DNA of 64,000 bases from Cyanophora paradoxa CCMP329 (taxonomy: Eukaryota; Plantae; Glaucophyta), in NCBI GenBank assembly GCA_004431415.1, contig QPMI01000503.1:62001-126000 (forward strand), read 5' to 3'. The notes beneath the pieces are model-generated. The model was not told the DNA's origin. It saw nothing but the letters and a program-made list of their open reading frames with translations, and searched no databases. The translations under genes and the position numbers were made by a program. Shown here piece by piece: positions 1-64,000 of this stretch (the stretch's first letter is position 1; each line of letters begins with the position of its first letter).

Positions 1-925
1 GCTCGCAAAGGTGACGAAACCAAAACCACTGCGTCGAAGTCAGAAAAAGCGCTACGAAGGACGAAACGGTGAGCAAAAGCGCACCGCGGCCTGCCGGTCT
101 CGTGGTCGTGCATGATCTGGCTTTCAACCACTCGGCCAAACTGTTCGAAATACTTCCGGAAGTCCGCTGTCGCCGAGCCTGTTAGCTGGGCACGCGGCGC
201 CAAGACAACGAAGCGAATACCCTCTGAGAGCGTGCTCGGCAGCCCGCCAACGAAAATCTTCTTTGTCTTCGGACCCCTTGCGGCCATAGCTTCTTTCGAC
301 ACCGCCCGCTTCGCTTCGATCTGCGGAAACCACAATCAGCGGACAGAACATCAGATACGGCGCCGCACAGTCCGGACCTGACGGCCATCTAGGACGTGCT
401 TATCGTTAAGTACCGTATCGACAACGCTGGGGTCGCTGCGAGCGCCAATCAGCCAACAGTTGTCCCCATAATGCGCAGGCTCGAGGACCTGTATGTTACA
501 AAGCCGAAGCCTCTGCGCATGTCCAACGAAGGTTAATGGCAAGAATAGAAGAACGAAGCGCCCGGGGATGGCCTGCAGACCTGGGATGTCCTGTTGCTTT
601 GTCCTTCATGATCACACAGTCTCTGTTCGCGGGAGGCGCGGTTCACACGGCCATTCCCGCACATGCATCTAACAACAACGCACATGATCTCTCCATAGCG
701 CCCGAAGTACTCCCGAAGGGTCCTACGCGCAACGAATGACCACAACGCGAGTCGAAAGGACATGGGGCACGCTCACTCTTCGGAAGTCTCCCATGACAGA
801 CCTGCATCATTGCATCGAAATGTACGCAGTGAGCGAAGGCGCCGTGCGGGCCGGGCTTTGTGGCAAGGCCGAGCTCGAGGGAGCGCGAAGCGCGTACCTC
901 CGAGGAATATCTTCCCTTCCGTCAT
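1..925 (-). CDS. Two-RRM RNA-binding protein (hnRNP A1/Musashi/DAZAP1-like), multi-exon, 3' end outside window
   Basis: Spliced reading from ATG at 925: MTEGKIFLGGLSWETSEE..TLREYFGRYGEI.DCVIMKDKATGHPRGFGFVTY.DPSVVDTVLNDKHVLDGRQIEAKRAVSKE..KTKKIFVGGLPSTLSE..DFRKYFEQFGRVVESQIMHDHETGRPRGFGFVTFAS. RNP2/RNP1 motifs occur twice; GT-AG introns. Confidence 0.92.
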
Positions 926-1315
926 GGCTCTGGTCCTACCTACTGCTACAGGCCTACGCCCACGAGCGGGAAAAGGTCCCGCCTAGTAATAACGAGCCGC
1001 GCGTAAGGACACACTCGTACCCCCAAGAATCGGAGGCTCGAGCCGCCGGAGCCGGCGCCCGACCATTTATCATGATCCACAGATGATTATATTCCATTCG
1101 AATTCGTACTATGCGTGCGTGTCCTGGCTAATTTTGAGTTAGCTATAGCTAGCTATGGCGCAGTAGCACATGTACAGCTAGCTCCATGGCCAGATCTATA
1201 GATTCGTCAGCACACGCCAAGAAGAGCTCGAGGATGCGCATGCGCAGCTGCATAAGTCAAGGATCAAGAGTTCTCTGCTTGCATTGATCTAGGCACAAGT
1301 ACATTCGTGTAATCT

Positions 1316-1508
1316 TCCAAGCATCATGCAGCTAGCTAAGTTCCCCCTCGCATCTTGCAGCTAGACAAGAATTACGACTACGATCAGCTCCAAGCATCAG
1401 CTAGACAAGAATTACGACTACGATCAGCTCCCGGGTCCCGCTCCATAGCGACCGCGGTCAGGCGTCGCCGTCGGAGTGGTCCCGCGCGCCCGTAGCTTAG
1501 AAAGAGCA
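1316..1508. mobile_element. Short member of modular dispersed repeat family (module C + conserved terminus A)
   Basis: 1316-1430 matches the reverse complement of 23564-23688 (tandem CTAGACAAGAATTACGACTACGATCAGCTCC). 1473-1508 is GGAGTGGTCCCGCGCGCCCGTAGCTTAGAAAGAGCA, found six times in the window. Confidence 0.7.
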
Positions 1509-1538
1509 GTGCGCTAATCGTAATTTTCACTTCGCAAG

Positions 1539-2105
1539 GAGAGTCAGGATGCCCTGAGGACCGAACATAATCTCGTTCAGGAAGGAGAGGATGGCCACCC
1601 AGACGATGGGGCTAATATCAACTCCACCAACAGGTTGAATAACCTGCTAGGGATTAGGTGAGGCCATAGAGCACAACTGTATCCTGGTGCGAACCTTGCG
1701 AGTTGGCCGGAGAATGGGCTCTGTAGGACGGACGGCAAGAACCCAGGGCAGTTTCCCGAGATTGACTTGTGGATACCAAGTGAGGACAATGCGGACGATG
1801 AAGAGGACAATGTAGATGTTCAACGCCGGCCCCAGGATCGTAATCGCAAGCTTGGCCTGAGCGAAGTTCGTATCGAGAAGCTCGTAAAAAAGAAGCGAAA
1901 TCGTAGATCACGCACCGCGCTCCCGTCTGCCCCGGCGTCCGCGGCGAGCGCAGCGGACGGAAGCAGGAGCACCGACGCCAACGACGCCAGCGCCGCGAGC
2001 GATCTCGAGATGATGGTTTCTGAGCTAGAATGCGTAACAGCTGCAGAAAGTGACATGCATCAGTCGCGGGATCAAGAAAGCGACCCGGCATGCGCACGTG
2101 TCTGA
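1539..2105 (+). pseudogene. Headless 3' fragment of an unknown acidic/basic protein gene
   Basis: Two apparent exons (ESQDALRTEHNLVQEGEDGHPDDG..LLGIR / TDGKNPGQFPEIDLWIPSEDNADDEED..) joined by a GT-AG intron. No start codon; begins just after repeat terminus A. Confidence 0.4.
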
Positions 2106-2354
2106 TCTTCGTCCGCTGCCCTCGAAGCGGCGGGGCCAGAACTCCTGCATACGATCACTCCCAGTGCACGTCGCGTATCGACTGCGAAAGATCGCCGGCG
2201 CGCGGCGGCGAACTTGAGAGCGCAGCTGAACGGCGCCGAGCCGTGGACCCGGAGAGCTCTGACGGTTAAGTTCTGAACTCGCAAGCTACATGATGAACTG
2301 GACGCAGCGGGGCCGGCACGAGCGGCGGGGAGGGCGAGGGCGACCGAGAACGCC

Positions 2355-3350
2355 ATGTCGCAGCAGAAAGCGGGCCGCGGGGGAGCCGAACCGGCGGGGA
2401 ATCGCTCGGGCGCTCGTGCGCGGCATCCAAACGCTGCAGCAGCCGCGAGCTCCGCGGAGCGCCGTCGAGTAGCTGAGCCCTATCTGCGGCGCCACGCAGC
2501 GGACTCTCTGAGCTTAAACAAGCTTGAGCGCTCCGCGAGCAGCGGCCGCGAGCAGCGCCGCGGCTTGCGGCACAGCTACTCAAATGCAACTCGAGCTGAT
2601 CGAGGACCACACGGTCCTTACGCTTTTCCTGCTTGGGTTCGAGGACGGCAAGCTGTTCGGAAGCGAGCGACAGATCTCTAGCTCTTCACTGGAGGCCTGT
2701 CTAGACTTTCTGTTGAGGCGTCTCTATCCCGCGGAATTCGCTTCGCAGCCTGTGCGCATCTGGCGCATCTGCGTTTCACATGTTTTGTCGGATGCTAAAA
2801 GCGCCTCGCAGGATTTTAAGAGCTCGAAGCACCTCGCAGAGGCGGATGCCAGGCACAGGGGAGCGTTTCGCAACTTCGCGGTGGATGTCTGTGCCAGATT
2901 CCAGAAAGACTTCGGGCTTGCGTCGAGTCAGTTCTATATAACGAAATCCATCTTGTCCAATCCGCAACGGAAGTTCGTGTCGCCAGCACTCCTTCTTTTA
3001 GCACAGGCGGCGCTCTATCACGCACCTTTCCCCCAACACGCAGGTATTTGTGGTTGCAGCGCTGCAGTACATTCCCTTGGATCTAACGCAATTCGTATGC
3101 AGAGGGTCTGCTTTCCGACGACTCGGCAAAAATGGTGCAACACATGTTGTCCAGAAACGCTGCACAATGCAGGTGAGCCCCACTGGAAGAGCGCGGTTCC
3201 AAAACGCCATAATTTATGAAGCAGAATGCTTGATCGGCTGATGAACCTTCAAGAACTCTCGCATGCCCTGCTGTTGTTGTAGTCTCAGGAGCTGGAGCCC
3301 TCGCAGGAGCACCCTCATCCGCCATGGCCACTGCACCAGCATGGACGTAA
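2355..3350 (+). CDS. HAUS6/augmin-6 N-terminal-like domain protein (3' end approximate)
   Basis: EDHTVLTLFLLGFE..LDFLLRRLYP..AFRNFAVDVCARFQKD..ITKSILSNPQRK resembles the HAUS6 N-terminal pattern (LxxLGF, FL..L.P, FR, S.L.P). Much shorter than canonical HAUS6. Confidence 0.45.
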
Positions 3351-3594
3351 AGCACCTGCTGCCTAGCTCCTAGCTCCTAAGCTTAGGCCGCCTCGCTTCT
3401 TCCATCAAAAGGGGGCCCCTCCCCTCAGGGCCCCTGCAGGTTACGTTTTTGATCATGATCCACTCTCATTGGCCGGTCCCCCATAGGCAGGATATCTCGC
3501 TGAAAACATCACTGCGCCCTCAGCCTAGAAAGAGCATGAGCCACTCGTACACTTTTACAAAGAAAAGTAAACATGATTCGCCTAATCTAGTACC

Positions 3595-4819
3595 CTACTC
3601 GGCCTTCTTGCCCTTCGACGAGGCAGACTTCGACCGCGAAGCCGGCTTCTTAAGGTACGACTGGACATAGAAGTTGCCGAACAGAGCGAGAAGGCTGAGC
3701 ATGTACCAGAAGTAGATCTGGATGAGGCCACGAGGGTAGTCGCACTTGTGAGTGAGGTCATAGACTGCTTGGCTGGCCATGGTCACAAACTGGAACATCT
3801 GCATCTTGGTGATGTGCGGCTTGACGACTGTGGTCACACGACGAATGAAGCTCTTCTCGCCGAGGCAGGTGCCAAGGTAGTACGAGTACATCACAAAGTG
3901 GATGAACGAGTTCAGAGCAGTCGAGTAATACGCTGTGACTTCGTCAGCACAAGTGATCCACTCTGTGCTATGCTGTATTGCATACCGTCGCCGCCGGGGG
4001 CGTGGGTCGCGATGTACCACCAGATGATGAAGATGGTGGTCTGAAAACTCAATTTAGCCAAACAAAGGGTGAAATTGAACGCGGGTTGTGCACGTGGTGG
4101 TAGACGTGGAGGAAGGAGACCTGGTTGAACTTGCCACGAAGGATCATGATGACCTGCAGAATGAACTTTCATTCGACGGGCATGGTGGTGCAAACCGCGA
4201 TGTACGGGCCGCACAGTGTCCATGAACTCGTACAGCTTCGACACGTAGAATATGTAAACGATATCAGCCATCTGTGCGCTCATCAGCCCTGGCTAACCTG
4301 ACGTCTGGAGCAATCCAGCATACCGCCTGGCCCTTCGGGCTCTTGTCGTACGCGTTGCAGAAGAACCCGTACTTGCCGTTCACGGCCTGGCGGATAGCCT
4401 CGGCGCACATGTAGCCACTCAGGCCGACCAGGAACACGTTGTGGAGGATCGAGAACAGCTTCAGCTGGAAGGGCTTGATGGCCTTCATGACCTGCAGGAT
4501 GTGAGACCAAGCACGAGCGCACGGATAGGGCACGCACGACCGAGCCAAGGATGACGAACGCAAGGTAGCCGGCGACGCACGCGAACACGACCTGGGGATC
4601 CATGAGGAAGCGCCCCTTGGTGTGCGCCACGGTGTTCTTCAGCGTCCTGGGGGAGCGCGACTCTGCGTGAGCGCGCGACGTGGCGCATAGGTGCGCCGGA
4701 GCCGCGCACCACTGGCGCCAGTTCTCGAAGTCAGCCGGGATCTGAGCGGGCTTGACATTCTTCACGTAGTCGACAGCCGCGTTCACGGCGTCGAAGTTGA
4801 TGAAGTCCTCAATCGCCAT
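3595..4819 (-). CDS. ELO/GNS1-SUR4 fatty acid elongase (PUFA/delta-6 elongase-like)
   Basis: Motifs FYVSKLYEFMDT, QVSFLHVYHH, NSFIHFVMYSYY, TKMQMFQF, LFGNFY and a C-terminal KKAE dilysine ER signal; several short introns. Confidence 0.95.
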
Positions 4820-5363
4820 GGCTTCGGCCCACGAACTAATCTGCGCAAGGTGCTTAGCGACCCGCTGAGCGACCCGGCGACACCAGCCGCCCGTGCCGCT
4901 CCCTCGCGAGCCGCCTCGCGGGGAGGGGCACGGGAGGGCTCCGGGCGAGATCGCCCAGCCATCGCGGGCATCTAAGCGCTATCAGAGACCCGAGAGAGCC
5001 CCCCGCACGCACCGAGCCGAGGAGCCACGAGATATCCCCCCCTTTTGCGACGTACCCGTACGGAGTTCGCTCAGGTCCGCGTGCCACGCATCGAGCACCA
5101 CGCGCTCGCCTTGAAACGGCTGCAGTTCGCAAGGGGAGGCTTCTACCAGCGCGTACCGGCACCGTTCGTGAGACACCGAAAACGGGTGCGCGAGGCGTGC
5201 GCGAGGGGTCTCGAATGCCCGTGCATGTGGTGCATAGATCGCCCGTGCTCATCGTGCCATGGCCCTGGCTCGCCGCGCTTCACGCGCCTCCCATAATAAT
5301 CTTCACCGCGCCTCAATCTCACGCGTCTGACCGAACTTCCTTGGGCGGCGCCGGGCGCACAGA

Positions 5364-6690
5364 ATGGAGGCGTTCGTCAGTCTTCAGCCCACAGTTTCGC
5401 GCTGTGTCGCCCGGCCTCACACAGTCTTCAGCCCTAGCGCACCTGTGTGCGCACTGGCGAGCGTGCGCACGGGCCGTCAGTCCAGCCTTGCTCGTTCGGC
5501 GTTCCTGGGTGTGCCCCGCAGCTTCGCGGCGACCCCGAGCAGCTCTGCAGCGGTTCAGTTCAGCGCGGCACAGGCAGCTTTCGTTCCGCCGACGCTTCCA
5601 GCCGTGCCCGAGGCCCTCTCCGGACTTTTCGTGCTGCTTGCCGATGCTGCCAACACGGCTGCGGATGCGGCTGCAAGCGGCGCCGCGGATGCGGAGCAGT
5701 CGAAGGGCCTCTTTGACATGTTCGTCGTGCTGATCGAGAACGCGCTGAAGACGCTGGAGGGCTCGCTAGACGGCGCCGGCGTGCCCTACGCATACGGCTT
5801 CGCCATCATTCTCTTCACTGTCTTCGTCAAGATCCTCACCCTCCCGCTGTCCCAGAAGCAGATGACCTCAGCTCTGTCAATGCAGGCCCTCCAGCCTAAG
5901 ATGAAGGAGATTCAGAAGCGCTACGCGAACGATCCCCAGAAGATGCAGCTGGAGACCGCAGCCCTGTACCGCTCAGCCGGCGTCAACCCGCTTGCGGGCT
6001 GCCTTCCCAGCCTGGCGACCCTCCCAATTTGGATTGGTCTGTACCGTGCCCTGACCTCCCTGGCCAAGGAAGGCGTTCTTACCAAGGGTGAGTTGCTATT
6101 CTTAGGTGAAACTAGGGGCTTGTCTCATCTATGTTTTTGCAGGCTTCTTCTTCATCCCCAGTCTGGCAGGCCCGGCCACCATTGATAACCCCGGCCTCAG
6201 CTGGCTCATCCCGTTCACCGATGGCGCGCCGCCGGTCGGCTGGGCAGACTGCGCGGCCTACCTTGTGCTCCCTGTCCTGCTGGTCGCGTCCCAGGTGTAC
6301 ACCATGAAGATGACGACGCCACAGACGAACGACCCCCAGCAGCAGCAGGCGAATGCCATTCTCAAGTTCCTCCCCTTCATGCTCGGCTACTTCTCGCTCA
6401 CCATGCCCTCGGGACTGTCTCTCTACTGGTTCACAAACAACATCCTCTCCACTGCCCAGCAGTGGTACATCAAGAAGACCTTCAAGGCCTCTTCCCTGAA
6501 GCCATCCGCACCAGCAGGCGCCCCGATGACCGTCGAGAAGGTCGTCGATGTCAGCTCATCGGCAATCTCCTCCAACGGCAGCAAGTCCCCAGCTGCGGCT
6601 AGCTCCGCACCGGCTAAGCCTACGCCTTCCACTAAGGGCGGCTCTGGCAAGTCGAAGCCTAGCAAGAAGTCGAAGAAGGGCAAGAACTAG
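5364..6690 (+). CDS. ALB3: Thylakoid membrane insertase ALB3 (YidC/Oxa1 family) with plastid transit peptide
   Basis: YGFAIILFTVFVKILTLPL, MQALQPKMKEIQKRY, GVNPLAGCLPSLATLPIWIGLYRAL, GFFFIPSLAGP, PSGLSLYWFTNNILSTAQQ; one intron ~6088-6142. Confidence 0.96.
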
Positions 6691-6926
6691 ATGCTTTGAT
6701 GCTCTGCGCGATCTCGGCTCTTCCAGCTGCAGTCCGTGCCGTACTTGCTCTTTTGCTGCAGTTTTGTAGAAGATTTCAATGCATACGACAAAAATGCTCA
6801 TTTGACTGCGGCATTGAAGCTCAGCCGCTCTAGATTTCTATCAGATGAGCGAATCATGATTAAGATTGCGAGGGCTTATATATACGTAAATACCGGTCGG
6901 ACGTCAGGAACCCCGAACCATGCCCT

Positions 6927-7105
6927 GGGTCCAATGAATATTCAATTTGAAACTGCACATGCGTACTGCGCATGCACACGTGCACGTGGGTCCAATGAAT
7001 ATTCAATTTGAAACTGCACGTGCACACGCGCATGCGCATGCATGTGCATGTACATGTGCATGCATATGCGCATGCGGCATATGCATGCGGCAGCGGCATG
7101 CATTT
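6927..7105. repeat. Duplicated 32-mer plus alternating purine-pyrimidine tract
   Basis: GGGTCCAATGAATATTCAATTTGAAACTGCAC at ~6927 and ~6988; perfect RY alternation 7015-7076. Confidence 0.85.
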
Positions 7106-7334
7106 GTGTATTAGATTGATCCTAGATCGCTATTCAATTTAAAACTGCAGCAATCTAGGTGTATGCATATTGTCTACGTACAAAGAGAGCGTGTAGCGGG
7201 GGGCCCCGAATGTACAAGAAGCGGCCCCCGGCCCAGCCCAGCTAGCTAGCTAGCTAGCCCCGAGCGGCTGCCCGCCGACGCCGGCGGCCTCGAGGGCCGC
7301 GGCGTCTACAGGGGCAGGCTCGAGCTCTGGCTCT

Positions 7335-7690
7335 AGCGATCGTAATTCTTCCGATCGTAACAACAGTCCAGCTAGACGATCATCGGATCGTAGTTAACGT
7401 TCTAGACCTTCAAGGGCTTCTCGGTCGTAATTCTAGGCGATCGTAATCGTGCGCGTGCGCGTGTGGGCTTTGTCTGGGCGATCGTAATTCTAGACCTTCA
7501 AGGGCTTCTCGGTCGTAATTCTGATTCCTTGTGGTCGTAATTCTTAGCTTCTTTAAATTAAAGCTATCCAGAACTTGATCGTAATTCTGATCAGTCTACT
7601 ATAGCTAGTACTCGAGCTCCACGTGCACCACCGACCTAGCCCTAGCCATAACTTAGTAAAGCTAGACTCCCAATCGTAATTCTGATCATA
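7335..7690. repeat. GATCGTAAT-rich degenerate repeat region
   Basis: Many (GA/GG)TCGTAATTCT words; TTCTAGACCTTCAAGGGCTTCTCGGTCGTAATTCT duplicated at ~7400 and ~7488. Confidence 0.75.
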
Positions 7691-8128
7691 TAACTAAGCT
7701 TGCCAGGCTTGTCGTGTACGATCGTCGTGATGCGCATGCCGCAGCGGCTAGCGCTGCGCATCGCGGGGGGTACCACCCCCTCTGAGCCAGACGAAGCTGC
7801 TCCCGTGCCCGATTCCGAAGTGCGGTCCCTGCTGACCGCGCGCGGCCGCTCGGCTGCGCAGCGCGGAGCGCGGCCTGCCGCTTGCTGCGTCGTCGCTGGG
7901 AGCGTAGTTTCGAATTGCACCGCATAAACCGCTGACACGAGTGCAGCCGGCTATAAACCGCTGACACTAGTGCGACGATTCAGCCGTCAGCAGCGAGACG
8001 CCTTTCATCCGAGCGCACGCACAGCGCGTCGCGGCGCGGCGCGCGCGTTCAAAAGTGCGTCCAGCGGGACGGCCGACATAGTCCTGGGCTGGCGTTGAAG
8101 TGTTAGCTATTGTATTAGCTAAGCTCAG

Positions 8129-11094
8129 ATGTACGTATTTCCGCGCCGTGTGTCATCTGGCCTCGATGCGGCGAACTGGAAGGAAGAGCGGAAAACGGAT
8201 CTTTGGGTCCTGCAAGTAAGACGGGAGATTGAGATTCTGCAAAGCTTCTGGCCTTCGGCAATCTGCGCGCCGCCCGCTTGTTGCGGGCCGGAGAGCGAGG
8301 GCCCTGTGGGAAAATGCCGCATCCTCCTCACCGCCTCCAGCACTCCTCGAATCATCGTCACCGGACAGACTGTCCCAGAAGGTAAAAGCTGTTATCGAAA
8401 TCCATACATCCGGCTGACTCGCAGCGCAGTCATTTCGATGTTTGAAAAGCTCAAAGGCCAGAGGACAGCCATCGTAGCAGCGGTTCTGCAGGCCGAGAGA
8501 CCATCATATTTGTTGTATTTGTTCGCGGCCCGAGCCATGTGCGGCGAACCGCCCCAGTCTCTGTCCCTCCCTGCTTCGAAGAAGGCGCTCAAAACATACG
8601 GCTCTCGGACAAGCACTGTTCGATTCGAGAACGGAACCCCGGGCCAAGGGCGGTTCAACGGCCGCACGATCCAGTCCGGTAAGCGTTCGGTCCCCGCTCC
8701 CCCTCTCGCCAAGATCGGCCTCGCTGATCCCTTTCCCACTAGCTCTAAAGCGGCCGGATAAGAAGAAGCGGCCCCCTCTACCCTACCCCGAGCTCAATAT
8801 GTCAACAATTCGGACGGAGCTAGTCTCACAGGTGCGTGGGGGCGCCATCCGTTCGCCATAGAATTATAATGCCTCACCGCAGGGAAGCATCTCTCTCCTC
8901 GGGTCCACCTCTGATTCAGGTCCAGAAGGGGTACGCAAAACCCGTACCCGCTACTCCTCTCTTCTAACAGAGCGTAGCAGGCGCCGCTCCGCTTCGACCC
9001 CGAGGCGCAAAGGCAACACCCCATCGCCGCCACCCCCACCCCATTGCCCCTTGACCCTCCATCTGAAATTCGATTCGGCAGCCACATGCTTAGTTCTCTG
9101 CGACGGATTGTTCTCTCCGACTCGGATGGGTGCGGCAAACGGAGGCCGAGGCACTGCACTTCTGCTCCTCGTGCTGACCGGGCCTTTTCAGGTGGACCCA
9201 CTGGCAGCAGCGTCGCCAGGCAAGCGTTATCCCTGGCGCGCCATAGCTCGTTTGCGCACTGCTTACTGCCCCACAGACCTTTCTGCAGCGCAAGTTCGTG
9301 CAGGTGGGCTTGGCCGCCCTGTGCGATTCGCAGAGAGAAGCAAATCTGACTCCTCTGCACCAGGAGACGCGAACAACCTTGACGCGGTCGCTCAAGCTAG
9401 TGTACTCCCCTGCAGTCGAGCTCCTGGGCTCTGTTTTGCAACCAGAGCGGTGCGGTGGCCCTAGCTGCGCTGTGCTGCTGCCGACACCGCCTTTGTTAGG
9501 TGGTGCGAGTGGGATCCCTTCCTTGCGAAGGCAAAGAATATAGTCGACCTGGATGCAAACAACCGGTTAATCTACCTGAAGTACCGGGGGTTCGACCCCG
9601 TTGGCCTTGTGCGCCTCCACTGCCTCTGCTCTGACTGTTTCCATCGGGTACAGGATCTACGACTTTCTTCCCCGAGACATGGTTTGCCTCCAGACCTGGA
9701 CCGGCCCGGATGAGGCAGGCAGCTTCGTGGTGATCAGGACCTTTTGTGATGCAATCATGCAATCGTGCACATGGCACTTACTTGTACTCCTCATACAGAT
9801 CGTGTGGCGCTCCGTGTCCTTGCCTCAGGCACGCCCCTCGCCCCTTGCAACCCTGCCCCACTGACATTCTCTTCAAATTGACCTCAATTTAACTATATGC
9901 CTGATGGTTGTAGAGGCCATCGAAGATCTGGAAGGGGGTGGTCCGTGCAGAGAACGCTGGATCAGTGATGGTCGGTCCACACCAGCCCCCTCCTCACCAC
10001 CTCTGCTCACTTCGAAACCAGGTTATCCAGCCAGCTGTCTCGACCTCCGCTGCTTCCCTCGTCACCTACATGCCCTGCATCGACTGGAAGGCATGTGTGG
10101 GCCCAGCACCGAACCCGCCACCTTTCTCTAACTTTTCGTAGGGGTACGTGGCCCCCGGTGTAGCGGCAATGCTGGCCGTGCACGTACCCCTCCTCGTCGC
10201 GGGCATGTCGCGGGCAGTGGACGCCACCCGCTCTGCAGCATCTGCTGCCCCGACACTCGCCTCTCCTCTGGGTCCTCCGCCTGGGGCACCACGTCGAAAG
10301 TCCATCACCTTTGCAGACGAGGATGCGCCACCTGCACTGGCCACTCTGCACTCAGCCCTGCCTGCCCTCTCCCCGCTTCCCATTCCCGCGGGCACCTCCG
10401 CTTCCCCAGACTCCCACTTTGCCGCCTTATTTAATCCCATCTCCCTCCTAACTGGAAGCCCTGCTCCTTCTCCCGCCCCCGCCCATGCCCCTTCTGCTGC
10501 CAACCAAGACTCCAATCTCTCCACCTTCTCCAGTGACGGGCCTGTCTCTTTCGGGCCCCTGCCACGAGCTCCGCCCGCTGGCCTGCGCGAGTACTTCGGC
10601 GTACCTTCGCGCGACGCCCTCCTCTACGAACGTGCTGTGGCTGCACTTCGCCGAAATGTCTACCAGGCATGTCATGCTCCCCCTCCGGAGCTCCTGCAAC
10701 CAACTCACTTCGCATCAGGAGGGTCACCTCTACCTCTTTGCAGGCCACGTGGCGTTTGGCAGCTTCAGCGGTTCGTATAGGGAATCATTCCCGCATGAGG
10801 TCATCGAGGCTGTCGAGAAGGTGGCGTCCACCGACTCTATCACCTCGTGCTGCATACCTTTGTGCTGACTGGAACTTCTCAGGTGGCTCCATCCATGGAT
10901 GTTGCTCGCTCGCGGATCCGGATACGTCACAGGTAATGCTGCACATGGAATGGGTGTTTTTGCATGGCTGAGCTTTATGCAGTGGTGGGAAAGAGCTTGT
11001 TCTGGTCTCAGAGAACAAGCGAGATGTCGTCTTTGAAGCCATACTAGCTGCCGCCCTGCCCAAGAACAACAAGATCCGGACAGGGAGACTCTAG
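8129..11094 (+). CDS. START-domain + GRAM-domain lipid-binding/transfer protein (5' end uncertain)
   Basis: START-like segments LQPER.CEWDPFLAKAKNI, FLPRDMVCLQTW..GSFVIVWRSV, GYVAPGVAAMLAV. GRAM-like EYFGVPSRDALL..EGHLYLFAGHVAFGSF..VIEAVEK. Last exon ends ..KIRTGRL-stop at 11094. Confidence 0.65.
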
Positions 11095-11531
11095 GGCATA
11101 ATGCCCCACCCACCCCACCCGCCGAAACCAAGGCCGAGATTGATCGAAATCGAAAATCTGATTGCTCTGCCATGTATAGTATCTGGTCAAGGTACGGCCC
11201 TTAAGCTTAAGCTTGTCTGATCGCGAAGCCTTTTGAAGCCTTGAAGGCTTGGCCGAAGGCTCGGCCTATCCTATAATTATACAATTCAACGTTACAAGTA
11301 GTAAGGCAAGCTTAAGTATGTATCACCTGAGCCGGCGCCCGCGGCCGGCGCCTCTTTTTCAGGTGGCGTTCGAAAACTTTTTTGTTCCCACCCCGTTTCA
11401 GGATATCGATTTGAGAGAGAACTAATGAGGTACTACGGTGTGCATAGTGCAGCTCGTACTACGGTAAGGACCCTCCCTCACATTCGATCAGCGCCCCCCC
11501 CACCCCCCCCCAGCGTCACATTCCCGTACCC

Positions 11532-12531
11532 ATGGCGTTCGCCTGCGCCGCGCCCCCGCGTCCCTCACGGACGCCCCGAGCGCTGTTTGCACCTGCAGAG
11601 GCCTCGTACACAAACGCTGCGAAGCAGAACAGGAAGCAGCACGAATCTCGCCAGTGGGTAGCAGGCAAGCCCCTCCGCACAACATGGCAGCACCAAGCGG
11701 AGAAACGTAGCTTTGATTCCAGCCGTAGATGTAGCAAGCGCTCGAGCGTCCCGTTCGCGTCCGCGGACTCCAACGCGCGGCGCGAGATCGAGGGCAAGGA
11801 CCAGGAGCCGGGCTCTGAGGCGATGCCGTTCGCCTGGGTTCCTGAGGAGTCGGTGCGTTCCTCTTGCGCGGCTACGTGCCTCGCGCCTCACTGATGTGAG
11901 CTACCGCGTCGTACTCGCTGAGATTCTTTCGGGCTGTGCGGCGTACTTCTCTAGCTAAGCTCCTATCTAGACCTCTAAGACACTTTCAAGTCTCCTACGC
12001 ACTCGATCGCGTTCCCGCGTGTGCCTTGCCTGTCGCGGCATGTTTCTGCCACACCGTTCCTTTTCCTTTTTTGCAGCCTCAAGATCTCTTAGTATGGGGA
12101 ATGGCTCTCGCACTAGAACCCACGATACAGTTCTTTTCTGATGATTCTTGGGTTCGCAGATGAAGCCTTTCGCCGATCCCCTCTACGTCAAATTTGAGGA
12201 CTGGCCGACTATGATGGAGTTGAAACGGGACGAGCGCGCCCCTGTGCTTCCCGACGTGCACACAGAATCAGTTGAGGAGTTCCTGCGTCGGATAGGCCGG
12301 CTAAAGGACAAAGTCGCCCCATGGGAGGACGACGAGTTCGATGAGGAAGTGCGCCGGATCTTACGAGTGACCCTCTATTAAACATCTCTCACGCCCACTC
12401 CGCAGGACGAGGACGAGGACATCTTGGAAGGGGATGAGTTCTCTGAGATTCTGGACTATATTGGCGATGTGGAGGACGACGAGGACGACCTGCAGTCCCT
12501 GATCGACATCGACCGTGACACGCCCCTGTAG
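11532..12531 (+). CDS. Hypothetical plastid-targeted protein with acidic C-terminus
   Basis: MAFAC.. Ser/Arg/Ala-rich presequence; exons ..MPFAWVPEES / MKPFADPLYVKFEDWP..EDDEFDEE / DEDEDILEGDEFSEILDY..DTPL-stop. Confidence 0.65.
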
Positions 12532-12826
12532 ATACGATTGCTGCCCGGATAGTTCGAAGAAGATAGTTCGGATTGTTGCTTCGCCGCGTGAGCAGCAAGG
12601 CGCGAACGCGCCGGGGGTGCGCAGACAAAGGCGATCCCCTCCGGGTCGCCCATGAGTGTTCCCATTTCAACTGTATTTACGAACCCAATCTATCACACAC
12701 TGCACCTGAATCTGCTGCACAATCTACAGCATCCAAAACTGCTCGAAAGACCTCTACAGGTTGCAATCTTGGCCGTGGGAGGGGAAGGAAGAGAAAGGAA
12801 GAGCGAAAGTCCCGGGGCATCCGGCA

Positions 12827-13688
12827 TTACTGACTCGACTCCCAGGTCTGGAAGTGCGGAGAGGTCGTGAGCCCGACCTTGGTAAGCAGCTCGGCCTGCT
12901 CTTTGGAGCAGTTCTTGAAGCCCGCCACACGCTTGAAGCAGTGTGTCGCCTTGCACTCGCAGTCGAACGGGCACTCCATCGTGTACTCTGAGGAGGAGAG
13001 GAAACGATCAGCGAACCGAGAGGGACACGCGCGACCCGTCGAGCGGGATAGGGGCACGTAAGCCACGAGGGATTCAGCAGCGCGCAACTGCATGTCATAG
13101 ACATGATACGCACCGGTAGTGAGATAGTTGAAGGTCAGCTCGCCGCCGGCCTTGATTGGCCGCCGGGCGTAGAAGGTGAGGGTCTTGAAGTCGAACGCGG
13201 TGCTCGGGTCACAGCTGACGGACTCGCATCTCAATACAAGGCGTCTGAATGACCTGAAAACGGGCGCTGACCTGTGGTTCATGAACGCGCAGTCCGTCCC
13301 GGTGGGGTCCCAATACCGGCCGTTCGAAATGGTAATCGCGTACTTGCTGCGAGTGCGAACAGTGTGTAAATAAAAGCGACAGAAAGGGCGACGAGCGCCA
13401 GGCCGCAGACCTGTTGATGGGCACGATGGGAAGGCCCGATAGCTGGCGGCAGCGTCAATTCGCCGCCGCGGCGTCGGCGGACGCTGGCACGTACGGAAAA
13501 TATGGTCTCGCCCTCTCCGATATCCGTGGTGGCCTCGACTATGCTGCGCGACGGCGTCGAATGACGTTGACGCCTAACAGGCGAAGCACGTACCTGCCGA
13601 GGTTCCCGCCGAGGAATGTGACCTTCACCTTGTGCGAGTATCCAGGCGCATTGCGAGCGGGCTCCTCGAGATTGCCCAGCGAGCCCAT
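12827..13688 (-). CDS. Small SET-domain methyltransferase with post-SET zinc motif
   Basis: FMNH(S)CDP, YARRPIKAGGELTFNY, post-SET FDCECKATHC; N-terminal SIVEATTDIGEGETIF; ATG at 13688. Confidence 0.88.
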
Positions 13689-14022
13689 CTTGCTAACGCG
13701 GTACGTACTCTATCGCCCAATCGAAAACCGATTGTACCCCTCCCCCGACTGGACAGTGCACGGGGCCGGGCCGGGCCGGGCCCGCGCCGGCGCCACGAAA
13801 CTGGCCGGCGCCGAATTTCGAGGCGCGAAAGACCCAGATCGATCAGAATGCACGTGCTTTAAAATTTGGCCGCTGCATCTGCAGCGCTAGCTCTAGCGCT
13901 ATGCTAGCTTCCATCCTTCTCTCCCCCTCCTTCAAATTCCGAAGTTCCCCCCCCCCCCGGCAAGCCGAAAAAAAGGAATCGGCAGCAGCAGTACTAGTGC
14001 AGCTCGTAGACGCGTTGCAGCC

Positions 14023-15005
14023 ATGAGCACGGCGCGCTACAATGTGTTCCCGACGCGTATGACACTCGGAGTGATGAAGCAGAAGTACGTGGGCGCCGTC
14101 AAGGGTCACAACCTGCTCAAGAAGAAGTCCGATGCCCTCACGATGCGCTTCCGCGCGCTCATCGGCAAGATCATCGAGACGAAGGAGCAGATGGGCGTGC
14201 AGATGAAGCAATCGTTCTTCTCGCAAGTCGAGGCGAAGTATGCAGCTGGCGACGACATCAAGTACTCCATCATACAGAACGTCGATAAGGCGACGCTCAA
14301 GCTAAAGATGCGGGTATGAGCTGCGCGCGCGCTCCGCCGCGGCGCATCCTGAGCAGCCTCCACGACCTTTCCAGGCCGACAACGTTGCTGGCGTGCAGCT
14401 GCCTATCTTCGAGCAGTTCGCGGAGGGTTCCGATGGCACTGAGCTTACCGGCTTGTCGAAAGGCGGCCAGCAGGTTCAGAACTGCAAGCAACTCTTCGTG
14501 AAGGCGATGGAGCTGCTCGTTCAGCTTGCGTCCCTGCAGACCGCTTTCATCACCCTTGACGAGGTGCAGCTGAGAAAACCATCTTTCCGTGCGGCTGCGC
14601 TCACCCGCCTTGCAGGCCATCAAGATTACGAACCGCCGCGTGAACGCTCTGGAGAACGTCGTGAAGCCGAAGCTTTCGAACACCATCTCGTATATCATCA
14701 GTGAGCTCGATGAGCTGGAGCGTGAGGAGTTCTTCAGGTGCGCTCTTGGTTCTCGTGGAGTCCCTGCACTGGATGTCTGATCGCTGGGCGCAGGCTGAAG
14801 AAGGTGCAAGGCAAGAAAAAGCGAGACGTAGAAGAAGAGCAGGCGGCACAGGCGCTGAAAGACGCGAGCTCCAAGCGATCAGGCTCTCAGGCTTCCAGCA
14901 TTCTGGAAGAGCACTCTTCGAAAGAGGGTTCGTTGCTCCTGGAGGCTTCCCTACACGCCCTTTCATGGCTGATGGCTTTTTTCGGACGCAGATATCATCT
15001 TCTAA
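14023..15005 (+). CDS. ATP6V1D: V-type H+-ATPase V1 subunit D
   Basis: FPTRMTL..GHNLLKKKSDAL, GLSKGGQQV, LASLQTAFITLDEAIKITNRRVNALE, ELDELEREEFFRLKKVQ; ends DIIF-stop. Confidence 0.97.
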
Positions 15006-15109
15006 GCAACCTTATCGCTCTCTTTATCGCCATCCTCCAATGCCCTCTTCCCCGTTTCCTTTCCTCTCTTCCTCATCGTCGTTCCTCAGACTGTGTCCCG
15101 AACCAAATC

Positions 15110-15144
15110 TGCTCTTTCTAAGCTACGGGCGCGCGGGACCACTC
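15110..15144. repeat. Isolated terminus A of dispersed repeat family
   Basis: TGCTCTTTCTAAGCTACGGGCGCGCGGGACCACTC, identical to the other copies. Confidence 0.85.
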
Positions 15145-16201
15145 TGGTATTTTCGGGTACCAGTGGAATAGCGTAGGGGCCTGCGCATGCACAAAAACGC
15201 TAGCCCTAGTAGGTGTTTAATTTGGCACTGGTATTTCCACCATGGGATTGGGGGCGGGGGAAACACAGCTTCTAGAAGCTCTAGCACGCCGTGACGAGCT
15301 CCTCAAAATCTCTCCCCCCCCTCTTGTTGCATTAGGGGCCGCCTAGTAGCTTTGATCGCATTTGGACACATACGAAAACGCAGGTCCGGGCTACAAGTGT
15401 GGGAATGTACACTGCGGCCGCCGCGGCCGCGGGCCCAGCCCACCAGCAAGCTGGCCAGCCGGGCCCTGCGTGGCCCTCTAAGGAGAGTAATGCGCCTCCC
15501 CGCGGACACTCTAGCTGGCTAGAGCTACACGTGCCCGCACGGCGTGGTGCTGCATCGCGTCTTGCGGCGGCGGGGGTCGTCTCGGGGCGGTGGCGGGAGC
15601 CCCTACAGGCCCTGGGGGGGGAGTCAGCCTGCGGTGGGCGCGAAAAGGGGTCAGATCGAAATCGAAAGGAATGCAGATCCAAATCAAAGCAAACGGGGGC
15701 GCACTCGATCGACGAGCCTCCCGCCCAGAGGAGCGCCTGCGCGGGCGATCACCTGGGGCGGCAAGCCTAGTAGCTTTGATCGTGATTGGGAGTTGGGCCG
15801 GGCCGCCGGGCGAGGTCGGACTTTGTTTTGAGGTTCGTCTGTGGCCAAAGAGGTTTGACTTCGATTCCAATATCAGGAGTCTGGCCCTTCGAATTCGAAT
15901 TCGCGCCCCCGGTGCAGCCTGGCAGCCTGGCAGGCAGACTCCATGTACATGTCGGATCCCCCAAGCCCGTAAAAAAAAAGGCTCCCACCAACACCCCAAG
16001 ACATGTTCATGACCGCGGCTGGTACCATGGGCCACCGCCTCGAGACACTGTGACATGTGGACGTTGCATAAATTGTCCACCAATATAAATTAGTTCAGCG
16101 TCTGCAGGTGATCATACGATCCGGCACTCGCCGCCAGTGCCCGGGGTGAGGCACATTACCCCCCTCATAGGGAAATGCAGGGCACGCGTTGCAGAGGGTA
16201 A

Positions 16202-16794
16202 TGCGGCGGGCTGGGAGCTGAGAGCTAAGAGCCGATATCGTTTTAGTGCGTGTCCAAATGCGTACTGGTTGGAAACTACAGAAGTCAGAATTAGATCTAG
16301 AGTTGCGGTTACGATCGGAATCAGAGCTGCGATTACGATCGGAATCAGAGCTGCGATTACGATCGGAATCAGAGCTGTGATTACGATCGGAATCAGAGCT
16401 GCGATTACGATCGGAATCAGAGCTGCGATTACGATCGGAATCAGAGCTGCGATTACGATCGGAATCAGAGCCTAGCCACGGCCTAGCCACGGCCTAGCCA
16501 CGGCGTTATTTTCCGTCTAGGGCGGGCTCGCCCTCCCAGCGCCGCCCGATCGCAATCGTAATCGTACTAATCGCACAGACCTCTCGCAGGAGCATCTTCA
16601 TCCGCTACGGCACCGGCGTGGACGCGAAGCGCCTGCTCACTGGAGTCAGCTCGTAGCTAGGCTCGGCTCCGATTCCTTTTTTTCCATCAGGGCACCAGTC
16701 CCTGCGGATTACGCTCTATCCCTAACAGCACGGGTACAGTTAAAGCGTTGACGGTCTAGGAGTGGTCCCGCGCGCCCGTAGCTTAGAAAGAGCA
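16202..16794. mobile_element. Composite member of modular repeat family (module B + 24-bp minisatellite + 11-bp repeats + long arm ending in terminus A)
   Basis: Module B 16202-16240 also at 23714 and 62762 (rc); ~6.5x GATTACGATCGGAATCAGAGCTGC at 16310-16470; 3x CTAGCCACGGC; 16578-16794 is the reverse complement of 23341-23563. Confidence 0.75.
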
Positions 16795-16856
16795 AATGCA
16801 GTGTACATTCCACACTCTATCCTAGAAAGAGCATACCTGTACCCTGGCGACTAGTA

Positions 16857-19800
16857 TCACAGGACATTGGCCTTCATCTCAGAGATTTTCTCCAAGATTT
16901 CGTCACGCTTCCAGCTCTTGAGGTTTGTGCATGTTCCATTGTGAACAAGTGCGCCTATTTGATCCATGCTGTACTCCTGCTCCCAATTTCAGCAAAGTCG
17001 AGGAGAGATACAGGGGAAATTTGGCGAACCATGTGCTGGCTGACCCAGTCCACAAACTCGCTTTCAGGTATAGAGAAGCCAACTATATAGTTTTGGACGT
17101 AATCCACTGCAGGAATTGGCCTGAAAACATGGTGAGGGTTGCGGAAACGAAAACACTGAAGGACATGCTCACCTGACAGTGCATCTTGATTCCAGTGCTG
17201 CAACGAGAACCAGCAGATCCTGCTTCATCTGGTCGTAGCCATCCTTTGGGCACTGCGTACAGTCATTCAGCACGGCTGCAGAATGAGGTTGCAGGATGAC
17301 GCAGGATGACCCACCTTGGACACCCGAGAGTATGAGTCCACAATTGTCTGCATGCCATGTGTAATCGATGCCTCCCAAAGCCCGGTCCTAGCCTGAAGAG
17401 GCACGCCAGCTTGAAGAGGCCCGCCATTGGAGTCTAATCCAGACCTAGTCTGAAGAGGCATGCCGTTCGAGTCCAGTGATGATACCTTATCCATATACTG
17501 TGCCAGCTCTTTCACAAGCACATCTGAAAGAAGGCAGTCAAAGCTGCAGCTCGAATGTGCGAATGTGTGCCAACGAGTCTGCACTTGCAGGCAACAAAGC
17601 ATTGGCAGCTTGCGGCGCAAAAAAGGATACTGACGTAGGGGTTGAATGGAGGCCGGTCTTCTTTGTCAGGTAGGCTATCCCACCGAATATCGAGAATTAG
17701 TTGCTTCACGCTATCGAGCTGTTGCGGAAGGCGAGGGTCAAGAGCCGTGAGCCTGCGGTGCCACAAGGCGAAAAAACGAACAGGTAGAAATTTGGTGCAG
17801 ATGTTCAGGTACATATGTTGGCGGAGCTCTGGAACAAGGTCAACAGATCTTGCAAAGAACTGCTTTGCAGTCTCTGTCTCGTCTTTGGGCAAGAGCTTTT
17901 GTATCCTCGGCTTGAGGAGATTGAGCACATTGCAAACGAACATCAGCGATTCGGTGGACACAGTCCTGAGAACAATGCCGAACATTGATGCCTCGGAATT
18001 CAATCGTTCCTGTCGGAAATGTTTTCAATCTCTTATACAGGATATCTGAAACAAAGTCGGGACACTCTCCCACCTGGACAGCAAAATTGACTGCAATTCC
18101 ACCAGCAGCGCCAACCTCAATGCCCGGTGCAAGGGCTGAGGACGAGCCAGGCTTGTTGATGAACTGGTCGCGCAGATGCACAAGGAGATTCCGCAGGCGA
18201 GGTGTAATTGCTGTGATATGGTGAGATTGCGCAGAAGGTCGATTCGCACATGAAATGGATGAACTCGCACCAGAGAATACAAACCAGTCCTGCATATCAT
18301 TTGTGTGGGTTGGGCTGAGCGCAAAAAGGCTGAAAACAGTGTAAATAAAGAGATCCACAAGATAGGTCATGCCCTGAGCTCGAATTAGATAAAACGATTT
18401 CTTGCAGAAATTCAATGCACTGACATGAAAAGCATCCAGCGCAATTGGAGACAGGATCTCCATCATGCTGACATATCGTCCAACTGTCCTTATCACCCTG
18501 AGGGACGTAGGGACAACAACAGGCCCTGCCAATGTGTCGAATCCATCTACAATTACGTGAGCATGAAGTGATTGAGGGTACAGAGGAATTTGGTTGCAAA
18601 GGTCGTACCGGGAGTTCTGCCAACAGGCGTCACGCCATCCTCCTGCTTCTCGCACAACTCCTCGTCTTGGGGAACATCAACAAGCTCCTCCTGCGAATTC
18701 ATGAATGCACGCTCTGCTCAAATAATTGCAGAGAGTGCACCTCATCTATGTCGTCACCAGCCTCATCTCCACCAACACTGGCACGTTCCCTTTGCGCCTT
18801 GGCACTTCTAAACGGGTTGGCGCCAGTCTGCAGAAATGTTCGACCAGATTCCGAAACGATGGCCTTTGCCAAAGCTCGGGATGAAGATGCCCGCAGTTCC
18901 TAGATTGCAAATTTAGTCTGGCAAAGCTGGCAGCAAGGATTCGTTGACCTTAATTTGGGAAACGTTGAATCCAATCGGCACAGGTGACCGCTGCCATGTC
19001 TCGTTCATAACCATGGTCCGAATAGCCTGAGATGGATCAGTCTACAAACGATTGCCCGAGGGGAGAAAAAAAGTGCCTCGATTGTCTCGTGGTGGTAGTG
19101 CTCGAAGTAACTCTTGCTCTGCTCTTTGATGCACCTTCTTAATACATTGGAGTCGCTCCCACTGAACTCTTCACCAGCCCTGATAAACTGCGGAAAAAAA
19201 GTTACGGGCAGGGAAGACAGAAGTGCGGGGTGCTCACGTTGTTTGTTGTGTCCATAAGAGTGAGAAACTGCTCCACTTTAAGGTGTGTAAACTGAACTGT
19301 GGACAAAAACTGAGCGATTCTCCTCTGCATTGCTTCCCACATGGTTTGCCGACACCTGCTGACGAGTTTCGAATCCGTAGAGCTGATAGTAAAGCGAACT
19401 ACCGACCTGTCGAGTGCGACTTCGATGTCTGGAAGCTGGGCTCCTCGAGATGCTGTCGGCGCCCCAGCTGGTCGTTTTGTGGCTCCACTTTCCCTACAGT
19501 TGCACATGAGATCGAGAGATCATTTCTACTGCAAAGAGATGTCGCACAGGGACTTGGCTCGGAGCCATGAAAGCATTGCATGGTGAGAGTGCATCAAGTC
19601 CACGAAGGCAGTGAACATTGTCCTCAGGCATTCCTGCACTCGGTCCTCCTCAAGGCGCGTCAAGAGATCCTTATATTTGGTCCTGCGTAAGGGAGAGGTC
19701 TCGGCCATAAATCAAATGGCGAGGCAAGAAGCAGACTCACTTTGTCTCGGAGCCTTCTGGGGGATGGCCTTGGTGGTGGGAAGATGATGCAGACCCAGCA

Positions 19801-21090
19801 AAGGATGAGCGAGAAGCAAAGGATGGGTAGGTGGGTGAGGTTGGCGAAGAAGGGGTTGGGACAAAGGAAGAGAGAGCCTGGGTGGCTGCCAGCTTTACAG
19901 CGTCCTCGAAGAATTCCGGAATCTGCAAAAATGTGAGAAAAAAAAGACATGATTCATGCCACAAGCAATACCGCCAACCTTGAAGACAACATACTGCATC
20001 ATTCGCATCGACTCGTATGCCGCCAAAACCCGCTGGTACGCGGCAGAATCGAATGCCCTGCACAATCGCGACAGTGCCTGCTCGACATGGACCTGGATCT
20101 CCTTCATGGTGTCCTGCATGGCATCTGCAAGAAGCCGCATGGGTGCCAGGTGCTTGAAGCGCTGAGCCTCTTTTTCGCAATCCTTGCAGTGGCGATAGGC
20201 TTCAGCGTAGTCGCCGCTTGCAAGAGCAGCCCGCATCGCCTCATGCATCTGCACAGCCCCTTCCATCTGCTTTAGCACCGCAGTGATGCCCTGAACTCGA
20301 GGTCAGCACAATGGGTGTGGTTTCACGGCAAACTCAAAACGAAGCAGAGACGCACGGATAACATGTTTCGCTTCTGGAACTTGGTAAGCACAGAGAGCCC
20401 CCCCGCAACAAGCTCACGCTCCGATGTAGCTAGAACTTTGCGACTCGTCCTGCACAGTTCGACCGTGCTCGCAAGGTCTTCCTCCAGGTTGGATATCATG
20501 TCCAGCTGCTCCACTGACACAGCAGCAGTTAGTGAGGGCAAGGACACTGCGGACTTCATGCGCACTGAAATCATCATGCTTGGTAAACACCGAGTCTGCA
20601 AGCTTTGCCGAGACAGCGCGCAGTGAGCGCTGCTTGGCACGAAGCTCCGTCTCCATCATCGCCTCATCCGCAAGAGCAGGGAGGCGCTCCAGCACAGCGC
20701 GTACTCCGTCGTAGTGTGGCTGATAGTACGCCTCGTGCAAACTCTGCATGGCCTCGACGTCTTCCAAAGGGTCGTCCGTCGACCGGAGCGGCATCTGCGG
20801 GATCGAATCAAAAGTCGCATAGTGTGCTGCGTTCGAGGAAGTCTGTGCACCAGGACAGGAACGATCGGCTCGTTCGCCGTCGTCGCGTAGTTGAAGAACA
20901 AAGGCTGCGCGGGTATCGCGAAGCGCTGATACTCCGACGCATGCGCTCCTGCCTCGCCTTCTTCGCCCGCAGGGCCAGGCTGCGCAGCGGCTGCCGCCGC
21001 CGCCGCCGCGCCAGCAGGCCCCGCGTTCGGATCCTCCTCATCCGACGACGAGTCGATCATGCGACGCGCGGCATCGAACACGCCGCCCAT
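16857..21090 (-). CDS. VPS50: Syndetin / VPS50 (EARP complex subunit), many introns
   Basis: Segments TMWEAMQRRIAQFL, FIRAGEEFSGSDSNVLRRCIKEQSKSYFEHYH..NETW, VGRYVSMMEILSPIA, TESLMF, DYVQNYIVGF; C-terminus EYSMDQIGALV..EILEKISEMKANVL-stop at 16857. Confidence 0.88.
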
Positions 21091-21349
21091 CTAAGCAGCG
21101 CAAGGCGATTAGATTAGCTAACGAAGCAGACGAGGCCAGTGCGCTTGCCTTGCGCTTCCAGTTGTCAAAGCGGATGCCCTCCTTGCCGCCACCTTTGTCG
21201 GATGCCTGGAAGCTCATCGAACGAGCCTTATCGAAGAGCCTAGCGACAAGCGGTCAGAGGCGCTGGCAAGGCGCGCCGCGCGGACGGACCCGCCAATCGC
21301 AGCTCCCAAGCGGTCTCCAGCGGCGCTCGCCGCTGCCGTCGCCTGGCTC

Positions 21350-22334
21350 ATGGACGACGGCGCCGGGTCGCTCGATCCGTACAGCGCCGCGGAGAAGCCA
21401 GCGGCCGGCGCCGCGGGCGCAGCTGGCGGCGATGCGGACATCGGGCAGCTCACGCCGCGACCCGCTTTGACCGCAGATGCGAATGGGAGCGCCCTCGGAG
21501 GTGCGCCCGCGCCTTCGTCAGGCTGCCGCGTACCCCCGAAAACCTGGCGTTGAGCGTTCGTCCGTTTCTTCCTTGAAGCCTCCCACGAAGGCTGCCTGCA
21601 AATAGAGAGTAAATTGCAGTCTACGAGCGCTGTCCGCTGGCGACTCCCGTCGCGAGCCGACAGGCCTCGGCGCCGCAGCATGTGGCCGCGCGGCCCGCTT
21701 TCGCGCGGGCGTTCGCGTGCCAGCTGCAGCACGGGGGGTCGGAGACGCCGGAATACGTGCAGATCGCCGGCGTTCTCATCGGCGTCTACGCCCAGGGCTC
21801 TCGCGCGACTTTCCTCAGTGCGTTCGAACTCGAACCCAGTCAACACGGCCGCCGGGCCGCAGCAGTCGAGCGCTGACTCGGCTCGCGTTTTGATTTTTTG
21901 CAGTCGACGACGGGACTGGCGTGGTGGCGGGCGTGTCGTGGGACGAGGATTTCTTCGAGCTATGCGAATGCCTGCGCGTGCAGGACGCACGGGGGTCCTT
22001 CGTCGTCGCGCGGGGACGAGTATCGTGGAAGGAGGAGGCCAGGCAGTTTCTCCCTCCTGGAACTACAGAGCTGCACCTTGCGTCGCTCGGTAAGCTAGTA
22101 ACAACGTAACAACGGAGCTGCTGGAACGTGAACCACGGAGCCCAAATGTTTGATCCAATTGCGCATGGTTTCGAGCTTCCTCTGATCGGGGTGCGGCAGC
22201 CGAAGACAACGAGCGAGACGCGGAGGCAAAGCACTGGGTGGATGTGGTGTCGAAGTCGCCCTTGGCGGGGACCCCGCACGCCAGCAGGACATAAAGCAGA
22301 TCTGCTGTGTGCATCTGAAGCGCCATCCCTATAG
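21350..22334 (+). CDS. OB-fold ssDNA-binding protein (STN1/RPA2-like); 3' end uncertain
   Basis: YVQIAGVLIGV and (V/I)DDGTGVVAGVSW match the STN1/RPA32 OB-fold pattern (V..G.v.gv..DDGTG...W). Confidence 0.5.
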
Positions 22335-22384
22335 CTAGTTCCTCGCCCTAGATTACATTTTAGATTGCAAAATTCGACTACTTC

Positions 22385-22556
22385 TACTCTTTCTAAGCTA
22401 CGGGCGCGCGGGACCACTCCTAGACCGTCAACGCTTTAACTGTACCCGTGCTGTTAGGGATAGAGCGTAACCCGCAGGGACTGGTGCCCTGATGGAAAAA
22501 AGGAATCGGAGCCGAGCCTAGCTACGAGCTGACTCCAGTGAGCAGGCGCTTCGCGT
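22385..22556. mobile_element. Terminus A plus truncated long arm of repeat family
   Basis: Near-identical direct repeat of 23341-23519. Confidence 0.85.
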
Positions 22557-22741
22557 GGCCGCCTTGGCCGCCAGCGGCCGAGCAGCCGCCGAGTCTGCCG
22601 AGCCGTGCACTCATAATTATAAGATGTCAGTAAGAGGAGTTTAAGTACAGCCCGCTGCAGCTCCAAAAGAAGCTATGCATCAGCTAGTCTTGTGGCTAGC
22701 CCTGTGGGTTTCTCTGCAGCTGCAAACTTCAGAAGGAGCAT

Positions 22742-23320
22742 CTACCCGTCCATGAGAGGACAATAATGCTCTGGAAGAGCATCAGAGGACAAGTGCGAAG
22801 TAAATTTGCCAGGGGGTCAGGGCACACACACCCTCGAGAAAATGAGCCAGACAAATCCAAACTTCCCGCATATCACTCCTCCGGGGCTTGATGATTATCC
22901 TCCAGTTGGACTCGACTGTGCTTTCGGTCGAGGAGAAGACACAAATCTAGAGAGAGTGTGAGGCTAAAAAAAATCGACACAAATCGGATCTTCAGACTCA
23001 CAGGATGGCCATACACCTCACTGGCTGCAATCAGCGTATAATGATCTCCCCACATGACAACCGGCTTGCGGTCAGGATCCGCCATTTGGTTACAGTAATC
23101 GCCCCACGACTCGAATCCAAGGAGGTCCTTTCGTTTGAGCCTTCAAACTGTGCAAGAAGACCGTCGGACCATCGGTATGTCGGAGCCTCGGAGCACGCGA
23201 GAGGCTGGAGAAGCGAGCAGCTGACTTCGGCCTGGCAATCGTTGATGGCACTGATTGCTCTGGAAACTGCCAGTTTGACAGTGTGCGTCTGTATTAGGGT
23301 TAGGGCTCTCAGAGTCTTTT
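22742..23320 (-). pseudogene. C-terminal half of an OTU-family deubiquitinase, lacking the catalytic Cys loop
   Basis: Spliced SWGDYCNQMAD..MWGDHYTLIAASEVYGHP/ICVFSS..VWICLAHFLEEHYCPLMDG-stop (OTU WGD..TL.AA and HY motifs). Upstream part is cut by the repeat at 23341. Confidence 0.65.
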
Positions 23321-23340
23321 GATATCAACCCAGAAGGACC

Positions 23341-23791
23341 TACTCTTTCTAAGCTACGGGCGCGCGGGACCACTCCTAGACCGTCAACGCTTTAACTGTA
23401 CCCGTGCTGTTAGGGATAGAGCGTAACCCGCAGGGACTGGTGCCCTGATGGAAAAAAAGGAATCGGAGCCGAGCCTAGCTATAGCTACGAGCTGACTCCA
23501 GTGAGCAGGCGCTTCGCGTCCACGCCGGTGCCGTAGCGGATGAAGATGCTCCTGCGAGAGGTCCGTAATTCTTGTCTAGCTGCAAGATGCGAGGGGGAAC
23601 TTAGCTAGCTGCATGATGCTTGGAGCTGATCGTAATCGTAATTCTTGTCTAGCTGATGCTTGGAGCTGATCGTAGTCGTAATTCTTGTCGAGGGCGCGGG
23701 GGTGCCCCCGGGCCTCTTAGCTCTCAGCTCCCAGCCCGCCGCAACCGGTACCGTGATTACGATCGTACTTCGGATCGTAATAGTAATCGTT
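23341..23791. mobile_element. Composite member of modular repeat family (terminus A + long arm + module C + module B with hairpin)
   Basis: Shares its arm with 16578-16794, module C with 1316-1430 and module B with 62762-62848 (ATTACGATC..GATCGTAAT inverted repeat). Confidence 0.8.
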
Positions 23792-24429
23792 TATATTTAA
23801 ATTGCTTTCTCGTCCCAGCGGCCCGACGCCGCCATGCTTTTAGACGCACTCCGAAACGATGCATTCTTTCCTGTTGGCTTGCCCCTGAACGACGCCGAGA
23901 GCTGCTGAAGGTTGAGTCCGAATCCAGACCTGGGACCCCGGTCAAGTCTAGAGTGCGGCCCGATCCGAGCTACGAGATTTGTCGAGATGATCGGCGCTAG
24001 TTGCGTACGACTCACTTGTTCGTATCCCGCAAGCTCCGGCTGTTACTCCGAGCGAGCGGCGCCTTAACGAAGCCCTCGGGTGCCCGCGTTGTCATCGCCC
24101 GATTGACCGAGCGATCTAAAAGAGCCTTTGCCGCTAAGCCGCCTTAACCGCTAAGCCGCGCAGCGTCTTGGCTGCCTTGGCCGGCTTGGCCGGCTTGGCC
24201 GCCTTGGCCGCCAGCGGCCGAGCAGCCGCCGAGTCTGCCGAGCCTCAGCAGCCGAGCCTGCGAGCAGCCGAGCCTGCCGAGCGCAGCCGAGCCTGCCGAG
24301 CAGCTGAGGCTGCTGAGCAGCTGAGGCTGGAGGGGGGTACAGAACGACTGGCTTCCTGTGAGGCCAGGGCGCAGTGAGATGCACTGGCGCGGTGCAGTTT
24401 TCGGGTGAACGACGAGAGAGCTCGCTGCG

Positions 24430-27400
24430 ATGGGTCCGTAGCGTTCGAAGTCCTGCAACGCCCCTCGTGACCGCACTTAAGCGCTTAATTCGCAGGCGAC
24501 GATGAGGCGAGAGCTGCCGATGTGCAGGAGATCGCCGACGGCTTTGCCTTGGCCGTGTGCGGTATCCTTGCTGCGGAGAGCGTCCAGGCGAGCCACGGAG
24601 ACAGCGCCGCCGACGGAGTAGCAGAGATCGTCGAGCGTGGGTATGATGGATTGATGCACACTCGCTCTGTACCGTGCTGACATTCACGCGGCGGACAGGC
24701 TCGAGGCGGCCAGCCGGCTCTTCTCAGGTGCGCTTGCTTCCTCTGCATGCAATCCGCGCATTGCACATTCGTAGCTAATATGATCTGCAGTGCTGACCGG
24801 CAGGGCCTTCGACCACGCGTTCGCGCTGGTGTCCGCTGTGCACGGCCTGGTCGAAGCGGAGAAGGTGTCCCTCAGCCGGAAGCAGTTTCAGTACCTCACA
24901 TCGATCATATCTTCGTTGTCGACTGTGCCGGACAACGAAGCGCGCCTGTTCAAACTGCTATGCTGGCGCATTTGCTCGGCCGGCGCGGCCAAGACGAAAG
25001 GTGCGGCCCGCACGAGCACAATACATCTTTCGCTGAGACGCCGTGAAGGTGCAAATTACAGCGGCATCTCCGAGGCGGTCGAGAAGGCGCTACGGAGCAC
25101 ACAAAATGCAGAGCTGAGGAGGAACATAGCGGATATCAAGAAGGAGCTCAGCGGTGCTCCGGCGCAGGGCAAGAAGTGCCAAGCGTTGTTCGACCTGCAG
25201 CACATGCGCGCGCAAGCTGCGAAGGCGGTTGGAAACTGGAGCTTCTCACAGGGGGCCTACCAGAAGGCGCGTGCTGCGGCGTCGCGCCTGCGGATCTCGC
25301 TGACACGGAGCAGGCAATCGTGTGCTACGATTTCGCAATCCAACAGTCTCCGGAAGACAAAGGAATCGACTCTGCCATCTTCTGGTCGAACCGCGCGCAG
25401 TGCCACTGGAAGCTGGAGCGCTACCAGCAGGTCATCCTGGATTGCACGGAAGCGATCGCCCGCGCGCCCTTTGCCAAGGCCTACGTGAGCGCTTCCGCAT
25501 GCGATCGCGGGGCGCGCGAGCTGATGCGCACCCCCGAACGAAGGCACGGCGTTCCAAGGCCCACGAGCAGCTGGGCGACCTCCTCGCTGCCTTGCGAGGT
25601 GCGCGGGGCGCCGGGCTACTCTGTCGCTCCGCGCCCGAGCGCCGCGCAGACGCACAGCAGTACATGAGGCTGGTCCCCGAGGACCGGGACGAGGCCGGGC
25701 GCGTTGCGGCCCTGCAGGCCACGGTCACGAAGCTGGGGCTCAGGCCCCCGTCGCCCTCCCCGGAGCCCGCCGCCCCGCCTCCGCCATCGGCCCCGCCCGA
25801 CGAGGAGAAGAAGAAAGGGGCGGCGAACGGCCCCGCAGAGAAGAAGGGGCAACAGCCGAAGGCGAAGGAGGAGGCGGCGACGGCCTCCTCCAAACGAGCG
25901 AAAAGGAAAGAGACGGGGACGAAGCAAAACGGGGCGGCCCCCGCGGCGCCGCCCCCGCCCCCGCCCCCGCCCCCGCCAGGTGCCGCGCCGCCCCATCCGC
26001 ACCTCGCCGCCGCCGGGCCCAACGCGCCGCAGCGCCCGAAGAGAAGGGGGTGCTGGTGAAGTGCGAGACGCCGGAGGGCCCGATGGAGATCCGGGTCCCG
26101 GAGGGCCTCTCATTCTCGGAGTTCAGACGGACCCTCATCACGTACCTGCAGGAGAAAGGCGTGTCGGGCCGCCAGCTGCGCTTCCTCCAGCTCCCGGAGA
26201 GGGGCCCCCTGCAGAACGAGGAGCAGCTGAAGCAGTTCCTCTCCCGCCGCGTCCCCTCGCTCGCCGTCGGTCCGGCCCGCCCCTGCGCCACGCGCCCCCG
26301 CCGCTTCCGATCCCGTGCGCCCTGCAGACACCTCTTCTGCATCGGTCGCCTCGTCTGCGCCGCCCGCGCGAGAGAAGAAGCATGAGGAGGCACCGAAACC
26401 AGCGCCGCCGGCCCCGGCTCCGCAGGCGAAGCTGCGCGCCGCGGCCAGCGGAAGGCCCGAGAGGGCGGCGGGGGCGTCGGTAAACGGCAGGTCCCGCGGA
26501 GGCGACGAGGCGCCTAGCGAGGCCCCGCGGGTCGCCTCCGCTGCCGCCGCCTCCGCCGCTGCCCCGCCCGCGTCAGAGGCTGGTGCGCGCCGCGCGCAGC
26601 GCCCCGCGCCGCGCCGCCCGGGCCGGTCCGAGGACGGCCGCCGCAGGCCGCTTCGAGCCGCTGCTGGAGGCGCTAGAGGAGGCACGGGGGCGGACGGGAG
26701 CCCCCGAAGTCGAGCTGGCGGTCCTGGCCCCGCTCCTCCGGTCGCGCCTGCCCAAGGCGCAGGGCGGCCGCCTCGCGGAATACGTCCAGTCGGCCGCCGA
26801 CGCCGGCGCCGTGGGGATCCGGCGGGACGGCGGCCTCCTTTTCGTGCGGCTGCCGGGCCTCCCCCGGGGCGGCCCGAGCACCGGCGTCGTCGAGGCCGTG
26901 AGCGACCCTTTCGGCTTCATCCGGCCCAGCGGGCCGCCCGCCGCCGGCGACCTCATCCCCTTCCACCGCCTCCACGTCGCCGTGCGCCCCGCCCCGCCCC
27001 GCCCCGCCCCCCGCCCCGCCTCTCGCTCGCCCTTGTTCATTTTTCGCTCAGGAGAGCTCCCCAGTGCCCTCCGTGGGCGACGCCGTCGAGTTCGTTGCCG
27101 TGTACGACCCGCAGACGAATCATGTGACGGCCTCGCATGTCCGCTGCATGGCGGGGGCCGGTTTCGCCCCCGCCGCCGGCGAAACCTCCTCCCCGCCGCC
27201 CGCCGCCCGCGACGGCGGCTGGCACACCGTCGGCGCGAGGGCCGTCCGTCCCGCCCCCGCGCCCAACGCCCCCCCTGCCCCCCTCGCCCACGGGGGCCCC
27301 AAGCCCTCCGTCACGCCTCTCTCCACCCCGCAGCGCCCCGGCCCCGCCGGCCCCATCCTCTCCCCGACCTCCAGCGCCACCCCCGGCCGCGCCCCGCCTT

Positions 27401-30259
27401 CCCCGAACCTCGGACCCCGTACCCCCGGCTCGGCGAGGCCCTCCCCGGCCTCGGCCGCCCCCCGGCCTCCCATCCACCCCCCTCCGACCCGGTCGCCCTA
27501 CGCCGTCCAGACCCCCCGCCTGGACCTTCGGGACAGGGATCTTTCCTACCTCCCCAAGGTCCCGCCCCGCGCCCCGACCGCCCCGCCCCGCCCCGGCCCG
27601 CCGCCTTGAGAGCTTCACGCCGCCTCGCAGGAGCTTAAGGACATCGATCTAAAAGGCTGCACGGCGCCTTGGCGCCTCAAGACGAAGATCTGCCGCCGCT
27701 GGATGGACACAGGGTACTGCGAACACGGGAAGGACTGCTGGTTCGCCCACGGCTCCCACGAGCTGCGAGACACCTCAGAGGTGCGCCGGTTTGGATCGGG
27801 TGGGTCGTTTTCGGAATCTTTCTTGGGGCTTGCGGTTTGTGATGAGCAACCTTCACCAACGCTGACGGCGGCGCCGTTAGCGCGTGAACTCCCCTCGGGG
27901 AGGGAACGCGCGCGGCCCGCCCTGAAGTATCAAAACTTCTCTGTATTCTGATCACCCGCTCCTTTGTTTTATTGGTTCTGGTTTCTCCATAGGTCTTCTA
28001 GATGCGCATTATATTCGCATTTTCGCGGTTTGTGTTGAGCAACCTTCACCAACGCTGACGGCGGCGTCGTTAGCGCGTGAACTCCCCTCGGGGAGGGAAC
28101 GCGCGCGGCCCGCCCTGAAGCATCAAAAACTTCTCTGTATTCTGATCATCCGCGTTCCATCGTTCTCTCCCTTTCTATAATTTTCACTTGGCGCTTCTGT
28201 GATGAGCAACCTTCACCAACGCTGACGGCGGCGCCGTTAGCGCGTGAACTCCCCTCGGGGAGGGAACGCGCGCGGCCCGCCCTGAAGCATCAAAAACTTC
28301 TCTATATTTTGATCATCCGCGTTCCATCGTTCTCTCCCTTTCTATAATTTTCACTTGGCGTCTTCTGTGATGAGCAACCTTCACCAACGCTGACGGCGGC
28401 GTCGTTAGCGCGTGAACTTCCCTCGGGGAGGGAACGCGCGCGGCCCGCCCTGAAGCATCAAAACTTCTCTGTATTCTGATCACGCGCCTTATCCTTTCCG
28501 TAGTTTTCTTTCGTTTTCTTTAGCCTGAGCGCGAATGATGCAACTGTTGCATGACTTTCCATGGATGACAAACAACATACACACGAGCTTTTTAAATCTG
28601 AGCGCTCTTCCCCGACCTTGCTTTACTCCCTTTCCTGCCGCTGTCCTTCGGGCGCGCACCGACGATGCGGCGCGCACCGCGCAGGGCTCCGGGAGTGCAT
28701 CCACGACGCCGTCCCGGCCTGGCCCCTCCGGGCACTCCCCCTCGTCCCGGCGCGGCGGCCCACCCTCGCCGCAGCCTGCCCCGCCCGCCCGCCATCCCCC
28801 GCACTCGCCCGCCCCAGCCCCCGCGGCGCCCCTCCCGCCGCCGCCCCCGCCGCCGCCCCCGCCCCCGCCCCCCGCCAAGCCCGTCCTGTCGGCGGAAGAG
28901 ATTCTGAGCCACGTGACGGCCGTGTACGCGGCCGTGGCCGGCGCGGTGTCGCCCACGGACGCCCAGACCAAGGTCTTCTGGCACGTCAAGAAGCTGAACC
29001 TCCCGGGGGACCACCCGCACCTCATCGCCGGCCTCGTCGTCTTCGGGCGGGAGTACCCCGAGCCGCTCGTGGCGGCCGCCTCCCGCGCCGTGGCGGGCCT
29101 CGTCCCGCAGCTCTTCGCCCCCGAGCAGCTCCTCGCCGGGCTCTCCATCGGCGCCGAGGGGGTGCTCGACTTCTACTCGCGCAACGCCGAGGCGGGGCCC
29201 CGCGGCTGGCGGCCCCTCCTCCTCTTCGCCGCCCGCTGCGTCTGCTCCCGCGTCCTCCACCCCTCGGCCCTGCCCCGCATCCTTGCCCCCCTCGCCCCCT
29301 GCGGCCTCGCCGCCCAAGTCGCCGCCACCTTCCTCCGCCTCGCCGCCGAGGAAATCGTGCGCCTCCCCGCACCCCCTCCCTTGCTCTGTGCTGAACCCCG
29401 CCCAAGGGCGAGGACGGGGTGCGGGAGCTGCTCGTGGAGGGCGCCATCGACTTCCGCTCCTTCTTCCCCCCCGTGGCGCGCGACAGCGACGACGTCCTCC
29501 TCGCCTTCCTCGCGGAGGCCGGCCTCCCCTCCCTCTGGAACTCCCTGTCACCCTCCCTCGCCGAGCGCGCCGCCCGGCGGGCCGAGGAGGCGCCCCCTGC
29601 CCCGTCCGCCGCCGTCCGGCCACCGCACCCGCCCCCGCCGGCCGTCGTACCCCCCTCGGACGAGGAGGAGCGGCTGCTGGAGGAGGCCGTTGCGGCGCCT
29701 CTACACGCCGAGTTACTGAGGGGGGTACTCGACGAGGAGGACGTCCTCTCGGGCCCCCTGGCACCTCCCGTGCCAATTGCTGCTGCACCGGTCGTCCAGC
29801 ACACACACCTCAGCCCCGTCCAGCCTTCGATCCCCCCCGGGCCCGCCCCGCCGCCCATGTCCTTCCATCCGCGGGTGCCGCACAGCCCCTCGCCTCCCTG
29901 TGCACTGTGTGCCCTGCTGACGCCCGGGCAGGCGCAGGAGCCGGAGGAGGAGAGCCTGGAGGCGTTCCAGGGGCGGCACTTGCTGTGCCCTATTTGTGGC
30001 GTGGCGTGGCTCAACCGCGACCCCGTCTCCCTCGACTGCGGCCACTGCTTCGTGCGCCGCGACCTCTTTGCACTCTCAATTGCGGCCCTGAATCTGCTCC
30101 CGTTTATGCATTCCCGCTTCGCAGTGCAACCAGTGCCTCCAGAGGGTGATCCTGTACTACACGGAGGAAACCAAGCGGACGGGCGTCGTCCTCTTCCCGG
30201 CGTGCCCAACTTGCGCCCGCCCGTTCCGCCAACCGCGTCGGCTTGCCGGCTGGACGTGA
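24430..30259 (+). CDS. Large multidomain putative RNA-binding E3 ligase: TPR - PB1-like - LOTUS/OST-HTH-like - cold-shock - CCCH zinc finger - MA3/MI-like - RING; snoRNA host gene
   Basis: TPR: AIFWSNRAQCHWKLERYQQVILDCTEAI..KAY. CSD: GVVEAVSDPFGFI..FH..VGDAVEF. CCCH: KTKICRRWMDTGYCEHGKDCWFAHGSHELR. MA3-like: VKKLNLPGDHPHLIAGLV..LFAARCV. RING: CPIC..DCGHCF/CNQC..CPTC; stop TGA at 30259. Confidence 0.8.
27832..27959 (+). ncRNA. Structured box C/D RNA copy 1 with U6 ACAGAGA-box antisense element
   Basis: Box C GTGATGA 27839-27845, box D CTGA 27948-27951, terminal GCGG/CCGC stem, two internal hairpins, guide CTTCTCTGTAT 27936-27946; intronic. Confidence 0.8.
28024..28154 (+). ncRNA. Box C/D RNA copy 2 (box C mutated to GTGTTGA)
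   Basis: Near-identical to copy 1; box D CTGA 28142-28145. Confidence 0.65.
28199..28320 (+). ncRNA. Box C/D RNA copy 3 (degenerate: guide CTTCTCTATAT, box D TTGA)
   Basis: Near-identical body with substitutions in the guide and box D. Confidence 0.55.
28357..28488 (+). ncRNA. Box C/D RNA copy 4 (intact)
   Basis: Box C 28367-28373, box D 28476-28479, its own GGCG/CGCC terminal stem. Confidence 0.8.
28527..28607 (+). ncRNA. SNORD36: Box C/D snoRNA, SNORD36/snR47 homolog guiding 18S rRNA Am (yeast A619 / human A668 equivalent)
   Basis: GAGCGC/GCGCTC terminal stem, box C ATGATG 28535, box D CTGA 28598-28601. Guide ACGAGCTTTTTAA is complementary to conserved 18S UUAAAAAGCUCGU in the same D+5 register as U36/snR47. 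Confidence 0.9.
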
Positions 30260-30507
30260 GATACTAGCTCGAATAACGAGGAAGGCAGGTGACCCACTTC
30301 CCGCGGCTCGGCAAAATGGATGCAGGCTTCGCTGAGCATTCCGTTGCCCAAATGTATGGGATTGCAGATATTAGAGCAGAGAGGGTAGGAGCAGAGAAGA
30401 GATCAGCCGCAGTGTACCAAGATGCTCGGAATGTTGTGAGGGGTGGCAAGAGTGGGTGGGCGAAACGAGCTGAAGAAAGTAAACGAGGCTGCTTAAGCTG
30501 CTGTTGA

Positions 30508-31409
30508 TCAAACACTCAAACGCAGACCCAAATATCTCGCAACAGCACGCCGACGTCGGTCTTTGGTGCCATGGGACGGGTTTGGCTGGTCATAGAACTG
30601 AAGCACCTCTCCCAGTTGCTGGTTCGTGAGAGCCAAGAGATGATCCCGATTGTGGATCTGAATAGGAGAAGGGGTCATCAAAGCCATCTCCCTACACGGT
30701 GACGGAGTGTTAGTCTGCAGCGCCGGCTGTTCGCGGATGCGCACTTATACGCACCCGCGTGCCATTGTCCATCTGCACCGTACGTATACAGCGCATGAGT
30801 GGCCGTTTGAACGCGTACGTGTCGCGTACCGCACGCACCCGGTTTAGGATCTGGTGCTGCTGATGCGAAATCTGCTGCTGCTGCTGCATCATCTGCTGGA
30901 TCTGTAGCTGCATCGGCTGGATCTGCTGGACCTGTTGCAGGATCTGCTGCAGGACCTGATGAATCTGCGGGCAAGAGTCAACGCGCCGCTCGCGTGCCCT
31001 GGCCACTGTGCACGTACGTTGGCGTTGTGTGGAGGCGCCGGGGCTGCGGCTGCTGCTGCGAAGACGCCGCTGGCTGCAGCGAGATGCTGCGACAGCAGGT
31101 TCATGTCGGCGGCGTTCAGAGCCATCAGTTCAAAGAGCAGCGTTGAATTCGAGTGGCGGGATGACACGACAACCGCGCGGGTGCAAGTGTCTAGGGAAGG
31201 GGGGGAGGAGACTGAAATCAATTCGAGTAGCGGGATAACTGTAACCGCAGTGCTAGCGTCTAGGGAAGGGGGAGGGGGGTGGGGGTGGGGGGCGGGGTAA
31301 AGGAGGCTGAAGTCACTGAAAGGAATGTGCGAACCTTGTCTAGCATCTCGTTCTGTCTTGAATAGGGGTTTTCCCTGTCCTGCGCGCCGTGTTTCCGTGT
31401 TTTCGGCAT
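30508..31409 (-). pseudogene. Mug135-like/polyQ gene copy 1, frameshifting deletion in last exon
   Basis: Same exons as the other copies but lacks the TMPVNANGQPC-coding segment near 30665, shifting the frame. Confidence 0.6.
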
Positions 31410-31670
31410 CACCTAGCCGCAGCTAGCCGTTCGGGCCGGGATAGTTCACCGATAAGCCGCAGCACCAAGTAAAACTAGCGCTCTATGCTTGCTAGTGCGC
31501 GTGCTGTCACTGCGCTCTGCTAGGTCGCAATCGAGCAAAGGAAACGAAACCACGCGTACCCCGTAGCAGGAGTCGCTAGTAGTCGCTGCTCAGTCGCAGC
31601 CTCAGAGTCGCAGGCCAGCTAAGCCGAGCACGCCTCGTCCTAGCTCGAGAATCTCACAAAGAGCAGCATT

Positions 31671-32200
31671 ATGGCCAAGAGAAGGGTGCGCGTACGCGTG
31701 CTGCACTCCGATCGATCTCGCCGCGCTCTGGCGCACAGCTACGAGAGCGCTAGCTGAAGACGCCTCGAGCAGAAGACGAGGCTTACGCATGTGACCACGA
31801 CGCCGGAGGAGAACGCCATTACCCAAGTCGTTCGTCTTCTGCAAGGGCGAGGTCGGTCACGCCGTACGCGAGCTGATAGAGGATCTGCGCCTCGTGATGG
31901 AGCCCAATACGGCGCGGAAGCTCAAAGTCAGCGCTTGCCGATTTGCGCGCGCGCCCCCTGTCTGAGCGCTGGCTGCAGGTGCGCAAGACGAACAAGATCA
32001 AGGACTTCGTGCACGTGGCAGGACCGCTAGGTGTTTCGCACTTCCTTGTGCTGACCTGCACCGACGTCGGCACGTACCTGCGAGCCATCAAGGTCCCGCA
32101 CGGGCCGACTGTCACGTTCCGTCTGTGTTCCTACTCGACGACCGCGGATGTGCAGCTGTCCCAATGCAAATGTAGGCGCATTGTATTGCTACACTACGGT
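31671..32200 (+). pseudogene. PPAN: Truncated, frameshifted PPAN/SSF1 copy
   Basis: Matches the 5' exons of 46367-47170, with a small deletion after ENAI and a large internal deletion after DVQ. Confidence 0.85.
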
Positions 32201-32850
32201 TGAAAACTGGAGCTTCAACAAATGGAGATTCTCTAAGGGGGCCCATCGTCGGCGCGAGGGCCGCCCGACCCGCCCCCGCGCCCACCGCCCCCCCCGGCCC
32301 CCCTCGCCCACGGGGGCCCCAAGCCCTCCGTCACGCCTCTCTCCACCCCGCAGCGCCCCGGCCCCGCCGGCCCCATCCTCTCCCCGACCTCCAGCGCCAC
32401 CCCCGGCCGCGCCCCGCCTTCCCCGAACCTCGGACCCCGTACCCCCGGCTCGGCGAGGCCCTCCCCGGCCTCGGCCGCCCCCCGGCCTCCCATCCACCCC
32501 CCTCCGACCCGGTCGCCCTACGCCGTCCAGACCCCCCGCCTGGACCTTCGGGACAGGGATCTTTCCTACCTCCCCAAGGTCCCGCCCCGCGCCCCGACCG
32601 CCCCGCCCCGCCCGGCCCGCCGCCTTGAGAGCTTCACGCCGCCTCGCAGGAGCTTAAGGACATCGATCTAAAAGGCTGCACGGCGCCTTGGCGCCTCAAG
32701 ACGAAGATCTGCCGCCGCTGGATGGACACAGGGTACTGCGAACACGGGAAGGACTGCTGGTTCGCCCACGGCTCCCACGAGCTGCGAGACACCTCAGAGG
32801 TGCGCCGGTTTGGATCGGGTGGGTCGTTTTCGGAATCTTTCTTGGGGCTT

Positions 32851-32979
32851 GCGGTTTGTGATGAGCAACCTTCACCAACGCTGACGGCGGCGTCGTTAGC
32901 GCGTGAACTTCCCTCGGGGAGGGAACGCGCGCGGCCCGCCCTGAAGCATCAAAACTTCTCTGTATTCTGATCACGCGCC
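32851..32979 (+). ncRNA. Box C/D RNA copy 5 (U6-antisense), hybrid of copies 1 and 4
   Basis: Box C 32858-32864, box D 32967-32970; 5' flank of copy 1 and 3' flank of copy 4. Confidence 0.75.
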
Positions 32980-33017
32980 TTATCCTTTCCGTAGTTTTCT
33001 TTCGTTTTCTTTAGCCT

Positions 33018-33098
33018 GAGCGCGAATGATGCAACTGTTGCATGACTTTCCATGGATGACAAACAACATACACACGAGCTTTTTAAATCTGAGCGCTC
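33018..33098 (+). ncRNA. SNORD36: SNORD36/snR47 homolog, second copy
   Basis: Identical to 28527-28607. Confidence 0.88.
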
Positions 33099-34996
33099 TT
33101 CCCCAACCTTGCTTTACTCCCTTTCCTGCCGCTGTCCTTTGGGCGCGCACCGACGATGCGGCGCGCACCGCGCAGGGCTCCGGGAGTGCATCCACGACGC
33201 CGTCCCGGCCTGGCCCCTCCGGGCACTCCCCCTCGTCCCGGCGCGGCGGCCCACCCTCGCCGCAGCCTGCCCCGCCCGCCCGCCATCCCCCGCACTCGCC
33301 CGCCCCAGCCCCCGCGGCGCCCCTCCCGCCGCCGCCCCGCCGCCGCCCCGCCCCGCCCCCCGCCAAGCCCGTCCTGTCGGCGGAAGAGATTCTGAGCCAC
33401 GTGACGGCCGTGTACGCGGCCGTGGCCGGCGCGGTGTCGCCCACGGACGCCCAGACCAAGGTCTTCTGGCACGTCAAGAAGCTGAACCTCCCGGGGGACC
33501 ACCCGCACCTCATCGCCGGCCTCGTCGTCTTCGGGCGGGAGTACCCCGAGCCGCTCGTGGCGGCCGCCTCCCGCGCCGTGGCGGGCCTCGTCCCGCAGCT
33601 CTTCGCCCCCGAGCAGCTCCTCGCCGGGCTCTCCATCGGCGCCGAGGGCGTGCTCGATTTCTACTTGCGCAACGCCGAGGCGGGGCCCCGCGGCTGGCGG
33701 CCCCTCCTCCTCTTCGCCGCCCGCTGCGTCTGCTCCCGCGTCCTCCACCCCTCGGCCCTGCCCCGCATCCTTGCCCCCCTCGCCCCCTGCGGCCTCGCCG
33801 CCCAAGTCGCCGCCACCTTTCTCCGCCTCGCCGCCGAGGAAATCGTGCGAGCCTCCCCGCACCCCCTCCCTTGCTCTGTGCTGAACCTCCAATCAAAGGG
33901 CGAGGACGGGGTGCGGGAGCTGCTCGTGGAGGGCGCCATCGACTTCCGCTCCTTCTTCCCCCCCGTGGCGCGCAACAGCGACGACGTTCTCCTCGCCTTC
34001 CTCGCGGAGGCCGGCCTCCCCTCCCTCTGGAACTCCCTGTCACCCTCCCTCGCCGAGCGCGCCGCCCGGCGGGCCGAGGAGGCGCCCCCTGCCCCGTCCG
34101 CCGCCGTCCGGCCACCGCACCCGCCCCCGCCGGCCGTCGTACCCCCCTCGGACGAGGAGGAGCGGCTGCTGGAGGAGGCCGTTGCGGCGCCTCTACACGC
34201 CGAGTTACTGAGGGGGGTACTTGACGAGGAGGACGTCCTCTCGGGCCCCCTGGCACCCCCCGTCCCCATTGCTGCTGCACCGGTCGTCCAGCACACACAC
34301 CTCAGCCCCGTCCAGCCTTCGATCCCCCCCGGGCCCGCCCCGCCGCCCATGTCCTTCCATCCGCGGGTGCCGCACAGCCCCTCGCCCCCCTGTGCACTGT
34401 GTGCCCCGCTGACGCCCGGGCAGGCGCAGGAGCCGGAGGAGGAGAGCCTGGAGGCGTTCCAGGGGAGGCACCTGCTGTGCCCTATTTGTGGCGTGGCGTG
34501 GCTCAATCGCGACCCCGTCTCCCTCGACTGCGGCCACTGCTTCGTGCGCCGCGACCTCTTTGTACTCTCAAGTGCGGCCCTAGATCTGCTCCCGTTTATG
34601 CCTTCCCGCTTCGCAGTGCAACCAGTGCCTCTAGAGGGTGATCCTGTACTACACAGAGGAAACCAAGCGGACGGGCGTCGTCCTCTTCCCGGCGTGCCCA
34701 ACTTGCGCCCGCCCGTTCCGCCAACCGCGTCGGCTTGCCGGCTGGACGTGAGATACTAGCTCGAATAACGAGGAAGGCAGGTGACCCACTTCCCGCGGCT
34801 CGGCAAAATGGATGCAGGCTTCGCTGAGCATTCCGTTGCCCAAATGTATGGGATTGCAGATATTAGAGCAGAGAGGGTAGGAGCAGAGAAGAGATCAGCT
34901 GCAGTGTACCAAAACGCTCGGAATGTGAGGGTTGGCAAGAGTGGGTGGGCGAAACGAGCTGAAGGAAGTTAACGAGGCTGCTTAAGCTGCTGCTGA

Positions 34997-35693
34997 TCAA
35001 ACACTCAAACGCAGACCCAAATATCTTGCGACAGCACGCCGACGTCGGTCTTTGGTGCCATGGAAAGGGTTTGGCTGGCCATAGAACTGGAGGACCGTTC
35101 CCAGCTGCTGGTTCGTGAGACCCAAGAAGTCGTCCCGATTCTGGATCTGAATAGCACAAGGCTGCCCGTTCGCGTTCACTGGCATGGTGAAAGGGTCATC
35201 AAAGCCATCTCCCTTCACGTCGATGGTGTGTTAGTTCGTGCAGGAAATAGCGCGTATGCGCATGGAATACGAACCCGCGTGCCATTGTCCATCTGCACCG
35301 TTCAGCGCATGAGCGGCCGTTTGAACGCGTACGCGTCGCGCACTGCACGCACCCGGTTTAAGATCTGTTGCTGCTGATGCGATATACGCTGCATCTGCTG
35401 CTGCATCTGCTGCTGCTGCTGCTGCATCTGCTGCTGCATCTGCTGCTGCTGCTGCTGCATCTGCTGCATCTGCTGCTGGATCGGCTGGATGTGCTGCACC
35501 TGTTGCAGGATCTGCTGCAGGACCTGATGAATCTGCGGGCAAGAGTCAACGCGCCGCTCGCGTGCCCTGGCCACTGTGCACGTACGTTGGCGTTGTGTGG
35601 AGGCGCCGGGGCTGCGGCCGCTGCTGCGAAGACGCCGCTGGCCGCAGCGAGATGCTGCGACAGCAGGTTCATGTCGGCGGCGTTCAGAGCCAT
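34997..35693 (-). CDS. PolyQ coiled-coil protein with Mug135-like (DUF1773-type) C-terminal domain, copy 2 (possible upstream start 35952)
   Basis: MALNAADMNLLSQH../IHQVLQQ..polyQ..ILNR/MDNGTR/GDGFDDPFTMPVNANGQP..LTNQQLGTVLQFYGQP..GTKDRRRRAVARYLGL; the L..FYG....G...R......LG pattern. Confidence 0.6.
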
Positions 35694-36229
35694 CAGTTCA
35701 AAGAGCAGCGTTGAATTCGAGTGGCGGGATGACACGACAACCGCACGGGTGCTAGCGTCTAGGGAAGAGGGGGGGGGGAGTGATATCAATTCGAGTAGCG
35801 GTAACTATAAACGCGGTGCTTATGGCGTCTAGGGAAGGGGGGGAGGAGGCTGAAATAACTGAAGGGAATGTACGAACCTTGGCTTGCATTTCGTTCTGTC
35901 TTGCATAGGGGTGTCTTCTGTCCTGCGCGCCGTGTTTTCGTGTTTTCGGCATCGCTCAGCCGCAGCTATAGCTAGCCGTTCGGGCCGGGGTAGTTTGCCG
36001 ATAAGCCGCAGCACCACGCGATGCTATAAGCGCTCTAGGCGTGCTAGTGCTGTCGCTGCGCTCTGCTAGTCGCTGCGATGATCGCAATCGTGCAAGGCGA
36101 ACGAAACCGAGCCTACCCCGGAGCGCCCCCGCAGGGCCCGCACGGCCCCGCAGGCCCGCGGAGCTAAGCAAACGATCCCAGCCTCACCACGCCTCGTTCG
36201 AGCTCGAGAAGCGCAGAAACAGCAGCAGC

Positions 36230-37978
36230 ATGGCCAAGGGAAGGGTGCGCGTACGCATGCAGCACTCCGATCGATCTCGCCGCGCGCGGGCGCGCATCCA
36301 CGAGGGCGCTAGCTAACGACGCCTCGAGCAGAAGAAGAGGCGTACGCATGTGACCACGACGTTGGAGGAGAACGCCGTGAAGATCCCGAAGTCGTTCGTC
36401 TTCTGCAAGGGCGAGGTCGGTCACGCCGTATATCCACGACGCCGTCCCGGCCTGGCCCCTCCGGGCACTCCCCTCGTCCCGGCGCGGCGGCCCACCCTCG
36501 CCGCAGCCTGCCCCGCCCGCCCGCCATCCCCCGCACTCGCCCGCCCAGCCCCGCGGCGCCCTCCCGCCGCCGCCCCGCCGCCGCCCCGCCCCCGCCCCCG
36601 CCAAGCCCGTCCTGTCGGCGGAAGAGATTCTGAGCCACGTGACGGCCGTGTACGCGGCCGTGGCCGGCGCGGTGTCGCCCACGGACGCCCAGACCAAGGT
36701 CTTCTGGCACGTCAAGAAGCTGAACCTCCCGGGGGACCACCCGCACCTCATCGCCGGCCTCGTCGTCTTCGGGCGGGAGTACCCCGAGCCGCTCGTGGCG
36801 GCAGCCTCCCGCGCCGTCGCGGGCCTCGTCCCGCAGCTCTTCGCCCCCGAGCAGCTCCTCGCCGGGCTCTCCATCGGCGCCGAGGGCGTGCTCGATTTCT
36901 ACTTGCGCAACGCCGAGGCGGGGCCCCGCGGCTGGCGGCCCCTCCTCCTCTTCGCCGCCCGCTGCGTCTGCTCCCGCGTCCTCCACCCCTCGGCCCTGCC
37001 CCGCATCCTTGCCCCCCTCGCCCCCTGCGGCCTCGCCGCCCAGTCGCCGCCACCTTCCTCCGCCTCGCCGCCGAGGAAATCGTGCGCCTCCCCGCACCCC
37101 TCCCTTGCGCTGTGCTGAACCCCGCCCAAGGGCGAGGACGGGGTGCGGGAGCTGCTCGTGGAGGGCTCCATCGACTTCCGCTCCTTCTTCCCCCCGTGGC
37201 GCGCGACAGCGACGACGTTCTCCTCGCCTTCCTCGCGGAGGCCGGCCTCCCCTCCCTCTGGAACTCCCTATCCCCTCCCTCGCCGAGCGCGCCGCCCGGC
37301 GGGCCGAGGAGGCGCCCCCTGCCCCGTCCGCCGCCGTCCGGCCCCGCCCCCGCCCCCGCCGGCCGTCGTACCCCCTCGGACGAGGAGGAGCGGCTGCTGG
37401 AGGAGGCCGTTGCGGCGCCTCTACACGCCGAGTTACTGAGGGGGGTACTCGACGAGGAGGACGTCCTCTCGGGCCCCCTGGCACCCCCCGTCCCCATTGC
37501 CGCTGCACTGGTCGTCCAGCACACACACCTCAGCCCCGTCCCGCCTTCGATCCCCCCGGGCCCGCCCCGCCGCCCATGTCCTTCCATCCGCGGGTGCCGC
37601 ACAGCCCCTCGCCCCCCTGTGCACTGTGTGCCCCGCTGACGCCCGGGCAGGCGCAGGAGCCGGAGGAGGAGAGCCTGGAGGCGTTCCAGGGGAGGCACCT
37701 GCTGTGCCCTATTTGTGGCGTGGCGTGGCTCAATCGCGACCCCGTCTCCCTCGACTGCGGCCACTGCTTCGTGCGCCGCGACCTCTTTGTACTCTCAATT
37801 GCGGCCCTGAATCTGCTCCCGTTTATGCCTTCCCGCTTCGCAGTGCAACCAGTGCCTCTAGAGGGTGATCCTGTACTACACAGAGGAAACCAAGCGGACG
37901 GGCGTCGTCCTCTTCCCGGCGTGCCCAACTTGCGCCCGCCCGTTCCGCCAACCGCGTCGGCTTGCCGGCTGGACGTGA
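36230..37978 (+). pseudogene. Chimeric PPAN(5')::MA3-RING pseudogene, unit 3
   Basis: PPAN start exons joined at CACGCCGTA|TATCCACGACG to the host-gene exon, out of frame; further indels downstream. Confidence 0.75.
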
Positions 37979-38217
37979 GATACTAGCTCGAATAACGAGG
38001 AAGTCAGGCGACCCACTTCCCGCGGCTCGGCAAAATGGATGCAGGCTTCGCTGAGCATTCCGTTGCCCAAATGTATGGGATTGCAGATATTAGAGCAGAG
38101 AGGGTAGGAGCAGAGAAGAGATCAGCTGCAGTGTACCAAGATGCTCGGAATGTTAGGGGTGGTAAGAGTGGGTGGCGAGCTGAAGGAAGTTAACGAGGCT
38201 GCTTAAGCTGCTGCTGA

Positions 38218-39172
38218 TCAAACACTCAAACGCAGACCCAAATATCTTGCGACAGCACGCCGACGTCGGTCTTTGGTGCCATGGAAAGGGTTTGGCTGGC
38301 CATAGAACTGGAGGACCGTTCCCAGCTGCTGGTTCGTGAGACCCAAGAAGTCGTCCCGATTCTGGATCTGAATAGCACAAGGCTGCCCGTTCGCGTTCAC
38401 TGGCATGGTGAAAGGGTCATCAAAGCCATCTCCCTTCACGTCGATGGTGTGTTAGTTCGTGCAGGAAATAGCGCGTATGCGCATGGAATACGAACCCGCG
38501 TGCCATTGTCCATCTGCACCGTTCAGCGCATGAGCGGCCGTTTGAACGCGTACGTGTCGCGTACCGCACGCACCCGGTTTAGGATCTGGTGCTGCTGATG
38601 CGATATACGCTGCATCTGCTGCTGCATCTGCTGCTGCTGCTGCTGCATCTGCTGCTGCATCTGCTGCTGCTGCTGCTGCATCTGCTGCATCTGCTGCTGG
38701 ATCGGCTGGATGTGCTGCACCTGTTGCAGGATCTGCTGCAGGACCTGATGAATCTGCGGGCAAGAGTCAACGCGCCGCTCGCGTGCCCTGGCCACTGTGC
38801 ACGTACGTTGGCGTTGTGTGGAGGCGCCGGGGCTGCGGCCGCTGCTGCGAAGACGCCGCTGGCCGCAGCGAGATGCTGCGACAGCAGGTTCATGTCGGCG
38901 GCGTTCAGAGCCATCAGTTCAAAGAGCAGCGTTGAATTCGAGTGGCGGGATGACACGACAACCGCACGGGTGCTAGCGTCTAGGGAAGAGGGGGGGGGAG
39001 TGATATCAATTCGAGTAGCGGTAACTATAAACGCGGTGCTTATGGCGTCTAGGGAAGGGGGGGAGGAGGCTGAAATAACTGAAGGGAATGTACGAACCTT
39101 GGCTTGCATTTCGTTCTGTCTTGCATAGGGGTGTCTTCTGTCCTGCGCGCCGTGTTTTCGTGTTTTCGGCAT
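38218..39172 (-). CDS. PolyQ Mug135-like protein copy 3
   Basis: As copy 2; the frame is open from MPKTRKHG (39172) through MALNAAD (38914). Confidence 0.6.
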
Positions 39173-39449
39173 CGCTCAGCCGCAGCTATAGCTAGCCGTT
39201 CGGGCCGGGGTAGTTTGCCGATAAGCCGCAGCACCGCGCGATGCTATAAGCGCTCTAGGCGTGCTAGTGCTGTCGCTGCGCTCTGCTAGTCGCTGCGATG
39301 ATCGCAATCGTGCAAGGCGAACGAAACCGAGCCTACCCCGGAGCGCCCCCGCAGGGCCCGCACGGCCCCGCAGGCCCGCGGAGCTAAGCAAACGATCCCA
39401 GCCTCACCACGCCTCGTTCGAGCTCGAGAAGCGCAGAAACAGCAGCAGC

Positions 39450-42072
39450 ATGGCCAAGGGAAGGGTGCGCGTACGCATGCAGCACTCCGATCGATCTCGC
39501 CGCGCGCGGGCGCGCATCCACGAGGGCGCTAGCTAACGACGCCTCGAGCAGAAGAAGAGGCGTACGCATGTGACCACGACGTTGGAGGAGAACGCCGTGA
39601 AGATCCCGAAGTCGTTCGTCTTCTGCAAGGGCGAGGTCGGTCACGCCGTATATCCACGACGCCGTCCCGGCCTGGCCCCTCCGGGCACTCCCCTCGTCCC
39701 GGCGCGGCGGCCCACCCTCGCCGCAGCCTGCCCCGCCCGCCCGCCATCCCCCGCACTCGCCCGCCCAGCCCCCGCGGCGCCCCTCCCGCCGCCGCCCCCG
39801 CCGCCGCCCCCGCCCCCGCCCCCGCCAAGCCCGTCCTGTCGGCGGAAGAGATTCTGAGCCACGTGACGGCCGTGTACGCGGCCGTGGCCGGCGCGGTGTC
39901 GCCCACGGACGCCCAGACCAAGGTCTTCTGGCACGTCAAGAAGCTGAACCTCCCGGGGGACCACCCGCACCTCATCGCCGGCCTCGTCGTCTTCGGGCGG
40001 GAGTACCCCGAGCCGCTCGTGGCGGCAGCCTCCCGCGCCGTCGCGGGCCTCGTCCCGCAGCTCTTCGCCCCCGAGCAGCTCCTCGCCGGGCTCTCCATTG
40101 GAGACGGGTACGAGAAAATTTCCCACCGCGTCGGCGCGCGGCTGGCTGCGGCCCGTCCATGGCGCCGCCGCTGTCGCTCAGCGTGACCAGCGTGAGGTAG
40201 GCGGCTGGCGCGCCGAGCGGCGGCGCGAAATGGGCGTCGAGTTGGCACCTCGGCAGCCGGCCTTGTCGCCGGCCATTCCGCAGGAGATTCAGGAGCGCGC
40301 GCGTCAGGGGTTAGCTTCTATGATGTCTCCGGCTCGGCGAGGAGTGCCGCGGGAGCGGTCGCGGCGACGTCGGCTGGCCGCAATGTCGGCCAGCTTTCGC
40401 GCAAAGCCCACGCCGCCATGCGCCGCAGCGTTAGTGAACGCGCGGTAGCCGTGGCGTGGCACACTGGCGCGGCGACGTGTTCCGTCAACACGCGGACGGC
40501 GCCCGGCCCCCGCTCCCTTGCTTGGCAGCTGGGGCTCATCGGCGCTCTCTCATTTCGTTCCGCTCCTCATCTCCTCGCAGTCGAGTCGCTAGATGGCGGT
40601 TCTTTTCCACATGCAGGGAAGCTCAGGTCTTTCCGTCGACTTTTGCTTGTCAGGCGTAGTGCCTCTCCTGCCCTCCGCTATACGTGGGTCTTCCCTAGGG
40701 CGGACTTCCACGTCTGGAGGGTGTTTGCGCGCTCTGTTTGCCTTCATCGGTCTGCGTAGGGCGCTGGGCTTTTTCTGCAGGTGTATCTTTCGGCCTCTCG
40801 CCCCATTTGTAGATATAGGACGTAGATAGAATTTCCCACCACTTAGACAGAGCACAGCACTCGACGGTCCTCAATGTTATCTAGTCGGAGAGATAAATTG
40901 GGCGATGTGAAACTCCTAGTAGTTGTTGTTGTGTGCTAATGCAAATCCTGCCGGGCTCTCCATCGGCGCCGAGGGCGTGCTCGATTTCTACTTGCGCAAC
41001 GCCGAGGCGGGGCCCCGCGGCTGGCGGCCCCTCCTCCTCTTCGCCGCCCGCTGCGTCTGCTCCCGCGTCCTCCACCCCTCGGCCCTGCCCCGCATCCTTG
41101 CCCCCCTCGCCCCCTGCGGCCTCGCCGCCCAGTCGCCGCCACCTTCCTCCGCCTCGCCGCCGAGGAAATCGTGCGCCTCCCCGCACCCCCTCCCTTGCGC
41201 TGTGCTGAACCCCGCCCAAGGGCGAGGACGGGGTGCGGGAGCTGCTCGTGGAGGGCTCCATCGACTTCCGCTCCTTCTTCCCCCCCGTGGCGCGCGACAG
41301 CGACGACGTTCTCCTCGCCTTCCTCGCGGAGGCCGGCCTCCCCTCCCTCTGGAACTCCCTATCCCCCTCCCTCGCCGAGCGCGCCGCCCGGCGGGCCGAG
41401 GAGGCGCCCCCTGCCCCGTCCGCCGCCGTCCGGCCCCCGCCCCCGCCCCCGCCGGCCGTCGTACCCCCCTCGGACGAGGAGGAGCGGCTGCTGGAGGAGG
41501 CCGTTGCGGCGCCTCTACACGCCGAGTTACTGAGGGGGGTACTCGACGAGGAGGACGTCCTCTCGGGCCCCCTGGCACCCCCCGTCCCCATTGCCGCTGC
41601 ACTGGTCGTCCAGCACACACACCTCAGCCCCGTCCCGCCTTCGATCCCCCCGGGCCCGCCCCGCCGCCCATGTCCTTCCATCCGCGGGTGCCGCACAGCC
41701 CCTCGCCTCCCTGTGCACTGTGTGCCCTGCTGACGCCCGGGCAGGCGCAGGAGCCGGAGGAGGAGAGCCTGGAGGCGTTCCAGGGGCGGCACTTGCTGTG
41801 CCCTATTTGTGGCGTGGCGTGGCTCAACCGCGACCCCGTCTCCCTCGACTGCGGCCACTGCTTCGTGCGCCGCGACCTCTTTGCACTCTCAATTGCGGCC
41901 CTGAATCTGCTCCCGTTTATGCATTCCCGCTTCGCAGTGCAACCAGTGCCTCCAGAGGGTGATCCTGTACTACACAGAGGAAACCAAGCGGACGGGCGTC
42001 GTCCTCTTCCCGGCGTGCCCAACTTGCGCCCGCCCGTTCCGCCAACCGCGTCGGCTTGCCGGCTGGACGTGA
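39450..42072 (+). pseudogene. Chimeric PPAN(5')::MA3-RING pseudogene, unit 4, interrupted by insertion
   Basis: Same junction as unit 3; 851-bp insertion in the MA3 exon. Confidence 0.75.
40099..40949. mobile_element. 851-bp non-autonomous insertion with 14-bp target-site duplication
   Basis: GCCGGGCTCTCCAT duplicated at 40085-40098 and 40950-40963; single copy at the empty site in the other four units. Confidence 0.9.
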
Positions 42073-42317
42073 GATACTAGCTCGAATAACGAGGAAGTCA
42101 GGCGACCCACTTCCCGCGGCTCGGCAAAATGGATGCAGGCTTCGCTGAGCATTCCGTTGCCCAAATGTATGGGATTGCAGATATTAGAGCAGAGAGGGTA
42201 GGAGCAGAGAAGAGATCAGCTGCAGTGTACCAAGATGCTCGGAATGTTAGGGGTGGTAAGAGTGGGTGGGCGGAACGAGCTGAAGAAAGTAAACGAGGCT
42301 GCTTAAGCTGCTGCTGA

Positions 42318-42960
42318 TCAAACACTCAAACGCAGACCCAAATATCTTGCGACAGCACGCCGACGTCGGTCTTTGGTGCCATGGAAAGGGTTTGGCTGGT
42401 CATAGAACTGGAGCACCTCTCCCAGCTGCTGGTTCGTGAGACCCAAGAAGTCGTCCCGATTCTGGATCTGAATAGCACAAGGCTGCCCGTTCGCGTTCAC
42501 TGGCATGGTGAAAGGGTCATCAAAGCCATCTCCCTTCACGTCGATGGTGTGTTAGTTCGTGCAGGAAATAGCGCGTATGCGCATGGAATACGAACCCGCG
42601 TGCCATTGTCCATCTGCACCGTTCAGCGCATGAGCGGCCGTTTGAATGCGTACGTGTCGCGTACCGCACGCACCCGGTTTAGGATCTGGTGCTGCTGATG
42701 CGAAATCTGCTGCTGCTGCTGCATCATCTGCTGGATCTGTAGCTGCATCGGCTGGATCTGCTGGACCTGTTGCAGGATCTGCTGCAGGACCTGATGAATC
42801 TGCGGGCAAGAGTCAACGCGCCGCTCGCGTGCCCTGGCCACTGTGCACGTACGTTGGCGTTGTGTGGAGGCGCCGGGGCTGCGGCTGCTGCTGCGAAGAC
42901 GCCGCTGGCTGCAGCGAGATGCTGCGACAGCAGGTTCATGTCGGCGGCGTTCAGAGCCAT
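42318..42960 (-). CDS. PolyQ Mug135-like protein copy 4 (possible upstream start 43228)
   Basis: Q-tract of the copy 1 type; intact last exon of the copy 2/3 type. Confidence 0.6.
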
Positions 42961-43508
42961 CAGTTCAAAGAGCAGCGTTGAATTCGAGTGGCGGGATGAC
43001 ACGACAACCGCGCGGGTGCTAGCGTCTAGGGAACTTAAGGGAAGAGGGGGGGGGAGTGATATCAATTCGAGTAGCGGTAACTATAAACGCGGTGCTTATG
43101 GCGTCTAGGGAAGGGGGGGAGGAGGCTGAAATAACTGAAGGGAATGTACGAACCTTGGCTTGCATTTCGTTCTGTCTTGCATAGGGGTGTCTTCTGTCCT
43201 GCGCGCCGTGTTTTCGTGTTTTCGGCATCGCTCAGCCGCAGCTATAGCTAGCCGTTCGGGCCGGGGTAGTTTGCCGATAAGCCGCAGCACCGCGCGATGC
43301 TATAACTAGCGCTCTAGGCGTGCTAGTGCTGTCGCTGCGCTCTGCTAGTCGCTGCGATGATCGCAATCGTGCAAGGCGAACGAAACCGAGCCTACCCCGG
43401 AGCGCCCCCGCAGGGCCCGCACGGCCCCGCAGGCCCGCGGAGCTAAGCAAACGATCCCAGCCTCACCACGCCTCGTTCGAGCTCGAGAAGCGCAGAAACA
43501 GCAGCAGC

Positions 43509-45269
43509 ATGGCCAAGGGAAGGGTGCGCGTACGCATGCAGCACTCCGATCGATCTCGCCGCGCGCGGGCGCGCATCCACGAGGGCGCTAGCTAACGACG
43601 CCTCGAGCAGAAGAAGAGGCGTACGCATGTGACCACGACGTTGGAGGAGAACGCCGTGAAGATCCCGAAGTCGTTCGTCTTCTGCAAGGGCGAGGTCGGT
43701 CACGCCGTATATCCACGACGCCGTCCCGGCCTGGCCCCTCCGGGCACTCCCCCTCGTCCCGGCGCGGCGGCCCACCCTCGCCGCAGCCTGCCCCGCCCGC
43801 CCGCCATCCCCCGCACTCGCCCGCCCCAGCCCCCGCGGCGCCCCTCCCGCCGCCGCCCCCGCCGCCGCCCCCGCCCCCGCCCCCCGCCAAGCCCGTCCTG
43901 TCGGCGGAAGAGATTCTGAGCCACGTGACGGCCGTGTACGCGGCCGTGGCCGGCGCGGTGTCGCCCACGGACGCCCAGACCAAGGTCTTCTGGCACGTCA
44001 AGAAGCTGAACCTCCCGGGGGACCACCCGCACCTCATCGCCGGCCTCGTCGTCTTCGGGCGGGAGTACCCCGAGCCGCTCGTGGCGGCAGCCTCCCGCGC
44101 CGTCGCGGGCCTCGTCCCGCAGCTCTTCGCCCCCGAGCAGCTCCTCGCCGGGCTCTCCATCGGCGCCGAGGGCGTGCTCGATTTCTACTTGCGCAACGCC
44201 GAGGCGGGGCCCCGCGGCTGGCGGCCCCTCCTCCTCTTCGCCGCCCGCTGCGTCTGCTCCCGCGTCCTCCACCCCTCGGCCCTGCCCCGCATCCTTGCCC
44301 CCCTCGCCCCCTGCGGCCTCGCCGCCCAGTCGCCGCCACCTTCCTCCGCCTCGCCGCCGAGGAAATCGTGCGCCTCCCCGCACCCCCTCCCTTGCGCTGT
44401 GCTGAACCCCGCCCAAGGGCGAGGACGGGGTGCGGGAGCTGCTCGTGGAGGGCTCCATCGACTTCCGCTCCTTCTTCCCCCCCGTGGCGCGCGACAGCGA
44501 CGACGTTCTCCTCGCCTTCCTCGCGGAGGCCGGCCTCCCCTCCCTCTGGAACTCCCTATCCCCCTCCCTCGCCGAGCGCGCCGCCCGGCGGGCCGAGGAG
44601 GCGCCCCCTGCCCCGTCCGCCGCCGTCCGGCCCCCGCCCCCGCCCCCGCCGGCCGTCGTACCCCCCTCGGACGAGGAGGAGCGGCTGCTGGAGGAGGCCG
44701 TTGCGGCGCCTCTACACGCCGAGTTACTGAGGGGGGTACTCGACGAGGAGGACGTCCTCTCGGGCCCCCTGGCACCCCCCGTCCCCATTGCCGCTGCACT
44801 GGTCGTCCAGCACACACACCTCAGCCCCGTCCCGCCTTCGATCCCCCCGGGCCCGCCCCGCCGCCCATGTCCTTCCATCCGCGGGTGCCGCACAGCCCCT
44901 CGCCCCCCTGTGCACTGTGTGCCCCGCTGACGCCCGGGCAGGCGCAGGAGCCGGAGGAGGAGAGCCTGGAGGCGTTCCAGGGGAGGCACCTGCTGTGCCC
45001 TATTTGTGGCGTGGCGTGGCTCAATCGCGACCCCGTCTCCCTCGACTGCGGCCACTGCTTCGTGCGCCGCGACCTCTTTGCACTCTCAATTGCGGCCCTG
45101 AATCTGCTCCCGTTTATGCATTCCCGCTTCGCAGTGCAACCAGTGCCTCTAGAGGGTGATCCTGTACTACACAGAGGAAACCAAGCGGACGGGCGTCGTC
45201 CTCTTCCCGGCGTGCCCAACTTGCGCCCGCCCGTTCCGCCAACCGCGTCGGCTTGCCGGCTGGACGTGA
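43509..45269 (+). pseudogene. Chimeric PPAN(5')::MA3-RING pseudogene, unit 5
   Basis: Same junction; shares the 1-nt deletion (CCCAGTCGCC vs CCCAAGTCGCC) with units 3-4. Confidence 0.75.
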
Positions 45270-45514
45270 GATACTAGCTCGAATAACGAGGAAGCCAGGT
45301 GACCCACTTCCCCCGGCTCGGCAAAATGGATGCAGGCTTCGCTGAGCATTCCGTTGCCCAAATGTATGGGATTGCAGATATTAGAGCAGAGAGGGTAGGA
45401 GCAGAGAAGAGATCAGCTGCAGTGTACCAAGATGCTCGGAATGTTAGGGGTGGTAAGAGTGGGTGGGCGGAACGAGCTGAAGAAAGTAAACGAGGCTGCT
45501 TAAGCTGCTGCTGA

Positions 45515-46097
45515 TCAAACACTCAAACGCAGACCCAAATATCTTGCGACAGCACGCCGACGTCGGTCTTTGGTGCCATGGAAAGGGTTTGGCTGGTCAT
45601 AGAACTGAAGCACCTCTCCCAGTTGCTGATTCGTGAGACCCAAGAAGTCGTCCCGATTCTGGATCTGAATAGCACAAGGCTGCCCGTTCGCGTTCACTGG
45701 CATGGTGAAAGGGTCATCAAAGCCATCTCCCTACACGGTGACGGAGTGTTAGTCTGCAGCGCCGGCTGTTCGCGGATGCGCACTCATACGCCCCCGCGTG
45801 TCGTTGTCCATCTGCACCGTACGTATAAAGCGCATGAGTGGCCGTTTGAACGCGTACGTGTCGCGTACCGCACGCACCCGGTTTAGGATCTGGTGCTGCT
45901 GATGCGAAATCTGCTGGACCTGTTGCAGGATCTGCTGCAGGATCTGATGAATCTGCGGGCAAGAGTCAACGTGCCGCTCGCAGCGCGTCGCCTGGCCACT
46001 GCGTACGTACGTTGGCGTCCGGCGCCGGGGCCGTGGCGTTCTGTCTTGAATAGGGGTGCTCTCTGTCTTGCGCGCCGTGTTTTCGTGTTTTCGGCAT
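45515..46097 (-). CDS. Short Mug135-like protein copy 5 (minimal Q tract)
   Basis: In-frame exon 1 MPKTRKHGAQDREHPYSRQNATAPAPDAN, then IHQILQQILQQVQQISHQQHQILNR and an intact last exon. Confidence 0.55.
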
Positions 46098-46366
46098 CAC
46101 TTAGCCGCAGCTAGCCGTTCGGACCGGGGTTGTTCGCCGATAAGCCGCAGCACCGAGCGCTGCTATAACTAGCGCTCTATACTTGCCTAAGCTGCTGTGT
46201 GCGCTCATGTGCTTTGGCAAAGCTGAGGTTGGCTGGTGAGCAAAGCGAACGAAACCAAGCGTACCCCCAATCGCCTGGAGGCCCAGTGGAGGGCTCCGCA
46301 GCTAAGCCATAACCCTATCCTAAGCACGCCTCGTTCTAGCTCGAGAAGCGCACAAAGAGCAGCATT

Positions 46367-48449
46367 ATGGCCAAGGGAAGGGTGCGCGTACGCGTGCTGC
46401 ACTCCGATCGATCTCGCCGCGCGCTGGCGCGCATCCACGAGGGCGCTAGCTGACGACGCCTCGAGCAGAAGAAGAGGCGTACGCATGTGACCACGACGCC
46501 GGAGGAGAACGCCATTAAGATCCCGAAGTCGTTCGTCTTCTGCAAGGGAGAGGTCGGTCACGCCGTACGCGAGCTGATGGAGGATCTGCGCCTCGTGATG
46601 GAGCCCAATACGGCGCGGAAGCTCAAAGTGAGCGCTTGCCTATCTGCGCGAGCGCAGCGCGCCCCGTGTCTGAGCGCTGGCTGCAGGTGCGCAAGACGAA
46701 CAAGATCAAGGACTTCGTGCACGTGGCAGGACCGCTAGGTGTTTCGCACTTCCTTGTGCTGACCTGCACCGACGTCGGCACGTACCTGCGAGCCATCAAG
46801 GTCCCGCACGGGCCGACGCTCACGTTTCGGCTGTGCTCGTACTCGACGACCGCGGATGTGCACGCGCTCCAGAAGCGGCCGCACTCTCCAGGGAATGAGT
46901 TCCGAACCGCGCCGCTGGTGCGACTTACTGTCGCGTTGCGTCTGTGGCGCCGGCTAAGCTTTTGATCGCGCAGGTGGTGCTCAGCAACTTCGGCGGGGCG
47001 CAGGAAAAGCACGTGCAGCTTATGGCAGTAGTGTTCCAGAATATGTTCCCGTCTATTAACGTCCAAACCGTGCGTCGCTGCACTCGCTCTCTCTCGCATC
47101 GACATCTCCGTGAGCCCCTCCCCAGGTCAAGCTGTCCGAATGTAGGCGCATTGTATTGCTACACTACGACAAGGTTCACGCGGCGTTTTTTCAATGTCGA
47201 TCGATTTCATGCATCTCACATGGCTGTTCTTCTTATTGCAGGAGCAGGATAAGGTCGAGTTCAGGCACTATGCCATCACAGCTTCCCCCGTTGGCATCTC
47301 CAAGACTGTAAAGCGGGTCGTTCAGGTCTGCGTGTGCCCGAATCATGTCCGTTCGTATCATCTTATTGCTAATTCCGCGTTGCTGGGCAGGCAAAGATTC
47401 CCTCACTGTCAAACTTTGAGGACGTATCCGAATACGTTATGAAGAGTGGCTACGCTTCAGACAGCGATGTCGAGGATGGTCCGGACAGTCGTGTGACTCT
47501 GTCCCAGGTTCTTGCTTGAAAGGATGACGCACCTTGGTTGCTTTCGACTCACTGAGAGCAGAATTATGTCGGCCGTGGCAATCGCGCCTCTCAATTGAGT
47601 GCTATTCGACTGGTGGAGCTTGGTCCGAGGATGCAGCTCGAACTTGTAAAAATTGAGGACCAGCTTTGCACAGGCGAGGTCATGTATCACCGCTATGGTA
47701 CACCCCTTGCAAAATTGTTTTCATCCAGATATTGACCCCTCATTGCAGTACACAAGACAGCAGAGGAGGTCGCAGCTGCAGAGAAGTTACGGGAGGAGAA
47801 GAAGCTAGAGAAGGCCAGGAGACGTGCCCAGCAGGAGGCGAATGTAGCAAGGAAAAAGAAGCAGACAAGTGGCAGCGAGGATGAGGGTGAGCGGAGTGGC
47901 GAAAAGAAGAAGAAGAAGGTGCTTGATGCACATGGTTTTCCTTCTTGCTCTGTCTCATTTCTACTTGTAGACCTTCGAGAATGAGCCTGACTTGGAAGAG
48001 GATGACGATGCAGCATATTACCGTGAGGCTGTTGGTGCTGAGCCTGACCCTGGTTTGTGCCCGACTGAGCCAACGGCTCTTGCACTTCCTGACCTTTCGT
48101 AAACAGATGAGCTCATCTCAAAGAGGAGGAGCTCTGACGGCGGGAAAAAGAAGGTCGGCCTGATGTGCTTGCTTTCTCTTGCATATTTTGAGTGTGATCA
48201 CATGTCATTTCCACGCAGTTCAATCCGCTTTACAAGCGGAAGAAATCATCAGAGGGCAAGGATGGTGGAGACGGGTCATCAAGGAGGCCGATGGGCAAGC
48301 ATCGGCAGGCAGGGGGTGCTGGTTTCAAGCGGAAAGGGGGCCAGCAGGGTGATAAATCGAAGAGTCCATCTGCAGCAGGCGGCAAGCGGAAAACCCCCCA
48401 GAAGGGCTCCCTGCCTGGTCAGCGTCCCATGAAGAGAAAGAAGCACTAG
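46367..48449 (+). CDS. PPAN: Peter Pan / SSF1 Brix-domain ribosome biogenesis protein
   Basis: MAKGR/KKRRTH..PKSFV..DLRLVMEPNTARKLK..KDFVHVAGPLGVSHF..PHGPTLTF..QNMFPSINV..FRHYAI..ELGPRMQLELVKIEDQLCTGEVMYH. Confidence 0.96.
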
Positions 48450-48904
48450 TTGGTGTGTCGTTGGTATTGGTGTGTTGTGTATCGATGGCAAGAAGCCCTG
48501 TGCATCCCGGAGTCCTCAAGATACCACGTGCTGTTTGGGAAAAGAGCTCTAGAGAGATCTGAGCCGCTACTAGGCTAAGCGGATTTTGATTATATTAGGA
48601 GAGGAAGCCTTGAAGGGGTGAATTTCGGTTTTATATATAATTAGTAGTTTCGATAAGGCAAGGACTATATATATCTATATATGAATAGGAGAGGATTTCG
48701 GTAAGTCGGAAAAACTCAGTGACTCTAACTTCAAGTACGCCAAGTAAGGTAATGGACTTGCAGCGTCCAGGCGGAGGACCAAGGAACTTCAAACGCGTCG
48801 TGCAAGCACTTCAACGCAGATTTTCTGCATATTTGACAGGGCACAAACCTATGGAAATCCTGGCTATCATCCATACTACTGCGAGTGGGTCCTAGCAAAA
48901 GCAA

Positions 48905-49619
48905 CTAACTTGTTGCGACACCAGCAGCCTCCTTCTCTTCGTCTAGCACTAGTTGGCCATCCAAGCGGGTCAGCTGAGGCAACTTCTTGATGCACTGAAT
49001 CCGCCATGCCGGTTCACTCTCATCCTTCGTCACTTTGTCGTACAGCGGGTTGCCGATGAAGATGAGTTCCTTCAGTTTTTTGAGGTCCATCAGCCTGTCG
49101 AACTCCGCCCAGCCAGCAATCTTGTTGTAGGCGAGGTACAGCACGCGCAGGTTGCTGAGCTTCTCAATGCCCGTTAGCTTTTCAATGGCGTTGTATGATA
49201 GCCAGAGCTCCTGCAGCGTGTCCGCAACACCTGCGCGGAGCGTGTGAGCGACCATGCTCGAGGCAGCGCGCTAGCCACGTGCACCATCCAAGTTCTCGAT
49301 CTTCTTGATCGAGTTTCGGCTAAGCGACAGAATTTCCAGGTTGTCCATGCCCGCCAAGCTGCCAATCTTGTCGATGCAGTTCGTGGAAAGCGACAGCTTC
49401 TTGCACTTCTTAAGCTGCGAGTGAGGCGCGTATGAGCGATTTAGCGAAAGCTAGCTAGAGCGGAGGAGCCACCGTGTTCACAGACGTGTCCATCTTTTCT
49501 ATCGGCGGGATCTGGCCCCACAGCGGTATGTGCTCCTCCTCCGCTGGGTTCTTGCCCGTCTTGTCTGCCCAGTTCTTCAGCGCATCCTTTACGGTCACCG
49601 CCGCCCCGCCCTTCGACAT
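48905..49619 (-). CDS. DNAL1: Axonemal outer-arm dynein light chain LC1 (LRR)
   Basis: TVKDALKNW..QIPPIEKMD..LSLSTNCIDKI..LEILSLSRNSIKKIENLDGVADTLQELWLSYN..LPQLTRLDG. Confidence 0.95.
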
Positions 49620-50044
49620 CCTGGAGCTCCGGCACCTCTACAGGCTGCAGACGCGTGCACAGAGTGCGGTGAGAGGCGAGATCTCTCTTCTAGCTAAGCT
49701 GCGGCAAAAGATGATCCGCTGGGTCGCGGGCGTTCGATCCGCTGGGAGGGGCTTTCTGAGTTTAGCAGACAGCTAGGGTACGCGAATACGAGGACTGACG
49801 TCAAACGTGTCCGATCGACGCATCCGTTTGGCTAGTGCTCACGCAGTAGCGCATATATAGATAGAAGCGCAGCTCTTTTCGTGCGCGGATCCCACCTGCG
49901 TCGCCCTTCCGGCGCTCCGGCCGGCGCTCATCAGCGGCCGATTTCTGTGCCCGATCTCGTCGTCCGAGCGCTAGAAGAACCTACAGCGCAGTCGCCGCTT
50001 GGACCCAGACGCCGCTCGCGCGTCAGCTAGCTGAGCGCGCCCTG

Positions 50045-50860
50045 ATGGAGGCGGAGGCCTTCCGCAAGATCCATCCGAGCCTGTTCGTGCGCAAGTTTCT
50101 CGAGCAAGGATTACGCCCCGATGGCCGCACGCTTCTCAAGGCGCGCAAGCTCACAGTCAGTCACGGCAATGTCTCCAGCGCGGACGGCTCAGCCCTGGTT
50201 AAGCTCGGCAACACAACAGTCGTAGCTGGGGCGAAAGCCGAGGTCGGCGTACCGGACGACGCATCGCCCGCAGCGGGCAAGCTCGAGATCAGCGTCGAGC
50301 TCACCCCCTTGTCGGCGTCCCGCTTCCGACCGGGCAAGCAATCGGACGAGTCCATGTGCGTTGAGGAGTACGTACGACAAGTGCTATCTTCTGCAGGCGT
50401 TCTCGATCCGCTGCAGCTGTGCATCTCGGAGCGGAAGGCGGTGTGGGTGTTGTACGTCGACATCTATTGCGTAGACAACGACGGCGGTGCGCTGGACGCG
50501 AGCCTGGCAGCGGCGGTGGCGGCGCTCTCGAACACGACGCTCCCGCGCGTCGCCCTCTCGGAGACCGGGGAGGTGATCAAGGAGGCGGGCGGAGCACGAA
50601 TGCCCCTCACTGTTGCCCACTACCCAGCATCCGTCAGTTTCGCAATGGTCGAGGGGCACGTCGTGGCAGACCCCACTGCAGAGGAAGAGGCCCTTGCGAC
50701 GGGCGCCGTCACTGTCTGCCACGACGAGCTCGGGCGCCTGTGCACTGTGTATAAGGCTGGGGGCGCCCCCTTCAAGCAGGATGTCCTTCAATCGGTTATA
50801 GGGACTGCTAGCACAATTACCCTTGCGCCCCGTTTCCAGAAGTCTTTGCGAGGCAGGTAG
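50045..50860 (+). CDS. RRP43: Exosome complex RNase PH-like subunit RRP43 (EXOSC8), intronless
   Basis: AFRKIHP..LRPDGR, GSALVKLGNTTVVAG, LCISERKAVWVLYVDIYCVDNDG, VADPTAEEE. Confidence 0.9.
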   Translation: MEAEAFRKIHPSLFVRKFLEQGLRPDGRTLLKARKLTVSHGNVSSADGSALVKLGNTTVVAGAKAEVGVPDDASPAAGKLEISVELTPLSASRFRPGKQSDESMCVEEYVRQVLSSAGVLDPLQLCISERKAVWVLYVDIYCVDNDGGALDASLAAAVAALSNTTLPRVALSETGEVIKEAGGARMPLTVAHYPASVSFAMVEGHVVADPTAEEEALATGAVTVCHDELGRLCTVYKAGGAPFKQDVLQSVIGTASTITLAPRFQKSLRGR

Positions 50861-50972
50861 TAAACTCATTTACACAGCATCGGCTCTGTCTAGGCTACAG
50901 GCGCTTTCGTTTTCGATTAGGAAGCAGCAAAAGACCTAATCGCAATCGTAATCGTCAAAAGCGGATGCGAAA

Positions 50973-52293
50973 CTACTCTAAGGGGATGAATTCGGGGGTG
51001 TTACAATTGCTAAGCTCTTCATCGTTGGAAATAGATGTCAGAAGGCTGAGGTCAACTTGACGCCTATTTATGGGGGACAAGGATTCGGACAGGGGATAAC
51101 TGTAAAGCGGAGCAGGTTTCGAAGGATACAAGACAGAGACGAAGGCAGAGCTCTTGATAATTGCTGCATGTGCAGATGGCAGAGTTGGTGGCTGCAAGGT
51201 TGATCTCTGGCTGTGCACCGAGGTGGCAGGCTTCCGTGAGGGTGAGGGTGAGCTGGGATTCGAGGTGGGTGGGGCATTTGAGGGAAGCTTCAGAATGCGA
51301 GGCCGTTGTGCAGGTTGACCAGGCTGTGTCTGATGCTGAGGCTGCTTGCTTAGCACAACCAGACGAGAGGTCTGCTGCGGAGGCAGCTGAGCATCCGAAT
51401 CTGATTGTTGACTAAGACTCCTGGCTTTTTTCTCGCTGCGAGAACTGGGTGAGGGAGCTGGAGAGATTGATAGGGAGCGCTTCACAGATGAAGATGAAGG
51501 TGGCCGCAGTGGCGATGGTACGCTCTTCGCTGTGGCCGTCGAGGCAGCTCTTGGTGTGGAGCTGCTGTCCCTTGCAATCGCCTTGGGATTCGGGCTGGGC
51601 CGTGGCCGAGGCCACCCTCGAAGAGGCGCTGGAAGCGTGAGCCGCATCCAGTCCACGAATGCACTCCCGTCGGACATGCAGAACTTCCCTCCTTTGAGCT
51701 GGACTTTCGTGCCGCTACCTACAGCATTCTGAAGTGTGTGTGGTTTAGTCCCTGTGTAGCAGAGCTCGGGGTATTTACGCAACGAGGCATATATTCAAAT
51801 ACTCGAGCGTGCGTTGAGTCTGCCAGCCTCCTCCATCTGGAACCAAAATCAGCGAAACGGGCCACAATAAAAACGAAATCTTACCCGAGATCTCGATCCA
51901 GTTCTGCTCTACAGTGCAGATGTGGTTCCCATACAAGTATACTCGGCAGTTGGGCCGCGGCTCAAGCGAGGGCTCGATCTGCGAGGGTTCAAGCGAGGGT
52001 TCTGGCTCGATCTCAATCTCTCTCTCGATGACCGAGAAGCGCCACTACATGCCGCGGCATTTGTGAGGCGCTCGGGCGGGAGCACGCACCCTCGTGATAT
52101 CGGGGCTGAACTGCGATGCGGTCGTGCCCCGCTTCGCTTTGCTGCGCACGGAGAATCTGCCAGCCGCGGTGAGCGCAGCGAGCGCGCGCTCGCGGCAGCA
52201 GCGGCAGCGCCAAATTGATGCGCACTCTCTGAAGTTAACGAGCGCGTCGGTGATGCCGTCCTCGGTATCAAAAGGAACACCGAACTGCGGCAT
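50973..52293 (-). CDS. Hypothetical protein with Ser/Pro-rich C-terminal region (5' exons uncertain)
   Basis: 269-aa open frame 50973-51782 plus probable short upstream exons; no family recognised. Confidence 0.4.
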
Positions 52294-52736
52294 GAATCGA
52301 AGCTAAACGCTGAAGCGGGCGCCAGCCGCGCCGGCGCCGGCGCTTTGGGAAAGCGGCTGAGCTGAACGCAGCCGCCAAGGAAATCCAAGCAGAGGTGCAG
52401 GCGAGGCTCCGAGGTGTTGTACCGCAGTCGCTGAGCTCAGCGGCTGCTGGGGACTTGAGGGATGCCGAGGCCTTGTACCCGTCCTGCGCCGGTCTCGGGC
52501 GGCCCGGCGCCTGCCTCAGCTAGCTGCAACCGCCGGCCCACGGTCTCGCTCCAACCATACGGTGTCGGCAAAGCACGCATTTGAGCACGCAGCCCCGCAA
52601 CACCCGGCGTTGGTCGCAACACCCTCGCCGCATCCGCATCGCCGCATCACATCAAAGTTGCGGAGAGCCCGTAGGCATCGCGTGAACTCCGCGGGAGCGC
52701 GCCACTGCCGTGTATGAGGCGCTCGGAGAAACGCCG

Positions 52737-54630
52737 ATGACAGGGACGGGCTCGGGCGCGGCAGTGGCGCCGCGCGACCCGACAGTTCTGTCACTTCTCA
52801 ACCAAGTAAGGCGCCTGCAGGTCCGCACGCGCTCATCCCCCTTCCTCCGCATCTCTAACGTTCTTCCCCCGTTCGCAGCTCGAGCTAGCGAGCAGCGAAG
52901 CTAGAAATAAGCGACTGGAAGAGCACTACCAGTCATCCAGGTGACGCCCCTCATCTCGCTGCACTTGTGGACCCTCGCCCCGCTCGAGGCTGACACACGC
53001 GTGCAGCGAGCGGGTGCAGTCGACGCTCCAGGCGCTCAGCGAGGCGAAGAAGAGGTACAATGCCCTGCGAGCAGAGGCGGACCAGCTGCGGGCAAGGAAC
53101 CAGCAGTGCGCGGACGCCGGCCGGGGCGTGTGTTCAACCCGGCGCTGACGGGCTCGCGTAGGCTGGAGATGGATAACCGAAGGCGATGCGATGAGCTCGA
53201 GAAAACGTGCGCGGACTACCGCGCACGCTCGGACAGGCTGCTCTCCTCGTACCAGGCGAGCGCAGCGCGCGCCAGCCCGCTCCACGCCCGCCGCTCACGC
53301 GACTGCAGCGGAGCCTGGACAAGATTCACCAGCAGCAGACGGCGATGCGGAAGATATGCTCGCGGATCCGTATCTCGCAGCTGGAGCTCGAGCGCGCCAC
53401 GCAGACCCGCGCCGAGCACGACGAGATCGTCGCGCAGGCGCGCCCGCACCCCGTGCCATGCCGCGGCGCCGCCCGGCGCCCCGCTCACCGCGCCCGCCTG
53501 CAGATGAAGTCCTTTCTAGGGGACCTGTGGGTCCTGACCTCCAACGGCATCGATTCGGCGTGGGGCGAGGAGGTGAGCCTGCAGCGCCGCCGCGCGACTG
53601 CGCGCGCCGTTCACTGAAGCCCGTGCAGCACCGAGGGGAGGCACCGCAGCCGCCCTCGGCACCCCCGTCGCCCCTGTCGCCCCTCCGCCCCACCGCCCTC
53701 CTGAGCGGTGCCCGCCGCGCCCCTCCCCGCCGCCCGCCGCGCCGCTCACGGCGCGCCAGAGCGCCTCCCGCCCTCGGAGCCGCGGGCCTTCCACCCCATC
53801 ACCGTACCCGTCCACGTCCTCTCCCAGACAGCCGCCGCCACCCCCGCCGCCACCCCCGCCGCCACCCCCGCCCGGCCCCGGGCCCTCCCGCCCCGCCCGC
53901 GCCTCCCCGCCTCCCCGCCCCCGCCTCGAGCGGCCCGCCGGCTCCGTTCGGGCCGCTCGCGCCGCCGCCGCCCCCTCCCCCGCCCCCGCCGGCGCAGTCG
54001 CCGGGGGGTTTGCTCGAGACTCCGGCTCGGCGCCCCTCGTCGGGCCTCAGCGTCCTCGTCACGGGCCCCGGGACCCGCTGCGCTTCCCCCGGGGCGAGCT
54101 CCGAGGAGCCCCTCCCTTCGGGCTCCGACTCGCCGCCGCCGCCCCGCGGGCCCGACGCCTCCCCCGCGCCCAGCGCCGCCACGTCCGAGCTCACCCCGCT
54201 CGTGACGTCACTCTCCTCTCTCGTCGAGATTCTCGCGCGCGCCCTACCCCCCCTCGTCTCCGCGATGGGAGCGGGCCAGGGCCCCGCCCCGCCCCGCCCC
54301 CCCGCCCTCGGCGGACCCCCGCTTCTCGGCCCCGCCGGCGGCCCGCCCGCCGTGCCCCGCCCCTCCCCTCCTCCCCGGGAGGCCCGCCGGGCGTCCCCGG
54401 CGTTCCGCCGCCCCGCCGCGCACGGCCGGCGTGCCCCCTCCACCCGGCGGATCGCCGGCGCCGCCCCGCCCCCGCCGCCGGCGGGCATGGGGACGCCGCT
54501 GCCGCCGCCGCGGGCGCCGACGCCGCAGCCGACGCCGAAGCCGTCCCTCGCGACGGTTCTGAAGCAGCAGGCGGCGGACGCGCAGGCCCAGGCCGCCGAG
54601 ATGAAGGCCCGCCACCAGGACGGTCCGCCA

Positions 54631-54663
<33 letters not shown>

Positions 54664-55644
54664 AGTGGTTTGAGGTGGCCCCCTCTCCCCAGCGCTCAAG
54701 GAGAAGATCATCCAGCGGAGCCTGAAGAAGGTCAAGCCAGACGAGGTGACCGCCCTGAAGGACGCGTTCGACTCCATCCAGGTCCCCTTCCCCGCAGCCG
54801 AGCCCTTGCACCCCCGTACCCCTCGCCGACACTGCCCCAGGCCGCGTGGCGCGAGGGTCGCATCGGCGAGGCTCTCGACGCGCTCGCGGAGGTGCGGGAT
54901 CAGCTCCGTCCAGGGCCGCTTTCCCTGACCCGCGTACCCCCCATAGATCAAGGAGTCCGCGGACCGCTTCATGGAGATCGACGAGAGCATCCTCCTCCAG
55001 GTACCCCCGGGCCTTGCTGGTTTCGCGTACCCCCTTCCCCTTCTCACTTTCGGCGCAGGAGTTCGGGCTGGACATGCACCGCCTGATCGAGTTCCAGGCG
55101 CTCGTCGTCCGCATCCGATCCCTCCAGGTCCCCTTTCTACGCTCCTTGTACCCCGGACTTGGCCGCGCCCCTGAGGCGCCGGCCGCAGGGCGAGGCGGCC
55201 TTGTTCGATCAGCGCATCAAGAACCCGGCGCCGTACCCGCTGGAGCAGCACACCGCCGTCGCCAAGTGCGCGGCCCGGCCCCCTCCTGCGCGCGCTCCCC
55301 GCCGGCTGAGCGCTCGGGGCAGGTCGCTCGGGCTCCTGCGGCGGCACCTGCACTCGCTGCGGGACGACCTGTCGGCGGGTCGCCCGGCGGCGGGCGCCCT
55401 GGCGCAGTACCTGGGCACCGCGGAGCTGGCGGCGGCGATGCGGGAGCAGGCGGAGGCGATCGTCGAGGGGGCGGTGGCGGCCCCCGCGGCGGCCGAGGGC
55501 CTGCCCTACCTCACGATCGCGGCGGGCCTCCTGGAGGGCCCCGAGGCGGAGCAGATGGGCCGCTTCGGCCTCGGCGACGGGCTCGTCGAGCGCCTCCACG
55601 GGAAGGCCGCCGAGATCGCCGCCGCCGGCTCGGGCCGCGGCTGA
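52737..55644 (+). CDS. Coiled-coil / polyproline protein with WH2-like motif and helical C-terminal domain
   Basis: N-terminal heptad exons (LSLLNQVRRLQ/LELASSEARNKRLEE..), long Pro-rich tract, PSLATVLKQ..IQRSLKKVK; several GT-AG and GC-AG introns. Confidence 0.6.
54633..54663. repeat. Poly-C homopolymer (31 nt) in a probable intron
   Basis: Direct read; length may be a sequencing artefact. Confidence 0.8.
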
Positions 55645-56173
55645 CCCCGGACCTCCTTGAGCCTGGCCCGGGCCCGGCCACGCCGGTCCTGCGCCCCGCA
55701 CTGTTGTATACGTACGTGATCGCAATCAACCAGTTGCAGTTGGAAACGATCGCCGCGCGCGTCGCGCGCGGGCCGCCGCCCACCAGTCTACGTACACACC
55801 CCGCCGCTCGTCTGCGCGCGGCGGCCGCGGCTCGTACGCGTCTGCGCGCGGCGGTCGCGGCACTCCGGCCCGGCGGAATCCGGACTGGTGGGCGCCGCGA
55901 AGCTCACCGTCACCTCGAGATAGCAATCTGTTAAGAACGATAGAGCCTTGAGGAGATCCAGCGGGTCTGCGCGCATGCATGCGCAGGCGCGGCGCGTTGG
56001 GTAAATGGCGCGGCCGCTTGCCAAGTTGGCCGGCACGGCCGTCACCGAGTTGGCGATCAACTCGGCGAAAAGTTTGGCATCCGAGAGCGCTACTAGCAGC
56101 TCCGACCGTCAAGGCTCTGACTAGCCTCTGAGCAAATTCGGGGTAGTCAATTACTGCCGAAGCATCCAAGAAG

Positions 56174-56401
56174 ATGGCCGTGGAGAAGAAGTCGTTCTCG
56201 GAGAAGCTGCGGTGGACCGCCAAGGTCGCCTTCATGCGCTATCGCGTGCTCACGATGACGGCGGGTCGTTTGGGCGTACTCGATCCGTGGGAGTCGGCGG
56301 TGGTCCACGCGGGCGTTCTGGCTACGGCGGCTCTCGTTGGCTACATGGCATACTCAACTGCCACCTTCGGAATCCACGTTGCTGGAAATCTACTTTCCTA
56401 G
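56174..56401 (+). CDS. Small subunit of serine palmitoyltransferase-like (ssSPT)
   Basis: 75 aa with RY....G..VLDPWE motif followed by one hydrophobic helix. Confidence 0.65.
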   Translation: MAVEKKSFSEKLRWTAKVAFMRYRVLTMTAGRLGVLDPWESAVVHAGVLATAALVGYMAYSTATFGIHVAGNLLS

Positions 56402-56940
56402 ATCATAGAGTCTAGACGTTTCCGCGCGCGGGTTCGCCGCTGGAAAAGCGAGCGCCGCAGACCGCTTGCTTGTATGTACTTATAGATGCTGTCTTCCCTC
56501 CCAGCACCCGTAGTGGATCGTCCTGCATCCGTGCTGTTCGGAGCTTCGTACGTGGTCGATCCGCCCTTTCATGTCTGCGCCAGCCCGGCTCTGCGCCGAG
56601 CATGTTTTGTGATGCTTTTCTTCTTAGCGATTTCAAGGGAGTTTCAGGTTTGAGTTTTCGTATGTATGTCTTACGCTTATGTTAGAATCTCGGTAGAGCT
56701 TGCAAGCCAGCGCCTTTCTCTTGCGGCGATTGTCTTCATCGATGTCAATTTGAATCTCAGAGTCGTGCGCCCCTTTCTCTTCACCCTGCGGAGCACGCCC
56801 CCCAGTCCACCGCTTGGGCGCTCGAGCACATGGGCATCATGGCATGCATATGGCATCTCGCTTCACATGAATCGTGTGGGCAGCCAGGAGGCAGGATCCA
56901 GGGGTCGGGCGGGGCGCAGAACGAGGCGGCGCGATACAGG

Positions 56941-59900
56941 TTACGCCTTGCGGCGGACAAGGCGGAACGGGACGGGCGGCACGGGCCTCAGCACGCCCGT
57001 CATCTGCCCGCCGCACCCGGGTGCGGCCGTCAGTACTAGCAGCTGGTTGTGGCGGAGACTCTGAGACAGCGTCGCGCATACGTATACTGCGGACCTGGCG
57101 GGGGTTAGTGGCCGGCTCCCCTAGGACCTCCACCTCGAATCGGTCCAGGAGGAGGCACGCCAGGATCTGCAAGGGGTACGACAGTCAGGAGGGCGGAGGG
57201 GGAAGTGAGCACTGCGGCAGGCGTACGCGCGCACTCGGAACTCGAGGTACACGATCTTCTGCCCAGGGCAGGGGTGCCGCCCCGCACCGAAGACGATGTT
57301 CGTACCCGGCTCCTTGCCTGACGGCGGCGCGTACGTATACAGTTCAGCGTTGGGAGACGGCAGAAGATCTAGAGGGGGGCGGCGCGCCGTCTCGGGTCCA
57401 GCGGGAGGGATCGAATTTGAGGGGGTCGGGGTACACGTTTTCGTTGAGGTTGATCGAATTCCACAGGAAGAGGCAGAGGCGGCCCTCCGGAATGCAGTAC
57501 CCCCCGAACTCGATGTCCGACGAGGCGCGGCGGAAGGAGAGGCCGGGGGCCCCCGTCCGGACGAGCTCGTTCACGATGCTGCCCCAGTGTGAGTTGGAGA
57601 GGAGGGGGAATGAAGCGCGAGGGGGTACCCGATGAGGCCCTCGACGCGGTTGACCGCCTCGACGGTTACCCCCCCGCATTCTTCGACCCCCGCCCGCCAC
57701 TCGTCCAGAATCTGACATCATGCCCTTAGCCTTAGCCAGGATTCGGGGAGGCCTTGAACGGGTGCGCGCCCTCTTCCGGGTCGCGGCGTCCTTTGCGAGG
57801 TGGTACACCACCCATCCAACGGAGGGCGCCGTGTTGGACTGCCGGGGTGCGTGGATTCAGAGGAGGGGGGGAGGATGCGCCCGGCCGCCCTGAGCCTCGA
57901 GGGGCGCACCACTGCTGCGAAGAGTTGCCCGAAGAAGATTGCGAAGATCTCAGGGGGGATGGAATCAGCTTGGGGTACCGGATTTGGGGATTCGGGGAAG
58001 GGGGTTACCTCCGTCTCGTCGAAGGTGCCGTCCGGGCGGCACACCTGCGGGCAGGAGGGCGAGTTCGGCGGGGGTACAGGGTACGGGTCGGCAAGGGAGG
58101 GCGAGTACCAGGGGGTCCTGTACTGTCAAGCTGATCACGTCGCTCCTGCGGGCGGCCGCCGGGCGGCAGATCGGGCCAGGTCCGCTGGCCGGCCGAGCGG
58201 CGGGCGCGGCGCGGCGCACGCCCTAAGGGACCCCTCAGCATCCGTCTTGTTCGCCGCCCGGTCCGCCTTTCTCTTCAGCAGAAGCTGCGCACCGGCCATC
58301 GGTGAGGAAGCCCGTTGAAGGGGGACAGAAGCCGCGCGGGGGGTACGCGCGCCCGCTTGCCGAGGTCGACGACGGTTCGGATGGCGGCGCGCTTCTCGCG
58401 CCAGTTGAGGCCCGTCACGTACCGGCGCGGGCGTCAGGGCTCGAGGCATGGCGGGGAGGACGCGGAGGGGGGTTACTTGAAGGAGTCGAGGAAGCGGCCC
58501 GTCTTCGAGGCGGTCGGCCGGCGAAAGCCCAGGGGCGGGGGGTACGGAGCTTCGAACCTGCTCCGTCGGGTCGAGAACGCTGTACGCCTTTCTGAACCTG
58601 GTCAAGGGGAGGAAGCAATCAGAGAGGAGAGCAGGGGCACAGCGAGTCCGACCGCGCGAACCGCTTGTACTCCTCCGCATCCTCGAAGATCTCGTCTCCG
58701 AACAGGATGCGCGCCTGAGCCATTGCGGATCGCCGAATTCAGAGGTGGCAAGGGGGGGGGGTACACGCCAGGGGGGCTCGCCTGGAGGTCGAACACGACG
58801 TCGTCGAGGAAGGTGAAGAGGTTGGGGTACGTGCAGTCAGTTGGCAGCTCTGTCGAGAACCGTTGAAGAACGCGCCCGCGGGGTGGACTCGAAGGGGGTT
58901 ACGCACTGTCGAGGAACTCCTCGACGGCGCGCGTGATGAGCGAGGTGAAGGCGGGGAACTGGGCCCGGGCGCGTGAGACGGCGAGCTTTGAGGGCCGGGC
59001 GAGGGCCGGAGCCGCAGGGCGGGCTCGAGGGCGAGCTCCGGCAGCCCGCGGCGGGGCCGGGGCGGACCTTATGCGTGGCGACGACGCGGGTGATCATGTG
59101 CGAGCGCTCACGGTCGAACAGCTGCGGCGGTGCGGCGCGGCGCGGCCGGACACGTGCGGGATGAGCACGGGCGGGCATCGTGCATCCCAGCGAGCGCGGC
59201 GCCGGAGTGCTGGGCGAGGCGCACCCCGGGCGGCATGATCTGGCCGACCGAGTCCCGGTACCCTGCGCGAGTTCAGAGGGGCCGTGCCGCAGTGCGGGAC
59301 GGGCGAGCCGAGGGTGGATAGTCGGACACCCTGTATCATGTTCAGCTCCGCAGTGTGGTGGTAGACTCGGCTTGCCTCGGGGCCGGCGAATACGGTGATC
59401 TTCTTGCTTGTGAGGCCGAGCCACAAGCGGAATGAGAAGCACTCGCTGCGAGCCGGGCGTGGGCGGGCGCGGCAAAAGTCAGGCAGGGCGCGCGGCGCGC
59501 GGCAGGGCGCGCGCGGCGGGGGCGAGGTCGGGAGGTCATCGGATGAGCGCGCCCGAAGGACTTGCGGAGTATGCGGTCGAAGAAGCGCGGATCCCGGAGC
59601 CAGGCGAGTATCACACGCAGCTCGGAGGCCTGCGGCGACATGTACTGTAGGCACGTCGACTCGCTCGACGCGCGGGCGGCCGCGACGCGCCGGCAGCCGC
59701 GGCGCCGAGCGAACAACCCGACATCTTATTCGAGTGCGCACGCATGCATGCGCGCGCGGCGCACCTCGGGCGGCTCGGGGAGCTTGTCCGTGTTCGGCGG
59801 CGCTCGGAGCTGCCGCGCTGTCGCCAGCAGCACGGCGACGGACGCGGCGGCGGCGGCGCATCCGAAAGCGACCTGCGACCGTGTGGCGGCGCGGTGAGGC

Positions 59901-60065
59901 CATGTTGCGCTGCAGCGCTGGCCAGTGGAGACTCGACATGCCGCGGCCGGTGCACGTGGACGGTGGGGTTTAAGTACAGGAGCGGTTACAACTTCAGCTG
60001 CGCACCGGCGACGCCCCGATCCGCCTCAGGATGCCGTCAAGCCGGGATGGGTCCACCAGCGCCAT
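56941..60065 (-). CDS. Cytochrome P450 (CYP7/CYP51 clan-like), many introns
   Basis: N-terminal anchor AAAASVAVLLA + PEPP; I-helix LFAAV/SNTAPSVGW; K-helix NELVR; FDPSRW; heme loop FGAGRHPCPG; ends RLVRRKA-stop at 56941. Confidence 0.92.
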
Positions 60066-61048
60066 TCTACACTGTACCCTTGACCAGAAGCTGGATCCTT
60101 TTACTGGCCCCCGACAGCCTCCCCGCCGCCGTCCCGTGGGTGCTCTGTGCTCAGCTATTTCATCTGAACCTTTTGAGAACCAGCGCACCCAACCTGTCAG
60201 CTCGGACGTGATCTGTGACTAGTAACTGCCGCAGAGCAGATTGGCTGATCTCAGCTCCGAATCGCCTCCGATCAGTCATATTCACCACGTACACAGCATG
60301 TTGGCCAACGATACACGCTCGCGGCCAGGGCAAGAGCCGATCGAGCTCGCCCCTCCAGGGTCGCCAGCCCTCAACAGAACCCGTGGAGCGATCACTCCGG
60401 TGGGGAACGAGGACGCGCCGCTGATCTGTGCGTCGGGTCCCGGGCGCAGAGGAAATTTAGAGCTCGAGCCGCGCGCGGAGCGTTTTTCACACGTGCGCAG
60501 TCACGTCAAAGCCGTCGCGCAATCCATTGGCACAGGAACGCAAGCAGAAAGCAATTATGGATGCCTGCGTGCGTATGCCCCGCCGGCCCGACCCTTCAGT
60601 TGGCTGCGAGGCTCACAAGGGGCGCCTGGCCCGTGCGCAGGCACCCGGACTGGCGGGCCGCCTTCACTCTCTTATCTCTTTCCTGTTTTGATGCATATAT
60701 ATATACTATGATAAGCTTAAGAGGAGCGGCGTCATTCTTGATTGTGTTCCAGTAGTAGATCTAGAAGGTTTACCTCCCCAGCATGGGGGGCAAATATCCG
60801 AACGCTTAGCTTAAGAGGTGTTCCTAGGGGGCAAAGATTTTTATTTATTTTTTTGATTGTATTCCACTGGGCCAGTAGTAGATCTAGAAGGCATACCTCG
60901 AGCTCCCCAGAGGTTCATAGCTAGGTTCCCCAGATGTAATCAAATTAAGGATTTCTTTTGAAGCGAATGATCATTTCGTATGTGACGTACTGCATTGTGC
61001 TCTTTCTAAGCTACGGGCGCGCGGGACCACTCCTAGACCGTCGAATTC

Positions 61049-61125
61049 GAAAGTTGGACAAAAGTTGGACGAAAGTTGGACGAAAGTTGGACGAAAGTTG
61101 GACGAAAGTTGGACGAAAGTTGGAC
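61049..61125. repeat. 11-bp minisatellite (GAAAGTTGGAC)x7
   Basis: Direct read. Confidence 0.95.
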
Positions 61126-61992
61126 GTCGTAATCGCAACGTTAACTTAGCTATAGTAACTCTGATTCCGATCGTAATCGCAACTCTGATTCCGATCGTAA
61201 TCGCAACTCTAGATCTAATTCTGATCGTAATCGCAACTCTAATTCTGCTTTTTCTCTATATCGCTTCAAATTGAAGAATTAAGAAATTCCCCCCCCCTCC
61301 CCCCTCCCCTCCCCCCCCACCCCACCCACCACAAACACACACACACACCTCTGTGACTCTGCTGGAGGGGCACTGCAGCTGTCAGGCTGTGCAGCCACTG
61401 AGCCAGGCTACAGCTAGCCCCAGCCCAGCTTGCAGTGCCATAATCATTCAATGCCATGATGATTCAACTATTGAATGTACATGTTATATATGTTATGCCT
61501 CGTCAACATCACTGTTGTCGCCCTCCCATGGAGCTGCATACGGTGCGATTTCAGAGAGCTTGTGATCCCGATGCATGTCCATTATTCTCAGATTCCCGCC
61601 GAAGTCTGGCTTGAGGAGTCGCCCCAGATCGGATGGCGGTAGGCAGTGCCCCCCGAATCAGCGGGGAGCCTGTGCAGTGCCACAGGAAAGCGACCTCCAG
61701 CAGGCGACACTCGCTCAGAGCCTCCGCCTCTTCCACTGAGAGCGAAGTCTGCCGAGGATCGGTCTGCAGCTGCAGCCTGGCAGAGGAAGGCTGCAGACAA
61801 GGCGCACCAGAGAACAGCGCTCATACGACCAAGTCTGCAGAGCATGCCCGCCTGCCGGTGCAAGCTCCGCAGCCTCAGGAGAGCCGACTGGCTTCAAGAA
61901 AACAATATGCAATAACTGTAAAGACCCTTAAGTACTTGAACAAGAAAGGGTAATAAGAAAAGCAATTCGAATTCGGACGGCTGGACGAATTC

Positions 61993-62177
61993 GAAAGTTG
62001 GACGAAAGTTGGACGAAAGTTGGACGAGTTGGACGAAAGTTGGACGAAAGTGGAACGAAAGTTGAACGAAAGTGGAACGAAAGTTGAACGAAAGTTGGAC
62101 GAAAGTTGAACGAAAGTTGGACGAAAGTTGGACGAAAGTTGGACGAAAGTTGGACGAAAGTTGGACGAAAGTTGGAC
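61993..62177. repeat. 11-bp minisatellite (GAAAGTTGGAC)x~17 with variants
   Basis: Direct read; followed by 24-bp AACTCTGATTCCGATCGTAATCGC repeats to ~62300. Confidence 0.95.
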
Positions 62178-62849
62178 GTCGTAATCGCAACGTTAACTTA
62201 GTAACTCTGATTCCGATCGTAATCGCAACTCTGATTCCGATCGTAATCGCAACTCTGATTCCGATCGTAATCGCAACTCTGATTCCGATCGTAATCGCAA
62301 CTCTAGATCTAATTCTGATCGTAATCGCAACTCTAATTCTGCTTTTTCTCTATATCGCTTCAAATTGAAGAATCGTAATCGCAGATCAAAGCTAAGACAT
62401 CCTAATCATAGTAATTATGATCGTAATTGCAGATCTAGATGAAGGACGCCCTAGCTAATCGCGATCGTAATCGCAGATCAAAGCTAAGACGTCCTAATCA
62501 TAGTAATTATGATCGTAATCGCAGATCTAGATGAAGTACGACCTAGCCCTCAGCCTAGAAAGTGCAAGTTTTGCTCAGCACGCGGTTTGGCATGCTCTCG
62601 GCACAATGAAAATCTCATGTTCAACATGTATGAAACCTTGCACAGCTACCGCATCGCTCGAACAGGGCGAATGCCAGTATGCGTAGCATGGGACTTCATT
62701 CCCAGTGCAGGAGATGCACGGACAAGCTGAGCAGGGGGTGATGGCGCCCGCTTGGTCCCGCCGATATCGGCTCTTAGCTCTCAGCTCCCAGCCCGCCGCA
62801 ACCGGTACCGTGATTACGATCGTACTTCGGATCGTAATAGTAATCGTTC

Positions 62850-64000
62850 TCTGCTGCATAGCTAGAAGGGCCTTGCATAGGCCGCCAAAAGGACCCCTTG
62901 CATTCAGTTTAATGTGAAGTCTCCGAAGAAGGTCGAGCTTGAGGGAGACGAGACTTTCCAGCGCCTGCTTGCCAACCTGCAGACAGTCATTTGGAAGGCA
63001 CTGGGGGCCAGAGGCCAGAGGAAATTAAACGGGCTACCTTTATGGACAGGTCCTCAAGCTTTGGGAGGTGCCCTTCTGCAAAGGCCTTCATGGCGGCAGG
63101 GCCAACTTCTCCGTGAAACATGTGCAGCTCCCGGAGCTCGGACAGCATAGGGATAGCCACGTTCTTTGGTGGGTAATGAATCCGAAGATGTGTCAAAGGA
63201 AGCAGCATCAGCTTCTGCAGAGCCTTTCGATTGCCACAAAGTTCGTTTAGCTTGAGGGACTGGAGCTTTGGAAGTGCACGTGCAATGTAGCCCAAGTGAT
63301 GTTCTTTAATCTCCACTGATTCAGGGAGAGTCAACACTTCGAGCTCTGAGAAAATAGTGAGAGAAAGAGGCAAGAGGATGGAGCAAGAACAGGAGTATGG
63401 AGAGGATGCATGCACACGTGGGAAAGGACTGAGGAGAGCGTACAGCTGCTTGGTCATGTGTCCATCACGGCATCTTACATCCGGGAAGTCGAACTCCCCG
63501 GCATCTTACATCCGAGGAAAACCTGCATTGGTAACGTCTAAAGCACCTGTGCAGGCTCCGACGAACAGCTCCTCATACCAGTTTTGGTTGTCGTAACTGT
63601 CATCCTCATCCTCACTGTCATCTTCGCTTGCCTCCCATCTTCCGAATGCACAAATGCTGACGGAAGCCAGGGGGCTAGCATGCGCGAGAGTGCCGAGCAC
63701 GCGAAGGGCAGCCTCGCCGCATATTGTGCCACGGAAGAACCAGCAATTGATGTAAAGATCGAGCTCCAGACGCTCGACACCGGTGACAAGTCCAGCGCGT
63801 GCTGCACCAGCCATTGCCTCCAGCTGCAGCTGCATCTTGAGCTGTTCTGCTTCGAGCTCTTCCGCGCTCACAGGGATGCCGCGAAAGCTGATCGTGCCCC
63901 ACTTGACGGCGCCAGACTTGAACAGGCGGTAGAGCCGTCTCGACACCATCCAGAGACGCGACTCGCAGATCGCCTCGACCGAGCCGACGTTCTGTATGAT
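62850..64000 (-). CDS. F-box/LRR-like protein, 5' end outside window, 3' end runs into repeat
   Basis: F-box-like tail LWMVSRRLYRL..VKWGTISF; LRR-like LEVLTLP..LPKLQSLKL..LRELHM..LPKLEDLSI. Confidence 0.55.

Follow-up and report, generated by a model that had tools for sequence, protein, structure and literature searches.

A window of 64,000 nt from the glaucophyte Cyanophora paradoxa contains, within one intron, a tandem array of short units that resemble box C/D snoRNA genes and could pair with the ACAGAGA box of the U6 snRNA. Such a locus raises the question of whether these units encode a working snoRNA and, if so, whether its substrate would be the spliceosomal U6, an rRNA or no RNA at all. 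We examined the host intron, the condition of each copy, their fold and guides, and the complementarity to U6.

The host intron and its snoRNA copies

The intron (27781-28684, 904 nt; + strand, like all the features below) belongs to a CCCH/RING zinc-finger gene and carries four tandem box C/D units together with a SNORD36-like snoRNA. A GT..AG joint (27778>28683, cut +2) skipping 904 nt was found in contigs of three RNA-like runs (X1, X2, X7), in agreement with the ~0.9 kb proposed in an earlier sequence-only reading of this DNA. That reading placed normal introns at ~60 nt, a value too low for the likely source genome, an intron-rich alga with 9.2 short introns per gene and a mean intron length of 86 bp. 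The upstream host exon (27629-27780), with bounds taken from contig pieces (27629-27781) and splice joints, encodes a CCCH zinc finger in its ORF translation (CRRWMDTGYCEHGKDCWFAH). The run contigs indicate that the intron is transcribed and spliced; they carry no information on RNA ends or abundance, and the one contig that spans a spacer points to pre-mRNA or DNA. The host gene is tandemly duplicated, and the equivalent intron of the paralogue holds a fifth unit. When the host protein was searched in pieces, exon by exon, the similarity matches consisted of only three paralogues from the same genome, leaving no orthologous intron for comparison. No record of the exact host-protein sequence was found in the contig index.

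Three of the five copies are intact. Copy 1 (27832-27959), delimited by sequence reading, copy comparison and fold, is made up of box C (27839-27845), a D' guide (27846-27861), the D' box CUGA (27862-27865), a hairpin (27867-27921), a C'-like UGAAGU (27923-27928), a D guide (27929-27947) and box D (27948-27951). Copy 4 (28357-28488; box C 28367-28373, box D 28476-28479), delimited by sequence and fold, is likewise complete, as is copy 5 (32851-32979), the single unit of the paralogous intron, which was recovered by motif search and copy comparison and combines the 5' flank of copy 1 with the copy 4 body and 3' flank. In these three copies, box C reads GUGAUGA and box D reads CUGA (consensus RUGAUGA and CUGA). 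Copy 2 (28025-28154, from copy comparison) has an intact guide and box D (CTGA, 28142-28145) and an altered box C, GTGTTGA (28032-28038), where A>T at 28035 eliminates an A that takes part in the sheared G-A pairs. Copy 3 (about 28190-28321, from motif search and copy comparison) retains box C (28199-28205) and carries G>A at the D+5 base of its guide (28304) as well as a box D reading TTGA (28309-28312). The lesions are not confined to the window sequence: contigs X1 and X2 over 27898/27929-28065 agree with it in copy 2, and the X12 contig (28221-28418) does so at the copy 3 sites. Hence, boxes intact in every unit, as first described, hold for copies 1 and 4 of the array and not for copies 2 and 3.

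The units measure 128-133 nt, rather than the ~125 nt initially given for the four of the array, and are separated by spacers of 37-65 nt (periods of 193, 167 and 168). The motif formed by the guide and box D occurs five times in the window, against 0.02 occurrences expected. A simple scan of the window for further C/D candidates returned these units and two unconvincing stretches (4141-4306 and 4790-4873). The five copies are 96-97% identical, which gives no information on selection, and the lesions among them fall in the boxes and the guide as readily as elsewhere. The array would have arisen by recent local tandem duplication, after which copies 1, 4 and 5, which look functional, would be the working ones; copy 2 is probably dead through its box C lesion, and copy 3 is probably a decaying copy, damaged in both guide and box D. 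The description of the RNA as amplified in copy number is therefore overstated, since half of the copies in the array carry damage.

The second type of snoRNA in the intron (28529-28606) matched Rfam family RF00049 with 31.8 bits (gathering score 30), aligned over the full-length model (1-77) and terminates 78 nt before the 3' splice site. It resembles SNORD36 (U36) in its D guide, GAGCUUUUUAA, which can pair, in the same register, with 18S UUAAAAAGCUC, and differs from it in a diverged D' half. Its counterpart in the paralogous intron (33020-33097), also recognized with Rfam, is 100% identical to 28526-28609. This RNA is a neighbour of the array units, separate from the U6-matching snoRNA. 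The sequence-only reading had overlooked both the SNORD36-like snoRNA (28529-28606) and the fifth copy of the array unit.

Layout and fold of the units

Each unit follows the order box C, 16-nt guide, D' (CUGA), 55-nt hairpin, C'-like UGAAGU, 19-nt guide and box D. The D' and C' boxes, assigned from sequence alone, directly flank the hairpin (index 31-34 for CUGA and 92-97 for UGAAGU), and the single-hairpin fold that leaves both unpaired is the minimum free energy structure of the intact copies. The two separate GC-rich hairpins proposed earlier were rejected, as they are 8.5-12 kcal/mol worse than one 55-nt hairpin freeing D' and the C'-like UGAAGU. Terminal stems comprise 4-5 bp in copies 1 and 4 and 3-4 bp in copies 2, 3 and 5. 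As had been observed, copies 1 and 4 close with different self-complementary 4-bp sequences (GCGG/CCGC and GGCG/CGCC, respectively), and substitutions between copies keep pairing, both C>T differences standing opposite G. Every unit folds more stably than its shuffles (z of -2.4 to -4.0). The RNA is thus structured in the sense of a stable fold, but not in that of a special structure, since a long D'-C' stem is a normal snoRNA feature.

The order and spacing of C, D', C' and D are canonical, so that the assignment to the box C/D RNAs stands, and the sequence supports the view that the host intron carries genes of a two-guide box C/D snoRNA of canonical type. This kind of snoRNA is already known and the layout is ordinary for the class. 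We propose that, once the host gene has been transcribed, its intron or pre-mRNA would be cut and trimmed to RNAs of about 128 nt, the ends of which would be shielded by the terminal stem and by a C/D kink-turn bound by Snu13, Nop56, Nop58 and fibrillarin. The GC-rich hairpin joining D' to the C'-like box would then serve as the stem of an internal kink-turn.

U6 as the predicted substrate

Immediately 5' of box D, the guide CTTCTCTGTAT is the exact complement of the conserved U6 motif AUACAGAGAAG, which confirms the 11/11 complementarity previously reported, at 11-12 nt. In copy 1, this U6-complementary core, CTTCTCTGTAT(T), occupies 27936-27947 and is the exact complement of ATACAGAGAAG. The U6 target used in the comparison was the conserved motif, from known U6 of other organisms; the U6 of Ostreococcus tauri, for instance, reads AAUACAGAGAAGAUUAGC and would give 12 Watson-Crick pairs with the D guide. 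The duplex of 11-12 bp has a predicted energy of -16.5 kcal/mol, equalled by 2 of 5000 shuffles, and drops to -10.3 kcal/mol with the altered guide of copy 3. For each guide, the chance of an 11-mer matching a 105-nt U6 in register is ~2e-5, and U6 accounts for only 12 of the 19 D-guide nucleotides. The pairing spans U6 38/39-49 and places the fifth base upstream of box D, G27943, opposite the C of ACAGAGA (equivalent to human C42), the position singled out in the sequence-only reading. This C reads the 5' splice site and adjoins the m6A site. Under the D+5 rule, the guide would pair with U6 over these 11-12 bp and fibrillarin would 2'-O-methylate the C. The site was described as absent from the commonly listed vertebrate U6 modifications, and it is indeed missing from the published Nm maps that we consulted for human, Arabidopsis (RiboMeth-seq) and S. 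pombe U6. The snoRNAs known to pair with this part of U6 include SNORD7 (Am47), ACA12 (pseudouridine 40), snoZ30 and Neurospora CD11. Taken together, U6 is a good prediction for the target of the D guide and not a finding.

The D' guide, GCAACCUUCACCAACG, had no match in O. tauri U6. By eye, it forms 9 of 10 pairs with the 5' strand and loop of what we take to be 18S helix 45 (CGUAGGUGAA), with a mismatch beside the D'+5 base, and this candidate target was judged not significant.

We also searched for relatives of the units. Rfam was queried with the whole window, the intron (1 kb) and a single unit, at gathering and permissive thresholds (cmscan, E up to 10), and no family matched the array units, including U6-guide families and families with another target; the sole accepted match was SNORD36, for the neighbouring RNA. 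The hits falling on the units (archaeal sR33/sR10 half-models, mir-9456, and ceN28 on the other strand) were considered noise. A metagenome scan for box C followed by 65-95 nt and CTTCTCTGTATNCTGA returned 17 loci, two pairs of which were duplicates. This is roughly the number that we estimate by chance, and none of the loci had a terminal stem or a snoRNA-like context. Two loci came from human-gut metagenomes and looked bacterial when viewed at the match alone. Neither Rfam nor the metagenome scan gave a homologue from which covariation or conservation could be read. Literature searches with the guide sequence and with Cyanophora and snoRNA yielded nothing relevant and no glaucophyte snoRNA study.

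These data can be read in other ways. The units may encode a genuine box C/D snoRNA that in fact acts on a lineage-specific rRNA (or tRNA) site, the match to U6 being fortuitous. We regard this as unlikely, although most C/D snoRNAs do target rRNA; in O. tauri, 111 of 131 do so and only 5 are directed at snRNA alone. Seven of the 19 D-guide nucleotides are also left unexplained by U6, occasional chance 11-mer matches to U6 are likely in a genome-scale scan, and our comparison for the D guide was made with the conserved U6 motif. Against an rRNA substrate speak the low per-guide chance of a perfect in-register 11-mer against U6 and the failure of any Rfam family built on conserved rRNA sites to match the units at E up to 10. 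To our knowledge, no conserved rRNA core segment contains ACAGAGAAG, which argues in the same direction. Rather improbable is a repeat of snoRNA origin that was amplified recently and either fails to mature into a stable snoRNP or acts on no substrate. The lesions in half of the array, the near identity of copies showing no visible constraint, a D' guide lacking a target and the missing homologues would all fit such a repeat, as would RNA evidence from run contigs, which is silent on mature ends. However, three copies, one of them in the paralogous gene, have perfect boxes, stems and guide, and the full C/D'/C'/D layout with its strongly stable internal stem would be improbable in junk. The units also share their intron with a conserved SNORD36-like snoRNA, whose Rfam match lies above a curated threshold.

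The sequence-only reading had further suggested that the RNA could act as a chaperone on U6. The complementarity by itself would be compatible with a non-methylating role, in which the snoRNA would bind the ACAGAGA box and chaperone or sequester the 5' splice-site reader, and U3 and U14 are examples of C/D snoRNAs that do not methylate. Nothing else in our data supports such a role, which we consider very improbable: the pairing stops 1 nt short of box D, in the usual register for methylation, and the guide is of ordinary length; neither extended nor bipartite complementarity is present, nor any special domain, and the long hairpin is accounted for as the D'/C' stem.

We assign a probability of about one half to the explanation as a whole, namely that these are two-guide snoRNA genes whose D guide directs methylation of the C of the U6 ACAGAGA box. 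That the glaucophyte U6 is actually 2'-O-methylated at this C by a lineage-specific, intron-encoded box C/D snoRNA is a more tentative claim, possible rather than probable. If true, a ribose methylation would lie inside the ACAGAGA box, the U6 segment that lies beside the catalytic centre and base-pairs with the 5' splice site, and this intron-rich alga would offer a simple handle on the effect of a 2'-O-methyl group there. The modification of the spliceosome's 5' splice-site reader would then differ between major eukaryote lineages, and the RNAs would count among the earliest snoRNAs reported from glaucophytes. Should the target be rRNA or none, the locus would represent one more intronic snoRNA cluster of the green-alga type.

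Comparison with known snoRNA systems

The closest described systems are mgU6-47, SNORD7 and snoZ30, which are also box C/D RNAs, often intron-encoded, with a guide that anneals to the ACAGAGA-AGAUUAGC region of U6 and brings fibrillarin to it; Neurospora CD11 has been described as partially similar to mgU6-47. In those RNAs, the D/D'+5 position coincides with the final A of ACAGAGA (A47 in human, A41 in S. pombe), whereas the array units, as stated in the sequence-only reading, use another register, 5 nt further 5' on U6, in which the fifth base upstream of box D chooses the C. The pairing of the units stops at U6 49, while that of the mgU6-47 family reaches into AGAUUAGC, and the mgU6-47 register is absent from the units, where no D-like box follows CUUCUCU. 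In its genomic organization, the locus resembles those of Chlamydomonas reinhardtii and O. tauri, for which published accounts describe several snoRNAs per protein-gene intron, including locally duplicated tandem paralogues. It differs from the clusters of green algae and plants in belonging to a glaucophyte and in its host, a CCCH/RING gene which has itself undergone tandem amplification.

Tandem units in a spliced host intron

The array is real and beyond chance: an 18-nt motif of guide plus box D is found at five places in the window, where 0.02 would be expected. Four head-to-tail units (c1, 27832-27959; c2, 28025-28154; c3, about 28190-28321; c4, 28357-28488) share one intron of a CCCH/RING zinc-finger gene, and a fifth (c5, 32851-32979) occupies the equivalent intron of its tandem paralogue, approximately 4.5-5 kb downstream. 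Given start-to-start spacings of 193, 167 and 168 nt for c1 to c4, the units are 128-133 nt long with spacers of 37-65 nt. The host intron (27781-28684, GT..AG) measures 904 nt, about ten times the mean intron length in C. paradoxa, whose improved assembly is GC-rich (67.6%) and has numerous short introns, on average 86 bp long and 9.2 to a gene. Contigs from three sequencing runs join 27780 to 28685 and also lack the neighbouring upstream intron (27557-27628, 72 nt), showing that the host intron is transcribed and spliced; being contigs, these data inform on splicing and not on RNA ends. The four tandem units in a long intron proposed by the sequence-only reading are thus borne out by both sequence comparison and splice joints. 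One contig bridging the c1-c2 spacer indicates precursor RNA or DNA, and contig depth over the array is inflated by the near-identity of the copies. In one contig of run X12, 78 nt with GG..CA ends are skipped at 27431-27510, within a GC-rich exon that encodes a proline-rich stretch; either repeat slippage or a non-canonical joint may account for this.

The same intron also contains a SNORD36-like box C/D snoRNA (28529-28606; Rfam 31.8 bits, gathering score 30) that bears the conserved 18S guide GAGCUUUUUAA and has a twin in the paralogue intron (33020-33097). Between its end and the 3' splice site lie 78 nt, a spacing reported to be the best in mammals for splicing-dependent processing of intronic snoRNAs. 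The intron is thus a snoRNA host intron, and the tandem units in it are genes for box C/D snoRNAs.

The host gene is tandemly duplicated over 27228-37000 (period approximately 4.5-5 kb), with four copies in gene unit 1 and one in gene unit 2. Since c5 is a mosaic of a c1-type 5' flank with a c4-type body and 3' flank, the one-copy and four-copy states are linked by local duplication or unequal crossing-over. A third gene unit, with neither CCCH exon nor snoRNA intron, begins at 36432, where it abuts a copy of the unit tail; a loose contig end of run X7 at 28699 matches this junction. The only EukProt matches of the host protein were tig00020912_g15815, g15817 and g15819, names in the style of the improved C. 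paradoxa assembly, and no orthologue from outside the C. paradoxa genome was found in the protein database. Elsewhere in the window, apparently intronless ORFs encode a 60KD_IMP (Oxa1/Alb3-type) insertase (5364-6185) and an RNase PH-type exosome subunit (50045-50860; Pfam RNase_PH and RNase_PH_C).

Anatomy, fold and integrity of the units

In c1 numbering, a terminal stem (GCGG/CCGC, at both ends) encloses box C GUGAUGA (8-14), a 16-nt D' guide GCAACCUUCACCAACG (15-30; window 27846-27861), D' CUGA (31-34), a GC-rich hairpin (36-90), a C'-like UGAAGU (92-97), a 19-nt D guide AUCAAAACUUCUCUGUAUU (98-116) and box D CUGA (117-120). The minimum-energy fold of intact copies is a single long hairpin, which begins 1 nt past D' and stops 1 nt short of C'. 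The two separate hairpins suggested previously are 8.5-12 kcal/mol worse, and the first would bury D' in a helix. Placed in this way, the long hairpin is to the internal kink-turn what the terminal stem is to the outer one, and the modelled "structured" core is a normal, though long, part of box C/D snoRNAs with two guides. Every unit folded better than shuffled sequence, with z-scores from -2.4 to -4.0. The reported C>U differences do keep pairing, both lying opposite G in either fold model; they agree with the structure, but a pair of transitions is statistically weightless. The terminal stems of c1 and c4 are different (GCGG/CCGC versus GGCG/CGCC), as noted from the sequence. In c5, where a c1-type 5' flank meets a c4-type 3' flank, the stem has only about 3 bp.

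Intact boxes, claimed for every unit, hold for c1 and c4 as well as c5, but not for the middle copies. In c2, box C reads GUGUUGA (A>U at 28035); such a change costs the C/D kink-turn one of the tandem sheared G-A pairs on which Snu13 binding depends. In c3, a G>A at 28304 alters the very D+5 base of the guide (fifth upstream of box D), and box D reads UUGA (28309). Contigs of independent runs are identical to the window at these lesions, so that assembly error does not explain them. Identity among the copies is 96-97%, and their differences strike boxes and guide as readily as other sites, so the array shows no sign of dosage selection; with two of its four copies damaged, the suggested copy-number amplification is an overstatement. 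An X12 contig is one base short at 28361 and, within copy 3, shows the copy-4-type T for C at both 28234 and 28251, which suggests strain variation, gene conversion among array copies or chimeric repeat assembly.

The predicted target and its rivals

Within the D guide, CUUCUCUGUAU lies 1 nt from box D and is perfectly complementary to AUACAGAGAAG, placing the D+5 base opposite the C of the U6 ACAGAGA box, as had been proposed. The U6 and rRNAs of C. paradoxa lie outside the window; pairing was computed on the conserved U6 motif. The resulting 12-bp duplex (-16.5 kcal/mol) was matched by 2 of 5000 shuffled guides, and the c3 guide reached -10.3 kcal/mol. A perfect in-register 11-mer is expected by chance with a probability of approximately 2e-5 against a 105-nt U6, or 1.5e-3 against all rRNAs and snRNAs. 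The U6 of Ostreococcus tauri reads AAUACAGAGAAGAUUAGC (published supplement), for which 12 Watson-Crick pairs with the guide are expected, in keeping with a conserved motif. This new-register complementarity is a sound, testable prediction.

Whether U6 is the true substrate of the predicted guide stands at roughly even odds. The main rival is an rRNA or other RNA, since U6 accounts for only 12 of the 19 D-guide nucleotides and the other seven leave room for more extensive pairing with some variable part of rRNA; the rarity of in-register matches speaks for U6. No target was found for the D' guide GCAACCUUCACCAACG, its 9 of 10 pairs by eye with 18S helix 45 (5' strand plus loop) being judged not significant. 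Next in probability comes an orphan or decaying element: c2 and c3 are damaged and c1, c4 and c5 intact. An Rfam search, the check suggested earlier, returned no family similar to the units, and metagenomes scanned for box C followed by this guide gave 17 matches, all chance-like; together with the lack of a host orthologue, this leaves no conservation or covariation support. The chaperone role on U6 that had also been raised found no support.

Comparison with known U6 guides and snoRNA clusters

Published U6 2'-O-methylation lists comprise A47, A53, G54, C60, C62, C63, A70 and C77 in human, U27, A43, A48, C57, C63, A65 and G75 in Arabidopsis (RiboMeth-seq), and A41 and A64 in S. pombe, with evidence also for C55-C57. 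The ACAGAGA C is absent from all three, as the sequence-only reading anticipated for the common vertebrate sites, and the register, again as anticipated, is distinct: mgU6-47/SNORD7/snoZ30 selects the last A of ACAGAGA, whereas the C. paradoxa units would select the C. Our literature search retrieved no paper on C. paradoxa snoRNAs. Box C/D guides for U6 are well known, some pairing with the ACAGAGA region itself, as are intronic tandem snoRNA clusters in algae. Hence, the array belongs to a familiar type, and would be of greater interest if methylation of the ACAGAGA C proved true.
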